Assembly: GCA_009783465.1 (NCBI GenBank)
Contig: WRDM01000011.1
Location: 2,911 to 66,910, forward strand
Reading direction: 5' to 3'
Source of the DNA: Phycisphaerae bacterium
GTDB taxonomy: Bacteria; Planctomycetota; Phycisphaerae; SM23-33
Length of the DNA: 64,000 nt
The notes beneath the pieces are model-generated. The model searched no databases. It was given only the letters and a program-made list of their open reading frames with translations, and was not told the origin of the DNA. Below are positions 1 to 64,000 of this stretch, in pieces (the stretch's first letter is position 1; every line of letters starts with the position of its first letter). Both the position numbers and the translations under genes were made by a program.

Positions 1-519
1 CTCATCCTCTCCGGTCCGCTCGGCGAGCACGGCCTGGCGGTGCTCTGCCAACGCCAAGGCCTCGCCCTGCGAACCGAATTGGCCAGCGACTGCGCCCCAC
101 TGAACGCCCTCTGCCGCGACCTGGTCGCCCAGCTCGGGCCGGCCGTCAAATGCATGCGAGACCCCACGCGGGGCGGACTCGCCGCCGCCGCCGTCGATCT
201 CGCCAACGCCTGCCGATGCGACATCGAACTCGACGAAGCCGCCATCCCCCAACACCGCGCCGCCCGAGCCGCCGCCGACATGCTAGGCCTCGACCTCCTC
301 ACCGTCGCCAACGAAGGAAAACTCCTCGCCGTCGTCTCACCCGCCGCCGCCGAACAGGCCGTGGCGATCCTCCGCGCACACGACCTCGCCCCCCACGCCG
401 CCGTCATCGGCGCCGTCACGCGCCCCAGCGACCAACCCCTCGTCGAACTCCTCACCACCATCGCCAGCCGCCGCGTCGTCCCAATGCCCTACGGGGAAGA
501 ACTGCCGAGAATCTGCTAG
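1..519 (+). CDS. hypE: Hydrogenase maturation protein HypE, C-terminal part (5' end lies outside the window)
   Basis: The frame is open from base 1. The translated protein ends ...VVPMPYGEELPRIC, the conserved C-terminal PRIC cysteine motif of HypE. AIR-synthase-like C-domain residues (DPTRGGLA, VANEGKL) are present. Confidence 0.85.
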   Translation, partial: LILSGPLGEHGLAVLCQRQGLALRTELASDCAPLNALCRDLVAQLGPAVKCMRDPTRGGLAAAAVDLANACRCDIELDEAAIPQHRAARAAADMLGLDLLTVANEGKLLAVVSPAAAEQAVAILRAHDLAPHAAVIGAVTRPSDQPLVELLTTIASRRVVPMPYGEELPRIC

Positions 520-678
520 AGCGGTTCCAGCTTGCGTGGTGGCTGCTGGCCGTCGCTGAGGACGAGCCAGGCCAGGAGGCCGAAGCAGTCGATGCATCGC
601 ATCGGCGATGCAGGCCGACGCCGCCTGGCGACGCCGCAGGCAGGCCAGCAGCCACCACGCAAGCTGGAACCGCTCTAG
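516..678. repeat. Perfect 36-bp inverted repeat (arms 516-551 and 643-678) with a 91-bp spacer; probable hypE 3' hairpin
   Basis: Left arm ctagagcggttccagcttgcgtggtggctgctggcc is the exact reverse complement of 643-678. The spacer holds a small hairpin gcatcgc/gcgatgc (594-611). The hypE stop TAG (517-519) lies inside the left arm. Confidence 0.9.
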
Positions 679-748
679 AGCGGCGGGCACGTCGCGTGTG
701 GTGATCGCAGGGCCATCGCATCTAAATTTCCGCGTGTTTTCGCGAAAA

Positions 749-842
749 GGCTGTGGGCTGTAGGCTGTAGGAGACATGCCTTTGCGACCGATGTTTCGCA
801 AAGGAAAATCAACCTACAGCCCACAGCCTACAGCCTACAGCC
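749..842. repeat. Hairpin repeat with 7-nt periodic arms (cctacag family)
   Basis: Left arm ggctgtgggctgtaggctgtagg (749-771) pairs with right arm cctacagcccacagcctacagcctacagcc (813-842). There is an inner hairpin cctttgcga/tcgcaaagg. The same unit forms the outer arms of the element at 49870-50145. Confidence 0.85.
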
Positions 843-957
843 TAAAAATGGGCCTTTTTCGATGCGATTGCCCTGGCGGTTATCGTAAATTCCCTTGTTC
901 CGGTTGGGCGAAATTTCTACAGTAGGAAACATACTCATTGATTGGGAGAGTTCCCGC

Positions 958-3033
958 ATGAAGGCAGTGGCGAGATGGTTTGGCGTGTTCGTGTTGGCGG
1001 CGGTGTGTGTGGCGGCGGTTTCGGCGGCGGGGCAGGCGTCGCCCGCGACGGAGCCTGCCGAGGCGCCCGCCGGTGCGATGGACGTGGCGTTGGCGGATGC
1101 GGTGTTGCCGGCCGTGAGCGACGTCGCGCTGGAGCGGGCCAAGGCGTATGTCGACAATTCCGACCGGTACCTTCATCATTCGCATCTCAAGCGTGGCATG
1201 AAGGGGTACGGCAAGACGGTGCTGGCCGGGGTGACGATCGAGCGGTTCGAGGTGGAGATCGTGTCGGTGGTCAGTCACTGGGGGCCTCACCAGGACGTGA
1301 TTCTGGCGAAGCTGTCCGGGCTGGAATTGGAGAAGACCAACGTGATCGCGGGCATGAGCGGCTCGCCGGTGTACGTGGTGGATCCGCGTGACGGCAAGGA
1401 GAAGATGGTCGGCGCGGTGGCGTACGGCTGGTTCGGGCAGAAGGAGCCTCTCTGCGGCCTTCAGCCGATCACGCAGATGCTGGCGATGAACGGCGTGGTG
1501 GGCGAGCGGCGTGCGATGCCGACGTCCGCGCCGGCGGCGGGCGAGTCGCCGCGCGAGCCGGTCGCGGCTGCCCGTGCGGTGCATCGCGAGAACGACAAGG
1601 TGGCGTCGAAGGCGTTTTTGGAGATGGCGTTTGCGGTTCGCAACGCGGAGATCGCCAGGGCGTTTCGCGGGGCGGGCGACGCGGAGGCCGCCGTCGCGAA
1701 GGCGGCGGCCGGCGAGGCCCCCGCGCTGCTGCCGTTGCGGACGCCGCTGATGGTCAGCGGTGTGGGGCGAGAGGCGTTGGCCAACGCGTCGGCGGGGCTG
1801 GCGGCGTTTGGTATGGTGCCGGTGCAGGCGGGCGCGGTGGCGGGCGTCGAGGCCGAGGCTGCCGACGCCAAACTCGAACCCGGCAGCGGCATCGCCATTC
1901 CGCTGGTTCACGGCGACGCGAGCATCTCCGCCGTCGGCACGGTCACGGATGTCATCGACGGCAAGGTCCTTGCCTTCGGGCATTCGTTTTTCTCCGACGG
2001 CGACGTGCGGTTTCCCATGGGGCCCGCCTACATTCACAGCGTGGTCGCGGGCGTGTTCAGCAGTTTCAAGCTGGGTTCGCTCGCGCACATTTCGGGCGCG
2101 CTCACGCGGGACGAGAACGTCGGCGTCGCGGGCGACCTCGGCGAAAACGTCGAGATGATTCCGATGACCGTCGAGGTGGTCTGGAAGGATCTGGGCGAAA
2201 CACAGCAGTACAACTACGACATGGTGGGGCACCGCATGTTCACGCCGCGATTGGTGGGCATGTTGGTCGAGGCGTCCATCACCGGCTGGAAAAATCTGCC
2301 CGAGTCGCACACGCTGCGGTACACGGCGGCGATTGATTTCGGCGAGTTGGGCGTGTACTCGGTGGATAACGTCAGTTCGGGCATGGACACGATGGACATT
2401 TACGGCGAGATGATTCGGCCGCTGCTGGTGGCGTATCGCAACCCGTGGCAGTCGCCGCCGGAGCCGCGCAGCGTCACGGTGCGCGTGACGGTCGAGGAAA
2501 AATCCCTCGCCGCCGACGTGGTGGAATTCAAGCTCGACGGCAAGGTCTATCGGCCTGGCGAGACGCTGACGGGCACGTTGACGGTCGAGCCCTACCGCCA
2601 GCGCCGCACGACGCTGCCGGTGACGTTCGCGCTGCCTCGCGACCTGCCCGAGGGCACGTACACGCTGGACGTGTGCGACGCGTACTACGCCGCCCAGGCC
2701 CTGCGACGCGAGATGCCGCAACGGTACGACCCGCGCAACGTCAGCGAGATGCTCCAGGCGGTGCAGACGATGGCGTCCAACCGCCGCGATTGCCTGTATC
2801 TCCGCCTGCCGCTGAACGAAGGCGGGATGGCGATTCGTCAGAAAGAACTGCCCGATCTCCCCGGCAGCAAGGCGGCCATTCTCGCCCAGGCCGACCGGGA
2901 GGACGTCAAGGCGTTCCGCAAAACCCTCGTCCGCCCGCTGCCAGGCCCGTATGTCTTCAACGGCGCGGCCAGCGCGACGTTCGAGGTCTCCAAGACGGCG
3001 GGGGATTTTTCCCAAAAGCAAGTGAAAGAGTAA
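958..3033 (+). CDS. Secreted serine peptidase, SpoIVB/S55-like
   Basis: ATG at 958 follows gggagag and gives a signal peptide MKAVARWFGVFVLAAVCVAAVSAAGQ. The motif GMSGSPVYV matches the GxSGSP catalytic serine motif of SpoIVB-type (S55) chymotrypsin-fold peptidases. The upstream part of the ORF (from 895) has no signal peptide. Confidence 0.6.
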   Translation: MKAVARWFGVFVLAAVCVAAVSAAGQASPATEPAEAPAGAMDVALADAVLPAVSDVALERAKAYVDNSDRYLHHSHLKRGMKGYGKTVLAGVTIERFEVEIVSVVSHWGPHQDVILAKLSGLELEKTNVIAGMSGSPVYVVDPRDGKEKMVGAVAYGWFGQKEPLCGLQPITQMLAMNGVVGERRAMPTSAPAAGESPREPVAAARAVHRENDKVASKAFLEMAFAVRNAEIARAFRGAGDAEAAVAKAAAGEAPALLPLRTPLMVSGVGREALANASAGLAAFGMVPVQAGAVAGVEAEAADAKLEPGSGIAIPLVHGDASISAVGTVTDVIDGKVLAFGHSFFSDGDVRFPMGPAYIHSVVAGVFSSFKLGSLAHISGALTRDENVGVAGDLGENVEMIPMTVEVVWKDLGETQQYNYDMVGHRMFTPRLVGMLVEASITGWKNLPESHTLRYTAAIDFGELGVYSVDNVSSGMDTMDIYGEMIRPLLVAYRNPWQSPPEPRSVTVRVTVEEKSLAADVVEFKLDGKVYRPGETLTGTLTVEPYRQRRTTLPVTFALPRDLPEGTYTLDVCDAYYAAQALRREMPQRYDPRNVSEMLQAVQTMASNRRDCLYLRLPLNEGGMAIRQKELPDLPGSKAAILAQADREDVKAFRKTLVRPLPGPYVFNGAASATFEVSKTAGDFSQKQVKE

Positions 3034-3060
3034 GGAACGGCGGCCGCGTGGCAAGGTATT

Positions 3061-3238
3061 AAATCCGAAATCCGAAATGCGAAATCCGAAACAGATTCCA
3101 AAGAATTCAAAGAAGAAAATTCCAAACGGCAAAGCCTATGTCGCATCAAAACGTATGGCGTCACCGTCTGGGTTTGGAGTTTTCTCCTTTGGGGTTTTGT
3201 GATTTGTTTCGGATTTCGAAATTCGGATTTCGGATTTC
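3061..3238. repeat. Long hairpin repeat with 7-nt periodic arms (gaaatcc family), copy 1 of 3
   Basis: Left arm aaatccgaaatccgaaatgcgaaatccgaaacagattccaaag pairs with right arm ctttggggttttgtgatttgtttcggatttcgaaattcggatttcggatttc. It starts 28 nt after the stop of the preceding gene. It is homologous to 10617-10781 and 49927-50079. Confidence 0.85.
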
Positions 3239-3306
3239 AAAACGCATTCGCGTAGCACGAGTAGCACGTTCGGACGATGAATCCGCAAGGAAAAGAAAGA
3301 GTCATT

Positions 3307-5628
3307 ATGCGTCATTATGTTTCGGTGTTGTGTGCGTTGTTGATGGCCGCGGGTGCGTTGGCGGTTTCGCCGACGACGGTGGAGCATTCGACCGAGGCGG
3401 ATTTCGCCACGGGCGCGACGTCGGGGGTGGTGGTGACGTCCGAGGGGCGGCTGCAACTCGGGCGTGAATTGGCGGTGCGGATGTCGACGGCGGACGCGCC
3501 GGCCATCGTGTCGGCGTTGGCGACGGACGGGAAAATCATTTACGTCGCCAGCGGCAGCGAGAACACGATTTACAAAATCGACGGCGACAAGAGTGTCCCG
3601 TTCGCCACCGTCGAGGGCACGATCGTCACCAGCCTGCTGTGGACGGGCAAGGAGTTGCTCGCCGGCACGAGCGGCGGCGACGGCGCGGGCGTGTACGCCG
3701 TGGACGACAAAGGCGGCGTCAAGGCGGTCTGGAGCGACGAGGACGTGCAGTACGTCTGGGCGATCCTTCGCGACGGCGCGGGCAGACTGTACGTGGCCAC
3801 CGGCCCGAAGGCCCGCGTGTACGTTGTCGACGGCGGCAAGGGCGACGTGCTGTACGAAGTCCCGTCGGCCCTGGCGAAAAACATTCTTTGCCTCGCCCGC
3901 GAGCGGGACGGCACGCTCTACGCGGGCACGGACACCAGTGGCCTGGTGCTGTGCATTGATCCCGAGAAGAAGACCGGTCGCGTGATTCTGAACGCGACGG
4001 AGAAGGAAGTGTCCGCGATCGTGCTGGACGGCCGGGGCGGGCTGTACGCGGCGACGAGCGATGCGGCCCGCGCGACGGGCGAGGTTGCTCGCGGCGGCGC
4101 GGCGGGCGGAGGCCCGGCGTTTCGCGGCGCGGCCGACGACATGGACGAAATGACCAACCGCGCGCCGGTCCTGGCCGTGGTGGTCGATCCGGCCGACGAC
4201 GATGACGAAGCGTGCGACTGTGGTGAATGCGACGGCGATGAAGACGGCGACGAGGACGAGGAAGGCGTTGTCGCCAAGCCTGCCGACGCCAAGCCCGTCG
4301 TGGCGCCGGTGACGCGTTCGGCGGTGGCGGTTGCGGCGGGTCGAGGCCCCGGCGGCGGAGCGAGTCCTGCCGCGGACGGGCCTGGCAACGCGGTGTACCA
4401 CATTGACGCCGACGGGCTGGCCCGCGCCATCTTCCGACAGGGCGTCAGCATCCTGGCCATGATCCGCGTCGACAACGCGCTCATCCTCGGCACGGGGAAT
4501 AACGGGCAGATTTTCCGGCTGGCGTTGGACAGCGACGAGACGGTCATGCTCGCCGACGCCGAGAGTTCGCAGATCACCGCGCTGACGCAGGCGGGCGGAC
4601 AGATTTACTTCGGCACAGCCAACAAGGGCTCGGTGGGCATGATCGGCGCGTCGCACGCGCGGACCGGCACGTTCACGGCCAAGGCGATCGACGCACAGCA
4701 GATCGCGCGATGGGGCACGGTGCGGTTCTGGTCGTCGGCGCCGGAGGGCGCGAGCGTGACGGTGTCGACGCGGACGGGCAACACGGCGGAGCCGGACGAC
4801 AAGACGTGGAGCGAGTGGTCGGCGCCCGCGGAGGCCAAGGCGGGGTTTATGAAGGTCGCCAGCCCGGCGGGTCGTTTTTTGCAGTATCGGCTGACGTTCG
4901 CGGGCGACGGGTCGGCGACGGCGTCGGCGGGCGACGTTCGGCTGGTGTATCAGGTGGCCAATCTCGCGCCGGTGATTTCGGCGGTTCAGGTGGTCGGCGG
5001 CGAGGGGGCGGGCGGCGCGCGGGCGAATGAACGCGGGGCGACGCCTCCGGGCATCTCTCCCACGGCGGCGCGGATTATCACGATTCAGGCCAGCGATCCC
5101 AACAACGATCAACTCGTGTATACGATCGAGTATCGCGAGGTGGGCACGAGCAACTGGATCGTCGTGGCGGAGAAACTGGAACAGCCGATGTACGTGTGGG
5201 ACACGCAGACGGTTGGCGACGGCGACTACGAGCTTCGCGTCACGGCCAGCGACGCCCCGGCCAATCCGCCCGACAAGGCGCTGACGGCTTCGAAGATCAC
5301 GAAGGTTGTTCGGGTGGACAACACGGCCCCGGTCGTGAAGGACTTCGTGGCGCAGGTGGTGGACGGCAAGGACGGCGAGGCGGCGTCGATTCGGGGCAGC
5401 GGCACCGCCGTCGACGACAGCCGCATCGCGGCCATTCATTACTCCCTCGATAGCTCGACCGAGTGGGTGGCCGTCTCGCCCGACAGCGGACTCTGCGCCG
5501 ATGCCGAGGAAAAATTCTCGTTCACGATCAAGAATATCAAACCCGGCAACCACCGCGTAACCGTCCGCGCCACCGACGCCGTAGGCAACATGGGCTACGC
5601 CAGCGTCACGGTGAATGTGGGGAAATGA
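3307..5628 (+). CDS. Secreted beta-propeller plus Ig/Fn3-like repeat protein (function unknown)
   Basis: ATG at 3307 gives a signal peptide MRHYVSVLCALLMAAGALA. Repeated blade-like motifs are present (GKIIYVASG, GRLYVATGP, GTLYAGTD, GGLYAATSD, GQIYFGTAN). The C-terminal modules are Ig-like (ITIQASDPNNDQLVYTIEY, VTVRATDAVGN). An acidic insert DDDDEACDCGECDGDEDGDEDEEG is present. Confidence 0.6.
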   Translation: MRHYVSVLCALLMAAGALAVSPTTVEHSTEADFATGATSGVVVTSEGRLQLGRELAVRMSTADAPAIVSALATDGKIIYVASGSENTIYKIDGDKSVPFATVEGTIVTSLLWTGKELLAGTSGGDGAGVYAVDDKGGVKAVWSDEDVQYVWAILRDGAGRLYVATGPKARVYVVDGGKGDVLYEVPSALAKNILCLARERDGTLYAGTDTSGLVLCIDPEKKTGRVILNATEKEVSAIVLDGRGGLYAATSDAARATGEVARGGAAGGGPAFRGAADDMDEMTNRAPVLAVVVDPADDDDEACDCGECDGDEDGDEDEEGVVAKPADAKPVVAPVTRSAVAVAAGRGPGGGASPAADGPGNAVYHIDADGLARAIFRQGVSILAMIRVDNALILGTGNNGQIFRLALDSDETVMLADAESSQITALTQAGGQIYFGTANKGSVGMIGASHARTGTFTAKAIDAQQIARWGTVRFWSSAPEGASVTVSTRTGNTAEPDDKTWSEWSAPAEAKAGFMKVASPAGRFLQYRLTFAGDGSATASAGDVRLVYQVANLAPVISAVQVVGGEGAGGARANERGATPPGISPTAARIITIQASDPNNDQLVYTIEYREVGTSNWIVVAEKLEQPMYVWDTQTVGDGDYELRVTASDAPANPPDKALTASKITKVVRVDNTAPVVKDFVAQVVDGKDGEAASIRGSGTAVDDSRIAAIHYSLDSSTEWVAVSPDSGLCADAEEKFSFTIKNIKPGNHRVTVRATDAVGNMGYASVTVNVGK

Positions 5629-5793
5629 GCCACTAGCCATCAGCCAGTAGCCAGTAGGAGCACAGCGACCAGTGACAAGCGACAAGTGACAAGAGAAGGA
5701 AAATCTTGTCTTTCAAACCGTTCGTACGGGATGAAACCGTGAAACAAAACAATCACGGCCTACTCTTGTCGCTTGTCACGGGTCGCTTGTCGC
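5629..5793. repeat. Hairpin repeat with 7-nt periodic arms (gccacta/gccagta then gacaagt units)
   Basis: It starts at the base after the stop codon. Arm gcgaccagtgacaagcgacaagtgacaagag (5665-5695) pairs with ctcttgtcgcttgtcacgggtcgcttgtcgc (5763-5793). The core ggaaaatcttgtctttcaaaccgt...gaaacaaaacaa is conserved, inverted, at 52102-52226. Confidence 0.8.
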
Positions 5794-5959
5794 GATGTTC
5801 CTGTCGCGTAGTGGTATTCCGCGGCGCGATGTTAAGATGGGCAAAATAAAAAGCGTCGTTAAAATTTAATGGATAAAATAAGGAAAATATTCTTGGATAA
5901 AATGGAAACACCCATGGCGTGATTTTCCATAACATGTTATATTTATATATGTTATAGTG

Positions 5960-5989
5960 TTGTGAAAACAAATTTTCGTCCCTTATAAT
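5960..5989 (+). promoter_or_regulatory. Candidate sigma70-type promoter (TTGTGA-N18-TATAAT) inside an AT-rich island upstream of flgM
   Basis: ttgtga lies at 5960-5965 and tataat at 5984-5989, oriented toward flgM (start 6199). The call rests on the sequence pattern only. Confidence 0.3.
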
Positions 5990-6198
5990 TTTTCGTGAAT
6001 CGGACGATGATTTGTATGCAAGGACGCTGTTTCAGGGCGGCAGGAGTTGCCCTGACAGGCCCATGAGGGGCATGAGAATTCCGGGAAGTCGCCGAATAAC
6101 GCCACCACGAGCCGCAGGGACGTCGATTCGAGCAGGGCGATTTTCCACAAACCGCGAAGGTGTGCACGCGGTGGCCTGCTGAGGCCAGGGAGAGAATC

Positions 6199-6480
6199 AT
6201 GACGAACATTCAGGGCATCGGGCAAGGGGCGGTTCCGGCGATTCAGCCGACGGCGCAGGCCAGCCAAAGCGCGTACACGGCCTCGCCGCAGGCGATTGGC
6301 GACACGATCGAGATTTCCAGCGTCGCCCGGCTGACGGCGGCGGTCCACACACTGCCCGACGTGCGGGCGGAGTTGGTCGAGCGAGTCAAGGCCGACATCG
6401 CGGCTGGTACGTACGAAACACCCGACCGGATCGACGTCGCGCTGGAACGTCTCATGGACGACATGACCGGCGTGTTATAG
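6199..6480 (+). CDS. flgM: Anti-sigma-28 factor FlgM
   Basis: ATG at 6199 follows gggagagaatc. The 93-aa protein has the FlgM-type C-terminus VRAELVERVKADIAAGTYETPDRIDVALERLMDDM and a disordered Q/A/S-rich N-terminus. Confidence 0.7.
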   Translation: MTNIQGIGQGAVPAIQPTAQASQSAYTASPQAIGDTIEISSVARLTAAVHTLPDVRAELVERVKADIAAGTYETPDRIDVALERLMDDMTGVL

Positions 6481-6520
6481 CGGCGGCAAACAGGCCGATT
6501 TTTGGCGCAAAGACGATTTT

Positions 6521-6552
6521 CCGGGTGCGGGTAAACCCCACCCGGTTTTTTT
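6521..6552 (+). terminator. Rho-independent terminator after flgM
   Basis: Stem ccgggtg (6521-6527) pairs with cacccgg (6539-6545) and is followed by a run of 7 T (6546-6552). It lies 41 nt after the flgM stop. Confidence 0.7.
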
Positions 6553-6704
6553 ATTGCCAGTTATGATAAATTGGGTAAAATTAACAAGATCAGCAGTCTT
6601 CTTTGTTTTACGCGAGGGCGTCTGGTAAGCGAAGTTTTCTGGAGTTGGCGTTCTGAAATAGTGCGGGTGTTGAACTGTTTGAGGATTGCGATCAGGAGGC
6701 AATC

Positions 6705-7280
6705 GTGCGACGAAAATCGGTGTATACCACGGGAGAGGCAGCCGAGCTGTGTAAGCTTTCGCAGCAGACGGTGATTCGTTGTTTTGACAGCGGGCAGTTG
6801 AAAGGGTTCCGCGTGCCCGGCAGCAAGTTCCGGCGGATTCCGCGCGCGGAGTTGCTGACGTTCATGAAGAGCAACGGCATTCCGTTTGACAGCCTGGAGA
6901 CGGACTACAAAATCCGCGTGCTCGTCGTGGATGACGATCCCGACATCGTGGAGTTGTTTGTCGACGCGTTGCGGGAGGACGGACTATTCGAGGTCGCCAC
7001 CGCGGCCACCGGCTTCGACGCGGGCGTGCTGGCGCAGCAGTTTTCGCCGGACATCGTGGTGTTGGATTTCATGCTTCCGGACATTAACGGCAACGTGGTC
7101 TGCCGCACCATTCGCGAGAATCCCGAGTTGTCGCACATCAAGGTGCTGGTGATTTCCGGCGCGGTCAATCCGGCGGAGATCGACAAGCTCAAAGCCGCCG
7201 GCGCGGACGACTTCATCAAGAAGCCCTTCAATATCGAAGTGGTCACGAAGCGTATCAAGGAGTTGGTGCGAGGGCAGTGA
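6705..7280 (+). CDS. Response regulator with N-terminal excisionase/MerR-type HTH and C-terminal receiver domain
   Basis: GTG at 6705 follows aggagg. The HTH segment is TTGEAAELCKLSQQTVIRCFDSGQLKGFRVPGSKFRRIP. The REC domain is RVLVVDDDPDI...VVLDFMLPDING...KVLVISG...KKPF. Confidence 0.8.
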   Translation: MRRKSVYTTGEAAELCKLSQQTVIRCFDSGQLKGFRVPGSKFRRIPRAELLTFMKSNGIPFDSLETDYKIRVLVVDDDPDIVELFVDALREDGLFEVATAATGFDAGVLAQQFSPDIVVLDFMLPDINGNVVCRTIRENPELSHIKVLVISGAVNPAEIDKLKAAGADDFIKKPFNIEVVTKRIKELVRGQ

Positions 7281-7283
7281 TGG

Positions 7284-7392
7284 AACAGCAGGCTGTTAGA
7301 CGATTAGGCTGTTAGACTGTCAGGCGCGGGCTTATGCATCATTAGGCCTAACGCCTCATGAGCCTGCGCCTAACAGTCTAACAGCCTGTTGT
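7284..7392. repeat. Hairpin repeat with 8-nt periodic arms (cctaacag family), copy 1 of 2
   Basis: Left arm aacagcaggctgttagacgattaggctgttagactgtcaggcgcgggcttatg pairs with right arm catgagcctgcgcctaacagtctaacagcctgtt. The core ggcttatg...tcatgagcctgcgcc is shared with 55283-55393. It begins 4 nt after the stop codon. Confidence 0.85.
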
Positions 7393-7430
7393 TTTGCTTT
7401 TCCGAGGGTCCCGGAGGATAATACGCCGTT

Positions 7431-9635
7431 ATGTCTACCGCCCAATCCAACACGGCCGCGTTGTCGACGCATCAATTGGATCTCATGCTCCGGCCTGTGG
7501 AGCGGTTATTCACATTGCCGGTTGTGGCGGCGCGGGTGATGGAGGCGTTTCATTCGCGGCCTGAGGATGTGGCGGGGCTGGCGATGCTGGATCCGGCATT
7601 GTGTGCGCGGATGTTGATGGTGGAGGGGCCTGCGGCGATTGCTGACGGTGGCGCGTCGTTGGATGTGGATCGGCTGATGGAGGAGTTGCTTGCGATGCCC
7701 GTGCTGCCATCGCCGGCGGGCGGGGCGGCGGGGGAGTTTCCGTCGTCGGCGTTGTGGGTGCATTGTTTGGCCGTCGGCGTGTTGGCGCGGGAGTTGGTCG
7801 GTCGCGTTCGGCCTGACGTGGAGCCGGCGTTGGCGTTCGCGTGCGGGCTGCTGCACGACGCGGGCAAGCTGGCGGCGGTGCTGTGCGTGCCGAAGTCGTA
7901 TCAGCGTGCGTTGGAGAAGGCGGCCTTGGGGCCGGCGGACGTGACGGCGGTCGAGCGTGAGGTGTTGGGCGTGGATCACGCGACGATTGGCCGGCGGCTG
8001 GCGGGGCAGTGGCGGCTGCCGCAGGCGGTGGGCGACGCGATGTGGCTGCACCATCAGCCGGCGGCGGCGCTGCCGATGGAGTTGCCCCATCGCGACCTGG
8101 TGGCCGCGGTGGCGCTGGCGGACCGGCTGGCGAGGCAGCGCGCGTTCGGGCACAGCGGCAACGAGGCCGTCGTCGCGATCGAGTCGACTGAGTTGTCGCC
8201 GTTTGGCCTCGATCTCGATTCGTTGGAAAACTTTCTTATTCCCGTGTCGGCGCGGATCGACGAGTTGTCGCGCCGTCTGGGCCTGCACGAGGCCGCCCCG
8301 CGCGAGCGGCATTACCAGGCGTTGTTACACGTCAATCGCGCGTTGTCCGTCCGCAACGCGGCGTTGTCTCGCGAGCGGGCGTCGCTGCAATCGCACGCGC
8401 GGGCGTTTTCGCATGTGTCGGAATTCGCCGTTTCGCTGGGGCCTGACGCGCGCATCAGCGACGTGCTGCCGCGCATCGCGACTATTGCCGCCGAGACACT
8501 GAATGTGCCCAGTCATGTCGGCACGCCGCTGATTGCGTATGCCGTCGACTCCGCCGCGGGGCAACTGCTGGCGGTGCGGCTGTGGGACGGCCAGCCGCAG
8601 TGGCGGATCGCGTCGCTGCCTCCGGTTGTGGAGCTTCCGGATGCGGCGTTCGTCGCGTCGTCGTCGACGTTGCCGGTGGACGCGGAGGAATTTGACGACT
8701 GGCTGCCGCCAGGGTTCGTGCATCGGCCGTTGGCGTGCGCGGGCCGATGGGTGGGTGGACTGCTCGCCCCGGCGGGCGCGTCGCGGGCCGATGAGGCCGA
8801 CGAGATCATGCTGTCGTGGATGGCCTGCGCGTTGGCGACGGTTCAGGGCCGCGGGCAGGCGGCGGAGTTGAGCGAGCAGTTGGCCGGCGCGTCGCGAGCA
8901 CACGCCGCCGATCAGCAGGCGCTCGCGCACACGCGGGCGCTGGCGGCGGTTGGCGAGATGGCCGCCGGGGCCGCCCATGAACTCAACACGCCGCTGGCGG
9001 TGCTGTCGGGGCGGTCGCAGTTGATGCTCAAAAAGGCGAACACGGATGAGGAGCGTCGGCTGTGGCAGACGATGTCGGAGCAGTCGCAGAAGATCAGCGA
9101 CATCATCACGGAGTTGATGGAATTCGCCTCGCCATCGGCCCCGGCCGCGGAGGCGTTCGACGCGTGGGAGATTCTTCGTCAGGCGTCGTCGGATTTCCGA
9201 AGCGATACTCAAGCGTCGGCGTTAACAGCCGATATAGAAGGTAGTCCCGTGCCCGTGTGGGTGTGGGCGGACCGCCGGCAGGTGCTGTCGGTGTTGCGGG
9301 AAGTGTTGTCCAATGCCGCCACGGCGGCGGAGGGTCCCGTGACGGTGCGTTTGTCCGCTCGCGCCGACGAGGCCGGCCGCGTGACGCTGACGGTGGCTGA
9401 CAACGGGCCGGGCATGGCGCCCGCCGTGGCGGCCAAGGCCTTCGAGCCGTTTTTCTCGCACCAGCGGGCCGGGCGGCGGCGAGGTCTGGGCCTGCCCAGG
9501 GCCCGACGGATCATCCAGGCCAACGGCGGGGAGATCGACCTCCGCACCGCGCCCGGATGTGGAACGACCGTGACCGTGCAGCTTCCCGCGGCCAAACGAA
9601 CGCTTGAGGAGGATGGTGATGCCCCTGGTGGATAA
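7431..9635 (+). CDS. Sensor histidine kinase with N-terminal HDOD domain
   Basis: HDOD signatures are present (LHDAGKL, LGVDHATIGRRLAGQWRLPQAVGDAMWLHH). There is a HisKA H-box (AAGAAHELNTPLAVL) and an HATPase_c N/G boxes region (VLSNAATAA, DNGPGM, GLGLPRARRI). Confidence 0.85.
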   Translation: MSTAQSNTAALSTHQLDLMLRPVERLFTLPVVAARVMEAFHSRPEDVAGLAMLDPALCARMLMVEGPAAIADGGASLDVDRLMEELLAMPVLPSPAGGAAGEFPSSALWVHCLAVGVLARELVGRVRPDVEPALAFACGLLHDAGKLAAVLCVPKSYQRALEKAALGPADVTAVEREVLGVDHATIGRRLAGQWRLPQAVGDAMWLHHQPAAALPMELPHRDLVAAVALADRLARQRAFGHSGNEAVVAIESTELSPFGLDLDSLENFLIPVSARIDELSRRLGLHEAAPRERHYQALLHVNRALSVRNAALSRERASLQSHARAFSHVSEFAVSLGPDARISDVLPRIATIAAETLNVPSHVGTPLIAYAVDSAAGQLLAVRLWDGQPQWRIASLPPVVELPDAAFVASSSTLPVDAEEFDDWLPPGFVHRPLACAGRWVGGLLAPAGASRADEADEIMLSWMACALATVQGRGQAAELSEQLAGASRAHAADQQALAHTRALAAVGEMAAGAAHELNTPLAVLSGRSQLMLKKANTDEERRLWQTMSEQSQKISDIITELMEFASPSAPAAEAFDAWEILRQASSDFRSDTQASALTADIEGSPVPVWVWADRRQVLSVLREVLSNAATAAEGPVTVRLSARADEAGRVTLTVADNGPGMAPAVAAKAFEPFFSHQRAGRRRGLGLPRARRIIQANGGEIDLRTAPGCGTTVTVQLPAAKRTLEEDGDAPGG

Positions 9636-10614
9636 GCCCCGTGTGCTGATTGTGGACGACGAGCCGGCCCTTCGCGCCCTGTTGGCCGACGCGCTCGGTC
9701 CAGGACAGTACGACCTGATGTTCGCCTCCAACGGCCGCGAGGCCATGGATCTGGCGGCCGCGAACAGCCCCGATCTCATCGTCACCGATCTTCGCCTGGG
9801 AGACTGCACCGGACTGGACGTCATCGACCGTCTCCGACAGACGCGACCGAACATCCCCGCCGTCGTCATCACCGGCCACGCCGACCCGGCCTCGCTGGAT
9901 CAGGCATCAAGCCGCCGGGTGGATGTGCTCGACAAACCGCTCGATCTCGACCGCCTTCGTGCGACCGTCCGGCAGGAGCTCGATCGACACGCGCAGGCCG
10001 ACCGGCTGATGCGACGCGTCGACCGCCTCCGCCAACTCGCCCGCACGATCAACGAACAACGCAAAAGCCTCCAGTCGCAACTGGACGAATCGACCGACGA
10101 ACTCGCGCGCGGCTACCGCCGCCTCAGCCGGCAGATGTCCGTGCAGAAAACCCTGGTGGCGTATCAGCAGGAGTTGATCTCCGCCCGCAACGACGACGAC
10201 GTGTTCCGCGCCCTCTTCGCGGCCTTCGTCCAGCAGAGCGGGCCTGTCTTCGGCGTGGCCATGGTCTGCGACGGCGACGCGGAACTCCAACTGGCGGGCC
10301 GGTTCGGCGTGCCTCGCCCCGACGGCCAACCGTTCTGCCTCGCCTTGACGCGACCGGTGATCGAGGACGTGCTCGTCGACCCGAAGGTCACCCAGTTCGA
10401 AGCCACCGACTGCATCGACCGCTTCGACGAAAAACTCCATCGCTACCTGCCGGGCCTGACCCTGCTCGTCGTGCCGCTGCTGCCCAACCCCGGGCAACTG
10501 ATCGGCCTGGTCACGCTCTACCGAAAAGGCGAACAGCCCTTCACCCCCGACGACCTCGCCCTGGCCGAACGCATCGCCAAACCCACCGCCATCGCGGTGC
10601 TGAAGAATGAGTAG
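9619..10614 (+). CDS. Response regulator (REC domain plus coiled-coil and GAF-like C-terminal region)
   Basis: The REC domain is RVLIVDDEPALR...LIVTDLRLGDCTG...AVVITGH...DKPLD. The start is ambiguous among TTG 9604, ATG 9613 and ATG 9619; gaggagg at 9606-9612 favours 9619. The gene overlaps the kinase stop (9635), suggesting translational coupling. Confidence 0.75.
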   Translation: MPLVDKPRVLIVDDEPALRALLADALGPGQYDLMFASNGREAMDLAAANSPDLIVTDLRLGDCTGLDVIDRLRQTRPNIPAVVITGHADPASLDQASSRRVDVLDKPLDLDRLRATVRQELDRHAQADRLMRRVDRLRQLARTINEQRKSLQSQLDESTDELARGYRRLSRQMSVQKTLVAYQQELISARNDDDVFRALFAAFVQQSGPVFGVAMVCDGDAELQLAGRFGVPRPDGQPFCLALTRPVIEDVLVDPKVTQFEATDCIDRFDEKLHRYLPGLTLLVVPLLPNPGQLIGLVTLYRKGEQPFTPDDLALAERIAKPTAIAVLKNE

Positions 10615-10616
10615 CG

Positions 10617-10781
10617 ATCGAAATCCGAAATTCGAAGCCCGAAATCCGAAACAAACTCCAAAGCCCCAAACGACAAAACCCAAACGCTCCGCTATCCAAA
10701 ACATTTGGACCGCGGAGCGTTTGAAATTTTCTGCTTTGGGGCTTTGGAATTTGTTTCGAATGTCGAATTTAGGATTTCGTA
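10617..10781. repeat. Long hairpin repeat with 7-nt periodic arms (gaaatcc family), copy 2 of 3
   Basis: Left arm gaaatccgaaattcgaagcccgaaatccgaaacaaactccaaagccccaaacgacaaaacccaaacgctc pairs with right arm gagcgtttg...ctttggggctttggaatttgtttcgaatgtcgaatttaggatttcg. It sits between convergent genes, and the right arm overlaps the last codons of mnmG. Confidence 0.85.
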
Positions 10782-12742
10782 TTTTTCGCCAGGTGAATCG
10801 CCAGCACGGTGATGTCCGCCGGGGTGATGCCGCTGACGCGTAAGGCTTGGGCGAGGGTGCGCGGGGCGATGGCGGCCAGGCGTTCTCTTGCTTCGTGACG
10901 CAGCGATTTGACGGCGCGATAGTCCAGGTCTCGCGGGATCAATTTGTGTTCGAGGTCTGCGAGCATGGCCAATGATTGGCGCTCGCGAACCATGTAGCCG
11001 TCGTAGCGGGCATCGACGAGGAGCGACTCGATCGCGCGCGGGTGGGCGGCGGTCAGTTGGGATAAACGGGATCCGGGATCCGGGATTCGGGATCCGGGCG
11101 CGGAGGTCGAATCGCCGTTCGTGGTGGCTTCGCCTGTTTGCGTTGTGGGATGTTCCTGTGGTATGGAACGTTCCGTGTCACACGAACGTTCTACAACGCA
11201 AACAGGCGGAGCCACATCCACATTTTTTCCGTCTTCGGGTGTCGGTTGCGTTCGTTGTGCCAATTCCCACAACGTTTTCCCATGTTTTCGCGTGGAATGG
11301 AGAATCGTTCGCGCTTCGGTGACGGCGGATTGGTTGGCGGAGAAGATTTCCCAGCGGTGGTCGTCGACGAGGCCCGCCGCGCGGCCGAGGGGGGTCAGGC
11401 GGCGGTCGGCGTTGTCGGCGCGGAGGCTGAGGCGGTGTTCGCTGCGGCTGGTGAACATGCGGTAGGGTTCGGTGATGCCGCGTGTCACGAGGTCGTCGAT
11501 CATCACGCCGATGTAGGCCTGGTCGCGGCGGAGGACGAATTCGTTTCGGCCCAGGGCGCTGGCGGCGGCGTTGGCGCCGGCGACGAGGCCTTGGGCGGCG
11601 GCTTCTTCATAGCCGGTGGTGCCGTTGACCTGTCCGGCGAGGAACAGGCCGGCGAGGGCTTTGGTTTCGAGCGTCGCGCGGAGTTGGGTTGGCGGGGCGT
11701 AGTCGTACTCGATCGCGTAGCCGAACCGCAGGATCGTCGCGTTTTCCAGGCCCTTGATGCGGCCGATGACGGTGGCCTGCACGTCTTCGGGGAGCGAGGT
11801 GGTCAGGCCGTTGACGTAGACCCAGTGGGTCGCGATGCCTTCGGGTTCGAGGAAAATCGGGTGGGCGTTTTTATCGGCGAATCGTTCGATTTTGGTTTCG
11901 ATGTTGGGGCAGTATCGAGGTCCGGCGGATTGGAGCAGGCCTGAACGCGTCGGGGCGCGGTGGACGTTTTCGCGGATGGCGCGGTGGACGTCGTCGTTGG
12001 TGGCGGTGAGGTGGCAGGGGATTTGGTGGACGTCGAGGTGGTCGGTGAGGAAGGAGAAGGGCGTGGGCGTCGCGTCGCCGTGCTGGGGCGTGCAGCGGGC
12101 GTAGTCGATGGTGTCGGCGGCCAATCGCGGGCAGGTGTCGGTCCGCAGTCGGCCCAGTGTCAGGCCCAGTGCTTGCAGCGAGCGTGACAGGCCGGTGACG
12201 GCGGGTTCGTCGATGCGGCCTCCGTCCCACGATCGGTCGCCCAGGAACATCTGGCCGTTCATAAACGTGCCCGTCGTCACGACGATGGATTTGGCGTGAA
12301 AACGTTCGCCGTCCGCGTGTGTCGATTGGACCGTCGCGCCCGTCACTCGACCGCCTTCGACGAGGATGTCGACGACTTCGCCTTCGATGACGGTGAGGTG
12401 GGTTCGTTGCGAGAGTGTGTGTTGGATCCACGCGGCGTAGGCATGGCGGTCGGACTGGCATCGCGGGCCCCAGACGGCGGGGCCTTTGGAGCGGTTGAGC
12501 ATGCGGAACTGGATGCCGGTGGCGTCGGCGGCCTGGCCCATCAGGCCGCCGAGCGCGTCGATTTCGCGGACGATAGGCCCCTTGCCCACGCCGCCGACGG
12601 CGGGGTTGCACGCCATCTGCGCCACCGTGGCCATCGAGAGCGTTACCAACGCCGTCCGCGCACCCATCGCGCTGGCAGCCCAGGCGGCCTCCACACCCGC
12701 ATGCCCGCCGCCGATCACCAGGACGTCATAGTCTGTATGCAT
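10769..12742 (-). CDS. mnmG: tRNA uridine 5-carboxymethylaminomethyl modification enzyme MnmG (GidA)
   Basis: The N-terminus [20 protein letters not shown] is an FAD-binding motif, followed by [13 protein letters not shown]. MnmG similarity runs through to [18 protein letters not shown] roughly 60-aa extra segment near the C-terminus is encoded by a repeat element. Confidence 0.95.
11068..11213. repeat. Repeat element inside the mnmG coding sequence: (gggatcc)n tandem array plus 21-bp-arm inverted repeat
   Basis: 11068-11098 is gggatccgggatccgggattcgggatccggg. The IR arm ggcttcgcctgtttgcgttgt (11127-11147) pairs with acaacgcaaacaggcggagcc (11193-11213) with 1 mismatch. The motif tttgcgttgt...acaacgcaaa is shared with 53542-53695. 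Confidence 0.8.
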
Positions 12743-12780
12743 GGGGGCATTGTAACAAAGGTATGACGATCCGCCTTCGT

Positions 12781-13286
12781 GAAGACCGAGCGGGATTACG
12801 CGGATTTACGGATTGATAGAGTAGCCATGGGATACGAAGACGAATGGATTGACCTTTCCGGCCTTACGCGGAAGTGGTGGTTCATAGCCCCGGCAGGGGC
12901 GTTTGATGTAGCCCAGGGTGAGCGGTACTCCGCGAACCTTGGGGACGGAGATTTTTCTTTTTCTCTCCTCGTGCCTGACGCCACTGGCCGAGGTCGCGCA
13001 CGCGGGCCTGTACGGCTTCGAACGACGCGAACATGGAAATGTACGAGTTGTTCGGAGCCGCTATCGCGTGACGGTGCGGCCTCGGCCAATGGCGTCAGGC
13101 ATGAGGAGGAAGCCTGTCCCCAGGGCTCGCGAGTACGCTCACCCTGGGCTACACTAGACGCCCCGTTGGGGCTGTGTTCCAGTACGTCACCGCGAGGCCG
13201 TGGAGGCCGCTCGGTTTGTTTTCATGCAATGTTGCACCGGATCAATCCTTACATCCTTATACTCCGTGTCATCCCGCTCGGTCTTC
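12781..13286. repeat. About 506-bp nested imperfect hairpin element bounded by perfect 16-bp terminal inverted repeats
   Basis: The termini are gaagaccgagcgggat (12781-12796) and atcccgctcggtcttc (13271-13286). Inner arm pairs are 12908-12946 with 13116-13152, and 12965-12997 with 13076-13108. The left terminus recurs at 53433. Confidence 0.8.
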
Positions 13287-13501
13287 GCGATGTCAGATCG
13301 ATGTACGTTTTGCCGGCAGGAACGTTCTACAGCGCAAAACGGCAAGCCGCTGAAAACGCGTGTGGTGTAAAACAAAAAAGTTTTGCGAGTGCGGCAACTC
13401 GCGTCGCGCTCTCGCAAAACTCTCCTTTAAAACTCGGTGTCTCGATGGGCGCCTCAGGGGCGCCCTGGGAGGCATCGTGGCCGGTGCGTAGCTCCCAGGC
13501 C

Positions 13502-15394
13502 TTACGCGGCCTTGTTGGCGACGATGCTCGAAAAGTACTGTTGGAACTGGGCGACGGTGATGGTGATCAGGCCGTCGTTGGGGTTGTTGTCGTATTTCAC
13601 GCCGTCGTAACCCCAGGGGTTGTACACGGTGACGGTCTGCACGCCGTTGACGTCCTGGACGCTCACGATCATGTAGGCGTGCGAGCCGATGATCGGGCCT
13701 TGGCTGGCGGTGGTGCTGGCGGCGGTGACGGCTTTGCCGTCGTTCAACTGCGTCTGGAGGAACGTGTAGACGGAGTTGACCGATCCGCCGGTGGTGCGCG
13801 TGGTCGAGGCGGTGCCGGTGATGTCGGCGTAGGCGTCGGCCATCCAGCCGCCGTTGATGGACGCGTAGCTGTTGCCGCCCGTGCGGAAGAAGGCGTACGC
13901 TTTTTCCATGACGGCGACCCAGATCGCGCCGTTGTCGCCCGGCTTGGCGTAGGCGAGTTGTCCGTTGCTGCCTACCGGCAGATCGCCGTCCACGCGGACG
14001 TAAACTTCCTTGCCGTTCTTGTAGAACCGCACGGCGTACGTGCCGTCGCCGAGGGACACGACGGCCTGCTGGATCACCATGGGGTTGGTCTCGGCCAGTG
14101 AGGCCAGCGAGGCCAGGAAGTAGCAGTCGCCCACGTTGCCCTGGTTGATGTCGGTGTAGTTTGGGCCGCCGACGAACAGCGGGCTGGAGGAGAAGTTGCT
14201 GTAGCCCTTGGCATAGCTGGTGACGATGGGGTCGCGGAAGTTTTCGCCGCCGGGGGTCAGCGGGATGTAGTCGTTCTTGTCGGACCAGGGCTGATAGAAC
14301 TCGGCGATTCGGTGGACGGCGCCGGCCTTGATTTCGGCGGCGGACGGGTCGACGATGACGTCGTTCATGTCGACCCAGTAGCTGTTGAATCCGCCGCCCG
14401 CGGTGATGATGGACTGCCCGCCGCCCACGGCGACGTAGAGGTCGTCGCCCAGGCCGCCGAACGCCCAGATCGTGTTGGAGCCGGCCAGGTAATAGGTGTC
14501 GTTGCCTTCGCCGCCGTAGATGCATCCCATGGCCGTCACGGTGGCGGTGAACTGGATGGTGTCGTTGCCTTCGAAGCCGTACACGACGATGCTGGTGAAC
14601 TCGCCGTTGAAGACGAAGGTTTCCGTCGCCGTCGTCAGCGTGAGCGTGTTGAGCGTCTGCGAGAGCACGATGGTGTCGTTGCCGCTGGTGCCGACGACGA
14701 TCAGTTGCAGGCCTGCCCCGGTGTTGATTACTTCGGTCGTGATGGTGTTGGAGGGCGTCGCAATGAAGTCCGGGATGGTGAAGCCCGGCAGGCCCGGCCT
14801 ATTGGTTTCGGGCGGCGTGGGTTTGGAAGGTTCCGGCCCCGGTTCCGGCGCGGGCGGCGGCGACGGCGGTGTCGGTGGCGTGGGCGGTTCGACCGGTGTT
14901 GGAGGCGCTGGTGGCTCGATTGGCGCCGGCGGCACGGAGGGCGTCGAAACCGGCGCGGTGATTTTCGACCGCACCAGTTTGTACTTGGCGCCGTTGGCGC
15001 ACTCGGCCTGGATGTAGTACGTCTGGTCGGCTTCCACCTGGATCGTGAGGTACACGGAGGCGTTGTTGTCGCCCATGACCACCTGGCCGTTGGCGTTGCG
15101 GACCGTCAGCTTGGCGTCGACCCCGTTGTCCTGTCCGTTGGGGAGGATCGAAATCGTCACCGTGCCGGCCGTCTTGGCGGTGAAGGCGAACACGTTGTTT
15201 CTCGAGGCCAGCATGTTGAAGAGGATCGTTCCGGTGGCGCTGGCGGTGAATTGGTATTCCGGCCTGCTGTTGCTCTGGACATCGGCGGGCGCGGACGGGC
15301 CATGGAAGTAAACGTCCTCAACCGGTTCCGACGTCACGCCGCTCAGCAGCAGGCGGGGTTCGAGGGCTTCGAAGGCGTTATGCGGCAGCGTCAT
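13502..15394 (-). CDS. Secreted calpain-like cysteine protease (peptidase C2) with PPC-like domain, P/T-rich linker and RTX-type Ca-binding repeats
   Basis: ATG at 15394 gives MTLPHNAFEALEPRLLLSG. The calpain catalytic motif QGNVGDCYFLASLASLAE is present, with His (SHAYMIV) and Asn (NPWG). GGxGxD-like repeats occur (GTSGNDTI, GFEGNDTI, GGEGNDTY, GGLGDDLY). The linker is PPAPIEPPAPPTPVEPPTPPTPPSPPPAPEP. Confidence 0.8.
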   Translation of the reverse strand: MTLPHNAFEALEPRLLLSGVTSEPVEDVYFHGPSAPADVQSNSRPEYQFTASATGTILFNMLASRNNVFAFTAKTAGTVTISILPNGQDNGVDAKLTVRNANGQVVMGDNNASVYLTIQVEADQTYYIQAECANGAKYKLVRSKITAPVSTPSVPPAPIEPPAPPTPVEPPTPPTPPSPPPAPEPGPEPSKPTPPETNRPGLPGFTIPDFIATPSNTITTEVINTGAGLQLIVVGTSGNDTIVLSQTLNTLTLTTATETFVFNGEFTSIVVYGFEGNDTIQFTATVTAMGCIYGGEGNDTYYLAGSNTIWAFGGLGDDLYVAVGGGQSIITAGGGFNSYWVDMNDVIVDPSAAEIKAGAVHRIAEFYQPWSDKNDYIPLTPGGENFRDPIVTSYAKGYSNFSSSPLFVGGPNYTDINQGNVGDCYFLASLASLAETNPMVIQQAVVSLGDGTYAVRFYKNGKEVYVRVDGDLPVGSNGQLAYAKPGDNGAIWVAVMEKAYAFFRTGGNSYASINGGWMADAYADITGTASTTRTTGGSVNSVYTFLQTQLNDGKAVTAASTTASQGPIIGSHAYMIVSVQDVNGVQTVTVYNPWGYDGVKYDNNPNDGLITITVAQFQQYFSSIVANKAA

Positions 15395-15736
15395 GGCCTC
15401 AGAGTCTTTCTCGCGATTGCGGGTTAGGCCTCTGAGGCAGTGAAGGTTGTGTGTGTGTGGAACGGTGTACGAAATCCGATCCAACAGGAGAACCGTACGA
15501 TTCAGCCGGGGACGATGCAAATGTCACTTTACCACGGATCCCGAAAATTCCGCAGGGTTCCCCGTTGTCCCCGAGCGACTTCCCGATTCACCGACGCAGA
15601 CACCCCGTACGCGACGAGGGAATTGTAGGAGGGTCGGGACGTTTTTTATCAAAACCTAGCCCCGCGGGTCGGGTTAAAGTGTACAAGGGCCTTGCCGAGG
15701 GCTTATCGTGTCGGCACTGGGCGGATGGGCGATCGT

Positions 15737-17407
15737 ATGAACATAGTTGACATATTGCTGGAAAAGAATCTTGTGACGGCCGAGCAGGTCGCCGAGGCGA
15801 TGGACCTTCGCACAACGTCGGGCCTGCGGCTGGACCGCGCGCTGGTCAAGCTGGGGTACATTCGCGAGGAGCGGCTATTGGCCGAGACGAGCGAGCGGCT
15901 GGGGATCCCGCTGGTGGATTTGTCCACGGCGAAGATCGACGTGGAGACGCTGCGCAACCTCCCGCCGAAGCTGATGTACCGCAAGCACCTGCTGCCGATC
16001 AGCCGGGCCAACGGCACGCTGACGGTGGCGACCAGCGACCCGTTCGATCTCTACGCGTTCGACGAACTCAAGCTGCTGACGGGCTTGGAAATTCAGCCGG
16101 TGCTCGCGCTGGAAGACGAGATCGACAAGCACATCAAAATGCATTACGGCGTCGGTGGCGACACGATCGACGAGATGATGTCCACCGACGATCTCGAGGT
16201 CATCGGCGACCAGGACGGCGCCAAGGACGAAGATCTCGAGATGGCCCAGGAAGCCAGCGTCATCAAGCTGGTCAACGAACTGTTCCTGGAGGCCATCAAC
16301 GAACGCGCCACCGACATCCACATCGAGCCCTACGAGCACGACCTGCACATCCGCTACCGCATCGACGGCGTGCTGCAATTGGCGACGCTGCCGCCGCAGA
16401 TCCGGCGATTCCAGGCCGCCATCATCAGCCGCATCAAGATCATGTCCAACATGAACATCGCCGAGAAGCGGCTGCCGCAGGACGGGCGCATCAAGCTGGT
16501 CGCCGGCGGCAAGCAGTTGGACGTCCGCGTCAGCGTGATTCCGATGCTCTACGGCGAGGGCATCGTGATGCGTCTGCTCAATAAGAGCACCACGATGTAC
16601 ACCCTGCCGCAACTGGGCATGGGCGAGGACACGTTCGAAATTTTTGGCCACCTGATCGACCGCCCGCACGGCATTCTGCTGGTGACGGGTCCGACCGGCA
16701 GCGGCAAGACGACGACGCTGTACGCGGCCTTGTCGGCGATCATCTCTCCGGAGATCAAGGTGCTCACGGTGGAAGAGCCGGTGGAGTATCACCTTGAGGG
16801 CGTCAATCAGATTGGCGTCAACAGCAAGATCGGCATGACGTTCGCGCGGGCGTTGCGTGCGATTCTGCGTCACGACCCCGACGTGGTGATGATCGGCGAG
16901 ATTCGCGACCTGGAGACGGCCGAGGCGGCGATTCAGGCGGCGCTGACGGGCCACCTCGTGCTCAGCACGCTGCACACCAACGACGCGTGCTCGGCGGCGA
17001 CGCGGCTGCTGGACATGGGCATCGAGCCGTTCCTGGTGACGAGCACGATGGAGGCGGCGATGGCGCAGCGGCTGGTCCGCACGATCTGCTCGGAATGCAA
17101 GGAACCGTACGAGCCCGACGGCGAGACGCTGCCCGCGGATCTTGGCTATCAAAAGGGCGAGATTTTTTATCGAGGCCGCGGGTGCCGGAAATGTCATAAT
17201 ACGGGCTACTACGGCCGATGCGGGCTGTTCGAGTTGATGGTGACCAGCGACGCGATTCGCGAGTGCATCATGGCCCGCCGCCCGGCGAGCGACATCGTGA
17301 ACATCGCCCGCCGCGAAGGGCTGCGGCTGCTGCGCGAAGACGGCTGGATCAAAGTCCGCCAGGGCGTGACCACGCCCGAGGAAGTGATGCGGTGTACGAA
17401 GATGTGA
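15737..17407 (+). CDS. gspE: Type II secretion / type IV pilus assembly ATPase (GspE/PilB family)
   Basis: ATG at 15737. There is an N-terminal T2SSE_N/MshEN-like domain, Walker A GPTGSGKTTT, a Walker B/Asp box (VMIGEIRD), a His box (LVLSTLHTND) and a tetracysteine motif (CSECKEP...CRKCHNTGYYGR). Confidence 0.9.
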   Translation: MNIVDILLEKNLVTAEQVAEAMDLRTTSGLRLDRALVKLGYIREERLLAETSERLGIPLVDLSTAKIDVETLRNLPPKLMYRKHLLPISRANGTLTVATSDPFDLYAFDELKLLTGLEIQPVLALEDEIDKHIKMHYGVGGDTIDEMMSTDDLEVIGDQDGAKDEDLEMAQEASVIKLVNELFLEAINERATDIHIEPYEHDLHIRYRIDGVLQLATLPPQIRRFQAAIISRIKIMSNMNIAEKRLPQDGRIKLVAGGKQLDVRVSVIPMLYGEGIVMRLLNKSTTMYTLPQLGMGEDTFEIFGHLIDRPHGILLVTGPTGSGKTTTLYAALSAIISPEIKVLTVEEPVEYHLEGVNQIGVNSKIGMTFARALRAILRHDPDVVMIGEIRDLETAEAAIQAALTGHLVLSTLHTNDACSAATRLLDMGIEPFLVTSTMEAAMAQRLVRTICSECKEPYEPDGETLPADLGYQKGEIFYRGRGCRKCHNTGYYGRCGLFELMVTSDAIRECIMARRPASDIVNIARREGLRLLREDGWIKVRQGVTTPEEVMRCTKM

Positions 17408-17451
17408 TTGGTTAACGGGTTGATTCGTTAACGAGTCAACCCGTTAACCAA
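17408..17451. repeat. Near-perfect 44-bp palindrome (gttaacg family) directly after the gspE stop
   Basis: ttggttaacgggttgattcgttaacgagtcaacccgttaaccaa is self-complementary apart from one T/G pair. It shares gttaacgagtcaac units with 62157-62302. Confidence 0.85.
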
Positions 17452-17543
17452 TTAACGAAAAGGTTTCCCTCGAACGGAAATATCGTTTTCCGACGTGCGT
17501 TATAAAAGGTAGCGAAGCAAACAATGAAGTCATAGGAGACACG

Positions 17544-17993
17544 ATGATGCGTCGTATGAGCAGGCGAACGGGTTTTACACTGGTTGAAGTGCTGATCGTG
17601 GTGGCCATTCTGGTGATGTTGGCGGCCGGCGCGACGGTGGCGTATCGCAATATTTACAAGGGGGCGCAGATTGAAACGGCGATGTCCCGTGTCGGGGAAG
17701 TGCGATCGGCCGTCGAACTGTTCCATCTCAAGATCGGGCGGTATCCGTCGAAGGACAAGGGATTGCAGGAACTGCTCACCGCGCCGGATGACGAAGGCGA
17801 AGCCGCCATCTGGAAGAATTACGGCCCGTTCCTGAAGGACGGAAAAATAACCACCGATCCCTGGGGCACGGAAATCCAGTATGAGTTGACCGAGGGCGAC
17901 AACGGGGAGGAGAAGTTCCGCGTGTTCTCGTGCGGCCCGAACCGGCGCGCCGGCGACGAGGACGATATTCCGCAGGCGGAAGGCAATAACTAA
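17544..17993 (+). CDS. gspG: Type II secretion major pseudopilin (GspG-like)
   Basis: aggag lies upstream. The prepilin motif RRTGFTLVEVLIVVAILVML is present, followed by the GspG-like body RVGEVRSAVELFHLKIGRYPS...LKDGKITTDPWGTEIQYE. Confidence 0.8.
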   Translation: MMRRMSRRTGFTLVEVLIVVAILVMLAAGATVAYRNIYKGAQIETAMSRVGEVRSAVELFHLKIGRYPSKDKGLQELLTAPDDEGEAAIWKNYGPFLKDGKITTDPWGTEIQYELTEGDNGEEKFRVFSCGPNRRAGDEDDIPQAEGNN

Positions 17994-18134
17994 GGTTGGT
18001 CCGGCGGCGTTGTCCGGCGGATGTTGGGCGAGGGCACGCGTCGCGGGCCTCGCGGAGACGGCGCGTTGGGCCCGCGCGGAGCTTGGCACGGATGCCGAGG
18101 TTCGCGGCGAGGCCGTCGGATGTGATGGAGTACG

Positions 18135-20429
18135 ATGGCACGGTATCTGCAACAGCTTGGCGTTCGGTTGGCGCATCGCAGTCGGCGGTTCGTGGCCGTG
18201 GACTTCGACAGCCGCCGGCTTCGGGTTGTCTCCGCGCGTCGTGCGGGCGGGCGGGCGGAGTTCCTCAAGTGCCACAGCGTGGAGATCCCCTCCGACGTGG
18301 CCGTCAACGACCCGGCGTCGTTCGGGCCTTTCCTGCACAAATCGTTGAAGAAGCTTCGCGCCGCGGGGTATCCGGTTCTGATGGCCGTGCCTCGCAGCCA
18401 GGCGGTGCTCAAGCCGCTTACGCTGCCGGCGGGGACGGACGACGACGAAGTGGCGTCGATGGTCCGCTTCCAGGTGGAAAAGGAATTGCCTTTCCGCGTG
18501 GAGGACGCGGTCGTCGATCACACGCTGGGCGGCGGCCATTACGGTAGCGACGGCGGCGCGACGGCCGAGGGGGTTCACGTTCTCGTGGCGGCGATTCGGC
18601 TGCCGACGGTCGACTTCTACCGTCGCCTCGCGGAGGCGGGTTCGTTTCGTTTGTTGCGGCTGGGGCTTCGTCCCAGCGCGACGGCCGACTGCGTCCGCGC
18701 CTGTCGCGAAGTGGTTGCCGACGAAGGCGTGGCGGTGATTCACGTCGGGTTCGACGAAATTGAGATCAGCGTGCTGCACGGCGGATCGCTGTCGTTCACG
18801 CGGTCGGTGAGCGTCAAGAACGGCGCGCCGCCGGCGGCGGCCGCACCGATTCCGCTGGCCTCGCCAGGCAAACCTGCCGACGCGGGCACAGGCCCGATTC
18901 CGCTGGCGCCGATCGCGCCGGCGACCAACGGCACGACAACCAACGGCACGACGTCCAACGGCAACGGCACGCCGGCGGTTTCCCCGACGGGGCCGACCGT
19001 CGCGTCGGCGGCGCCGGAAATCGCGCGAACATTGCAGAGTTACCAGGCCCTTCAGCGGCAGGGGCGAATCGCGACGGTGCTCGTCGCGGGCGAGACGGGC
19101 ATTGAGGAAGCCCTGGTCGGCGAACTTTCCCTGCGGCTGAGGATGCCCTGCCAACAGCTCTCGGCCGACGAACTGGCCGGCAGCAAAAAAGCACCGCCGA
19201 CGGGGGCGATGGCATCGCCGCTGGGGTTGGCGCTGGCCCACGCGGCCAGTGAATTCGATTTCGATTTCCTCTCCCCGCGTCGGCCTGTCGTGCGTCGCGA
19301 CGCGAAGAAGGTCAAGTCGGTCGCGGCCCTGGTGGCGGCGGCGATGATCGTCACAGGCCTGCTGGCGGCCAATTACATGTATCTCGACGACATCGAGAGT
19401 CGCGTCGACGCGGCGCACAGGGACATGGAGAAGCTCAAGAAGATCGACGACGAGTTGTCGACGATCGCCAAGAAAGCCAACACGCTCCAGGAGTGGGAGC
19501 GGGGCCGACAGGACTGGCTGGCGCATTGGGCCAATCTCAGCGACCTGCTGCCCGACGCCCAGAGCGCCTACCTCAAGGAAATCAAAATCGAGCCCGCCAC
19601 CAATGTGCCCTCCCGTCTCAAGGGCAAGGACGATGAGCCGGTGGCCACGATCAAGTTCACGCTGCGGGCGCGCGATCAGAAGATTATCACCGACCTCACG
19701 GCGAAGTTGCAGGACGACGGCGAGTATCGGCTGATGCCCAGCCGCATCGAGCCGTGCAAGGACGAGTACATTATTTATAAGGACGAGATGGTCTTCACGC
19801 TCACCGTGCCGCGAAGCATGGTCGATCTGTTCGACGACCTGCTGCCGCTGGAGGAGGAGCGTCTATATCGGCCTGAGGACGACGATTCGGCGATGCAGTT
19901 CGGTCGGCGGGCGGTGGTGATGCCCACTCGCGAGCCGATCCGGGCCAGCAACAACGCCGGCGGCGAGGCGGCGAGGCCTGCGATAACCTATCGCGAGATT
20001 TCGTTCAACAACATTCGGCGCGGCGAGGAGCTGCTGACGCAGTTGTCCGCCACGCCGCTGCGAATCACGGGGCGTCTGGTGGCCGACCCGAAGGCGGGCT
20101 TCCTCGTGCCGTCGGCGTCCGCGGAGACGCACGTGGCGTATCGGCTGGAGGAAATCGCCGCGCGTCAAGGCGGCAACCAGGGCGGCAATCCAGGCGGCCG
20201 GGGCGGCAATCGTGGCGGCGGGCCTGGCGGAAACACCGCCGCGCCGCCGCAGGGCACCGGGCGATTCGTGTACGTGTACGTGGCGAAGAATTCCCCCGCG
20301 GCGTCGGAGATCCAGCGTCGAGGCGACCGCGGGCTGCGCATGCCGCTTCGCGTCGATGGCCTGGCGTACTTCACGGGCGACCTGCCCAAAGACTGCCCCG
20401 TGGGCCTGCTGGCGGAGGCTATCCGATGA
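18135..20429 (+). CDS. Fused assembly-platform protein: PilM-like actin-fold N-domain, TM segment, PilN/PilO-like periplasmic region (GspL-like architecture) and an unknown Gly-rich C-terminal domain
   Basis: The PilM-like start is FVAVDFDSRRLRVVSA...LMAVPRSQAVLKPLTLP...VRFQVEKELPFRVEDAVVDH. The TM segment is VAALVAAAMIVTGLLAANYMYL, followed by a coiled coil. GGNQGGNPGGRGGNRGGGPGGN lies near the C-terminus. Confidence 0.6.
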   Translation: MARYLQQLGVRLAHRSRRFVAVDFDSRRLRVVSARRAGGRAEFLKCHSVEIPSDVAVNDPASFGPFLHKSLKKLRAAGYPVLMAVPRSQAVLKPLTLPAGTDDDEVASMVRFQVEKELPFRVEDAVVDHTLGGGHYGSDGGATAEGVHVLVAAIRLPTVDFYRRLAEAGSFRLLRLGLRPSATADCVRACREVVADEGVAVIHVGFDEIEISVLHGGSLSFTRSVSVKNGAPPAAAAPIPLASPGKPADAGTGPIPLAPIAPATNGTTTNGTTSNGNGTPAVSPTGPTVASAAPEIARTLQSYQALQRQGRIATVLVAGETGIEEALVGELSLRLRMPCQQLSADELAGSKKAPPTGAMASPLGLALAHAASEFDFDFLSPRRPVVRRDAKKVKSVAALVAAAMIVTGLLAANYMYLDDIESRVDAAHRDMEKLKKIDDELSTIAKKANTLQEWERGRQDWLAHWANLSDLLPDAQSAYLKEIKIEPATNVPSRLKGKDDEPVATIKFTLRARDQKIITDLTAKLQDDGEYRLMPSRIEPCKDEYIIYKDEMVFTLTVPRSMVDLFDDLLPLEEERLYRPEDDDSAMQFGRRAVVMPTREPIRASNNAGGEAARPAITYREISFNNIRRGEELLTQLSATPLRITGRLVADPKAGFLVPSASAETHVAYRLEEIAARQGGNQGGNPGGRGGNRGGGPGGNTAAPPQGTGRFVYVYVAKNSPAASEIQRRGDRGLRMPLRVDGLAYFTGDLPKDCPVGLLAEAIR

Positions 20430-21481
20430 GCGCCAAACGCAATGAACGTGTTGTCGCGATCGTGGTGGGCGTCCTGGTGGGCGGCACGCTCCTGTATCTG
20501 CTGGTCAACAGCCTGCACCTCTCGGAGGTCGAAAAGCTCGACCGCGAGATGGCCACCAAGAAGAGGGACATCGCCGCCTTTAACAAAAACATCGCGGCCA
20601 ACACGCCCAAACGCAAAACACTGGAAAGCTATGCCGGCAGAACGCTCGGCACCGACGTCGAAAAGGTCAGTCTCCAGACGCAGACGCGCGTGATGGAGAT
20701 GCTCGCCAAGGCGGGCCTGACCAGCACCAACGGCGTCGGCTCGCCGCCGCTGGAACCCATCCGCCCCAAAGACCTGCCCAACCGCGTCGGCCAATCGCTC
20801 GGCTGGCGGATCAGCGCCAAAGGCCGGCTGGATCAGGTCGTGGATTTCCTCAGCTACCTCGACGCCGAACCGTACGTGCATAAGCTCGACCGGCTGACGG
20901 TCAAGCCCAACGGCAAAGATATTCAGGTTGACGTGGACTTCATGACCCTCGTCATGCCGACGTTGAAAAACGCCAGCCTGCAAACCGTGACGACCATGCC
21001 GGCCACCACGCCGCCGGCGGATCTCGACGACCGCAAAGCCACCTACGCGGTCATCGCCGCCCGCGACGTGCTCAGGCCGTACATCCAACGCGTGCCGCCC
21101 CCGCCGGAACCCACACCGCAGGACCCACCGAAGCCGGACGACCCGCCGAAGCCGGATCCGCCTCCACAGCAACCGCCGCCGGACCCGATGGCGCGGATGC
21201 GAATTGCCGATTTGACGATTTATCCCGACCAGAGCAAAGAGGTCGGCGTGTATGATATCGCCACGCAAAGCCATACGCAGCGGCTGAAGGTTGGCGAGCC
21301 GCTCGGCGGCGGCACGATCGTGCGAATCGACCGCCGGACGATGCCTCATCCCAACAATCCGAATCTGAATTCGGAAGGCCGGGTCATTCTGCAAATCGGC
21401 CAGGACTATTTCGCCATCGAGGTCGGGACGACGGTGGCACAAAAGTACGCCATCCGGGCGGATCAGTTGCCGCCGGAGTAA
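20426..21481 (+). CDS. Bitopic membrane protein, PilO/GspM-like N-part with Pro-rich linker and small PilP/GspC-like C-terminal domain
   Basis: An ATGA start/stop overlap with the upstream gene lies at 20426-20429. The N-terminal TM is VVAIVVGVLVGGTLLYLLV, followed by a coiled coil. The linker is PPPPEPTPQDPPKPDDPPKPDPPPQQPPPDP. The domain assignment rests on architecture only. Confidence 0.45.
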   Translation: MSAKRNERVVAIVVGVLVGGTLLYLLVNSLHLSEVEKLDREMATKKRDIAAFNKNIAANTPKRKTLESYAGRTLGTDVEKVSLQTQTRVMEMLAKAGLTSTNGVGSPPLEPIRPKDLPNRVGQSLGWRISAKGRLDQVVDFLSYLDAEPYVHKLDRLTVKPNGKDIQVDVDFMTLVMPTLKNASLQTVTTMPATTPPADLDDRKATYAVIAARDVLRPYIQRVPPPPEPTPQDPPKPDDPPKPDPPPQQPPPDPMARMRIADLTIYPDQSKEVGVYDIATQSHTQRLKVGEPLGGGTIVRIDRRTMPHPNNPNLNSEGRVILQIGQDYFAIEVGTTVAQKYAIRADQLPPE

Positions 21482-21614
21482 ATAGATGTTGTCTCGTTGT
21501 TGAACGGTCGTGACGCAGGACGCGAGCGTTGTTTTTTCGTTTGTTAATTTAGGCCAGGCGTTTCGTGGAGAAACGGATCGGACAACCAGCCGGGCCATTG
21601 AAGGAGAATGAACC

Positions 21615-24600
21615 ATGCGACAGTCGAAGATCGTCTTCCTGACCATGGCGTTTTTGGTGATCGTGGGCGTGGCGTCGGTGGTGGCGCAAGAGGCCGCCGA
21701 GCCGGCAGCGCAACCCGCTCCCGCCGAACAACCCGCCGCCGCGCCGGCCGAACAGCCCGCGCCGGCCGCGCCGGAAGCCGCTCCTGCGCCCGCGCCGGAA
21801 GTCAAGCGCGACTACCAGTTCCAATACAACGGCGTGCCCTACGCCGAAGTGGTCCGGCGGTTCGCGCAGGCGGCCAAAAAACCGATCCTCGGCGACGTTC
21901 CCGTCGAGGGCCATCTGACGTTCTTCGACAGCGAATCCTACACCTACGAAGAAGCGTTCGAGATGCTCAACACGCTGCTGGCGATGCGCGGGGCGAGCAT
22001 CATCGAACAAGGCCGCTTCATCCGCTGCATGCCCACGCCGATGCTGAACGCGAAAATCTACACCGGCACGGAAAAAACCGAAAACATCAAGCCGACCGAA
22101 ATCGTCACCGTACTGCTGCCGCTGAAATACCTCGACGCCGAAGTCGCCGCCAAAACCGCCATCCGCATGGTCAGCTCGTACGGGTCGGTCGCGCCGATGA
22201 GCCGAGGCCGAGGCGTCGTCATCACCGATCACATGGGCAACATCCAGCGGGTCAAAGTTCTGTTCGACGAAATGGACCGCGACTCGTTCTCGTCGCAGCA
22301 GGTTCGCTCGTTCGCGCTCAAGCAGGCGCAGGCGCGCAACATCGTCAACGTCGTCAACCAGCTGTTCATGTGGAAGGGCGACCCGACCAAGATGCCCGAC
22401 GACTGGGCGTTTGCCGCCTCCGACGACCGCTCCAACACGCTGGTGCTGATCGGCGTCGGGCCCAAGCTCGCGCTGGCCGAGGACATGGTCACGCAGCTCG
22501 ACAGCGGCGGCCCGCGCGAAGGCGACATGAAGGTGTACGATCTCAAGAACGCCAAGGCCGAGTCGCTGGCCAACTCGGTGCGGCAGGCGCTGACGACCAA
22601 TCGCGACGCCGCGGGCATCAGCGTGGTGGGCGACCCGGGGTCGAACCGGCTGATCGTGGCCGTCCCGCCGAATATGATCAAGCAGGTCGACGCGATGGTG
22701 GAGCAGCTCGACGTGAGCGCGACGAGCGTGGCGTCGGGGTTCCGCGTGTTTCGGCTGACGAAGGCCGACGCGAACCAGATGGCCAATGTGATGCAGCAAC
22801 TCATGCACCGCGCCCGCGATCCGCGGACGGGCGTTCAGCCGGCGGCGGTGATGGCCGACGGGCCGACCAACAGCGTGATCATCAGCGGCCTGGCGGCGGA
22901 CATTGAGTTGGCAACGGCCGTCATCCAGGAACTGGACATGGGCGAGGACGGCCTGTCGCGCGACGTGCAGGTCGTGCCCCTCAAGAACGGGCGCGGGCAC
23001 GAAACGGCGAACATGATCCGCCAACTCTTCACGCAGCAGCGGCAGGGTCAGCCCGGCGCGTCCAGCCTGCGCGTGGAGTCTGACCCCACCGGCGGCAGCC
23101 TGATCATCTCCGCCAGCCCCGGCGACTGGCAACTGATCCAGGAAATCCTCAGGAAAATCGAAGTGAACGGCCCGGCCGCGTCCATCGTGACGCGCATGGT
23201 GGCCGTCAAAAACATCCGTCCCGGCGAGCTGGCCGGGTCGCTGCACCACGTGTTCAATTCGCGTCCCCGGCCCGTGCCGGTGGTGTTCGCGCCGTCGGAC
23301 CGGACCAGCACGATGCTGGTCTCCGCGCCGCTGGAAGAACAGGATGCGATCGCCGACATCATTCGCTCGCTCGACGTCGGGCCCGACGCGCCCCGCGAGG
23401 ACGTGACGATCGTCAACCTCACCAGCAGCGACGCGCGCCAATTGGCCGAGACGATCCGGCAGATGATTCCGCACGACATGCACGGCCGCATTCAGGTCGT
23501 CGGCGACTGGATGAGCAACAGCGTGGTGCTGCGCGCTCCCGACAGCGATCGGGAGTCGATGGTGAAGATCATCCGGGATTTGGACGTGCCGATTCAGAAG
23601 GAAGTCAGCCAGGTCCAGACCGTCCAGGTGCAGCACGTGCACGCGTCGCAGTTGGCGGGGTCGTTGATGCAGATTTACGGCCGCCAGCAGAACCAGCAGC
23701 GAGGTCAGCGTCAGGGCGGCGGCTCGCTGGTGATGGTGGCGGCGGCGGACCTGGTGATCGTTCCCACCGGCGAAAAGGCATTGATTGTCAAGGCGTCGCC
23801 GTCGGAGATGGAACAGGTTCTGGCGATGATCAAGCAGTTGGACGTTCCCGGCGGCGCGTCCACGTCGGGGATGCGGGTGATTCAGTTGAAGTCGGGCGAG
23901 GCGTACCGCGTGGCGGACGTCATTCGCGGCATGATTCCGCACGAGTTGCACGGGCAGATGCAGGTGGTGGCGGATCCGGGCAGCAACAGCGTGGTCATTC
24001 GCGGCCCCGAGTCGGTCCGGCAGGCGATGGAAGATGTGGTGGCCACGCTCGACGCGACGGCGCGTCAGGGCATGCGGCAGACGCGGCTGATCAAGGTCGA
24101 GCACGTCGCGGCGTCGCAGGCGGCGGAGACGTTGCGGCAGTTGTACGTCAACCGGTCGGGCGACCACTCGCAGCAGGTGATGGTGGCGGCGGCGCCGGGC
24201 GACAAGCAGTTGATCATCGACGCGCCGGACAGCCTGGTGGAAGCAGTCGCGCAGATGGCGACCAGTCTGGACGTGGCCGAGTCGGTGACCGCGCAATCGG
24301 TGCGCGTGTACACGCTCTCGTCGGGGTCGGCGCCGGAGATTGCGCAGTCGCTGGGCCGGCTGTATCAGCAGCGTGACGGCGGCGACCGGCGAGGCCAACC
24401 GCCGCCCCCGCGGTTCGAAGCCAGCGCCACCAGCAACCAGGTGATCGTGTCGGCCAGCGAGGAGCAGTTCAAGGTCGTCGACGAATTGCTCAAGCAGATG
24501 CAGGACGTTCCGGCGGCGTTGGCGTCGGACACGAAGACATTCAAACTTCAATACGCCAAGGCCCGCGATCTGGCGCCCGTGCTGCAAAACATGCTCCAGG

Positions 24601-27600
24601 GCAACACCAACGTCGGTGGCGGCCAATGGCAGCAGCAGCCTCAGTGGCAGCCGCCGCAAGAGGGTGGCGGCGAGAACCAGTGGCAGCCGCGGCCCCGATA
24701 CCAGCCGCGTAGCGACAGCAGCGCGCCGTTCCGCGTGGCGGCGTTGGAGAGCAACAACACGCTGATCGTTCAGGGCACGGCGGACAAGCTGGCGCTGGCC
24801 GAGCAGTTGATCCAGACGTTCGACGTGGACGTCAACGACACGGAGAAGGCGACGATTCAGATTATCGGCCTCAAGAACGCCAAGGCGGATTCGCTCGCCG
24901 AGAGCATCAACCGGACGCTGGCGGATCAAGCCCAGCAGCGTGGCGCGGGCACGCGGGTGACGGTCACGCCCGAGATGAACACCAACAGCCTGCTGGTGCG
25001 GGGCCTGCCCGCGGACATCGACAACGTGCTCGCGATGGTGCAGCAGTTGGACGTCGACGGCGAAGCCCGCGTGGAGATGAAGGTCTATCGGCTGGAAAAC
25101 AGCGACGTGGCGGACATCGAGAAGGTGATGAGCAAGCTGCTGGGCGACATTACGCGGATGGGCGCCAGCAATCGTCGCCAGGGCGGCGGGGGCGAGAGCG
25201 GCTATAGCGTTACCGCCGACGAACGCACCAACAGCCTGATCGTCTTCACGACGGCGGCGAATTTCAAGGTCATCGAGACGCTGCTGGCCGACCTGGACAA
25301 AGGCCCCGAGGACATCACGCCGCGGAAGCAGCGCGAGATCCATTTCGCCTGGCTGGAGAATCAGAAGGCCCGCGACGTGGTGGCGAAACTCGAAGCGATG
25401 TACCGCGACCGCAAGCCCGCCGACCGGCCTTATATCGAACCGGACTCGTTCTTCAACACCATCACGCTCATCGCCGAAGAAGCCGACATCAAGCAGATGA
25501 TGGAGATGATCGACAAGTTCGACAGCCAGCCGGTCAAGAGAAACCTCCAGGTCAAGGTCTTCCCGCTGCTGGCCATGCGGGCGGACCGAATGGCCGACGC
25601 GATCGAACGCGTCTACAGCCAGATGACCGACGCGAAGATCACCGTGACGGACCGCATCCCCGGCCGAAGCATGCCGCGATACCCGCAGGACAAGCCCGGC
25701 GACAACCGAGTCCCCAACGGCGGCGCGAACGGCCATCCGGTCGAGCAGCCGAATCCTTCGCAGCCCGAACCGCAGTCCGAACCCCATCACGCCGATCCGG
25801 GCGGCGACGTGGGCGTGGAAATTCTGCCGTCGCTGCTGGAGATGATGAGCGAACCCGCCCTGGCCGACGCGGACGACACCGGGCCGGCGATTACGATTTC
25901 GGTGGACTCCGAATCCAACTCGCTGGTCATCGCCGCGACGCGGGAAGAGTTGCAGGAAATCGAGCGGTTCATCCAGGATCTGACCACCAGCACGTCCACG
26001 AGCGAGATGGACATACGATACTACAAGGTTAAGAGCGCCGACGTGACGGCCATTGCGCACACGCTGGACCTGTTGTTCAACCCGCAGTCGGCGGGGCGGA
26101 ATCCGCAGGCCGGTGGTCAGGCCGCCCGCACGGGGCGCCGCGGCGGCAACCCGGGCAATCCGCAGCCGGACCCCAACCAGCCGCCACAGGACCCCAACAA
26201 TCCGCAGCCTCAGCCGGCGCCGCAACCGGTTCCGGCGCCCAATGTCATCCTCGTGCCGTACGCGCGGACCAGCATGCTGATCGTCCGCGCCAAGCCGGCG
26301 GAGTTCGACATGATCGAAGTGTTGCTGGATACGCTGGACAGACCGTCGGGCGTTCTGACGGATATGCGTATCTTCACGCTCAAGAACGTCACCGCGAACG
26401 AGGTGGCCGCCAACGTGCGGGATCTGTTCCAGCGTGCCTCGGCCAGCGTGGGCGATGGCGGCGAGGCGGCTCCGCCCGCCAACGGCAACGAGCAGCGCGA
26501 GGAGATGATCCGCCAGCAGCTCGAATTGCAGGCCAGCGGCGGCGGGGGCGGAGGCAACATCAGCGTCACCGCCAACCAGCAGAGCAACAGCGTGATCGTG
26601 GTGGCTTCGCCGGAGAACCTGCGGATCGTCGAGAGGCTGATCAATGAACTGGATCAATCCGCCGGCGGGAGGACCGTCGTGGTGCGGCTGTATCCGGTGC
26701 GGGCGGGCAACGCGGAGGCGGTGGCCAACTCGCTACGTCAGGCGTTCGGCACGGGCGGGAATTTCGCCAATCCCGGCGGACGTCGGGGCGGCGTCGGGGC
26801 GGTCGCGATGGCGGACTCGGCGTTTAGCATCAGCGCCAACGAGGAGTCGCGCGTCGTCATCGTGTCGGCTGACCCCGACAAACACGAACTGGTCCAGAAG
26901 GTGCTCGACGAACTGAACGCCGCCGCGGAGGCCGCGGGAGCGAGCGTGGTTCATGTGTATCGGCTCGACAACGCCGTCGCGCAAGGCGCCGCCGGCGCGC
27001 TGCGGGAAGCGGTGAGCAACAACCGCTCCATCCGCATCAGCGCCGACAACAGCAACAACAGCATCATCATCAACGCGCCGGAGGCCGAACACGAACGGCT
27101 GGCCGCCCTGATCGCGGACATCGACAAGCCCATGACGTCGGTGCCGGATGTGCGGACGATCGTGCTCCGAAACGCCGATCCGACGGCCACGGCGAACAAT
27201 CTGACGCGGATTTTCTCGCAGCAGCAACAGCAGGCCGGACCTCGCCGGGGCAACGTCATCGGGCAGGGGCTGGCGATCGAAGTGGACATCGAGAGCAAGA
27301 CGCTCATGGTCCGTTCCGACGAGGAGACGTTCGAGAAGGTCCGCCAGTTGGCCTCCCACCTCGACGCCACCAGCCCGCGCGGCCGGAGCAAACAGCACGT
27401 CTTCACGCTCCAGTACGCCGACGCGATCAGCATCGCGCCGAGCATGACCCAGGCCTTCGCCCCGCAGCCGGGCGTGCGACTGTCGCCCGACGACTTCGTG
27501 CAGATCGTGGCCGAAGCGAATTCCAACAGCCTCATCGTCACCGCCAACGAGACCAACATCGAGAAGGTCATCACGCTGATCGCCAAGATCGACACGGAGA

Positions 27601-30600
27601 CCACAGGCGGTAACCGCAACGAACTGCTGGTGCTCGCCAACGCCAAGTCGGCCGACATGGTGAACACGCTGCGCACCGTCGCCGCCAACGTGCCGCGCGG
27701 GAAAACGCCGGTCGTCGTCTCGGCCGACGAAGGCTCGAACGCGTTGATTTTTGCCGGCCCCGGCGGCGAATTGGACAAGTTGATCAAGATGGCGATGCAG
27801 TTGGATCAGGCGTCGTCCGCGGGCGCGGGCACGATGGGCGTGTACGTGATGGCGCTGGAAAACGGCCAGGCGGTCGACATGGCCACGAAGGTCCGCGACC
27901 TGTACAACCAGCAGGCCAACGCCGCCCGCGCGCAGCGGAAGTCGATTGATCCGCTGGCCGTGACGGCGGATGACCGCGCCAACGCGCTGATTCTGGCGAC
28001 CACGAAGGACATGTACGAGCAGGTCAACGGATGGGTGAGCCAGTTGGAAAAAATCACCCCCGCCAAGGGCACGCTGCGCGTGATCACCGTGCCCAACGCC
28101 GATCCGCTGGAGGTCGAACGGGCCATTCAGCAGTTGTACGGCGGGCAGGGCCCCGGCAGGCCGTCGCGAATTGGCGATCCGGACGAAGAGGAAGAAGAAC
28201 CGACGACCCAGCCGACCAGTCAGCCGGCGCAGGAAGACGATCCGCAGGCCCAGCCGCAGATTCAACCGCAGGTCGTCGCGCCGCCGCTGGCCGCCGAACC
28301 GGCAGCGCTGCCGGCTGGCCGAGGCGGGACGGTCTCCACCACCGTCTTCCCGCAGCAGCGGACTATTTTTGTCACCGCCGCCGACGAGGATTTCGAAGCC
28401 ATTCAAGCGCTCGTCAAGGCGATGGACGACGCGGCCGCCAAGAGCCGACAGGGCGTGCAGTTGTTCGTGCTCAAGCACGCGGACACGCAGCAGATGGCCC
28501 AGTCGCTCAACAACGTGTTCAATCGTCTTGCCCGGCGGCAGGAGGATCTCGTGATCGCCACGCCGATCCAGGGCACGCGGGCGATCGTGGTGGCGGCGAC
28601 GGAGGCGAAGATGAAGGAAGCCTCCGCCCTCATCGAGCAGATGGACAGCGAAGCCCTCAGCCCGAAGGTGGAGTTCCGCGTCTATCCGCTCAAGAACGCC
28701 AATCCCGCCCGGCTGCTGCCGACCGTGCAGGGCATGTTGTCGCAGCTTCAGCGGGCGCGGACGGGCGAGCAGATCACCGTCAGCGCCGACGAGCGCACGC
28801 GCAGCCTGATCGTGACGGCCAGCGCGAGCGTGTTCAACCAGATCGACAACATTATTGAGACGCTCGACCAGACGCCGCAGTATGAGAAGGTCGAGGTGCT
28901 GATCCTGCCGCTCAAGACGGCGGAAGCGTCGCGGCTGGCGGTCGTGCTGACGCAGATGCTCACGCCCGGCAGCGACGGCCAGGCGTCGCAGCAGGCCCGC
29001 GCGTTGCAGGAACAGATTCGCCTGCTCCGCATCCGCTCGACGGTGCAGGATCAGGTGCCGGAGCTGGATTTGTCTCAGCCGATCAAGATCACCGCCGACG
29101 GCGCGGCGGGGTCGAACTCGCTGGTCATCACGTCGACGGCGAATAATCTCAAGGCGATGGCTGCTGTCGTGGAAATGATGGACCGTCTGCCGGTGAGCGA
29201 GGGCGTGATGGTGCGCGTGGCGCATCTGGAGCACGCCGACGCGGCCACGGTGATGGCGGTGCTGCGGAGTATCTTCGATCAGGGTCAGCGGCTGACGAGT
29301 CGGGTTCCCGGCGGCCGGGCCGAGCCGACGACCGCCAGCGGCAAGGCGTTGACGAGTCCGCTGAACATCGCCGTCGACGCCCGCACGAACACGCTGATTT
29401 TAGCTGGCGTCGAGGAAAGCGTCGCGCTGGCGGAGATCGTGCTGCGGGATCTCGACCGCGAGAACGCCAAGTTCACCACGGAAGTCCGGCTGTTCCAGGT
29501 GAAGAACGTCTCGGCGGTTTCGTTGTCCAACATGGTCCGCTCGGTGTTCGCCGAAGGCGCCGCCGTCGGCGGCAGCGAAGGACTCAACACGCAGGTCACG
29601 CGGCTCAAGCTGGTTCTGGAGCAAGCGGTCGAGAAGCCCGAAGACGGCAAGGACGAACCGGGCGACGAACAGAACGAGGCCGCGCCCACGCCGCCTGCCA
29701 CGGAGCGTTCGACGGCGATTGCCAAGTCGCGTCCCGCGCTGACAGTGCAGGCCGACCCGACGAGTAACATTATTATTGTGGCTGCCCGGTCGGATATCAT
29801 GCCGCTGATCGCCGACGTGATTTCGACGATGGACCTCGCCGGCGCCGCCACCGGGCCGAACGATGTTCGCATTCTGCCGCTGACCCACGCCGACGCGTCG
29901 CGGTTGCAGCAGATGATCATGACGATTTACACCTCCGGCCCGGCCGCGGTGCAGATCCGCGCCGAGGACAGGCCGACCATTGTCATCGACACGCGCACCA
30001 ACGCGCTGGTCGTTTCCGCGACGGAGAAAACCGTCGCGGCGGTGGAGGCGTTGGTGGCCCGGCTGGACACCAAAAGCGACGTCGAGCAGCTCGACGTCCG
30101 GTTGTTGAAGATCGAGCACGTGGACGCCGCGGAAGTGGGCGGCACGGTGCAGCGGATCATGGACGCCCGCGTGCAGCGGCTGGTCTCGCAGGGCGTGCGC
30201 GACGCCGACGCCGCCCGCGTCACCATCGTCGCCTACGCGCGGAGCAACAGCCTCATCATCGGCGGGTCGGCCGAAGGGTACGAACTGATCAAGACGATCG
30301 TGTCGCAGCTCGACACGGAAGAACCGGCGCTGGCGGGACAGATTCAGCTCATCCCGCTGACCAACGCCAACGCGGCCACCATCGCGGGAAGTCTGTCGAA
30401 TCTGTTCAACCAGCGTTACCAGGCCGTGCGAAGTGCCGAACTGGCGCGGCAGCGGCCGATCATCATGAGCGACGTGCGGTCCAACAGTTTGATGGTTGTC
30501 GCCAATGCCGACGACAGCAAACTGCTGACGGGCCTGCTCGAAAAACTCGACATCAAGCTGACCGATGCCGCCGTCGGCATTCACGTGGTGCCGATGCAGA

Positions 30601-33560
30601 ACATGGACGCCGCCGTCGCCGCGCCCATGATTCAGAATGTGTTCAACGCCCGCCTGACGGCTGCCACGCCGCCGGGCCAGCCGATTCAGCCGCAGGACCG
30701 CGTCACGGTCCAAATCGAGCCGCTGTCGAACTCGCTGCTGGTCGTCTGCTCGAAGGAGAACCTCGAACTGCTCGGCGACCTGTTGGACAAGGTGGACGTC
30801 GAGCCGGCCGTTGCCGACGGCGTGGTGGAGATCATCGAACTGAAGAACGCCACGGCGGACAACGTGCGGGCGCTGCTGCAAACCCTCATCAGCCAGGGGC
30901 TGTACAAACCCGGCACGAGCGGGACCGTCAGTGCGGCGCAGGCGGCGAGAGAGAAGGTGACGATCGTCGCCGAGTCGCGGTTGAACCTGTTGCTGGTGTC
31001 GGCCAGCAAGGAGAACCTTGCGATTGTCAAGCAGTTGGTCACGACGTTGGACGACAACAAGTTGCAGCAGGGCGACATCCGCATCTTCACGATCAAGAAC
31101 GCCAACGTGACGCAGTTGACGCCGACGCTGGTGCAGTTCTTCAATCAGAAGCTCCAGGCCGAGCGGACGGTCAACCCGTCGGTCGCCACCTCGACGATGC
31201 CGCTGGTGGCCGTCCCCGACGTCCGCACCAACACGCTGCTGGTGGCGGGTGGGAAGGAAAACTTCGACTTCGTGGAGAAGATGCTCGAACAGCTCGACGG
31301 TCCCGGCGCCGCCGCCAATGAATTCCGGCGGTTCCAACTGGAGAACGCGACGGCGGCGACGCTTCAGCCGACGTTGCAGAGCCTGTTCACGCAGCGGCTT
31401 GCGACCGGAAAGAGCAAAGAGGCCGTCTTCATCTTCCTGGACGCGGTCAGCAACGCGATGTTGATCGGTGCCAGCCCGGAGGACATGGCGTTCGCCGCGG
31501 ACATCATCGCGCTGATGGACGTCAAATCCGAGGCTCCCGACGCGACGAAGATTTTCCCGCTGACGTACGCGAATTCGGCCTCGCTGGTTCCGGTGCTTCA
31601 GAGCCTCCTTCGCGCCGGAACGACGGTGGCAGCCGTCGCCGTCACCTCCGATGAGCGGACCAACTCCATCCTGGTGACAGCCGGCACGGCGGATCTCGAA
31701 CGCGTCGCGGATCTGATCGGTAAACTGGACATCGCCGAGACGCTCACGAACGTGGCGGAAATGCGTATATTCCAACTCATGTACGCCGACGTGACCGAAC
31801 TGGCGACCACGCTGCGCGAAGCGCTCAACAACCGCCCAGCCGCCACGCCGGGGTCCAGCGCCAACCGGGCGATCCTGCTCCAACTGGTGACGCGCTCGGC
31901 GGAGGGGCAGGACCTGATCATCAGCGCCCTCCAGCAGGGCGTGCAGTTGACGCCAGACCGTCGGACGAACATGCTGATCGTCACCGCGCCGAAAGAGAAC
32001 ATGCCGGTGCTGGAGACGATTATCAAGGCGCTGGACACGGTCAGCCCGACGCAGGTGGAAATCAAGATGTTCACGCTCAAGAACGCTGCCGCCCGACAGA
32101 TGGCGCAGATGCTCACGGAGCTGTTCCGGCTGGACAACACGAACAACCGCAACGTCCAGTTGATGATGCCGGGCCTGGTGGCGATGCCGGGCGGCGTGGC
32201 GGCCCCGGTGGCCGTGCCGGGCGTCGAGGGCGACGCGGCCGCTGGCACCGCCGGCGAACCGGTGCTCGCCGTGACGGTCGATCCGCGAACCAACAGCCTG
32301 CTGGTCGCCGGCACGAAGGCGTATCTGGAAATGGCCACGCAGGTCATCGAGGAACTCGACAACCAGACCGAGACCGAACGCAAGATGGAACTGTTCCGCA
32401 TGCGGAACAGCCAGGCGGCCGACATCGAGACGGCCCTGCGGAGTTTCCTCGACCGCGAGCGGCAGACGCTGACGTCGACGCTGGGCACCGATGCCGTCGG
32501 GGCGGCCGACCGGCTGCTGGAACGTGAAGTGATCGTCGTGGCCGAGCGGGCGACCAACACGCTGCTGGTGTCGGCCAGTCCGCCGTATTTCGATCGGATC
32601 GCCGAGATCATCCGCGAACTCGACAAGGCGCCGCCGCAGGTGCTCATCCAGGTGCTGCTGGCCGAAGTGACGCTCGACAACTCCATGGACCTGGGCATGG
32701 AGTGGACGCACACGACCACCGCCAACGGGCACGCGGTCAGAACGGGCACGGACTTCGGCCTGTCCGCCCAGGCGAACGGCTTCTCGCTGTCGGTGACGGG
32801 CGACAACCTCAACCTGTTCCTGCGGGCGCTGCAAAGCCAGGGCCGCGTCGAGGTGCTCAGCCGGCCTCAGATTCACGCCACCGACAACATGAACGCGGAG
32901 ATCAACGTCGGCCAGGAGGTGCCCTTCATCCGCGACACCCGCGTGGACGTCAACGGCGGCATCTACAACACGATCCAGTACGAGACGGTGGGCGTGATTC
33001 TGAACCTCACGCCGCGCATCAACCACGAAGGCCAGGTCAAGCTCGACGTCGCGCCGGAAGTCAGCTCGCTCTCGACCTCCAGCGTCCAGGTCGGCAACGG
33101 CGTGTACATGCCGATTATCAACACCCGCAAGGCCAAAACGACCGTCACCGTGCAGGACGGCCATTCGGTGATCCTCGGCGGGCTGATCACCGCCCACGAC
33201 GAAAAACGCGACGAGAAGGTGCCCGTCCTGGGCGACATCCCGCTGCTGGGCTGGTTCTTCAAACATCAGAAGACCGTCAAGCAGCGGACGGAACTGCTGA
33301 TCATCCTGACGCCGCACGTGATTCGGAACAACGATGACACCGACAAGATGACCGACGAGCAGATCGAAAAGATGAACCTGCTCCGGCAGATGCGTGCGGG
33401 CATGAGTCGGATTGGCGACCCGTCGCTGGTGCCGGCTACCATGCCCGCCAGCGGGCAGGCGCCGATGCTCCAGGAGACCCCGCGCACCGGCGGCAACACG
33501 CAGGAGGAACTGGACCAGCTCAACACGGCTCCGGTGCGGATCGACGCGCATGCGCGGTGA
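21615..33560 (+). CDS. Giant secretin (3,981 aa): signal peptide, N0-like domain, about 40 tandem secretin N-domain repeats, C-terminal secretin pore domain
   Basis: aaggag lies upstream of ATG 21615. The signal peptide is MRQSKIVFLTMAFLVIVGVASVVAQ. The C-terminus carries secretin-domain motifs (VLIQVLLAEVTLD, LQSQGRVEVLSRPQI, VGVILNLTPRI, PIINTRKAKTTV, VPVLGDIPLLGWFFK, ELLIILTPHVI). The repeat unit follows the pattern [VI]x[VI][FY]xLKNAxAxxL...V.AD.RTNSLIV......I..LI..LD. Confidence 0.9.
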   Translation: MRQSKIVFLTMAFLVIVGVASVVAQEAAEPAAQPAPAEQPAAAPAEQPAPAAPEAAPAPAPEVKRDYQFQYNGVPYAEVVRRFAQAAKKPILGDVPVEGHLTFFDSESYTYEEAFEMLNTLLAMRGASIIEQGRFIRCMPTPMLNAKIYTGTEKTENIKPTEIVTVLLPLKYLDAEVAAKTAIRMVSSYGSVAPMSRGRGVVITDHMGNIQRVKVLFDEMDRDSFSSQQVRSFALKQAQARNIVNVVNQLFMWKGDPTKMPDDWAFAASDDRSNTLVLIGVGPKLALAEDMVTQLDSGGPREGDMKVYDLKNAKAESLANSVRQALTTNRDAAGISVVGDPGSNRLIVAVPPNMIKQVDAMVEQLDVSATSVASGFRVFRLTKADANQMANVMQQLMHRARDPRTGVQPAAVMADGPTNSVIISGLAADIELATAVIQELDMGEDGLSRDVQVVPLKNGRGHETANMIRQLFTQQRQGQPGASSLRVESDPTGGSLIISASPGDWQLIQEILRKIEVNGPAASIVTRMVAVKNIRPGELAGSLHHVFNSRPRPVPVVFAPSDRTSTMLVSAPLEEQDAIADIIRSLDVGPDAPREDVTIVNLTSSDARQLAETIRQMIPHDMHGRIQVVGDWMSNSVVLRAPDSDRESMVKIIRDLDVPIQKEVSQVQTVQVQHVHASQLAGSLMQIYGRQQNQQRGQRQGGGSLVMVAAADLVIVPTGEKALIVKASPSEMEQVLAMIKQLDVPGGASTSGMRVIQLKSGEAYRVADVIRGMIPHELHGQMQVVADPGSNSVVIRGPESVRQAMEDVVATLDATARQGMRQTRLIKVEHVAASQAAETLRQLYVNRSGDHSQQVMVAAAPGDKQLIIDAPDSLVEAVAQMATSLDVAESVTAQSVRVYTLSSGSAPEIAQSLGRLYQQRDGGDRRGQPPPPRFEASATSNQVIVSASEEQFKVVDELLKQMQDVPAALASDTKTFKLQYAKARDLAPVLQNMLQGNTNVGGGQWQQQPQWQPPQEGGGENQWQPRPRYQPRSDSSAPFRVAALESNNTLIVQGTADKLALAEQLIQTFDVDVNDTEKATIQIIGLKNAKADSLAESINRTLADQAQQRGAGTRVTVTPEMNTNSLLVRGLPADIDNVLAMVQQLDVDGEARVEMKVYRLENSDVADIEKVMSKLLGDITRMGASNRRQGGGGESGYSVTADERTNSLIVFTTAANFKVIETLLADLDKGPEDITPRKQREIHFAWLENQKARDVVAKLEAMYRDRKPADRPYIEPDSFFNTITLIAEEADIKQMMEMIDKFDSQPVKRNLQVKVFPLLAMRADRMADAIERVYSQMTDAKITVTDRIPGRSMPRYPQDKPGDNRVPNGGANGHPVEQPNPSQPEPQSEPHHADPGGDVGVEILPSLLEMMSEPALADADDTGPAITISVDSESNSLVIAATREELQEIERFIQDLTTSTSTSEMDIRYYKVKSADVTAIAHTLDLLFNPQSAGRNPQAGGQAARTGRRGGNPGNPQPDPNQPPQDPNNPQPQPAPQPVPAPNVILVPYARTSMLIVRAKPAEFDMIEVLLDTLDRPSGVLTDMRIFTLKNVTANEVAANVRDLFQRASASVGDGGEAAPPANGNEQREEMIRQQLELQASGGGGGGNISVTANQQSNSVIVVASPENLRIVERLINELDQSAGGRTVVVRLYPVRAGNAEAVANSLRQAFGTGGNFANPGGRRGGVGAVAMADSAFSISANEESRVVIVSADPDKHELVQKVLDELNAAAEAAGASVVHVYRLDNAVAQGAAGALREAVSNNRSIRISADNSNNSIIINAPEAEHERLAALIADIDKPMTSVPDVRTIVLRNADPTATANNLTRIFSQQQQQAGPRRGNVIGQGLAIEVDIESKTLMVRSDEETFEKVRQLASHLDATSPRGRSKQHVFTLQYADAISIAPSMTQAFAPQPGVRLSPDDFVQIVAEANSNSLIVTANETNIEKVITLIAKIDTETTGGNRNELLVLANAKSADMVNTLRTVAANVPRGKTPVVVSADEGSNALIFAGPGGELDKLIKMAMQLDQASSAGAGTMGVYVMALENGQAVDMATKVRDLYNQQANAARAQRKSIDPLAVTADDRANALILATTKDMYEQVNGWVSQLEKITPAKGTLRVITVPNADPLEVERAIQQLYGGQGPGRPSRIGDPDEEEEEPTTQPTSQPAQEDDPQAQPQIQPQVVAPPLAAEPAALPAGRGGTVSTTVFPQQRTIFVTAADEDFEAIQALVKAMDDAAAKSRQGVQLFVLKHADTQQMAQSLNNVFNRLARRQEDLVIATPIQGTRAIVVAATEAKMKEASALIEQMDSEALSPKVEFRVYPLKNANPARLLPTVQGMLSQLQRARTGEQITVSADERTRSLIVTASASVFNQIDNIIETLDQTPQYEKVEVLILPLKTAEASRLAVVLTQMLTPGSDGQASQQARALQEQIRLLRIRSTVQDQVPELDLSQPIKITADGAAGSNSLVITSTANNLKAMAAVVEMMDRLPVSEGVMVRVAHLEHADAATVMAVLRSIFDQGQRLTSRVPGGRAEPTTASGKALTSPLNIAVDARTNTLILAGVEESVALAEIVLRDLDRENAKFTTEVRLFQVKNVSAVSLSNMVRSVFAEGAAVGGSEGLNTQVTRLKLVLEQAVEKPEDGKDEPGDEQNEAAPTPPATERSTAIAKSRPALTVQADPTSNIIIVAARSDIMPLIADVISTMDLAGAATGPNDVRILPLTHADASRLQQMIMTIYTSGPAAVQIRAEDRPTIVIDTRTNALVVSATEKTVAAVEALVARLDTKSDVEQLDVRLLKIEHVDAAEVGGTVQRIMDARVQRLVSQGVRDADAARVTIVAYARSNSLIIGGSAEGYELIKTIVSQLDTEEPALAGQIQLIPLTNANAATIAGSLSNLFNQRYQAVRSAELARQRPIIMSDVRSNSLMVVANADDSKLLTGLLEKLDIKLTDAAVGIHVVPMQNMDAAVAAPMIQNVFNARLTAATPPGQPIQPQDRVTVQIEPLSNSLLVVCSKENLELLGDLLDKVDVEPAVADGVVEIIELKNATADNVRALLQTLISQGLYKPGTSGTVSAAQAAREKVTIVAESRLNLLLVSASKENLAIVKQLVTTLDDNKLQQGDIRIFTIKNANVTQLTPTLVQFFNQKLQAERTVNPSVATSTMPLVAVPDVRTNTLLVAGGKENFDFVEKMLEQLDGPGAAANEFRRFQLENATAATLQPTLQSLFTQRLATGKSKEAVFIFLDAVSNAMLIGASPEDMAFAADIIALMDVKSEAPDATKIFPLTYANSASLVPVLQSLLRAGTTVAAVAVTSDERTNSILVTAGTADLERVADLIGKLDIAETLTNVAEMRIFQLMYADVTELATTLREALNNRPAATPGSSANRAILLQLVTRSAEGQDLIISALQQGVQLTPDRRTNMLIVTAPKENMPVLETIIKALDTVSPTQVEIKMFTLKNAAARQMAQMLTELFRLDNTNNRNVQLMMPGLVAMPGGVAAPVAVPGVEGDAAAGTAGEPVLAVTVDPRTNSLLVAGTKAYLEMATQVIEELDNQTETERKMELFRMRNSQAADIETALRSFLDRERQTLTSTLGTDAVGAADRLLEREVIVVAERATNTLLVSASPPYFDRIAEIIRELDKAPPQVLIQVLLAEVTLDNSMDLGMEWTHTTTANGHAVRTGTDFGLSAQANGFSLSVTGDNLNLFLRALQSQGRVEVLSRPQIHATDNMNAEINVGQEVPFIRDTRVDVNGGIYNTIQYETVGVILNLTPRINHEGQVKLDVAPEVSSLSTSSVQVGNGVYMPIINTRKAKTTVTVQDGHSVILGGLITAHDEKRDEKVPVLGDIPLLGWFFKHQKTVKQRTELLIILTPHVIRNNDDTDKMTDEQIEKMNLLRQMRAGMSRIGDPSLVPATMPASGQAPMLQETPRTGGNTQEELDQLNTAPVRIDAHAR
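22098..32630 (+). other. Array of about 40-41 divergent secretin N-domain (NolW-like / ring-building motif) repeats within the giant secretin
   Basis: I read 40 consecutive units ending ...NSLIV...LD (for example DDRSNTLVLIG, DPGSNRLIVAV, DERTNSLIVFT, DARTNTLILAG, DPRTNSLLVAG, ERATNTLLVSA), plus one N1-like unit at the start (RGRGVVITDHMGNIQRVKVLFDEMD). The mean spacing is about 86 aa. Confidence 0.8.
32631..33326 (+). other. Secretin (beta-barrel pore) domain of the giant secretin
   Basis: The region PPQVLIQVLLAEVTLDNSMDLGMEW through RTELLIILTPHVIR has the canonical motif order of GspD/PilQ secretin C-domains. Confidence 0.85.
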
Positions 33561-33584
33561 CGTGCGCTGCGATGCGACATGTGG

Positions 33585-33882
33585 GTGAAGATGGGCCGCT
33601 TGTTGCAGGGAATCAAAGCCACTAGCCACAAGCCACTAGCGACAAGGGCTTGCGAGGCGTGACGGTGAAATTGTTCCTCGCTGTGGCGAGAGAGGTCTCG
33701 ATGCTTCGCGGACGCGGAGATCGGCGGGAGCGTCCATGTTGGCCGATGATCGAGTCAGCGGAGCATCGGGACCACTCTCTCGAACGGGATGTTCATGTTT
33801 ACAGTGATGCACCGAAAACCGTTGTCGCTTGTCGCTTGTGGCTAAAACGATTCCCTCGAACCCGCGGTGCATTTTCACCGTC
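33585..33882. repeat. About 298-bp structured repeat (gccacta/gccacaa 7-nt arms plus conserved core), copy 1 of a direct pair
   Basis: It starts gtgaagatgggccgcttgttgcagggaatcaaagccactagccacaagccactagcgacaagggcttgcg and ends gcattttcaccgtc. The core gtggcgagagaggtctcgatgcttcgcgga...gaccactctctcgaacgggatgt is shared with 34458-34750. It begins 25 nt after the secretin stop. Confidence 0.85.
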
Positions 33883-33912
33883 GGGCACACGGAGATGACA
33901 GCGAGGTTACAT

Positions 33913-34434
33913 ATGGCTATGCGAAACCTGTTCATCGTCGCGGGCGTCGCGGCGATGCTGGCGGCGGGCGGATGCGGCGATCAGCCGGCGGGCGTCACGC
34001 CGGCCGGTGCGCCGACGCCTGTGCAGGCGGTGGACGAGGTGATGCTCATCACGTCGCCGGCGGCCATCAGCGCCGACGGCACGGCCAGGCCCGACAGCTT
34101 CACCGCCGGCGTGTGGTTTTTTTCCAACAGCCGGGGCGCGAAGTTGCCGCCCACGCTGGTGCGAGGCCGCGTCGAGATCCTGATGTACGACGGCGCCTTG
34201 TCGGCCAACGCGTTGCGGACCGCCACGCCGCTGCACGTGTGGGAATTCCCCGACGACCAGTTGCCGCAGTACGTCGGCAAGCATCGCTATTACGGCTGGG
34301 GGTACAATTTCCTGCTGTCGTGGGGCAACGACGTGCCCACCCAGGACCGCATCACGGTCATCGTCCGCTTCACGGGCGGCGGCCGGACAATTGAGTCGAA
34401 ACCATCGACCGTCACCGTGCGGGACCTGAAGTGA
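33913..34434 (+). CDS. Small lipoprotein of unknown function (positional pilotin candidate)
   Basis: ATG at 33913 gives MAMRNLFIVAGVAAMLAAGGCGDQ, a signal peptide with lipobox LAAGGC. The protein is 173 aa with no recognisable domain. The gene is flanked by direct copies of a roughly 295-bp repeat. Confidence 0.55.
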   Translation: MAMRNLFIVAGVAAMLAAGGCGDQPAGVTPAGAPTPVQAVDEVMLITSPAAISADGTARPDSFTAGVWFFSNSRGAKLPPTLVRGRVEILMYDGALSANALRTATPLHVWEFPDDQLPQYVGKHRYYGWGYNFLLSWGNDVPTQDRITVIVRFTGGGRTIESKPSTVTVRDLK

Positions 34435-34457
34435 GGTTGGATGTTCGCGGCGTGCGG

Positions 34458-34750
34458 GTGAAGAGGAGACGCTTGTTCGAGGGAGTCAGAGCCACTAGCC
34501 ACCAGCCACTAGCGACAAGGGCTTGCGGCGCTTGGCTGTACATGTGCACCTCACGGTGGCGAGAGAGATCCCAATGCTTCGCGGACTCGATAATCGACAG
34601 GGGGGTTCGTGGTAGCCGATCTTCGAGTCCGCGAAGCCGCAAGACCACTCTCTCGAATGGGATGTACTCATTTACCGTCACGCACCGCAAGCCCTTGTGG
34701 CTAGTGGCTTGTGGCTTGCCTCCCTCGAATGTATGGTACGATTTCACCGT
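34458..34750. repeat. About 293-bp structured repeat, copy 2 of the direct pair
   Basis: It starts gtgaagaggagacgcttgttcgagggagtcagagccactagccaccagccactagcgacaagggcttgcg and ends cgatttcaccgt. It is collinear with 33585-33882 and begins 24 nt after the lipoprotein stop. Confidence 0.85.
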
Positions 34751-34768
34751 TGCGCAAAAGGAGAACCA

Positions 34769-35836
34769 ATGACCAGTGATCTGGAAGTCTATCGTCAAAC
34801 GATGTCGTTTCGTCGGCCTGGGCGGGTGTTGTTTGCTGCCGATTTCACGCCGGACCTTCGTGAGCGGCTGGTGAAGCACACCGGCAGCGAGGATCTTCTT
34901 GGGCATTACGGCATGTGGAAGCGTGCGTGGGTCGGGCCTCGCCGGCCTGAGGGATTGGCGAAGATCGACTACTCCGTGTATTACAAAGACGACACGCTGC
35001 CGCCGGGCACGACGATCGACGACTCCGGCGTGGCGCATATTCCCGGCGGTTTTTATCACTTCACGAAAATGCTCTCGCCGTTGCGGAACGCCACCAGCAT
35101 CGAGCAGATTCAATCGTATCCGCTCGATAACACGCTTGAGTGGGACTGGTCGCAGGTCAAAGCCGACGTCGACAAGGCCCATGCCGAGGGCATCGTCGTG
35201 GGCGCGTGGGTGGGTCACATGTACGAGTCGGCCTGGCAGATTCGCGGCTATGAGGAGTTCCTCACGGACATGCTCACGCAGCCGGCGTGGGCGCACGCGA
35301 TGCTCGAGCGGGTGATCGAAACCAAGGCCGAACGCTGCCGTCGGCTCGCCGAGGCGGGCGTGGACGTCCTCCAGTGCGGCGACGACGTGGCCAGCCAACG
35401 CGCCCTGATGTTCGAGCCGGCGATGTGGCGGGAATTCATGCTCAGCCGTTGGCGCAAGGTGTGGGCGGCCGCCCATGCCGCCAATCCCGGCGTGCACGTC
35501 TGGTATCACAGCGACGGCGACATCACGGCCATCATCGGCGAGTTAATCGAGGCGGGCGTGAACATTCTCAACCCGCTCCAGCCGGAGTGCCTCGACGTCG
35601 ACGCCGTCTTCGCGGAGTTCGGCGGACGCGTCGCCTTCGACGGCGTGATGGGCACGCAAAGCACGATGCCCTGGGGAACCCCCGCCGACGTGAAAGCCCG
35701 CGTGAAGGAAATCATCCAGAAATATGGCCAAAACGGCGGCCTGTTCGTCACGCCCACGCACATCCTCGAACCGGAAGTGCCGCTGGCAAACATCGACGCC
35801 TTCGCCGACGCCTGCCGCGAATATGGACAGGGCTAG
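34769..35836 (+). CDS. Uroporphyrinogen decarboxylase (URO-D) family protein, MtaA/CmuA-like
   Basis: aaaggag lies upstream of ATG 34769. URO-D family C-terminal pattern: GVDVLQCGDDVASQRALMFEP...VWYHSDGDI...LNPLQPEC...GTPADVKARVKEII...GGLFVTPTHILEPEVPLANIDAF. Confidence 0.75.
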   Translation: MTSDLEVYRQTMSFRRPGRVLFAADFTPDLRERLVKHTGSEDLLGHYGMWKRAWVGPRRPEGLAKIDYSVYYKDDTLPPGTTIDDSGVAHIPGGFYHFTKMLSPLRNATSIEQIQSYPLDNTLEWDWSQVKADVDKAHAEGIVVGAWVGHMYESAWQIRGYEEFLTDMLTQPAWAHAMLERVIETKAERCRRLAEAGVDVLQCGDDVASQRALMFEPAMWREFMLSRWRKVWAAAHAANPGVHVWYHSDGDITAIIGELIEAGVNILNPLQPECLDVDAVFAEFGGRVAFDGVMGTQSTMPWGTPADVKARVKEIIQKYGQNGGLFVTPTHILEPEVPLANIDAFADACREYGQG

Positions 35837-35867
35837 AGCAATTCAAGATTGAGGTGTTGCAATTTTT

Positions 35868-35925
35868 AGCCGCGAATTACGCGAATTTTCGAATGATTCT
35901 GAAGAAATTCGTGTAATTCGCGGCT
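35868..35925. repeat. 21-bp-arm hairpin (cgaatt family) after the URO-D-family gene
   Basis: agccgcgaattacgcgaattt (35868-35888) pairs with aaattcgtgtaattcgcggct (35905-35925). A related half-motif attcgcgaaaattcgcggct occurs near 56515-56540. Confidence 0.75.
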
Positions 35926-36001
35926 TAAAGGGATGCGGCAAGTCATTCGTAAACTGCGTTAATCCCTGAATCCCAGAAAAAAGGACACCCAGGAGAACGG
36001 T

Positions 36002-38413
36002 ATGACTCGCGTATTTTTGCCGTCGCATCCGTTTGCGGATTTGTCCGATTTGGCCGCCCGTGAGTGTGGCGATTGGCCTTGGGCGCCGAATAATCGGTGG
36101 ACGGCGAAGTGGGTGGATCATCCCGGGCGTGGATGCGGCGACTGGCCTTCGGTCGTGGTGTTTCGGCTGGTGGTCGACGTGCCGCCAACCGCGCTGGCGG
36201 AGCGGGTTCGTGTGCACGTCACGGCGGATCAGCGGTATCGACTGATGCTGGACGGGCGGACGATCGGTCGCGGGCCTGAGCGGGGCGACGTGCGGCGGTG
36301 GCGGTTCGAGAGTTACGAGCTGGAGTTGCCGGCGGGGCGGCACGTGCTGTTGGCGCAGAGTTGGTGGCTGGCGGATCGCGGGCCGTTGGTTCAGACGACG
36401 TTAAGGCCTGGGTTTTTGTTGCAGGCGGAGGGCGCGTGGCACGAGTTGCTGTCGACGGGCGTCGCGTCGTGGGAGTCGATGCGGCTGGACGGTTACGGTC
36501 TGGTGGATCCCGGCCACACGCTATACAGCGGTTCGAAGACGGCCATTGACGGTCGGCGGTTTCCGTGGGGCTGGCAGGGGGGCGACGGGCCTTACGTGCC
36601 GGTGGAGACTATCCGCTGGGCCGACGGCGTGAGCACGCTTCGCTCGACGAATCATTTCTGGCTGCTGACGCCCGCGACGCTGCCGCCGATGCTGGATCAG
36701 CCGTGGCAAGGCGGGTCGGCGCGATACGTGACCGACGCGGAGGACACTTACCCCGTATCGGCGGAAAAACACCTGCCCTCCGAAGCCGTCCACTGGCAGC
36801 GGTGGCTCGACGGTGACGGCAGCGTGACGATCCCGCCGCGTTCGCGACGCCGCGCGATCATCGACCTGGAGGACTACCTCTGCGCCTACGCGTCGATCAC
36901 GCTCTCGGGCGGGGCCGACGCCCGATTGGCCATCCGCTGGGCCGAGGCGCTGTTTGAACAACCGACGTGGTACACCGCCAAAGGCAACCGCGCCGTCATC
37001 GACGGCAAGCATTTCCTGGGCTACGGCGACGAATACATTGCCGACGGCGGCGCCGCCCGCACGTTCGAGCCGCTCTGGTGGAACGCCGGCCGATATCTCG
37101 AAATCGACGTCGCCACCGCCGACGAGCCGCTCACGCTCGACGCGCTGCACCTGTCCCAAACCCGCTACCCGATGGAGATGGAGTGCTCCTTCGCCGCCTC
37201 CGACGAACGGTTCGCCGAGGTCGTCCCGCTGGCCGAGCGAACGCTGAAGGCGTGTTTTCACGAGACGATTATGGACTGCCCGTACTACGAGCAGATGCCC
37301 TGGGTGGGCGACAGCCGCGTCGATGCCCTCGTCGGCTACGTGTTCGCGCACGACGACCGGCTGGCTCGCAAAGCCATCGAGACCTACAATGCGTCGCGGC
37401 TGTGGACGGGCCTGACGCAATCGTGGTATCCCGCCAACGCGTTGAACATGATTCCGTCGTTCGCGCTGTGGTGGGTGTGCATGGTGGAGGATTTTTTCCA
37501 GTGGCGCGAGAGCGGCGAGTTCGCGCGGCGGATGCTGCTCGGGGCGCGGACGACGATGGAGGCGTTCCGCAGCCTCACCGGCAGAGACGGCATGATCACG
37601 CTGCCGCACGGCTCGAATTTCATCGACTGGGTTCGCCATCCCGCCTGGGCGGGCAGCGGGCCTCGGGTCGGCGAGGAAGGGTATTCGTCGATTCTCAATC
37701 TGATTTACGTGCTGGCGTTGAACGCCAAGTCGCGCATGGAGGCATTTTACGGCGATCCGCTGATGGCGACGCGCGATCGGCAGGCGGCCGAGGCGGCCAT
37801 GGCCGGCGTGATGAAACACTTCTGGAACGAGCCGCGAAGCCTGCTGGCCGACACGCTGGAGGCGGACAGTTTCAGCGAGCACGCGCAGAGTTTGGCGATC
37901 CTCACGGGCCTGCTGCCGGCGGACCGGCAGGAGCGGATCGTGCAAGGCCTGCTGAGCGAGAGCGACCTGGCCCGCACGACGATTTTCTTTTCGCATTACC
38001 TGTTGGACGCCCTCGGCCGGGCGGGGCGCACCGACGCGATCGTCGAGCGGCTGGGGCTGTGGTTCGGCCTCAAGGGCAACGGCTTTCTCACCACGTACGA
38101 ACACCCCGAGCCGACGCGCAGCGACTGCCATGCCTGGGGCACGCATCCGCTGTACCATTTCCTGGTGACGATCCTCGGCGTCCGACCGGCCTCGCCGGGA
38201 TTCGGCACGGTCCGCATCGAGCCGCAACTGGGTCCGCTGACATGGGCACACGGCAGAGTCCCGCACCAGGCGGGTTTGATCGAGGTCCGCGTCACGCGAA
38301 CAGACGGCGATGGTTTCGAGGCGGACATCACCCTCCCGCCAGGTTTGAGCGGTGTGTTCGTGCAGAGCGGCAAGGAAATCCCGATGCAAAGCGGGCGACA
38401 GATGGTGAAGTAG
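36002..38413 (+). CDS. Six-hairpin glycoside hydrolase, GH78 (alpha-L-rhamnosidase)-like
   Basis: aggag lies upstream of ATG 36002. The motif MDCPYYEQMPWVGDSR resembles the DCP..E...W.GD motif of the bacterial rhamnosidase six-hairpin domain. The length is 803 aa. The family assignment comes from motif memory and is not verified. Confidence 0.55.
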   Translation: MTRVFLPSHPFADLSDLAARECGDWPWAPNNRWTAKWVDHPGRGCGDWPSVVVFRLVVDVPPTALAERVRVHVTADQRYRLMLDGRTIGRGPERGDVRRWRFESYELELPAGRHVLLAQSWWLADRGPLVQTTLRPGFLLQAEGAWHELLSTGVASWESMRLDGYGLVDPGHTLYSGSKTAIDGRRFPWGWQGGDGPYVPVETIRWADGVSTLRSTNHFWLLTPATLPPMLDQPWQGGSARYVTDAEDTYPVSAEKHLPSEAVHWQRWLDGDGSVTIPPRSRRRAIIDLEDYLCAYASITLSGGADARLAIRWAEALFEQPTWYTAKGNRAVIDGKHFLGYGDEYIADGGAARTFEPLWWNAGRYLEIDVATADEPLTLDALHLSQTRYPMEMECSFAASDERFAEVVPLAERTLKACFHETIMDCPYYEQMPWVGDSRVDALVGYVFAHDDRLARKAIETYNASRLWTGLTQSWYPANALNMIPSFALWWVCMVEDFFQWRESGEFARRMLLGARTTMEAFRSLTGRDGMITLPHGSNFIDWVRHPAWAGSGPRVGEEGYSSILNLIYVLALNAKSRMEAFYGDPLMATRDRQAAEAAMAGVMKHFWNEPRSLLADTLEADSFSEHAQSLAILTGLLPADRQERIVQGLLSESDLARTTIFFSHYLLDALGRAGRTDAIVERLGLWFGLKGNGFLTTYEHPEPTRSDCHAWGTHPLYHFLVTILGVRPASPGFGTVRIEPQLGPLTWAHGRVPHQAGLIEVRVTRTDGDGFEADITLPPGLSGVFVQSGKEIPMQSGRQMVK

Positions 38414-38504
38414 TACGGGGTTTGTCGACCGTAAACCACGCACGTCTATAGTAACTGTACAGTGGTCAAACGGGTTTGCAAAGGAAACTAGGGAAAATTA
38501 TTCC

Positions 38505-38608
38505 CGTGATGCGGGCGTCTTGCCCGCGTCCGGATGTGGTATAGACGTGGCGTTTTTTATGGAACAGTCTCATGGATCGCACAACGCGGGCGAGACGCCC
38601 GCATCACG
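38505..38608. repeat. Palindromic element, intergenic copy (family also found inside mutS2 and the ABC permease)
   Basis: Arm cgtgatgcgggcgtcttgcccgcg (38505-38528) pairs with cgcgggcgagacgcccgcatcacg (38585-38608) with 1 mismatch. It ends 2 nt before the mutS2 stop codon (38611-38613). Confidence 0.85.
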
Positions 38609-38610
38609 TT

Positions 38611-41301
38611 TCACTCCCGTACCGGTTCCAGGTCGGTCAGGGGGATTTCCAGTTCGAAGGCGCCGCTTTGCACGACGGCGTGTTGTTTGTCCGGGTTGAT
38701 GCGGAGGAGCGTGGCGCGTTTGTGAAACGGGACGACGTACACCTGTTGGCCTGGCTGGACGGCGAGCAGTTTGTCGAGGTGTTCTTTGGATCGGCCTTGG
38801 GGGCTTCGGCGGTGCATCGGCTGTGGGGCGGCGGGCTCAGAGTCGCCGTCGCGCGGCGTCGATTCGCCGTGTCGGCTTCGATCGCCGTGTCGTGGCCCGT
38901 GTCGGCCTCGGGCGGGATCGGCCTCGCGCCCGGCCTTCGCGAACGGGCTTTCCTGCGGGAACAGTTCCTGCAACGTCACCTCCAACTCGCCGGCAATCGT
39001 CTGTACCTTCGCCTTACCTCGCGCGAAATCCACCGACGTGAGCGTGCCGTTGCCCGGCAGCTTTGTCAGCGTCACTTCGTCGCCGACCTTCATCTCGCCG
39101 ATCCGCGCCAGCCACGCGTCGAACTGCCGCGAACGCTCCTTCTGTTCGCGCAGGCTCCGCTCGAGTTCTTTCTGCGCGTGGGTTGCCTGCGCGGCGGCCT
39201 GCTCGCTGGCGGCCGCCTGCGCGTGCATCTGCTGACGCACCGCGTTGATCTGCCCCCGCACGGCTTCCTGGCCGAGGTCGGGCATCAGTTCGCGGAGGGG
39301 CACTTCGATTTGCAGCGGGTCGGCATTGACGACGGCGATCTGGCGGTGCAGCTCCAGCCGAACCAGCCTGCCCATGCGTCGCAGCGAGGGCACGAAGACG
39401 TCGTCGCCTTCTTTGAGTTCACCCAGGCCCGCCAGCCAGAGGTTGAATTCCTCCTGGAGTCGTCGCAGGTCGGCAAGTTTGACTTCGTACGAAACCTGCT
39501 GGGTTTGGGCGGCCAATTGGGCTTCCGCGGCGGCGGCGCGGGCCTGCTCGGCGTCCTGGCGGACGATGCTCGTCGCCTGAATCGCCCGGCGAAACTGCTT
39601 GCCCTGTTGGTTCAGGTATTGGCGGGATGCGCCGACGATGCGTCGGGGCAGGCCCAGGTGGGCGGCCACCGAGATGGCATGACTTTCGCCGGGCGTGCCG
39701 ATGAGCAGGTGGTAGGTCGGGCGGAGGGTTTCGGAGTTGAAGGCGACGCTGGCGTTGTCGACGCGTTCGTTGGCGTAGGCGTAGGCTTTGAGGACGCTCA
39801 GGTGCGTCGTGACGATGCACGCGCAGCCGACGCGGCGGATTTCGTCGAGAATCGCCTGCCCGATCGCGCCGCCCTCGTCGGGGTCGGTGCCGCTGCCGAG
39901 TTCGTCCAGCAGGACGAGACTGGCGGCGTCGGCTTTGTGAAGGATGTACCGCACCCGCTTGATGTGGGCGCCGAACGTGGAGAGCGACTGCTCCAGCGAC
40001 TGTTCGTCGCCGATGTCGATGAAGACGTCGCGGTAGGCGGGCATGATCGCGCCGCGCCGGACCGGAATGTGCATGCCGCTCTGGGCCATCACTACCAGCA
40101 GCGCCACCGTTTTCAGCGCGACGGTCTTTCCGCCGGTGTTCGAGCCGGTGATGATCAGCACGTCGAAATCCTGGCCAAGGCGGATGTCGATGGGGACGAC
40201 AGCCGGCGTAGCCGCGCAACGTGACGCGGGCATCTCGCCCGCGTTGTGTGTACCATCGCCCTGGCTGGTGGAAGGCGCCAAATTTTTTCCGTCATTGCCG
40301 GACGCGGGCAAGATGCCCTCGCCACGTTGCTCCGTCTGCTCGATCAGCAGCGGGTGCCTGGCCTGGTGAAACACCAGCGGGCCTCGCTCGGTGATTTCCG
40401 GGCAGGTGAAGTTGAACTGGTACGCGTACTGCGCCTTGGCCGTCAGGACGTCGATGTGGGCCAGGCTGTGGAGCGTCGTGCGGACGCGGTCGGCGACGGC
40501 GAAGATTCGCAGGGCGAGTTGGCTGAGGAGGCGTTGGATTTCTCGGCGTTCGTCCTCGGCCAGATCGCTGAGGCGGTTGTTGAGTTGCACGCAGGCTTCG
40601 GGTTCAACGAACACGGTCGCGCCGCTGTGGGACGCGCGGTGGACGACGCCGGGCAGTCGGCCTCGGTTTTCCGCCTTTACCGGCAGCACGTAGCGGTCGC
40701 CGTGGAGGGTGACGACGGCCTCCTGGAGCAGTTTGGCGACTTCGCTTTGCCGCACGTAGCTGTGGATGAGGCTGTGGATGGCCTGCGCCGTGTCGGCCAT
40801 GTGGCGGCGGACTTCGGCGAGTTTGTGGCTGGCGCGGTCGCTGACGATGCCGTCGGGGTCGATGACGGCGTGCACGGCGTCGATTTCGCTTTGGAATTCG
40901 CCGATCCCACCGGCCATCGCGTGCAGCAGCGGCAGCGACTCGGGCAGTGAGAGCAGATAGCGGCGGACGTTCATCGCGCCTTCGAGCGTGCCGGCGATGA
41001 CGAGAAAATCTTCCGCGCTGGCGCCCGCGCCCGGCGTGGCCCGTTCCAGGGCGGCGGTGATGTCCACCACGCCGCCGAACGGCGGCAAGCCCACGTCGCG
41101 CAAGGCAGCCACCATCTGGCTGACCTGTTCCAGCCACTCGCGAATCACGGCGGGGTTTCGGCTGGGCCCGATACGCCGTGCCAATTCGCGTCCCAGCCCG
41201 CACCGACAATACCGCGACAAAATCGCCCGGACGGCATCGAACTCAATTTTGTTCAGCGTAAACGAATCCACATTGGCCTCGCAAACAAACCTGTCGCTCA
41301 T
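38611..41301 (-). CDS. mutS2: MutS2-family ATPase (no Smr domain detected; triplicated C-terminal module)
   Basis: The MutS domain V has Walker A ITGSNTGGKTVALKT and Walker B LVLLDELGSGTDPDEGGA, with ARHPLL upstream. The C-terminus lacks an Smr-like LDLHG motif and instead has three roughly 45-aa related units. Confidence 0.8.
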   Translation of the reverse strand: MSDRFVCEANVDSFTLNKIEFDAVRAILSRYCRCGLGRELARRIGPSRNPAVIREWLEQVSQMVAALRDVGLPPFGGVVDITAALERATPGAGASAEDFLVIAGTLEGAMNVRRYLLSLPESLPLLHAMAGGIGEFQSEIDAVHAVIDPDGIVSDRASHKLAEVRRHMADTAQAIHSLIHSYVRQSEVAKLLQEAVVTLHGDRYVLPVKAENRGRLPGVVHRASHSGATVFVEPEACVQLNNRLSDLAEDERREIQRLLSQLALRIFAVADRVRTTLHSLAHIDVLTAKAQYAYQFNFTCPEITERGPLVFHQARHPLLIEQTEQRGEGILPASGNDGKNLAPSTSQGDGTHNAGEMPASRCAATPAVVPIDIRLGQDFDVLIITGSNTGGKTVALKTVALLVVMAQSGMHIPVRRGAIMPAYRDVFIDIGDEQSLEQSLSTFGAHIKRVRYILHKADAASLVLLDELGSGTDPDEGGAIGQAILDEIRRVGCACIVTTHLSVLKAYAYANERVDNASVAFNSETLRPTYHLLIGTPGESHAISVAAHLGLPRRIVGASRQYLNQQGKQFRRAIQATSIVRQDAEQARAAAAEAQLAAQTQQVSYEVKLADLRRLQEEFNLWLAGLGELKEGDDVFVPSLRRMGRLVRLELHRQIAVVNADPLQIEVPLRELMPDLGQEAVRGQINAVRQQMHAQAAASEQAAAQATHAQKELERSLREQKERSRQFDAWLARIGEMKVGDEVTLTKLPGNGTLTSVDFARGKAKVQTIAGELEVTLQELFPQESPFAKAGREADPARGRHGPRHGDRSRHGESTPRDGDSEPAAPQPMHRRSPQGRSKEHLDKLLAVQPGQQVYVVPFHKRATLLRINPDKQHAVVQSGAFELEIPLTDLEPVRE
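40216..40330. repeat. Palindromic element inserted in frame inside mutS2
   Basis: The sequence runs gcaacgtgacgcgggcatctcgcccgcgttgtg ... ccggacgcgggcaagatgccctcgccacgttgc. It is homologous to 46003-46136 (same orientation) and 38505-38608 (inverted). It is translated as ILPASGNDGKNLAPSTSQGDGTHNAGEMPASRCAA. Confidence 0.85.
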
Positions 41302-41310
41302 TATACATCG

Positions 41311-44256
41311 TTATTTCTTGTACCGTTCTTCGGCTTTCTTTTTTGCGGCGAGCAGGCGACCCATGGCGGTGTTGTCGGCGGGAGGCGGTGTTTGGGGCGG
41401 GTCGGATTTCTTTGGTTCGGCTGGGGCGCGTTTGTCGGTTGGGGCGGAGAGGTCGGCCGTTGGCAGGGCGCGATCGGCGTCGGTGTTGGCGGCGGCGTCG
41501 TAGTGGCGTGTGGGTTGGGTTTGTGCGCCGGATTGGCCGGCGAGGTTTTTTTTGACCTGTTCGCGCCGGGCCTGGAGGCGGGCGATGCCTTCGTTGACGG
41601 CGGCGGGTTGTTTGCGGCGGACGAGGCTGGCGATTTTTCGGCCGATGTTGCCCCAGTCGACGGCGACGCGTCGCACGGCGACGTCGAGGAGGAAGGCGAT
41701 CAGGAACACGATGACGAGGGACTTGGTCATCGGCGTGGCGGTTCGGGGGAACTGCAGGCCCTGGCGGGCGAAGAGGTCGGTGGTGCGGTCGACGCTGGTG
41801 AGCACCCGGCCTCCGGTCATGCGTGCGATCTCGGCCAGCAGGGCGGTGTTGTCCTGGAGGTCTTCGAATTCGGGCGCGTAGGGGACGGAGACGACGGACT
41901 GGACGATTTTTCGCGAGTCGGGCGGGCCGTAATGGAGGTTGACGAGGTAGCTGCCGGCGGCGTCGGCGTCGAATCGTGCGGCGTATCGGCCGGGGCCTAC
42001 TTGTCGCGGCGAGAGGGTTTGGGATTTCATGTCCGGCGAGATGACCTGCACGGCAAGGCCTTCGAGGTAGAGGAAGTTGCCGTCGCTGTCGTTGCTTTCG
42101 ACGACGAGTTCGACGCGGCGGTCCTGGACGTCGGCGAAGATTTCGCATTCGCCGCCGCCGGCGGATCGGACCGCGTGTCGGACGGCCCGCTCCCAGAAGC
42201 TCGCGAAATCCGGCCAGGTTGCCCACGCGTTGTCCCACTGCCCGCCGACGGAGGAGGTGAACGCGACGGTGCGGCCCAGTCCGCTGGGCATGGCGGCGAG
42301 GATCGGATCTTTTTCGTCTGTGCCGTGGAGGATGACGCGCGCGAGGCCTCCCTTGGGTCGGCCCGTCAGGACGTAACCGTCCAGCGCGGGCAGGTGTGCG
42401 ATGGTTCGGCCGAGTTCGTGGTCGCCGGCTTCGAGGGCGGGCGTGAAGCGTGTTTCCTGGATCAGCGAGCGTCGGACGACCTGGGCTTCCTTGACGAAAA
42501 TTTGCGGCAGTTCGTTGGCGGATTTCGGCTGGTAGTATCGGCCTCCGGTGATCCGCGCCATTTCGCGCATGCCTCGCAGGCCCGGGTCGTCGGGGCTGTG
42601 CGGGGCGACGACGACGACGGTGATGGAGATTCTGGCGGCCTTGCAGTCGGCGAGCAGTTGGGGGCTGGGCCGCTGCGGGTCGCCGTCGGTGATGATGATG
42701 ATGTGCCGCTGTCCTGCCCGGCTGGCGACGAGGGCGTCGTGGGCGGACTGGATGTGCGGACCGAGATCGAAGAAATCGTTCATGACCATCTGGTCGATGG
42801 CTTTGAGGATGCCGCTTTTGTCGCCAGCGGGCTGAAGCGGGTATTCCCACGGGTCGTTAGGCGTGTTGAGTTGGTAGCTGACGAGTCCGACGAGGTCGAG
42901 TCGGCTGAGGGCGTTTGCGGCGGCTTTTGCGGTTTCTTTTCCCCAGCGGTTTCCTTCGGGCATTTCGCAGGAGTGGATGACCAGGACGAGGGCGCCGAGA
43001 GGCATTTGTTCTTTTTGCGGCGGGTCCATTTCGACGGGCATGATGTTGGCGACGGGGCTGCCGATCCACCCGCCCGCGCCGAACGCGTCGGGGCCTCCGG
43101 TCATCACGAGGCCGCCGCCGAGGTCGTTGACGTAGCGGCAGATCATCTGCTGCTGCCGCATGGAGAACCAACTGTTGTCGACGTCGGCCAGGATGATGCA
43201 GTCGACGTCCACCAGTTCGCTGAGTTGCTGCGGGAAGCTCTCGGCCTGCACGTAGGTGACGGGGAATTTCGATTCCCGCAGCGCTTCGGCCAGCGGCAGC
43301 CCCGCGCGGCGGTCGGCGTCCACCAGCAGCACGCTGCCCGAGCCGGCGATGTAGGTCATCGCGCTGGCCATGTTGTTGTGGGGGATCTGGTCGTCGCGCG
43401 GGCTTGCGGGGGTGAAGACGGCTTTGAATTCGTGCATGCCGCGCTCGCCCAGCGGGACTTCCAGCGTGCGGACGTTGACGCCCTCGCGGAGCGTGACGGG
43501 GATTTGCGGCCCGTCCGCGCCGAGCACGACCGGCTGTCCGTTGACGCTCACCGTGATCGTGCCTCGCGCGGCGTGCGTGGATCGCAGGACCAGGCGCAGG
43601 GGCACGGTTTGGCCTGGACGTGCCCTCGGCGGCGCGACGAGGCGCGAGAAGATCACCTCGTTGTCGTGGCGGTACTGAAGAGGCACGACGTCGATGGGGA
43701 TGTTGTTGGCGGCCGCGCGGCGGGCGAATTCGCGAAGATCGCCGCGCGTTTCGTTACCGTCGCTGACGAGCAGCAGCCGGCAGGCGGTGTCCGGCGGCGC
43801 GACGGCCATCGCCATCTGCAACCCGCCGGAAAGATAACTCTGCTCGCCGAGCATCTGTCTGGAGTAATCTTCGAGCTCGATTTTATTGCCCGGCAGCTTG
43901 GCGATGGCGACGACTTCGGCGGCGTCGATGACGGCGAAGCGGTCTTGGGCCGGTTTGTTTTCGCCCGCCGCCCGCAACGCCGCCAGCGCGTTCTGACGAA
44001 CCGGCTCGGGCACGGACTGGCTGCGGTCGATGACGGCCAGCAGCGTCACCTGCGTGCTCTTCTCTCCGAGCATCGGCTCGGCCAGCAGCGTCGCCAGCAG
44101 CAGCACCACCAGCACGCGCAACACGGTGGCCGTGATTCGCCGCGCACCGCCAAGACTCTTGAGCCCGCGCAGGCCAATCCACGCGATCGGCACCGCCAGC
44201 AACCCAGCCAGCAGCCACGCCGGATTGGCGAAAAAGAAGACCGTGGTGGCGATCAT
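41311..44256 (-). CDS. Membrane protein with BatA-type N-terminal double-TM domain and VWA domains
   Basis: The N-terminus is FFFANPAWLLAGLLAVPIAWIGLRGLK. A MIDAS-type motif VIDRSQSV is present, then LLVSDGNET. A second VWA-like region has HIIIITDGDP. The stop lies 10 nt upstream of the mutS2 start. Confidence 0.75.
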   Translation of the reverse strand: MIATTVFFFANPAWLLAGLLAVPIAWIGLRGLKSLGGARRITATVLRVLVVLLLATLLAEPMLGEKSTQVTLLAVIDRSQSVPEPVRQNALAALRAAGENKPAQDRFAVIDAAEVVAIAKLPGNKIELEDYSRQMLGEQSYLSGGLQMAMAVAPPDTACRLLLVSDGNETRGDLREFARRAAANNIPIDVVPLQYRHDNEVIFSRLVAPPRARPGQTVPLRLVLRSTHAARGTITVSVNGQPVVLGADGPQIPVTLREGVNVRTLEVPLGERGMHEFKAVFTPASPRDDQIPHNNMASAMTYIAGSGSVLLVDADRRAGLPLAEALRESKFPVTYVQAESFPQQLSELVDVDCIILADVDNSWFSMRQQQMICRYVNDLGGGLVMTGGPDAFGAGGWIGSPVANIMPVEMDPPQKEQMPLGALVLVIHSCEMPEGNRWGKETAKAAANALSRLDLVGLVSYQLNTPNDPWEYPLQPAGDKSGILKAIDQMVMNDFFDLGPHIQSAHDALVASRAGQRHIIIITDGDPQRPSPQLLADCKAARISITVVVVAPHSPDDPGLRGMREMARITGGRYYQPKSANELPQIFVKEAQVVRRSLIQETRFTPALEAGDHELGRTIAHLPALDGYVLTGRPKGGLARVILHGTDEKDPILAAMPSGLGRTVAFTSSVGGQWDNAWATWPDFASFWERAVRHAVRSAGGGECEIFADVQDRRVELVVESNDSDGNFLYLEGLAVQVISPDMKSQTLSPRQVGPGRYAARFDADAAGSYLVNLHYGPPDSRKIVQSVVSVPYAPEFEDLQDNTALLAEIARMTGGRVLTSVDRTTDLFARQGLQFPRTATPMTKSLVIVFLIAFLLDVAVRRVAVDWGNIGRKIASLVRRKQPAAVNEGIARLQARREQVKKNLAGQSGAQTQPTRHYDAAANTDADRALPTADLSAPTDKRAPAEPKKSDPPQTPPPADNTAMGRLLAAKKKAEERYKK

Positions 44257-44280
44257 GGCGGCGCCTCCACGGGGAGGTTT

Positions 44281-44537
44281 TTTTTACCACAGAGGCACAG
44301 AGGAGAAGAGCCACAAGCCACAAGCCACAAGCCACAAGGTATGGCTCGTCTGATGTAAACAAGACCATACTGATGAAGTGACAAAATGTCTTTGGCGTTT
44401 TCGTTATTCATGCCGTAACCATCAAAATTGCATTCATTCCTCTGCTTTCGCCGTCGTCGTCCCTTACCTCGTGGCTCGTGGCTAGGCTCTGTCTCAAAAC
44501 TAGTGGCTTTTTTCTTTCTGTGCCTCTGTGGTAAAAA
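44281..44537. repeat. Nested hairpin repeat (outer arms ttaccacagaggcacagag; inner 7-nt gccacaa arms; conserved core), copy 1
   Basis: Outer arms 44281-44302 and 44518-44537 pair. The inner arm gccacaagccacaagccacaagccacaagg (44310-44339) pairs with ccttacctcgtggctcgtggctagg. The core ggtatggc...gttttcgtt.ttca.gc...cgtcgtcg.cccttacct is shared with 47158-47337. Confidence 0.85.
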
Positions 44538-44547
44538 GAATCTCGCC

Positions 44548-47148
44548 TCACGGCAGTTTCCACACCTGGACCCGATCGTTTCCGCCGTCCACCACGTAGG
44601 CCATGTTGTCGTCGTCGATCGCGACGGCCCAGGGGTAACTGAGTTGTCCCAGTTCGCGTCCGGCTGAACCCAGTGAAGCGATTGCCTGGCCGTCGGGCGT
44701 GAAAATCTGTACGCGGTTGTTGCCCTGTTCGACGACGACCAGCCGGCCGTCGCGCGTCAACGCCAGGCCGTACGGATATCGCAACTGCCCAGGCCCGCTG
44801 CCCGGCGAGCCGATGTAGCCCTGCAATTCACAACGGAGATTGTACACCGCGACGCGGTGATTGCACGCGTCCGTCACGTACAATCGGTCGCGGGCGGCGT
44901 CGACGGCCATCGACTGCGGCCTCGAGAACTGCCCCGCCTCCGGGCCGAACGATCCGAACGCGCCGAGGAATTTTCCTTCCGGCGTGAAGAGGTTGATGCG
45001 GTCGTTGGCGCCGTACTCGCTGACGAGCACGCGGCCGTCGGGGAGGAACGCGATGTCGGTGGGGAAGATGAATTGGCCGTCGCCCTCGCCGAAACTGCCC
45101 CACTGGCGGACGAGTTCGCCGTCACGGGAGAAGACCATGACACGGTGGCAGTGCGTGTCGGCCACGTAGATGTTTCCGTCGGGTCCGACGCTGACGCCGC
45201 AGGGTTTGCCGGCGACGATGTCGGGCATGGCGATGTCGCGCACGAAACCGCCGTCGGGGCTGAGCAGTTGGACGCGTCCGGTTTTGTCGACGACGACGAG
45301 CGTGCCGTCGGCGAAGCGGTCGATCGCGCGCGGGTAGAGGAGCTCGCCGTTGCCCGAGCCGCGTCGGCCGATCTTGCCGCGCACGTCGGGCGGGCTGTCG
45401 TGCGGACGCGAGCAGGCCGGCAGCGACACGCCCGACAGAGCGACGATCAGCAGCAGCGTCATCAGCGAGCGGCGGCGGCGAGCCAGCCGCAGCAGCAGCC
45501 ACAGGCCGATCGCGGCGGCGAGGTAGAAGCCGAATAATAGCAGGCATGCGGCGACGACTTCCTGGTCCCGCAAGGCGTGCATCTGGTTGAGGAGGTAGAG
45601 GCTGAGGCTGAAGGCGCCCGGCGGCGAGACGATCTGGCTGCCGGTGATTTCGGTCAGGCCGAGCATGAGGACGACGACGGCGGCCCCCGCGAGCGTCGGC
45701 CAGGTCGCGGGGAGATGGACGTGCCGCCAGGCCTGCCAGGGCGACGCGCCGTCGACGGCGGCGGCTTCGGCGAGCGAGCGGCTTCGCGCGTCGCGGACGG
45801 CCCAGAAGACGATCAGCGCCAGGCCGGCGAATCGCACGCCCTGGAAGAGGCTCACCAGCAGCACGCTGTCGCGCAGCGGCAACAGCCACTCGTACCGCGC
45901 GATCCACTGCGACATCGCCACCGCGACCAACCCGCCGGGAATGATGGCCACGACCAGCAGGGAGACGGCGATGAGGGCGGTGATAATGCGGCGCGGGCGG
46001 CTGCAACGTGACGCGGGCGTCTCGCCCGCGTTGTGCGTTCCATTGATTTGGTTGTTGGAATACGTCGAACCGCCTTTGCCGCTCCGCGTGGGCAAGATGC
46101 CCGCGAGACGCATGGGCGAGACGCCCTCGCCACGTGAAACGCCCGTGTCCCAAGCGATCCTTGCCAGCAGCAGCGCCACGCCGGCGCCGAGGGCGGAGAC
46201 GGCCAGCGATTGGACGTATTTATCCGCCTGGAGCGTGACGAACTGCGCGAGATAATGCGGCGACATCGTGCCGGCCAGCAACGCCAGAGGCCCCGCCAGC
46301 GTGAACAGTAGCAGGGCGGTCACGAACGTCCAGGCCCATCGTCTCGGCCGGCCTGTAAATGATTTGGCACCGCCGCCGGTGTGATCGGCCCAGCCCTTCG
46401 CCGATCGCGCCAGCGCGACGGCCAACAGCAGCGACATCGCCGCCAGCGGCACGCAGCCGGCCACCGCCGGACCGACGCGAAGCGACTGCTGCATCGCCAA
46501 CGCCAACTCCGTGCCGATCGTCGCCTGACCGGCCAAATGCAGCGACGCGAAATCGGCTAAACACAGCGCAAAACACAGCCCCGCCGCCAGCGCGGCCGGG
46601 CGGGTCATCAGCGGAGCGGCCACGTATCGCAATCGGGCGAGCGGGCGGGCATCCAGGGCGGCGGCGTCGTGCACCTCGGCGGGAATGTTTCGCCACCCCT
46701 GCGCCAACAGCAGCGCCGCCAACGGCCAATACCACAGCACCAGTGTGAACGAGGAGGAGATCCAGGCCGCCCACTCCGCCAGCGTGCGGTCGGCGGCGAC
46801 GTACTGCCCCAGCGCCGCCGTCGGCGACAGGCAGATCGCCCACGAATAATACAACACGTACTGCGGCAGCAGCACGCTCGCCAATGCCAGCACGGTCAGC
46901 CCGCCCGCCCACCGACGCGATGCCGTCGCCATCAGCCATGCCGGCACGAGCCCCAACGCCACCGCCATCGCCGCCACCATCGCCGCCAACCCCACCGACC
47001 GCGCCGCCACCGGTGACCACCAGAGCGCCAACCCCTCCGCCAGATCCGCCAGCGAAACCTGCGACACCAGCCCCGCCAACGGGACAACGACGAGGCAAGC
47101 CCAGATCGCGACGCCGAGCAGGAGCAGGATGGGTCGTAGAATGGTCAT
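44548..47148 (-). CDS. ABC transporter permease (two-domain FbpB-type) fused in frame to an NHL-repeat beta-propeller protein
   Basis: ATG at 47148 gives MTILRPILLLLGVAIWACLVV. Multiple TM segments occur in two permease halves. After LLRLARRRRSL comes an internal Met with a lipoprotein-like signal MTLLLIVALSGVSLPAC, then six NHL-type blades (YPRAI, PCGVSV, FPTDIAF, RPQSMAV, YPYGLAL, YPWAVAI). Confidence 0.8.
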   Translation of the reverse strand: MTILRPILLLLGVAIWACLVVVPLAGLVSQVSLADLAEGLALWWSPVAARSVGLAAMVAAMAVALGLVPAWLMATASRRWAGGLTVLALASVLLPQYVLYYSWAICLSPTAALGQYVAADRTLAEWAAWISSSFTLVLWYWPLAALLLAQGWRNIPAEVHDAAALDARPLARLRYVAAPLMTRPAALAAGLCFALCLADFASLHLAGQATIGTELALAMQQSLRVGPAVAGCVPLAAMSLLLAVALARSAKGWADHTGGGAKSFTGRPRRWAWTFVTALLLFTLAGPLALLAGTMSPHYLAQFVTLQADKYVQSLAVSALGAGVALLLARIAWDTGVSRGEGVSPMRLAGILPTRSGKGGSTYSNNQINGTHNAGETPASRCSRPRRIITALIAVSLLVVAIIPGGLVAVAMSQWIARYEWLLPLRDSVLLVSLFQGVRFAGLALIVFWAVRDARSRSLAEAAAVDGASPWQAWRHVHLPATWPTLAGAAVVVLMLGLTEITGSQIVSPPGAFSLSLYLLNQMHALRDQEVVAACLLLFGFYLAAAIGLWLLLRLARRRRSLMTLLLIVALSGVSLPACSRPHDSPPDVRGKIGRRGSGNGELLYPRAIDRFADGTLVVVDKTGRVQLLSPDGGFVRDIAMPDIVAGKPCGVSVGPDGNIYVADTHCHRVMVFSRDGELVRQWGSFGEGDGQFIFPTDIAFLPDGRVLVSEYGANDRINLFTPEGKFLGAFGSFGPEAGQFSRPQSMAVDAARDRLYVTDACNHRVAVYNLRCELQGYIGSPGSGPGQLRYPYGLALTRDGRLVVVEQGNNRVQIFTPDGQAIASLGSAGRELGQLSYPWAVAIDDDNMAYVVDGGNDRVQVWKLP
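46003..46136. repeat. Palindromic element inserted in frame inside the ABC permease gene
   Basis: The sequence runs gcaacgtgacgcgggcgtctcgcccgcgttgtg ... gggcaagatgcccgcgagacgcatgggcgagacgccctcgccacgtg. It is translated as RGEGVSPMRLAGILPTRSGKGGSTYSNNQINGTHNAGETPASRC, in the same frame as the mutS2 copy. Confidence 0.85.
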
Positions 47149-47157
47149 ACGTGAAAA

Positions 47158-47337
47158 GCCACTAGCCACTAGCCACCAGGTATGGCCGAACCTGTTGTGA
47201 ATAAGAACACACTGGCGGTGCGGCAACGTATCGTCAGTGTTTTCGTTGTTCACGCATACTCGTCAGACTCGCATCAACTCTTTTGCCTTCACCATCGTCG
47301 CCCCTTACCTTGTGGCTAGTGGCTTGTGGCTAGTGGC
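47158..47337. repeat. Hairpin repeat with 7-nt gccacta arms and conserved core, copy 2
   Basis: gccactagccactagccaccagg pairs with ccttaccttgtggctagtggcttgtggctagtggc. The core is collinear with 44310-44490. It lies between the permease start and the binding-protein stop. Confidence 0.85.
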
Positions 47338-47345
47338 TCGCATTC

Positions 47346-48356
47346 TTACCGCCCGAAGACAGCCTTTGCCTCGGCACGCGCCTTGTCGAGATTGTCCACG
47401 ATGGTTTCGTACGGCACGTCCAGCGGTTTGCCCAGGCCGTAGGATGCGTGCCATGCGTCGGGCATGATTGTGTGGATGGGCTGATTGCGGGCTTCGCTTT
47501 CGGCCAGGCGTTTTTCGGCGTGCTGGAGGAGGAATTCCGCCAGCAGGCGGGCCTCTTCGGTGTTCGGCCCGCCGCGAATCAACGCCACCGTGTTGGGGAA
47601 CGTCATCGCGCCGCGTCCGTTCTGATCCAGCGGGGCCATGCCGATCCGCCAGCCTTTTTCGCGCGCCTCGAAGACGTCGTCGCTGTCGGTCAGGCCGATG
47701 TCGGCACGGTTTAACGCCACTTCCAGAACGGCCTTGGAATTGCCGTCGACCAATCTCGCCCGGACGGCCAATTGCGCGAGAATGGCCCGCGTCCGCTCGT
47801 CACCGTAGTGGGCGAACCAACTGGCCACGTCGCCGCCGGTCGTGCCGAACTGCGGATTGGCCATCACCAGCCGATACGGATGGCGCCCGTCGACGACCGC
47901 CAGCAGATCCTCCAGCGACCGCGGCGCGTGATCGTCCGGCACGCGGTCCGTTGACCACGCGATCACGCGCTGCCGCAACGCAAAGCCGTGCCATTGCCCT
48001 TCAGGCCCGCGAAATTGCTCGGGCCAATTCGCCACGACCGGCGACTCCAGCGGCGCGAGCAACCCCTGACGCTGCAACTGAATCATGTACACCACTTCGT
48101 TGGACCAGAAGACATCGCAGGCGGGCTTGGCCTTCTCCGCCAGCAGGCGGTTGAACAGCCCAACAGTCTTGGCGGCCTCCGAATCGCAAACGCGATCCAC
48201 GCGGATGCCGGTCTGTTTCTCGAACTCGTCGAGAATCGGATCGGCCACCTGCACGTCGGCGGAATAATACAACACCACCCGCCGCTGCTTTTTGTCCTGG
48301 CAGGCGGCCAAGACTAACACAGGGACGAGGCAGGATAATACCAGCAAATTTTTCAT
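47346..48356 (-). CDS. ABC transporter periplasmic substrate-binding lipoprotein (iron(III)/FbpA-like family)
   Basis: ATG at 48356 gives MKNLLVLSCLVPVLVLAAC (lipobox). The pattern VVLYYSADVQVADPILDEFEKQTGIRV is typical of SBP_bac_6/FbpA-type proteins. It sits adjacent to the permease. No ATPase gene is in the window. Confidence 0.75.
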   Translation of the reverse strand: MKNLLVLSCLVPVLVLAACQDKKQRRVVLYYSADVQVADPILDEFEKQTGIRVDRVCDSEAAKTVGLFNRLLAEKAKPACDVFWSNEVVYMIQLQRQGLLAPLESPVVANWPEQFRGPEGQWHGFALRQRVIAWSTDRVPDDHAPRSLEDLLAVVDGRHPYRLVMANPQFGTTGGDVASWFAHYGDERTRAILAQLAVRARLVDGNSKAVLEVALNRADIGLTDSDDVFEAREKGWRIGMAPLDQNGRGAMTFPNTVALIRGGPNTEEARLLAEFLLQHAEKRLAESEARNQPIHTIMPDAWHASYGLGKPLDVPYETIVDNLDKARAEAKAVFGR

Positions 48357-48588
48357 GGCACTTACGATAGCATTACGCGACGGTGTACCCAAGAAAAAAC
48401 GGCGTGCGGAAATGGAGGCCAACCGGTTGTTTTCCACGAAAAATCAGATATTGTCCGCTGGGCCAGACAATTCAACCACACCCTCACTGATCACACATCA
48501 CGGCTTCCGGTTGCAATTCTCCGCCGCGTGCATACGCTGTATGGGCAGGTGGTGGCCGGTTTCGCGGTTTTTCGGTAAAGGAGAACGT

Positions 48589-49860
48589 ATGCGATATTCA
48601 CGGATTTTGTTGGCGGTTGTGGCGGCGATGGTGTGTGGGGTTGGCGGCGGGGCAATGGCAGAGGCGCTAAGGGCGACGCCCGAGGTGGTCGAGAAAGTAC
48701 GTATGGCAAAATTTGTGGACGGCATGAACGGGTTCGGGTTACAGATGTACGGCCAATTGGCGGAGGCGGAGGGCAATCTGTTTTTCTCGCCGTTGAGTCT
48801 TCACGCGGCCTTGAGCATGACGAGCGTCGGAGCGCGGGGCGAAACGCACGCGGAGATGGCGGCGGTGCTCGGCCTGCCGGGCAGCGAGGCGGAGGAGACG
48901 TCGCCGGCGGCGGTCGGGGCGTATTATAAGGCGTTTTTAGGAAAAATGCTCGCCGACGCCGCGCGCGTCAAGTCGCAGCAGTTGTCCGTCGCCAACGGGT
49001 TGTGGCTGAATAAAAAGTTCAGCCTGGTTAAAGGATTTGACGCCGCGATGCGGACGGATTTTCAGGCCGAGGCAGGCACGGCGGATTTTGCCGACACCAA
49101 GGCGGCCGCGAAGGTGGTCAACGACTGGGTCGCGAAGAAGACGAACAACCGCGTCAAGGACATCATTTCACCGGCCATGCTCAACCGCGACACGGTGCTG
49201 CTGCTGGCCAACGCGTTGTACTTCAAGGGCGCGTGGGCGGAGGAATTCGGCAAAGCCAACACCGCCGACGGCGAGTTCAAACTCGGAGGCGACAAGACGG
49301 TCAAGGCCAAGATGATGAGCCACAAGGCCGAGTTCGATTACGCCGAAACCGACGACGCGCAAGTGCTCGCGATGCCGTATGCGGGGCATCAATTTTCGAT
49401 GGTGATTGTGCTGCCGAAAAAAGTCGGCGGCCTGGCGGAGCTGGAGAAAAACCTCTCCGCCGACTCGCTGGCGGCATGGACGACATTCGAGTCGGAAGAC
49501 GTTCGCGTGACGCTGCCTCGGTTCAAGGTTACGCGGGATTTCGACGCCCGCAAGCCTCTCGAAGCGATGGGCATGACGAAGGCGTTCAGCCGCGAGGGCG
49601 GGGCGGATTTTTCCGGCATGGTGGCCGACGAGAAGGTGGCGATCAGCTTCGTGGTTCACAAGGCGTTCGTGGCCGTGGACGAGGTGGGCACGGAAGCGGC
49701 GGCGGCGACGGTGGTCGGCATCGCCAGGGCGATGGCGCCGCTGGAGCCGAAAGAACCCAAGGAATTCAAGGCGGACCATCCGTTTTTGTTCATGATCCGT
49801 CACAACCAGACGGGCGCGATCCTGTTCATTGGCAGGGTGGCGGATCCGACGAAGGAATGA
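48589..49860 (+). CDS. Serpin (serine protease inhibitor), secreted
   Basis: aaaggag lies upstream of ATG 48589. The signal peptide is MRYSRILLAVVAAMVCGVGGGAMA. The serpin motifs FSPLSLHAALSMTSVGARGET and NALYFKGAWAEEF are present. The inhibitory-type hinge EVGTEAAAATVVGIARAM is followed by DHPFLFMIRH. Confidence 0.9.
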   Translation: MRYSRILLAVVAAMVCGVGGGAMAEALRATPEVVEKVRMAKFVDGMNGFGLQMYGQLAEAEGNLFFSPLSLHAALSMTSVGARGETHAEMAAVLGLPGSEAEETSPAAVGAYYKAFLGKMLADAARVKSQQLSVANGLWLNKKFSLVKGFDAAMRTDFQAEAGTADFADTKAAAKVVNDWVAKKTNNRVKDIISPAMLNRDTVLLLANALYFKGAWAEEFGKANTADGEFKLGGDKTVKAKMMSHKAEFDYAETDDAQVLAMPYAGHQFSMVIVLPKKVGGLAELEKNLSADSLAAWTTFESEDVRVTLPRFKVTRDFDARKPLEAMGMTKAFSREGGADFSGMVADEKVAISFVVHKAFVAVDEVGTEAAAATVVGIARAMAPLEPKEPKEFKADHPFLFMIRHNQTGAILFIGRVADPTKE

Positions 49861-49869
49861 CGAAGAAGA

Positions 49870-50145
49870 CTGTAGGCTGTAGGCGCGGTGCTGGCTTATG
49901 GTGGTCCCGCTACGTAAAAACGTCTTGAAATCCGAAACAAACTCCAAAGACTCAAACGACAAAATTCCAAACGCTCTCGCTATCCATGCGTCAAAGCTCG
50001 CGGAAAGCGAGAGCGTTTGGGATTTTTCTTTTGGGCTTTGGAGTTTGTTTCGGATTTCGAGTTTCGTATTTCGGATTTGAAAACGCTCCCGCATGGCTGG
50101 ACCACCATAAGCCGGCACCGCGCCTACAGCCTACAGCCTACAGCC
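49870..50145. repeat. Composite nested hairpin: outer cctacag-family arms enclosing a gaaatcc-family element (copy 3), between convergent serpin and bioB
   Basis: Outer arm ctgtaggctgtaggcgcggtgctggcttatggtggtcc (49870-49908) pairs with ggaccaccataagccggcaccgcgcctacagcctacagcctacagcc (50099-50145). The inner element 49927-50079 is homologous to 10617-10781. The bioB stop (50138-50140) lies inside the right outer arm. Confidence 0.9.
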
Positions 50146-51130
50146 TGTCTCTCACGACGGTCATTCCCGCGTCGGCGATCATCTGGGCGTCTTGTTGTGC
50201 GGATCGGCCTGCGGTGGTGAGGTAGTCGCCGGTCATGAGGCTGCTGGCGCCGGCGTGGAAGATCCAGCTTTGCATGTCGCGGAGGTTGACGGTTCGTCCG
50301 CCGCAGAGTTTGATGTCGACGCGAGGTAGGGCCAGTCGGAAGATCGCGACGGTACGGAGGATATCTAGTGGCGGCATGGGCGGTTGATGTTCCAGCGGCG
50401 TGCCGGGGATCGGGTGGAGGAAGTTCAGCGGCGTGACGCGCGGGGCGACGTCGCGCAAGGCTAGGGCCAGGTCGATGCGGTCCTCCCAGGATTCGCCCAG
50501 CCCGAGCAGCCCGCCGCTACAGACGTCCATGCCGGCCTCCCGCGCGTTTCGAAGCGTGGCCAATCGGTTGTCGTAGGAATGGCTGGTCACGACCTGCGGG
50601 AAAAACGCTCGCGACGTTTCGAGGTTGTGGTGGTATAGAAATGTTCCCGCCTGCGCGAGTTGTTGGGCCTGTGCGGCGGTGAGTTCGCCGAGGGAGGCGC
50701 AGACGCGTAACGGCTGGGCGTTGGGGTCGCGGCGGATGGCGTCGATGGCGTCGCGCACGTCGCGGAGGTCGGCGTCGGTGGGGCGTCGGCCCGAGTTGAC
50801 GATCCCGAGGCAGGCCGCGCCGGCTCGCACGGCGTTGCGGGCGGCCTGAACGATCTGTTCACGCGGCGTGCGGGTGGATGATTCCCGTCCCAGCGGCCCC
50901 AGCCGCGATTGCGAACACCAGCGGCAGTCCTCGCTGCATCCGCCAAGCCGCCCCGGCACGATGCAGCACAGCGTCACCGCGTCGCCCATGAAGTGCCGCC
51001 GCACACGATTGGCCGCGGCGAAAAGCTCCATCGGGCACGGCCTGGACAACTCCAGCGCACGCAACAACTCCGGCCGGCCCAGGGAATCGCCGTCCAGCAC
51101 GCGATGCGTGATCGTGGTTAGGTTATCCAC
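50138..51130 (-). CDS. bioB: Biotin synthase
   Basis: The radical-SAM motif CSEDCRWCSQS is present, with BioB-like downstream motifs (CASLGELT, YHHNLETS, VCSGGLLGLGES). The apparent start is GTG at 51130. Confidence 0.9.
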   Translation of the reverse strand: MDNLTTITHRVLDGDSLGRPELLRALELSRPCPMELFAAANRVRRHFMGDAVTLCCIVPGRLGGCSEDCRWCSQSRLGPLGRESSTRTPREQIVQAARNAVRAGAACLGIVNSGRRPTDADLRDVRDAIDAIRRDPNAQPLRVCASLGELTAAQAQQLAQAGTFLYHHNLETSRAFFPQVVTSHSYDNRLATLRNAREAGMDVCSGGLLGLGESWEDRIDLALALRDVAPRVTPLNFLHPIPGTPLEHQPPMPPLDILRTVAIFRLALPRVDIKLCGGRTVNLRDMQSWIFHAGASSLMTGDYLTTAGRSAQQDAQMIADAGMTVVRDRL

Positions 51131-51134
51131 GTCC

Positions 51135-51425
51135 CTACCGGCGTTCGAAAGACCGCCGCAGGTCGATGGAGTCGCCCATGTCGATCTGGGTGGGCGAGCC
51201 GGTTTTATTGGGCACGTAGACGATCATGCGTTGCGCGTTGACGTCGATGACGGTGACCATGTCCACCGTGTCCCGCATCGACGCCGTGCCGAGAATGTAG
51301 TCGCCGCCCTTGACCGAGGCCGACCCCGCCTGTGCGGGCGTCGTCGCGTACGAACCGATCACCAAGGCAACCAGAATCGCCGCCGAAACGCAGAGAACCA
51401 CTATTGCGATCGAATCTTTTTTCAT
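51135..51425 (-). CDS. Small N-terminally anchored protein, paralog B (unknown function)
   Basis: The protein starts MKKDSIAIVVLCVSAAILVALVIG... and contains VKGGDYILGT...VIDVNAQRMIVYV. It resembles the adjacent 90-aa protein. The stop lies 4 nt before the bioB start. Confidence 0.5.
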   Translation of the reverse strand: MKKDSIAIVVLCVSAAILVALVIGSYATTPAQAGSASVKGGDYILGTASMRDTVDMVTVIDVNAQRMIVYVPNKTGSPTQIDMGDSIDLRRSFERR

Positions 51426-51445
51426 GATAGTTCCTTTCGTGGCGG

Positions 51446-51718
51446 TTAACGGCCTCGTTTGAAATCGGCCTCGATGTCGCGACCCCGGAGTTCCACCAGC
51501 TTGCGGTCCGAGGTGCTGTAGTACCACGCCTTGAGGTTGCGGGTTTTGAGGTCGAGGATGTAAATGGCCTCACTATTCTGTCCGACTCGCCCGCTGACCT
51601 GGAGGTAGTCCGACCCGCCACGCACCTGGGCGTGGGCCGGCTCGGAATGCATCGTCAGCACCCAGACCAGCAGCCCCACGTTCAGGGCCGCCAGCGCCGC
51701 AATCACTGCCTTTTTCAT
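51446..51718 (-). CDS. Small N-terminally anchored protein, paralog A (unknown function)
   Basis: The protein starts MKKAVIAALAALNVGLLVWVLTM... and contains VRGGSDYLQVS...IYILDLKTRNLKAWYY. It has the same architecture as the downstream paralog. Confidence 0.5.
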   Translation of the reverse strand: MKKAVIAALAALNVGLLVWVLTMHSEPAHAQVRGGSDYLQVSGRVGQNSEAIYILDLKTRNLKAWYYSTSDRKLVELRGRDIEADFKRGR

Positions 51719-51831
51719 GATCGTTCTCCTTAACAGTTATTTTGCTCACTCACGCCGCCGCGCGGCGGAGGGTTCCATGCTCGACGCGTCATCGTCTCAG
51801 ACACCGGCCGGGGAGGCCTGGTTAGCCCGCG

Positions 51832-52056
51832 TTAGTCCACGTGCGACCGCTTGGCGTGTTTGAAGCCCAGCACGCCCGTGCATCCAAGAAAGATCACGAT
51901 GCACAGCAGGCCGAACCAGTTGATCGTGTATCCGGTGGCGCCTTCGGTCTTTGGCGGGTCGAACCCGTCGCCAGCCGCCCAGGCGAATCCCGCCGCAAAA
52001 ACCGCCATCACCGTCGCCGCCGCCATCGCCGTGAATTTGGTCGTCATGCGGTTCAT
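51832..52056 (-). CDS. Small membrane protein (signal peptide plus C-terminal TM anchor), unknown function
   Basis: The protein starts MNRMTTKFTAMAAATVMAVFAAGFAWAAG and ends NWFGLLCIVIFLGCTGVLGFKHAKRSH. The start is uncertain (52056 or 52047). Confidence 0.4.
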   Translation of the reverse strand: MNRMTTKFTAMAAATVMAVFAAGFAWAAGDGFDPPKTEGATGYTINWFGLLCIVIFLGCTGVLGFKHAKRSHVD

Positions 52057-52101
52057 TATACTTTCCGTCGGGCGACATGCAATTGGCTTTCGGAAGACAG
52101 C

Positions 52102-52226
52102 GACAGGTGACAAGCGACAAGTGACCAGAGCAGGAATGTCTTGTTTTGTTCCACGCTCTCGCGCAGTGTGGACGTTTTGAAAGACAAGACTTTCCTGCTC
52201 TGGTCACTTGTCGCTTGTCACTTGTC
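52102..52226. repeat. Hairpin repeat with 7-nt gacaagt arms; inverted homolog of 5665-5793
   Basis: gacaggtgacaagcgacaagtgaccagagcagg (52102-52134) pairs with cctgctctggtcacttgtcgcttgtcacttgtc (52194-52226). It ends 1 nt before the acetyltransferase stop codon. Confidence 0.85.
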
Positions 52227-52227
52227 C

Positions 52228-53376
52228 TCACACATGCGACGGCATGGGCACGGTGAAGGGGAGCGGGAAAATCTGGTTCAGCCATCGCAGCGAGGGCGGC
52301 AGGTGCGTGACGGCCGACGGCGACCAGGGGCCAAACAGCAGGCGGACCATCTGCAATTCGTCCAGGTGCAGTTCGTCCTCGCTGCGCCGGGCCGGGTTGT
52401 TGCCGAGCGTGCATCGCTGCGGCGTTTCGCCGCGGAGCATGACCAGTGTCGCCCGCTCGCCCTCGGGCACGTTAGGCTGCCAGATCGGCGCATAGGCCTC
52501 CAACAGTCGCGGGAGATTGTGGATGCGGAGATTGAGCAGTTCGGGCGAGACCCATTCGGCGCGGGGCCAAAAATAATTCGTTTGCGGCGTCGCGCCGGGG
52601 CAGCAGGGGACCGAGACCGCGCCCTGGCTGTTTTGGTCCGCGATGGCCGCCAGCAGCGCGTGGAGGGCGTGGAACTCCCCGCCGTATTCGAGAATGGAAT
52701 CCGAGTTGTGCGGCGCAACGGCGAACGCCGCCGGCACGGCCTCGGCAGGGGCGTGTTGCGGCGAAGCGGTCCAGAGGATCTGCGGATTGCCGCGTGTGAG
52801 TTTTCGCAGCCAGGTTTCGTGTGGATAGACACACCGCACGGGCTGATGGGTGTAGAGCGTCCAGAGGCGGTTGTCCGTGGCGGCCTCGGCGGCGGGGCGG
52901 GAGGCGATGTCGAAGCCCTCCGGCGCCGGCGCGAGCGTCTTGCGGCTGAGTCGGCACCGCATGGCCGTGCCCGCGACCTCCCAGCCGAAATGGGCGTAGC
53001 GGTCGCGCCGCCCGCCCAGCCAGGACATTGGCGCCGACGTCGACTCCATGTGTGCGACGGTGTCGTTCATCAAGGCCGTCATGAAGCCGCGCCCGCGGTA
53101 CTCGCTCAGGCAGGACACCTGCCCGATGCCGAACATCTTCACCGTTGCGGGCCCCAGCACGAGCGTCTGCGGATAGCACCCGACGCACGCGACAATTCGG
53201 CCATCCTGGCGGATGATCCGATGACACGCCATTGCCTCGTCCGTCGGGTCGAACAGATCGGCATACAAAAAATCAAACCCCGGGTGCGAGGGATTCTCAA
53301 CCCGAAACGCCGCCGCGAGCATGTCCAGCAATTCGCGACGATCGGCAACTTTTGCGGTTTCAATTGTGGGAGTCAT
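52228..53376 (-). CDS. GNAT family N-acetyltransferase (Eis-like, two-domain)
   Basis: The acetyl-CoA binding region is GIGQVSCLSEYRGRGFMTALMNDTVAHM. The 382-aa length and C-terminal extension are typical of Eis/enhanced intracellular survival-type GNATs. Confidence 0.7.
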   Translation of the reverse strand: MTPTIETAKVADRRELLDMLAAAFRVENPSHPGFDFLYADLFDPTDEAMACHRIIRQDGRIVACVGCYPQTLVLGPATVKMFGIGQVSCLSEYRGRGFMTALMNDTVAHMESTSAPMSWLGGRRDRYAHFGWEVAGTAMRCRLSRKTLAPAPEGFDIASRPAAEAATDNRLWTLYTHQPVRCVYPHETWLRKLTRGNPQILWTASPQHAPAEAVPAAFAVAPHNSDSILEYGGEFHALHALLAAIADQNSQGAVSVPCCPGATPQTNYFWPRAEWVSPELLNLRIHNLPRLLEAYAPIWQPNVPEGERATLVMLRGETPQRCTLGNNPARRSEDELHLDELQMVRLLFGPWSPSAVTHLPPSLRWLNQIFPLPFTVPMPSHV

Positions 53377-53432
53377 GGGCGTTTTTTACCACAGAGGCGA
53401 GGAAGGGTGTGAAAAAAATTATCCGACCTCGC

Positions 53433-53695
53433 GAAGACCGAGCAGGATTACGCGGATGGAAGGATTGTATGGAGAATTGTTCGTTCCAGTACGGCCATTC
53501 GGTAATTCAGGGATAACGTATCGAAATTTCCCCGGTTTTCCGCATGCCCTCTGGAATCGGCGCGCCTGGCCACAGGCCCTGCCAGTTTGCGTTGTAAGAC
53601 GTTGTGCGTGATACAGCGCTTCATTTGTCACAACGACCTACAACGCAAACTGGCAGGGCTGCTGTGGCCAGGCGCGCCGATTCCAGAGGGCATGC
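53433..53695. repeat. Mosaic repeat region: truncated relative of the 12781 element plus a 54-56-bp-arm inverted repeat
   Basis: gaagaccgagcaggattacgcggat (from 53433) matches the 12781 terminus. The IR arm 53542-53595 (gcatgccctctggaatcggcgcgcctggccacaggccctgccagtttgcgttgt) pairs with 53640-53695. The loop motif is related to the element inside mnmG. Confidence 0.8.
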
Positions 53696-53716
53696 GTGTC
53701 GATGTCCGCGTCGTCG

Positions 53717-54388
53717 TTATGCCCGTCGTCGCCGCAGCAGCGCCAGGCCGCCCAGGGCCAGCAGGGTCATCGTCATCGGCTCGGGAACGGGCGTGCCGAA
53801 GAAGGTGACATTGCCGATGCCGACGTAGAGATCGCCCACGGGCCAGCCGGGCTTCATCTCGCCGTTGTCGTTCCAAAACCATTCTTCAAACGGAAAGCTT
53901 TGCCCTCCGCCGCGCACGATCTCGAACTTGACCGCATTGGCCTGTTCATTGAAGGCAATGCCGTCGACCTTGGCCCCAGCCCCGTCGCCGGTGGGAAGTC
54001 CGGTCACATCGAACGCAAAGCTCCACGTGGTGCCGCCGTCGGTGGAGACATAGACGTTCATGTCGTTGACGCCCTTCCAGTGGGATCCCCAGAAATTCTG
54101 GAAATCCATGGAGTCGACCTGATACAAATCGTCGAAGTAAAACGCGATCCACGGAGCGGTGTCGGGATCCTCAAGAACGACGGGACCACCGTAGGTCGGA
54201 TTGGCCGCGCTGTTCCATTGTCCCTCACCAGGCCGCCAAGCGATTGGCTGCCCCTCGGGGACGATCGGACCGTTTCCGTAACTGGACGCCCACACGTCGG
54301 CGATGGGAATCGCCCCCGCGCCCGCCGAGGCGACGACAAACAAAGCCGCCGATACAGCCAAAACCCATGCTGTCTTGCTCACGTTCAT
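53717..54388 (-). CDS. PEP-CTERM-anchored secreted protein (discoidin/carbohydrate-binding-like domain)
   Basis: ATG at 54388 gives the signal peptide MNVSKTAWVLAVSAALFVVASAGA. The C-terminus VPEPMTMTLLALGGLALLRRRRA is a PEP-CTERM sorting signal. No exosortase gene is in the window. Confidence 0.8.
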   Translation of the reverse strand: MNVSKTAWVLAVSAALFVVASAGAGAIPIADVWASSYGNGPIVPEGQPIAWRPGEGQWNSAANPTYGGPVVLEDPDTAPWIAFYFDDLYQVDSMDFQNFWGSHWKGVNDMNVYVSTDGGTTWSFAFDVTGLPTGDGAGAKVDGIAFNEQANAVKFEIVRGGGQSFPFEEWFWNDNGEMKPGWPVGDLYVGIGNVTFFGTPVPEPMTMTLLALGGLALLRRRRA

Positions 54389-54756
54389 GTCTCTGCTCCT
54401 TTGGCGAAAAAATATAACGAAATGGCCGCACGCCAGCACACAACGATCGTGCGATCGGGAACGAGTCCGCGTCTCCGAGTCTGTATGTTCAGCCTACCGC
54501 ATTTTCCTCCGGCGTCAAGCGCGTTTTCCGGGCCGGATTTTTTCAGAACCCCCGTCCCATGGTCCCCGCGAAAAAATCGCGGATCGCGGGTAAATATTCC
54601 ATGATCGGGCCTAGAATTTCGCGACTTGTCGAGACATCGGAGAGGGCGGCTGGATGGGTCAACGCGGGCCAGGGGGGTCTGCTTTCTGCCCGTCCTCGCG
54701 AACGTTCAGGGGCGGCGACGTCGGGGGAACCCGGCACGCCATGAAAGGAACCGACC

Positions 54757-55275
54757 ATGTACCGAATGCTGAGTCTGGGCGTGATGGTGGCGTTGCTGGG
54801 GTCGCTGATGGGGTGTGCGAGCAGCGGGGAGCCCCAGGCGCGGAGTCGCTGGTCCGGCGGCAGCACGCCTCCGGGGTATCAGTGGGGCGAGGGGTTGACG
54901 TCGCTGTGGGATTCGTCGACGTACAACACGCAGGTGCTGCAGGCCTGCCACGACCTCTACGACGGCAAGATGGCGATTACGCGCGTCAATGCCGCCAAGC
55001 GTCTTGGCGAACTCAAGCCCACGAGCAATTTCGCGGTGGAGCGGCTGGAGCGTGGCATGAAGGATCGCGTGATGGAGGTTCGTATCGCGTCGGCGTTGGC
55101 GTTGCAGGAGATCGGCACGGACGGCGCGATGCGGCATCTGAAGGAGGCGCAGGAAAAAGGCCAGGTGCCGTGCGATCTGCCCACATCGGCCGGCCAGGGC
55201 AGCGCGTTCCAGGGCGATAACACGCCCTCCGACAGCACGGAGACGACGGTGGAAGTGAAGGCGAGGAAGGACTGA
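54757..55275 (+). CDS. Lipoprotein with HEAT-like repeats
   Basis: The signal peptide and lipobox are MYRMLSLGVMVALLGSLMGC. HEAT/PBS-lyase-like repeats are present (RVNAAKRLGELK, VRIASALALQEIGTDGAMRHL). Confidence 0.65.
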   Translation: MYRMLSLGVMVALLGSLMGCASSGEPQARSRWSGGSTPPGYQWGEGLTSLWDSSTYNTQVLQACHDLYDGKMAITRVNAAKRLGELKPTSNFAVERLERGMKDRVMEVRIASALALQEIGTDGAMRHLKEAQEKGQVPCDLPTSAGQGSAFQGDNTPSDSTETTVEVKARKD

Positions 55276-55282
55276 GAGGAAG

Positions 55283-55393
55283 GCTGTTAGACTGTTAGGC
55301 TGTTAGACTGTTCGGGAGAGGCTTATGAAGGATTTGGCCTGATTTTTCATGAGCCTGCGCCTAACAGCCTAACAGCCTAATAGTCTAACAGTC
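55283..55393. repeat. Hairpin repeat with 8-nt periodic arms (cctaacag family), copy 2 of 2
   Basis: gctgttagactgttaggctgttagactgtt pairs with cctaacagcctaacagcctaatagtctaacagtc. The core ggcttatg...tcatgagcctgcgcc matches 7284-7392. It lies between convergent genes. Confidence 0.85.
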
Positions 55394-55401
55394 TCTGTCT
55401 C

Positions 55402-56427
55402 CTACAGCCTGCTGAAGTACCATATCACCACGCCGGCCAAGAGGAGGCGGTAGACGCCGAAGGGTGTCAGGCCGTGTTTGGTGAGCCAGCCGACGAGGCC
55501 CTTGATGGCGGCGGCGCCGACGACGGCGGAGACCAACACGCCGACGACAAGGGCGAGCGGCCCGGCGGATTCGATCAATGCGCCGTGGTTTTTATACCCT
55601 TCGTAGAGTGTGGCGGCGGCGATGGTCGGCAGGGACAGCAGAAAGCTGAACTCTGCCGCTTTGAGCATGTTCAGGCCGATCAGCAGCCCGGCGACGATGG
55701 TCATCATGCTTCGGCTGGTGCCCGGCCACATGGCGAGCGTCTGCGCCAGGCCGATCGCCAGCGCGTGCCAGTAGGTCAGGTCTTCGATGCCGATCCGTTT
55801 TCGCCCCGGCGTGCGGCGGTACCAGAATTCCACGGCGATCATCAGCACCGCGCCGAACGCCAGCGCGTACGCCACCGGCATCGGCGAGTAGAGTTCCTTG
55901 ATGGACTTGTGAAAGAGCAGTCCGATGACGGCCGCCGGCATGAACGCGATCAGCAGCAGGAAAAAGAGTTTGATGCCCTGTTTTCGTTCGGGGGAGAGCT
56001 GCTCGCGGGCGGTCTTTCTTTTGAACAGCGCGGCCGCACCGCCAAAGACGCCGCCGGCCATCTGGCCGACCCGCCGCCAATACAGCCCGACGACCGCCAG
56101 CAGCGTCCCGAGATGCAGCACGACGTCGAACGCGTCGATGGCATCGGAATCCTTCAACTTCCGCCCCATAGGCCCACGCTCGTCGCCGTACTCCGTCAGC
56201 CCCAGCTTGTGACCGACCAGAATCAGATGCCCCGTCGAGGAGACCGGCAGGAACTCCGTCAATCCCTGGACAGCCCCGAGAATGGCGGCATCGCCGACAG
56301 AAATCGTCGTTTTGGGTGATGATTTTTCCGCGTCCTCGGCGGGCGTTGTGGTGGGGTCTTGCGTTTGCGCGATGGCGGCAGTCGAGAACACACCGGCGAG
56401 GAGGAATGACAACAGGTTTTTTTTCAT
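55402..56427 (-). CDS. uppP: Undecaprenyl-diphosphate phosphatase
   Basis: The BacA/UppP motif GAVQGLTEFLPVSSTGHLIL is present and the protein is polytopic. It has an extended N-terminal signal-like region. Confidence 0.9.
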   Translation of the reverse strand: MKKNLLSFLLAGVFSTAAIAQTQDPTTTPAEDAEKSSPKTTISVGDAAILGAVQGLTEFLPVSSTGHLILVGHKLGLTEYGDERGPMGRKLKDSDAIDAFDVVLHLGTLLAVVGLYWRRVGQMAGGVFGGAAALFKRKTAREQLSPERKQGIKLFFLLLIAFMPAAVIGLLFHKSIKELYSPMPVAYALAFGAVLMIAVEFWYRRTPGRKRIGIEDLTYWHALAIGLAQTLAMWPGTSRSMMTIVAGLLIGLNMLKAAEFSFLLSLPTIAAATLYEGYKNHGALIESAGPLALVVGVLVSAVVGAAAIKGLVGWLTKHGLTPFGVYRLLLAGVVIWYFSRL

Positions 56428-56534
56428 GCGAGAATCTCAATCGTTTTCAACGTCCTGCAGTGCAAAACGGCAAGCCATATCCGCATCCATCCTTACATTC
56501 CTGAATCCCTGAAAAAATTCGCGAAAATTCGCGG

Positions 56535-57038
56535 CTACAAAATTCCAGCGCGGAAAATCACCTGCGCCACGATGTTCGCGTACACGCCGGCCATGATGTC
56601 GTCCATGAGGACGCCCCAGCCTTTGGGGAGCTTTTCGAACTGCCTCGCCGGCGGCGGCTTGAGGACATCCATGATGCGGAACAATACAAAACACACGCCG
56701 GCGGTGATCAGCCAACCTTTCCATGTGCATTCGCCGGCCGGCAGGGTAACGGGCACGCCCAGCAGCGCCACCGCCTGGCCGGCCACCTCGTCAATCGTGC
56801 AGTATTTCGGGTCCTTCTTCTTCCACGTCCGCTCGGTGAAGTCGCCAAACGCCACGCAGGCCACCGACGCCAGCACCGCCGTCGCGACCATCGCCCATTG
56901 CGCCATGGCCCAGGATGAGCACGACCCCACCCACGCCACGGCCAGGAAAATCGCCACCGTCACCAGCGAACCCCATGTGCCGCTGGCGGGAAGATAGCCC
57001 GTGCCGAATCCCGTCACGATCAATTTTCGTACGCCCAT
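56535..57038 (-). CDS. pgpA: Phosphatidylglycerophosphatase A
   Basis: The ATG at 57038 overlaps the pgsA stop (TAATG). The PgpA N-terminal motif LIVTGFGTGYLPASGTWGS is present, and the C-terminal motif is FRIMDVLKPPPAR...GWGVLMDDIMAG. Confidence 0.85.
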   Translation of the reverse strand: MGVRKLIVTGFGTGYLPASGTWGSLVTVAIFLAVAWVGSCSSWAMAQWAMVATAVLASVACVAFGDFTERTWKKKDPKYCTIDEVAGQAVALLGVPVTLPAGECTWKGWLITAGVCFVLFRIMDVLKPPPARQFEKLPKGWGVLMDDIMAGVYANIVAQVIFRAGIL

Positions 57039-57688
57039 TACGCCGTCCCGTCGTCGCGGAAGACCTGCCGGATTTTGCCCACGTACGCCAGGCCGCTCAG
57101 CACCGTGCCGACCGTCGCCAGCCAGACCAGGGCAATCTTCCCGATCACCGCCCATTCTTCATCGGGAAAATTGGCGGTTTGCAACAGTACGCCGCAGATC
57201 GCCGCCGACTGGAGAAACATCTTGAGCTTCCCCACCGGCGTGGCGGGAAACTTGATGCCCTGACTCTCGCTGTAGCCCCGCACCGCCGACACCAGCAGCT
57301 CCCGGCAGAGAATTACCACCACCATCCACGACTGCACCGCCGAAATCATGTGCCCGTTGATCCAGAAGGCCATCTGTTCGGCCCCCTCGCGGTGACCGGC
57401 GGGCGCGGCGAAATTCGACCCCGCCAGCATGATGAACGCGCCCAGCACGAGTACCTTGTCGACGAACGGATCGGCGATGCGGCCGAACGCGCTGGTCCAG
57501 TTGTATTTCCGCGCGATCCACCCGTCGAGGACGTCGGTGACGCCCGCGACGAGATAGACGACCAAGGCCGCGTTCAGCAGCCAAGGCGCCGCGCCGTTGG
57601 CGAGGTCGACCATGCCCAGCAGCACGAAAAACAACACCGCCAGTCCGATGCGGGCCACCGTCAATTGATTGGGCAACTTCCAGTTCAT
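57038..57688 (-). CDS. pgsA: CDP-diacylglycerol--glycerol-3-phosphate 3-phosphatidyltransferase
   Basis: The CDP-alcohol phosphatidyltransferase motif DVLDGWIARKYNWTSAFGRIADPFVDK is present. The N-terminus is LPNQLTVARI. Confidence 0.9.
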   Translation of the reverse strand: MNWKLPNQLTVARIGLAVLFFVLLGMVDLANGAAPWLLNAALVVYLVAGVTDVLDGWIARKYNWTSAFGRIADPFVDKVLVLGAFIMLAGSNFAAPAGHREGAEQMAFWINGHMISAVQSWMVVVILCRELLVSAVRGYSESQGIKFPATPVGKLKMFLQSAAICGVLLQTANFPDEEWAVIGKIALVWLATVGTVLSGLAYVGKIRQVFRDDGTA

Positions 57689-57706
57689 GTCGTTGTGTAA
57701 AAAACG

Positions 57707-59359
57707 TTACCGAATCAGATTGTCCGCCGTCATTTCCTTTGGGACGTCGATATGCATCAGTTTCAGGATGGTCGGCGCGACGTCGCTGAGTTTGCCGTGG
57801 GCGATCAGTTTTTCGCCGGTGGCGTTTTTGCTCACCAGGATGCAGTGGACCGGGTTGGTGGTGTGAGCGGTTTGCGGCGCGCCGGTTTCCATGTCGACCA
57901 TCTGTTCGGCGTTGCCGTGGTCGGCGGTCACGAGGAGCACGCCGTCGCGTTCCAGCACGGCCTGCACGATTTGTCCCACGCAGTCGTCGACGGTTTCGAT
58001 CGCCTTGACAGCGGCGGCGAACACGCCGGTGTGCCCCACCATGTCGCCGTTGGCGTAGTTGAGCACGATGAAGTCATACGTGTTGGCCAGGTCGGCGGCG
58101 GTTTCGTTGGGGAAGGGCAGCGTCTCCAGTTCGGTCTGCGGCGTGTTGCGGGCCTGCTCGCGAACGGCGGCGATGCCGTCCCGAATGGCCGTCAGGGCCA
58201 ACGCGGTCACCGGGTACGCGCTCATCTCGGGCTGGCGGTCCTCGGGAATCGTGATGCTGGCGACCTGGATGCGGTCCTCGCCTCCGTAGGGTTCGATCCG
58301 CTTGCCGTTGAAAAAGCTCGTCACGTGGCGGTATTTCTGGAATTCCGCGATGCGAAGCTGGTGTCGGCCCGCCCGGCTGATAACTTCGCCCAGCAGATTG
58401 GCCATGTTCATCGGCGGGATGAGTTCGTCGGTAAACTGGTCCCAGTATCTCGTCAGGCCCATGAAGAAAACTTTCGGCGCCGGTCCGCGGTTGAAGTGGG
58501 CGAAGTCGGCGTCGACGAACGCGTGGGCGAGTTGGATCGCGCGGTCCTGCCGGAAGTTGGTGTGGAGGACGGCGTCGCCGGGCTGGATCAGGCCGACGGG
58601 CTTGTCGGAGGCGTCGACGATGAGGGTGGGGCGGATGAATTCGTCGGTTTCGACGATGCCGCCTTTGGCGGCCTGCTCGGCGGCGCGGGCGTAGGCTTGT
58701 TCGATGGCTTGCCGGGCGGAGCGTGCGTGGAGTCCCTGGCCTTCGAACAGCGCGCGGTAGGCCTTCTCGGTGCGGTCCCAGTTTTCGCCTCGGTCCATGG
58801 CCCAGTATCGCCCCATGACGCTGCCGATTCGCCCGACGCCGGAGGCCTTCATCGCGGCTTCCAGCGCGTCGAGGTATGTCAAGGCGCTTTGGGGCGGCGT
58901 GTCGCGGCCGTCGGAGAAGAAATGCACCACCACGTTCTTGACCTGCTGGGCGGCGAGGTGCTTGATGAGGGCGAACAGGTGTTCCTGCACGGCATGGACG
59001 CCCTGATCCTGGACGAGGCCCATGAGGTGGAAGGCTCCGTTGTTGCGTTTGACCTGCTCGATGGCGGCGGTCAGTCGCGGGGAGGCCCACAATTCGCCCG
59101 TGCGGATGGCGATGTCCACGCGGGTGATTTCCTGCGTGACGACGCGCCCGGCGCCCATGTTCAAGTGTCCGACTTCGCTGGAGCCTTGCGATCCCGCCCG
59201 TACGCCGACCTCCTCGCCCGAGGCCGACAGCGTGCACCACGGGTACGTCGCCAGCAACGCGTCCGTGTTGGGCGTGCGGGCGGCCCGCACGGCGTTGCCT
59301 GAATACTCCGGTCCAATTCCCCAGCCGTCACGCACCAAGAGCACAATCGGTCGAGCCAT
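57707..59359 (-). CDS. gpmI: 2,3-bisphosphoglycerate-independent phosphoglycerate mutase
   Basis: The N-terminus VLLVRDGWG, the motifs GSSEVGHLNMGAGR and ANGDMVGHTG, and the C-terminus ITADHGNAE-like (VTADHGNAEQM) are canonical for iPGM. Confidence 0.95.
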   Translation of the reverse strand: MARPIVLLVRDGWGIGPEYSGNAVRAARTPNTDALLATYPWCTLSASGEEVGVRAGSQGSSEVGHLNMGAGRVVTQEITRVDIAIRTGELWASPRLTAAIEQVKRNNGAFHLMGLVQDQGVHAVQEHLFALIKHLAAQQVKNVVVHFFSDGRDTPPQSALTYLDALEAAMKASGVGRIGSVMGRYWAMDRGENWDRTEKAYRALFEGQGLHARSARQAIEQAYARAAEQAAKGGIVETDEFIRPTLIVDASDKPVGLIQPGDAVLHTNFRQDRAIQLAHAFVDADFAHFNRGPAPKVFFMGLTRYWDQFTDELIPPMNMANLLGEVISRAGRHQLRIAEFQKYRHVTSFFNGKRIEPYGGEDRIQVASITIPEDRQPEMSAYPVTALALTAIRDGIAAVREQARNTPQTELETLPFPNETAADLANTYDFIVLNYANGDMVGHTGVFAAAVKAIETVDDCVGQIVQAVLERDGVLLVTADHGNAEQMVDMETGAPQTAHTTNPVHCILVSKNATGEKLIAHGKLSDVAPTILKLMHIDVPKEMTADNLIR

Positions 59360-59457
59360 GTCATGTCCTTTCCTTACCGTAGTGTATCAGGACTCGACAC
59401 ATTGCTCAACGCGAATCGCCGAGCGGAGAGAATTGGAACCGACGTTTTGGCAAATTA

Positions 59458-59925
59458 TCAGAACAGCCACGCGTCGGTGGCGGTGGCGTTTGATGTTTTG
59501 TTTGTCGTGGCGAGGGCGCGCGTTTTTTGCTCCGTCGTCGTTGAGGTGGCGTCGGGGTTGTCGTCGAACCATCCCTCGTCGTCGGGGTTGTATTCATCCG
59601 CGGGGCCGAGATCTGGTTCGGCCAATGCGGTCGCCGTGGACGTTTCCCGCCATGGCAGCGCCCGCGACGTCGAAGCCGGTGTTTCCTCGACGGTCACCGC
59701 CGCCATCGCCGTCGCGATCGGCCTGGCGGTCGCGGCCGGGGTGTCGCCATAGGCCGGGACGTAATGCCCCAGCCGGGCGGAATGGCCTCGCAGCCGCGGC
59801 GCCTGGCTGCGAAGGAGGTGCTGAAGGTAGTCGTTGAGGTCCACTTCGTCAAACCGGGCCAGGAATTCCGGCAGGGCGGTTCGATTGAAGCTGCGAATTT
59901 CGTCGATCAGTTGCCGCTTGCTCAT
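59458..59925 (-). CDS. Hypothetical protein (conserved-looking N-terminal helix, acidic/low-complexity C-terminus)
   Basis: The ORF sits in the same-strand gene block between fusA and gpmI. ATG at 59925 has gagg upstream, and the alternative ATG is at 59937. I recognised no domain. Confidence 0.45.
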   Translation of the reverse strand: MSKRQLIDEIRSFNRTALPEFLARFDEVDLNDYLQHLLRSQAPRLRGHSARLGHYVPAYGDTPAATARPIATAMAAVTVEETPASTSRALPWRETSTATALAEPDLGPADEYNPDDEGWFDDNPDATSTTTEQKTRALATTNKTSNATATDAWLF

Positions 59926-59987
59926 GGTGTACCTCATGGCGTCGACACGACGCCCTTGAGGCTATCGGCGTGGCGGGGGAAAAAACT

Positions 59988-62078
<2,091 letters not shown>

Positions 62079-62156
62079 ACGATTATCGGCCAGATTATAG
62101 TCGCGGGAATTGTTTTTGTTAATCCGCAAATTTGCGGATGTCGTTTTCGTGTGCAC

Positions 62157-62302
62157 GACAGTGAAATCGTACCGTCAATTCCAGGGAATGTTTTCGTTGA
62201 TTCGTTAACTGGTTGACTGGTGAGGTTTCTCGAATTAACGAGTCAACCAGTTAACGAGTCAACGAAAACATTCCCTGGAATTGACTGTACGATTTCACCG
62301 TC
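62157..62302. repeat. 146-bp long hairpin (gttaacg family core, about 44-nt outer arms) between fusA and the upstream oxidoreductase gene
   Basis: gacagtgaaatcgtaccgtcaattccagggaatgttttcgtt pairs with aacgaaaacattccctggaattgactgtacgatttcaccgtc with 2 mismatches. The inner arms are gttaactggttgac/gtcaaccagttaac. The end motif gatttcaccgt also terminates the repeats at 33882 and 34750. Confidence 0.9.
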
Positions 62303-62318
62303 GTGCTGGTCACTGGAC

Positions 62319-63677
62319 TCACACCATGTCCTTGATATTCGACGCGTCGGTCGGGAAGGCGAAGGGCATGTCTTCCAGGGCGGCGACAGGGAGTTTGTTG
62401 CGGATCGCCAGGCCGAACAGGTTGATGACCTCCTCGCTGTTGGGCCCCAGCAGCGACGCGCCGACGATGCGCCCCTGGTGGCGGTCCACCAGCACGGCCG
62501 ATCCGGAATACTTCAGATTCAGCCGCCGGTTGCTCGGCCACGAGGCCATGTCGCGGCGGATGATGTCGTACGCCAGCCCGCGGGAGGCCGCCTGCTCCTC
62601 AGTGAGGCCCACGAACGCCAGCCTCGGCGACGTGAACACCACCGTCGGAATGCCCTCGTACTCCACGCGGCGGTGGTTGCCGCCGAGCATGTTCAGCGCG
62701 GCCGCGTCGCCCTCGATGCATGCGATCGGCTCCAGTTGCAGGCCGGGGCTGTCGTTGCAGTCGCCGGCCGCGTACACCGTCGGGTCGCTGACGCTCTGCA
62801 TGAACTCGTTGACGCACACGCCGCTGAGCGCGCCTTTTCGCAGCACGCCGCCGGCCTTGCAATCGAGGGCGTCGAGGTTCGGCACTCTGCCCGCGCCGTG
62901 AACGACCAGGTCGCCGCGCACCTCGATGGCCTGGCCCGCCTGAAGCCCGGTGACGGCGAACTCCGCCCCCTCGCGACGCACGCCCGTGACGTCTACCTTC
63001 GTCAAAATCTCCACGCCCGCCTCACGCGACGCCTCACGCAGCGTGTCCGTCAGCGGCTTGTCGAACTGCCGCAACAGCCGCGGACCTCGCTCAAGCACCG
63101 TCACCTTCGCGCCCGCCCTGGCCGCGACGTGGGCGAACTCCATCGAAATGTATCCGCCGCCGATGAACACCACGCGCGGCGGCAAATGATCCAACTCCAG
63201 AAACCCGTCACTGGTGAGCACCAACTCCTCGCCGACAATCCGCAACGGACGTGGATACGCGCCCGACGCGATCAGCGTGAAGCCGGCCTCGAACTCCCGC
63301 CCGTTGACGGCCAATCGTCCCGGCGCGACAAACCTCGCCTTGCCGTGCAGCGTCTGCACGCCCAGCGACACAAACAACGCCTCCGTGTCGCGAGGCACGT
63401 CGCGAATCAACGCCCGCTTGAATTCGATCAGCCGCTCCCACAACAGCCGGGGCGGATGGTCGATGACTCGCGCCTCTGCCAGCCGTCGACAATGCTGCAC
63501 CTGCCGACCAACCTCCGTGAGAATCACCTTCGGCAAACACCCGCGAAGCTCCGACGTGCCGCCGTAGGGCTGATAATCCGCCACCGCCACCGACCACCCC
63601 GCCCGCCGACACCGCACAATCGCCGCCCTTGCCGCCCCGCCCGTCCCCACCACAAACAAATCCACCTTCTCCGCCAT
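62319..63677 (-). CDS. FAD-dependent pyridine nucleotide-disulfide oxidoreductase family protein (glutathione reductase-like fold, non-canonical active site)
   Basis: ATG at 63677. The FAD motif is DLFVVGTGGAARAA. The NAD(P) motif is VVFIGGGYISMEFA, and AAGDC is present. The redox motif reads GGTSELRGCLPK rather than GGTCxxxGCxPxK. The dimerisation domain is present. Confidence 0.8.
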   Translation of the reverse strand: MAEKVDLFVVGTGGAARAAIVRCRRAGWSVAVADYQPYGGTSELRGCLPKVILTEVGRQVQHCRRLAEARVIDHPPRLLWERLIEFKRALIRDVPRDTEALFVSLGVQTLHGKARFVAPGRLAVNGREFEAGFTLIASGAYPRPLRIVGEELVLTSDGFLELDHLPPRVVFIGGGYISMEFAHVAARAGAKVTVLERGPRLLRQFDKPLTDTLREASREAGVEILTKVDVTGVRREGAEFAVTGLQAGQAIEVRGDLVVHGAGRVPNLDALDCKAGGVLRKGALSGVCVNEFMQSVSDPTVYAAGDCNDSPGLQLEPIACIEGDAAALNMLGGNHRRVEYEGIPTVVFTSPRLAFVGLTEEQAASRGLAYDIIRRDMASWPSNRRLNLKYSGSAVLVDRHQGRIVGASLLGPNSEEVINLFGLAIRNKLPVAALEDMPFAFPTDASNIKDMV

Positions 63678-64000
63678 GGTTGTCCCTCGGAACATCATAG
63701 CGCAAGGCGAAGGTTGGCGCAGAGGCACCTTGCTTCGCTCTCCAAGCCCAGGCAGGGGGCTACCCAAGGCGCCCCGGGGCTTGGGGCGTCCAGTCTGTTG
63801 GACGATCCAACCAGACGGCAGACGCGGCCCGTTCCATCACCGTTCGAAGCCGTGCCAGAAAATTTGAGCACCCCGCGCGGAAAAAATTGCGGATTTTTTT
63901 CTTGCTATTGTGTGCAAAAAACGAAGAATGGGCCGCTAATCTGCTTCGCCGGATTGGCCGATGAACTCAGTGCATGTCGAAGTGCTGGCTTGCGGCGGAC

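Follow-up and report, generated by a model that had tools for sequence, protein, structure and literature searches.

A single open reading frame in a 64,000-nucleotide stretch of DNA from a Phycisphaerae bacterium (the window) joins an FbpB-type ABC permease to an NHL-repeat lipoprotein. Comparison with homologous sequences indicates that this fusion is real, old and repeatedly evolved. A short hydrophobic helix, helix 13, connects the two parts. We propose, with a probability of roughly 60%, that the old fusion has been made and unmade repeatedly and that helix 13 is an internal lipoprotein signal, at which Lgt and LspA would split the chain in two.

Along the fused chain, the double permease with its 12 helices is followed by RRRR, a 15-residue hydrophobic stretch, the lipobox LPAC and the six-bladed NHL propeller (Table 1). 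The protein reads ...LLRLARRRRSL-M598-TLLLIVALSGVS-LPAC614-SRP at the junction, with the ATG of Met598 at 45462–45460 and the codon of Cys614 at 45412–45414. The length of the ORF depends on the start. The preliminary description of this DNA had given 866 aa, which holds for the ATG at 47148, but the GTG at 47253 is probably the true start, since the N-terminus VNNENTDD of the resulting 901-aa protein aligns with the homologue starts MKNDNV and VNDETI. An exact look-up of the window's fused protein in databases returned no record. The AlphaFold model of the whole fused chain has a pLDDT of 85.2 and a pTM of 0.82.

Table 1. Positions of the fused gene, its parts and its neighbours in the window
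Feature	Position	Strand	Residues	Basis or remark
Permease::NHL lipoprotein ORF	44548–47253	-		One open frame, 901 aa; span includes the stop codon
FbpB-type double permease	45469–47253	-	1–595	12 TM helices, two EAA coupling loops
EAA coupling loops	46609–46668 and 45709–45768	-	196–215 and 496–515	
Insert of about 50 aa, in frame, cytoplasmic loop TM8–TM9	45991–46140	-		Translated palindromic repeat element
Cytoplasmic RRRR closing the permease part	45469–45480	-		Tail after TM12
Helix 13, putative h-region of the internal lipoprotein signal peptide	45424–45468	-	596–610	Hydropathy, positive-inside topology
Lipobox L611-P612-A613-C614	45412–45423	-	611–614	Predicted Lgt site Cys614; predicted LspA cleavage between A613 and C614
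Six-bladed NHL beta-propeller, predicted periplasmic	44557–45387	-	623–899	Pfam NHL, E 2e-28
981-aa membrane protein with VWA and GATase1-like domains, downstream of the NHL part	41311–44256	-		Pfam VWA and GATase1_like
FbpA-type (ferric-iron-like) periplasmic substrate-binding protein (SBP) gene, directly upstream of the fused gene	47346–48437	-		Pfam SBP_bac_11, E 1.4e-16

The permease is a complete two-domain protein, as first described. It matches Pfam BPD_transp_1 with 32.2 bits against a cut-off of 26.4, and hydropathy places 12 TM helices ahead of helix 13. Two EAA-like loops are present (DAAALDARPL...APL and EAAAVDGASPW...HLP), and D501, G502, A503 and P515 of the second are invariant or nearly so among the aligned homologues. 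Foldseek matched the permease to Thermus thermophilus FbpBC (9j4r_A) with a TM-score of 0.78 and an E-value of 1.2e-12 over 562 columns. The insert between TM8 and TM9 is missing in most homologues and lies outside the conserved protein; in the model, residues 374–416 of this loop have a pLDDT below 50.

The double permease with two EAA loops, its structural match and the adjacent FbpA-like SBP gene resemble the ferric-iron importers FbpABC and FutABC. All the nearest solved structures of the SBP are ferric-binding proteins (3wae/4elo, E 6e-20), and the SBP gene is syntenic at related loci. Unlike FbpABC and FutABC, the permease bears helix 13 and a propeller at its C-terminus and the locus has no ATPase gene, and iron is only a putative substrate. 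No ABC ATPase gene was found in the locus, nor at any other locus of the window's class, whether fused or split. Complete genomes of the fused type encode importer-type ATPases at other sites (E 1e-50 to 1e-54). In the window's own genome, which is 70% complete, the search for a dedicated ATPase for the permease gave generic matches only, and ABC ATPases are mutually too similar (about 40% identity) for a partner to be assigned.

The six-bladed NHL propeller named in the preliminary description is confirmed by the AlphaFold model, in which 24 strands form six blades with a pLDDT above 90. The domain also matches Pfam DUF5128. Superimposed by Foldseek, it resembles the NHL domains of TRIM71 and Thin with a TM-score of 0.91 and 31–33% identity, and phmmer aligns it with the NHL domain of TRIM71 at an E-value of 8e-52. 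Its conserved His/Asp/Arg motifs (DTHxHR, DACNHR, GNNRxQ) look like ordinary NHL blade motifs and gave no ground for assigning a catalytic role.

Of 26 evaluable loci across the phylum, 25 have the VWA/GATase1-like gene after the NHL gene, and several lineages carry an NHL gene without ABC genes in its vicinity (L019, L020, L024, L025, L036). The most constant neighbour of the NHL gene is the VWA/MoxR module, not the transporter. This order, with the NHL gene nearly always followed by VWA/GATase1-like, MoxR AAA+, DUF58 and BatA-like genes, recalls the MoxR-DUF58-VWA clusters of the ‘Bat’ (Bacteroides aerotolerance) type; in the window, the MoxR, DUF58 and BatA genes are not adjacent and MutS2 comes next. 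To our knowledge, neither an NHL lipoprotein nor an iron-type ABC importer has been described as part of a Bat operon. The propeller is probably a periplasmic binding or scaffold module, working with the VWA/MoxR proteins and, where it is present, with the iron-type importer.

Three origins had been considered for the fused frame, namely a recent fusion through a 1-nt indel, an assembly indel and an internal translation start. Under the first two, assembly, sequencing or a recent 1-nt indel would have joined two separate genes. The source genome is indeed a MAG of 70 contigs, and the coding-strand DNA at the join (tcg ctg atg acg) contains, out of frame, the reported TGATGA, which resembles a stop/start overlap. 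This TGATGA merely spans the codons for L-M-T and, like the Met at 45462, is private to this genome: the two closest relatives (71–72% identity) are fused at the same point and read CGC GTG CTG ACG ACG ATG and CGG ACG TTG CTG there. Neither part needs another frame for its completion. TM12 with its basic tail and the NHL part share one frame in 119 independent cluster representatives from Planctomycetota assemblies, which have 30–75% identity, the same join in all and lengths of 514–904 aa (nearly all about 800–900). Recurrence of the in-frame join in many independent assemblies, complete genomes included, argues against an assembly indel, and its persistence down to 30% identity and in 40 of 99 genomes of the class argues against a recent fusion. 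For the family as a whole, the homologous sequences already refute an artefact, and we give that account next to no credence.

Fused and split states coexist across the class. Other Planctomycetota carry separate genes in the order SBP, permease, ABC ATPase, NHL lipoprotein and VWA/GATase1-like protein; the window's class no longer has the ATPase gene between the permease and NHL genes. Among 99 NHL-bearing genomes of the class, 40 are fused (758–1215 aa), 55 are split (300–520 aa) and 4 are intermediate, as counted from stop-to-stop frames, which are unaffected by gene-call artefacts. Orthologous loci comprise one gene or two with neither arrangement uniform, and the states are mixed within families, the window's own included. 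In split relatives, the NHL protein has a classical N-terminal lipoprotein signal. On the NHL tree we count 16 state changes, at least 5 of them on well-supported branches, versus 34–44 with shuffled labels; these changes were counted from called proteins and are an upper bound, as some ‘split’ entries are annotation artefacts. One such entry, P0125 (locus L032), was rejected as a split NHL protein, since it lies in an intact fused open frame of which the second half alone is annotated.

Among the loci that are truly split are L033, L034 (Humisphaera borealis, complete genome) and L035. In G657, a genome of the window's own family, the two parts were separated when a mobile hairpin repeat of 100 nt, with a fold z-score of -8.7 and 76 matches across the genome, inserted at the join. 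Immediately beyond this repeat the NHL gene starts anew, with the old helix 13 serving as signal peptide.

The third account supposes that ribosomes also initiate at the ATG at 45462 (GTG or TTG in relatives), yielding a separate pre-lipoprotein beside the fused chain. In the window, an in-frame ATG stands exactly at the start of the h-region, gene callers picked such a start in L032, and the V/L-rich junctions of relatives supply GTG and TTG codons. Yet start-like codons are expected by chance in an L/V-rich helix, and Met598 is unconserved even in the two closest relatives. We found no conserved internal start or ribosome-binding site at the junction in the window and these two relatives, and the sequence upstream of the ATG (CCGCCGCCGCTCGCTG) has no purine-rich, Shine-Dalgarno-like stretch. 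Moreover, the permease has no stop codon, so that the fused chain would still be made and its lipobox would still have to be explained. We consider internal initiation improbable.

The junction itself has the features of a signal peptide. Hydropathy reveals a 13th hydrophobic helix at residues 596–614, and the positive-inside pattern predicts 12 helices plus helix 13 in an N-in/C-out orientation. RRRR supplies the basic n-region of a lipoprotein signal, SLMTLLLIVALSGVS its short h-region and LPAC its lipobox (consensus [LVI][ASTVI][GAS]C), and the same pattern occurs in 119 of 119 fused homologues. Among the fused homologues (35 aligned, 119 scanned), the lipobox Cys never varies and position -1 is almost always G/A; the rest of the linker, including the sequence of helix 13, shows no conservation. 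Pro at -2 in the window's LPAC is less canonical and speaks somewhat against processing there, although 12 of 119 homologues share it. The signal peptide is thus retained at the join, as the preliminary description stated. That description had also envisaged orthologues that are uniformly fused with a degenerate signal peptide; fused orthologues do occur, but their signal peptide, far from being degenerate, has been strictly kept as that of a lipoprotein.

From the last charged residue to the Cys, the uncharged stretch of the fused homologues spans about 14–17 residues (median 16, IQR 15–17), with 18 in the window's protein and a median of 16 in split or free-standing NHL lipoproteins. By this measure of the sequences, the stretch has the length of a signal peptide and is short for a permanent TM anchor. 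In the AlphaFold model, helix 596–609 reaches a pLDDT of only 57–61, while the permease and the propeller are confident; residues 610–616 fall below 50, and the lipobox linker is flexible as modelled. The signal occupies residues 592–614 of the 901-aa chain, after 12 TM helices, and not the N-terminus of the precursor as in ordinary bacterial lipoproteins. The same genome encodes LspA (PF01252, 79.5 bits, contig C5) and Lgt (PF01790, 205.6 bits, contig C8).

Based on these features, we suggest the following course of events. The ancestral Planctomycetota order would have been SBP, FbpB-like permease, ABC ATPase, NHL-propeller lipoprotein, VWA/GATase1-like protein, MoxR, DUF58 and BatA. The ATPase gene would then have been lost from between its neighbours, and in many lineages the permease would have come to read straight into the NHL preprotein. 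In this way the former N-terminal lipoprotein signal peptide would have become helix 13, behind the cytoplasmic RRRR tail of TM12. Helix 13 would span the membrane N-in/C-out like a signal peptide, placing LPAC at the periplasmic surface. The chain would be inserted as one precursor, Lgt would add diacylglycerol to Cys614, and LspA would cut between Ala613 and Cys614. Two products would result: a permease that keeps one additional helix at its C-terminus, and a mature NHL lipoprotein that is held at the periplasmic side of the inner membrane and is the same as the product of the separate gene in split relatives. With such a fusion, both proteins would be synthesized and inserted together in a 1:1 ratio with little if any loss of function, and this would account for the easy interconversion of the fused and split states. 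We infer lipidation and cleavage at Cys614 from conservation alone. A conserved lipobox would also be expected if lipidation, but not cleavage, mattered.

Alternatively, the chain may stay intact, with helix 13 as an uncleaved anchor and the propeller as a covalent accessory domain of the importer on the periplasmic face, the Cys being kept for lipidation without cleavage or for another reason. There is precedent for such an architecture: in OpuA (Lactococcus lactis OpuABC) and OpuF-type importers, an anchoring helix links the C-terminus of the ABC TMD to an extracytoplasmic domain, and OpuA is uncleaved (PMC7673798). The window's protein resembles OpuABC in that a type I importer permease leads through one extra N-in/C-out helix to a folded domain outside the membrane, and in that the added domain goes back to an adjacent gene whose product was a periplasmic protein anchored in the membrane. 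It differs from OpuA, an uncut chain whose added domain binds the substrate, in that an NHL propeller is fused, the SBP gene is separate upstream, and the helix between the two parts retains a full and invariant lipobox. The fused state prevails in large clades (92 of 105 rows in one). Also, the pTM of the full chain points to a definite arrangement of the domains; it may mean that the model docks the propeller on the permease, which would fit a permanent tether as well.

Several observations speak against this alternative. A plain anchor requires no invariant Cys, no small residue at -1 and no hydrophobic stretch of 14–17 residues, and helix 13 is neither conserved in sequence nor modelled with confidence. 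Split forms, including L033, in which 3 kb and two foreign genes part the NHL gene from the permease gene, show that the propeller can do without a covalent link, and the lineages with an NHL gene away from ABC genes argue likewise. We regard a permanent tether as rather unlikely, though worth retaining as an explanation.

For processing at the internal lipobox, two known cases offer a comparison. The FbcH polyprotein of Bradyrhizobium japonicum (Thony-Meyer et al.) is reportedly split into cytochrome b and cytochrome c1 at an internal signal peptide by signal peptidase I. There, as here, one ORF combines a polytopic membrane protein, an internal signal peptide and a periplasmic protein, although two mature products of the window's gene are putative. 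FbcH differs in that signal peptidase I acts and the product is no lipoprotein, whereas the window's protein has a predicted lipobox site for Lgt and LspA. In addition, an internalized prolipoprotein signal sequence is said, going by the title of Hayashi et al. (1985, J Biol Chem 260:5753), to undergo modification and processing in both E. coli and B. subtilis all the same. As far as that title tells, those constructs share with the window's protein a lipoprotein signal sequence away from the N-terminus; they would differ in having artificial N-terminal extensions, in place of a natural 12-helix membrane protein upstream. Our literature search found no description of a permease::NHL fusion or of natural internal lipoboxes.

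Taken more broadly, the permease::NHL proteins may be natural membrane polyproteins separated by Lgt and then LspA at an internal lipobox. This would represent an undescribed, widespread route of lipoprotein biogenesis, in which fusion and fission are nearly neutral as the signal peptide doubles as the cleavage site; on this wider proposal, our judgement is evenly balanced. If the internal lipobox is processed, substrates of Lgt and LspA would need no free N-terminal signal peptide, even behind twelve membrane helices, and one translation product could yield both a polytopic membrane protein and a lipoprotein. Processing would also bear on lipoprotein prediction, where current predictors examine N-termini only, on the annotation of fused metagenome ORFs, for some of which the records here call the second half only, and on the substrate range of LspA, an antibiotic target. 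If the chain remains uncut, the family would instead represent ABC importers of a new kind, whose periplasmic propeller is tethered and is not an SBP. The NHL lipoprotein, the VWA/GATase1-like membrane protein and MoxR form a conserved, unstudied module of the Planctomycetota, in many cases together with an iron-type ABC importer. Experiments on this module could start from cultured relatives, among them Humisphaera borealis with the split form.

The permease and the NHL-propeller lipoprotein lie in one uninterrupted ORF on the minus strand (44548–47253). In the database copy (P0003), translation begins at ATG 47148, giving 866 aa. Counted from GTG 47253, the ORF has 901 aa, and because its N-terminus VNNENTDD aligns with the homologue N-termini MKNDNV and VNDETI, the GTG is the likelier start; the fused gene thus probably encodes 901 aa. 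The permease part contains 12 hydrophobic helices with a positive-inside pattern and matches the Thermus ferric importer FbpBC (9j4r_A, TM 0.78) in Foldseek. The hydrophobic stretch after TM12, ending in a lipobox with Cys614, is referred to as helix 13. The propeller model displays 24 strands with pLDDT above 90 and resembles the NHL domains of TRIM71/Thin (TM 0.91, 31–33% identity). We notice a second invariant cysteine, C797 (window 44863–44865, minus strand), in the blade motif DACNHR of 35/35 aligned homologues.

Features of the fused gene (residues, 901-aa numbering) and its flanking genes (window positions)
Feature	Location	Strand	Context	Evidence
FbpB-type double permease	residues 1–595	−		Pfam BPD_transp_1, two EAA loops, helices, Foldseek
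Basic tail RRRR	residues 592–595		directly after TM12	
Hydrophobic stretch SLMTLLLIVALSGVS	residues 596–610		between RRRR and lipobox	
Lipobox LPAC	residues 611–614			
Six-bladed NHL propeller	from residue 623			Pfam NHL (E 2e-28), model, Foldseek
SBP gene	47346–48437		upstream of fused gene	nearest solved relatives all ferric-binding proteins
VWA/GATase1-like membrane protein gene, 981 aa	41311–44256	−	downstream of fused gene	

A cytoplasmic loop of the permease carries an in-frame insert of about 50 aa that contains NGTHNAGETPASRC (window 45991–46140, minus strand; pLDDT below 50), which occurs again as DGTHNAGEMPASRC in a MutS2-like ORF (window 38611–41301, minus strand) and also in the relative P0005. 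The permease-loop insert is a translated palindromic repeat element.

The DNA at the join reads as transcribed in the preliminary description, which considered a recent 1-nt indel, an assembly indel or an internal start as possible explanations. A whole-protein search revealed 119 cluster representatives with permease sequence, join and propeller in a single chain. Nearly all are 750–904 aa long (a few are truncated), their identity is 30–75%, and they derive from Planctomycetota assemblies labeled in the database as Phycisphaerales, Sedimentisphaerales and Tepidisphaeraceae. The recurrence of the same join across these assemblies argues against an assembly indel, and its persistence down to 30% identity against a recent 1-nt event. 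The TGATGA at the join had been taken for a relic of a stop/start overlap. The two closest relatives (71–72% identity, same synteny) lack it and read CGC GTG CTG ACG ACG ATG and CGG ACG TTG CTG there, so it represents just the L-M-T codons of the window genome. These comparisons indicate that the fusion is neither an artefact nor recent.

Aligning 35 of the 119 fused homologues revealed that the lipobox cysteine is invariant and preceded by G or A, and that the linker outside the lipobox is unconserved. All 119 fused proteins, when scanned, combine a basic n-region with a hydrophobic stretch and [LVI..][AGSTP][GA]C; immediately after the cysteine, D (42), E (22), G (18) and S (14) are the commonest residues. 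In the 35-sequence alignment, Met598 occurs in no sequence but the window's; additional internal translation initiation, proposed at 45462, seems improbable to us.

Searching with the NHL part returned 1530 relatives at E <= 1e-20. Among the 120 matches listed, most are free-standing proteins of 290–350 aa, and wherever their N-terminus is complete it bears a classical lipoprotein signal. Three split loci in the window's class were confirmed on DNA. In L033, 3 kb with two foreign genes lie between the NHL gene and a permease of 515 aa. In the complete genome of Humisphaera borealis (L034), the spacer is 227 bp and the frames differ. The third, L035, belongs to a genome of the window's own family (G657) and contains a 100-nt hairpin repeat exactly at the permease/NHL join (L035:4452–4572; DNA fold −33.5 kcal/mol, z-score −8.7; 76 matches in G657). 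The permease stops at a TAA on the left edge of the hairpin, and the NHL gene restarts as LVARALLVAVCLAMAGC immediately past it; a mobile hairpin has thus split a fused gene. The former helix 13 serves as the new N-terminal signal peptide of the L035 NHL protein.

Another candidate split form, P0125 (L032:2780–5297; Phycisphaerae bacterium SM23_33, LJUF01000206.1), proved to be an annotation artefact: in the public record, annotation starts at an internal Met and covers the NHL half alone (314 aa), although the frame is open from permease through propeller. The VWA gene of this locus is divided between two frames, probably by a draft-assembly frameshift. Because of the P0125 artefact, we scored 301 genomes of the class by their stop-to-stop frames. 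Among the 99 carrying the NHL gene, 40 are fused (758–1215 aa), 55 split (300–520 aa) and 4 intermediate, and single families, the window's own included, contain both fused and split states. In a FastTree tree of the propeller, a repeat domain, fused and split rows intermingle. Parsimony requires 16 state changes, of which well-supported branches force at least 5; shuffled labels require 34–44. Fused and split states interconvert.

Helix 13 is oriented N-in/C-out behind the cytoplasmic basic tail, as a signal peptide would be. Between the last charged residue and the cysteine, the uncharged stretch has a median length of 16 in both 116 fused proteins (IQR 15–17) and 60 free NHL lipoproteins (IQR 14–19), which is short for a permanent anchor. 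For the ER system, one study describes shorter hydrophobic cores in cleaved signals than in signal anchors (PMC2120157). A permanent tether similar to that of OpuA (PMC7673798), lipidated or unlipidated, is a less likely alternative. AlphaFold models both large domains confidently, with helix 13 at only 57–61 and residues 610–616 below 50. Internalized prolipoprotein signals are reportedly modified and processed in E. coli and B. subtilis, going by the title of a 1985 study by Hayashi. Lgt and LspA are both encoded in the window's genome. The lipobox is probably still in use: Cys614 would be lipidated, LspA would cut before it, and both gene arrangements would give the same mature lipoprotein. 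With an invariant lipobox in a drifting linker and easy switching between fused and split states, this account is the simplest, and we assign it a probability of about 0.55–0.6.

Other classes of the phylum encode these proteins in separate genes. L018 has the order SBP, 527-aa permease, 364-aa ABC ATPase (Pfam ABC_tran, E 2.6e-34), 335-aa NHL lipoprotein (...IAIPGC) and VWA protein, as do L021, L022 and L023. In L019, L020, L024 and L025, the NHL lipoprotein is present without ABC genes, and in the first three the VWA protein follows it. No examined locus of the window's class places an ATPase gene between the permease and NHL genes. The EAA loops are conserved, and the permease therefore probably retains coupling to an ATPase whose gene lies elsewhere. 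In complete fused-type genomes, distant importer-type ATPases match the L018 ATPase as closely as its syntenic orthologues do; the window genome, a 70% complete MAG, gave only generic matches. Alignment and structure comparison of the propeller displayed a canonical NHL scaffold with no recognisable catalytic signature. We tentatively guess that the propeller acts in binding or as an adaptor on the periplasmic side of the inner membrane.

Directly upstream of SBP, several fused-type loci encode a 530–580-aa protein with no Pfam match (L001:5195–6886, L002:5076–6821, L032:135–1721); the window lacks it and has a serpin gene at this position, on the opposite strand. In Humisphaera borealis, two small PDDEXK_3 genes (L034:6947–7342, 10758–11174) flank the VWA gene within an otherwise conserved cluster. 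The VWA gene is succeeded by MoxR, DUF58 and BatA-like genes in most relatives, whereas that of the window precedes the MutS2-like gene (region 38611–44256, minus strand). Four MoxR-type genes locate on other contigs of the window genome, the best with 51% identity to a relative's MoxR.

Across L001–L003, L018–L027 and L032–L046, the VWA/GATase1-like gene directly follows the NHL gene at 25 of the 26 loci that could be evaluated, from several Planctomycetota classes and with or without ABC genes. The NHL lipoprotein gene and the VWA/GATase1-like gene of about 1000 aa form a conserved, uncharacterised gene pair. The VWA/MoxR module is therefore the constant partner of the NHL lipoprotein, and the importer is a frequent neighbour.
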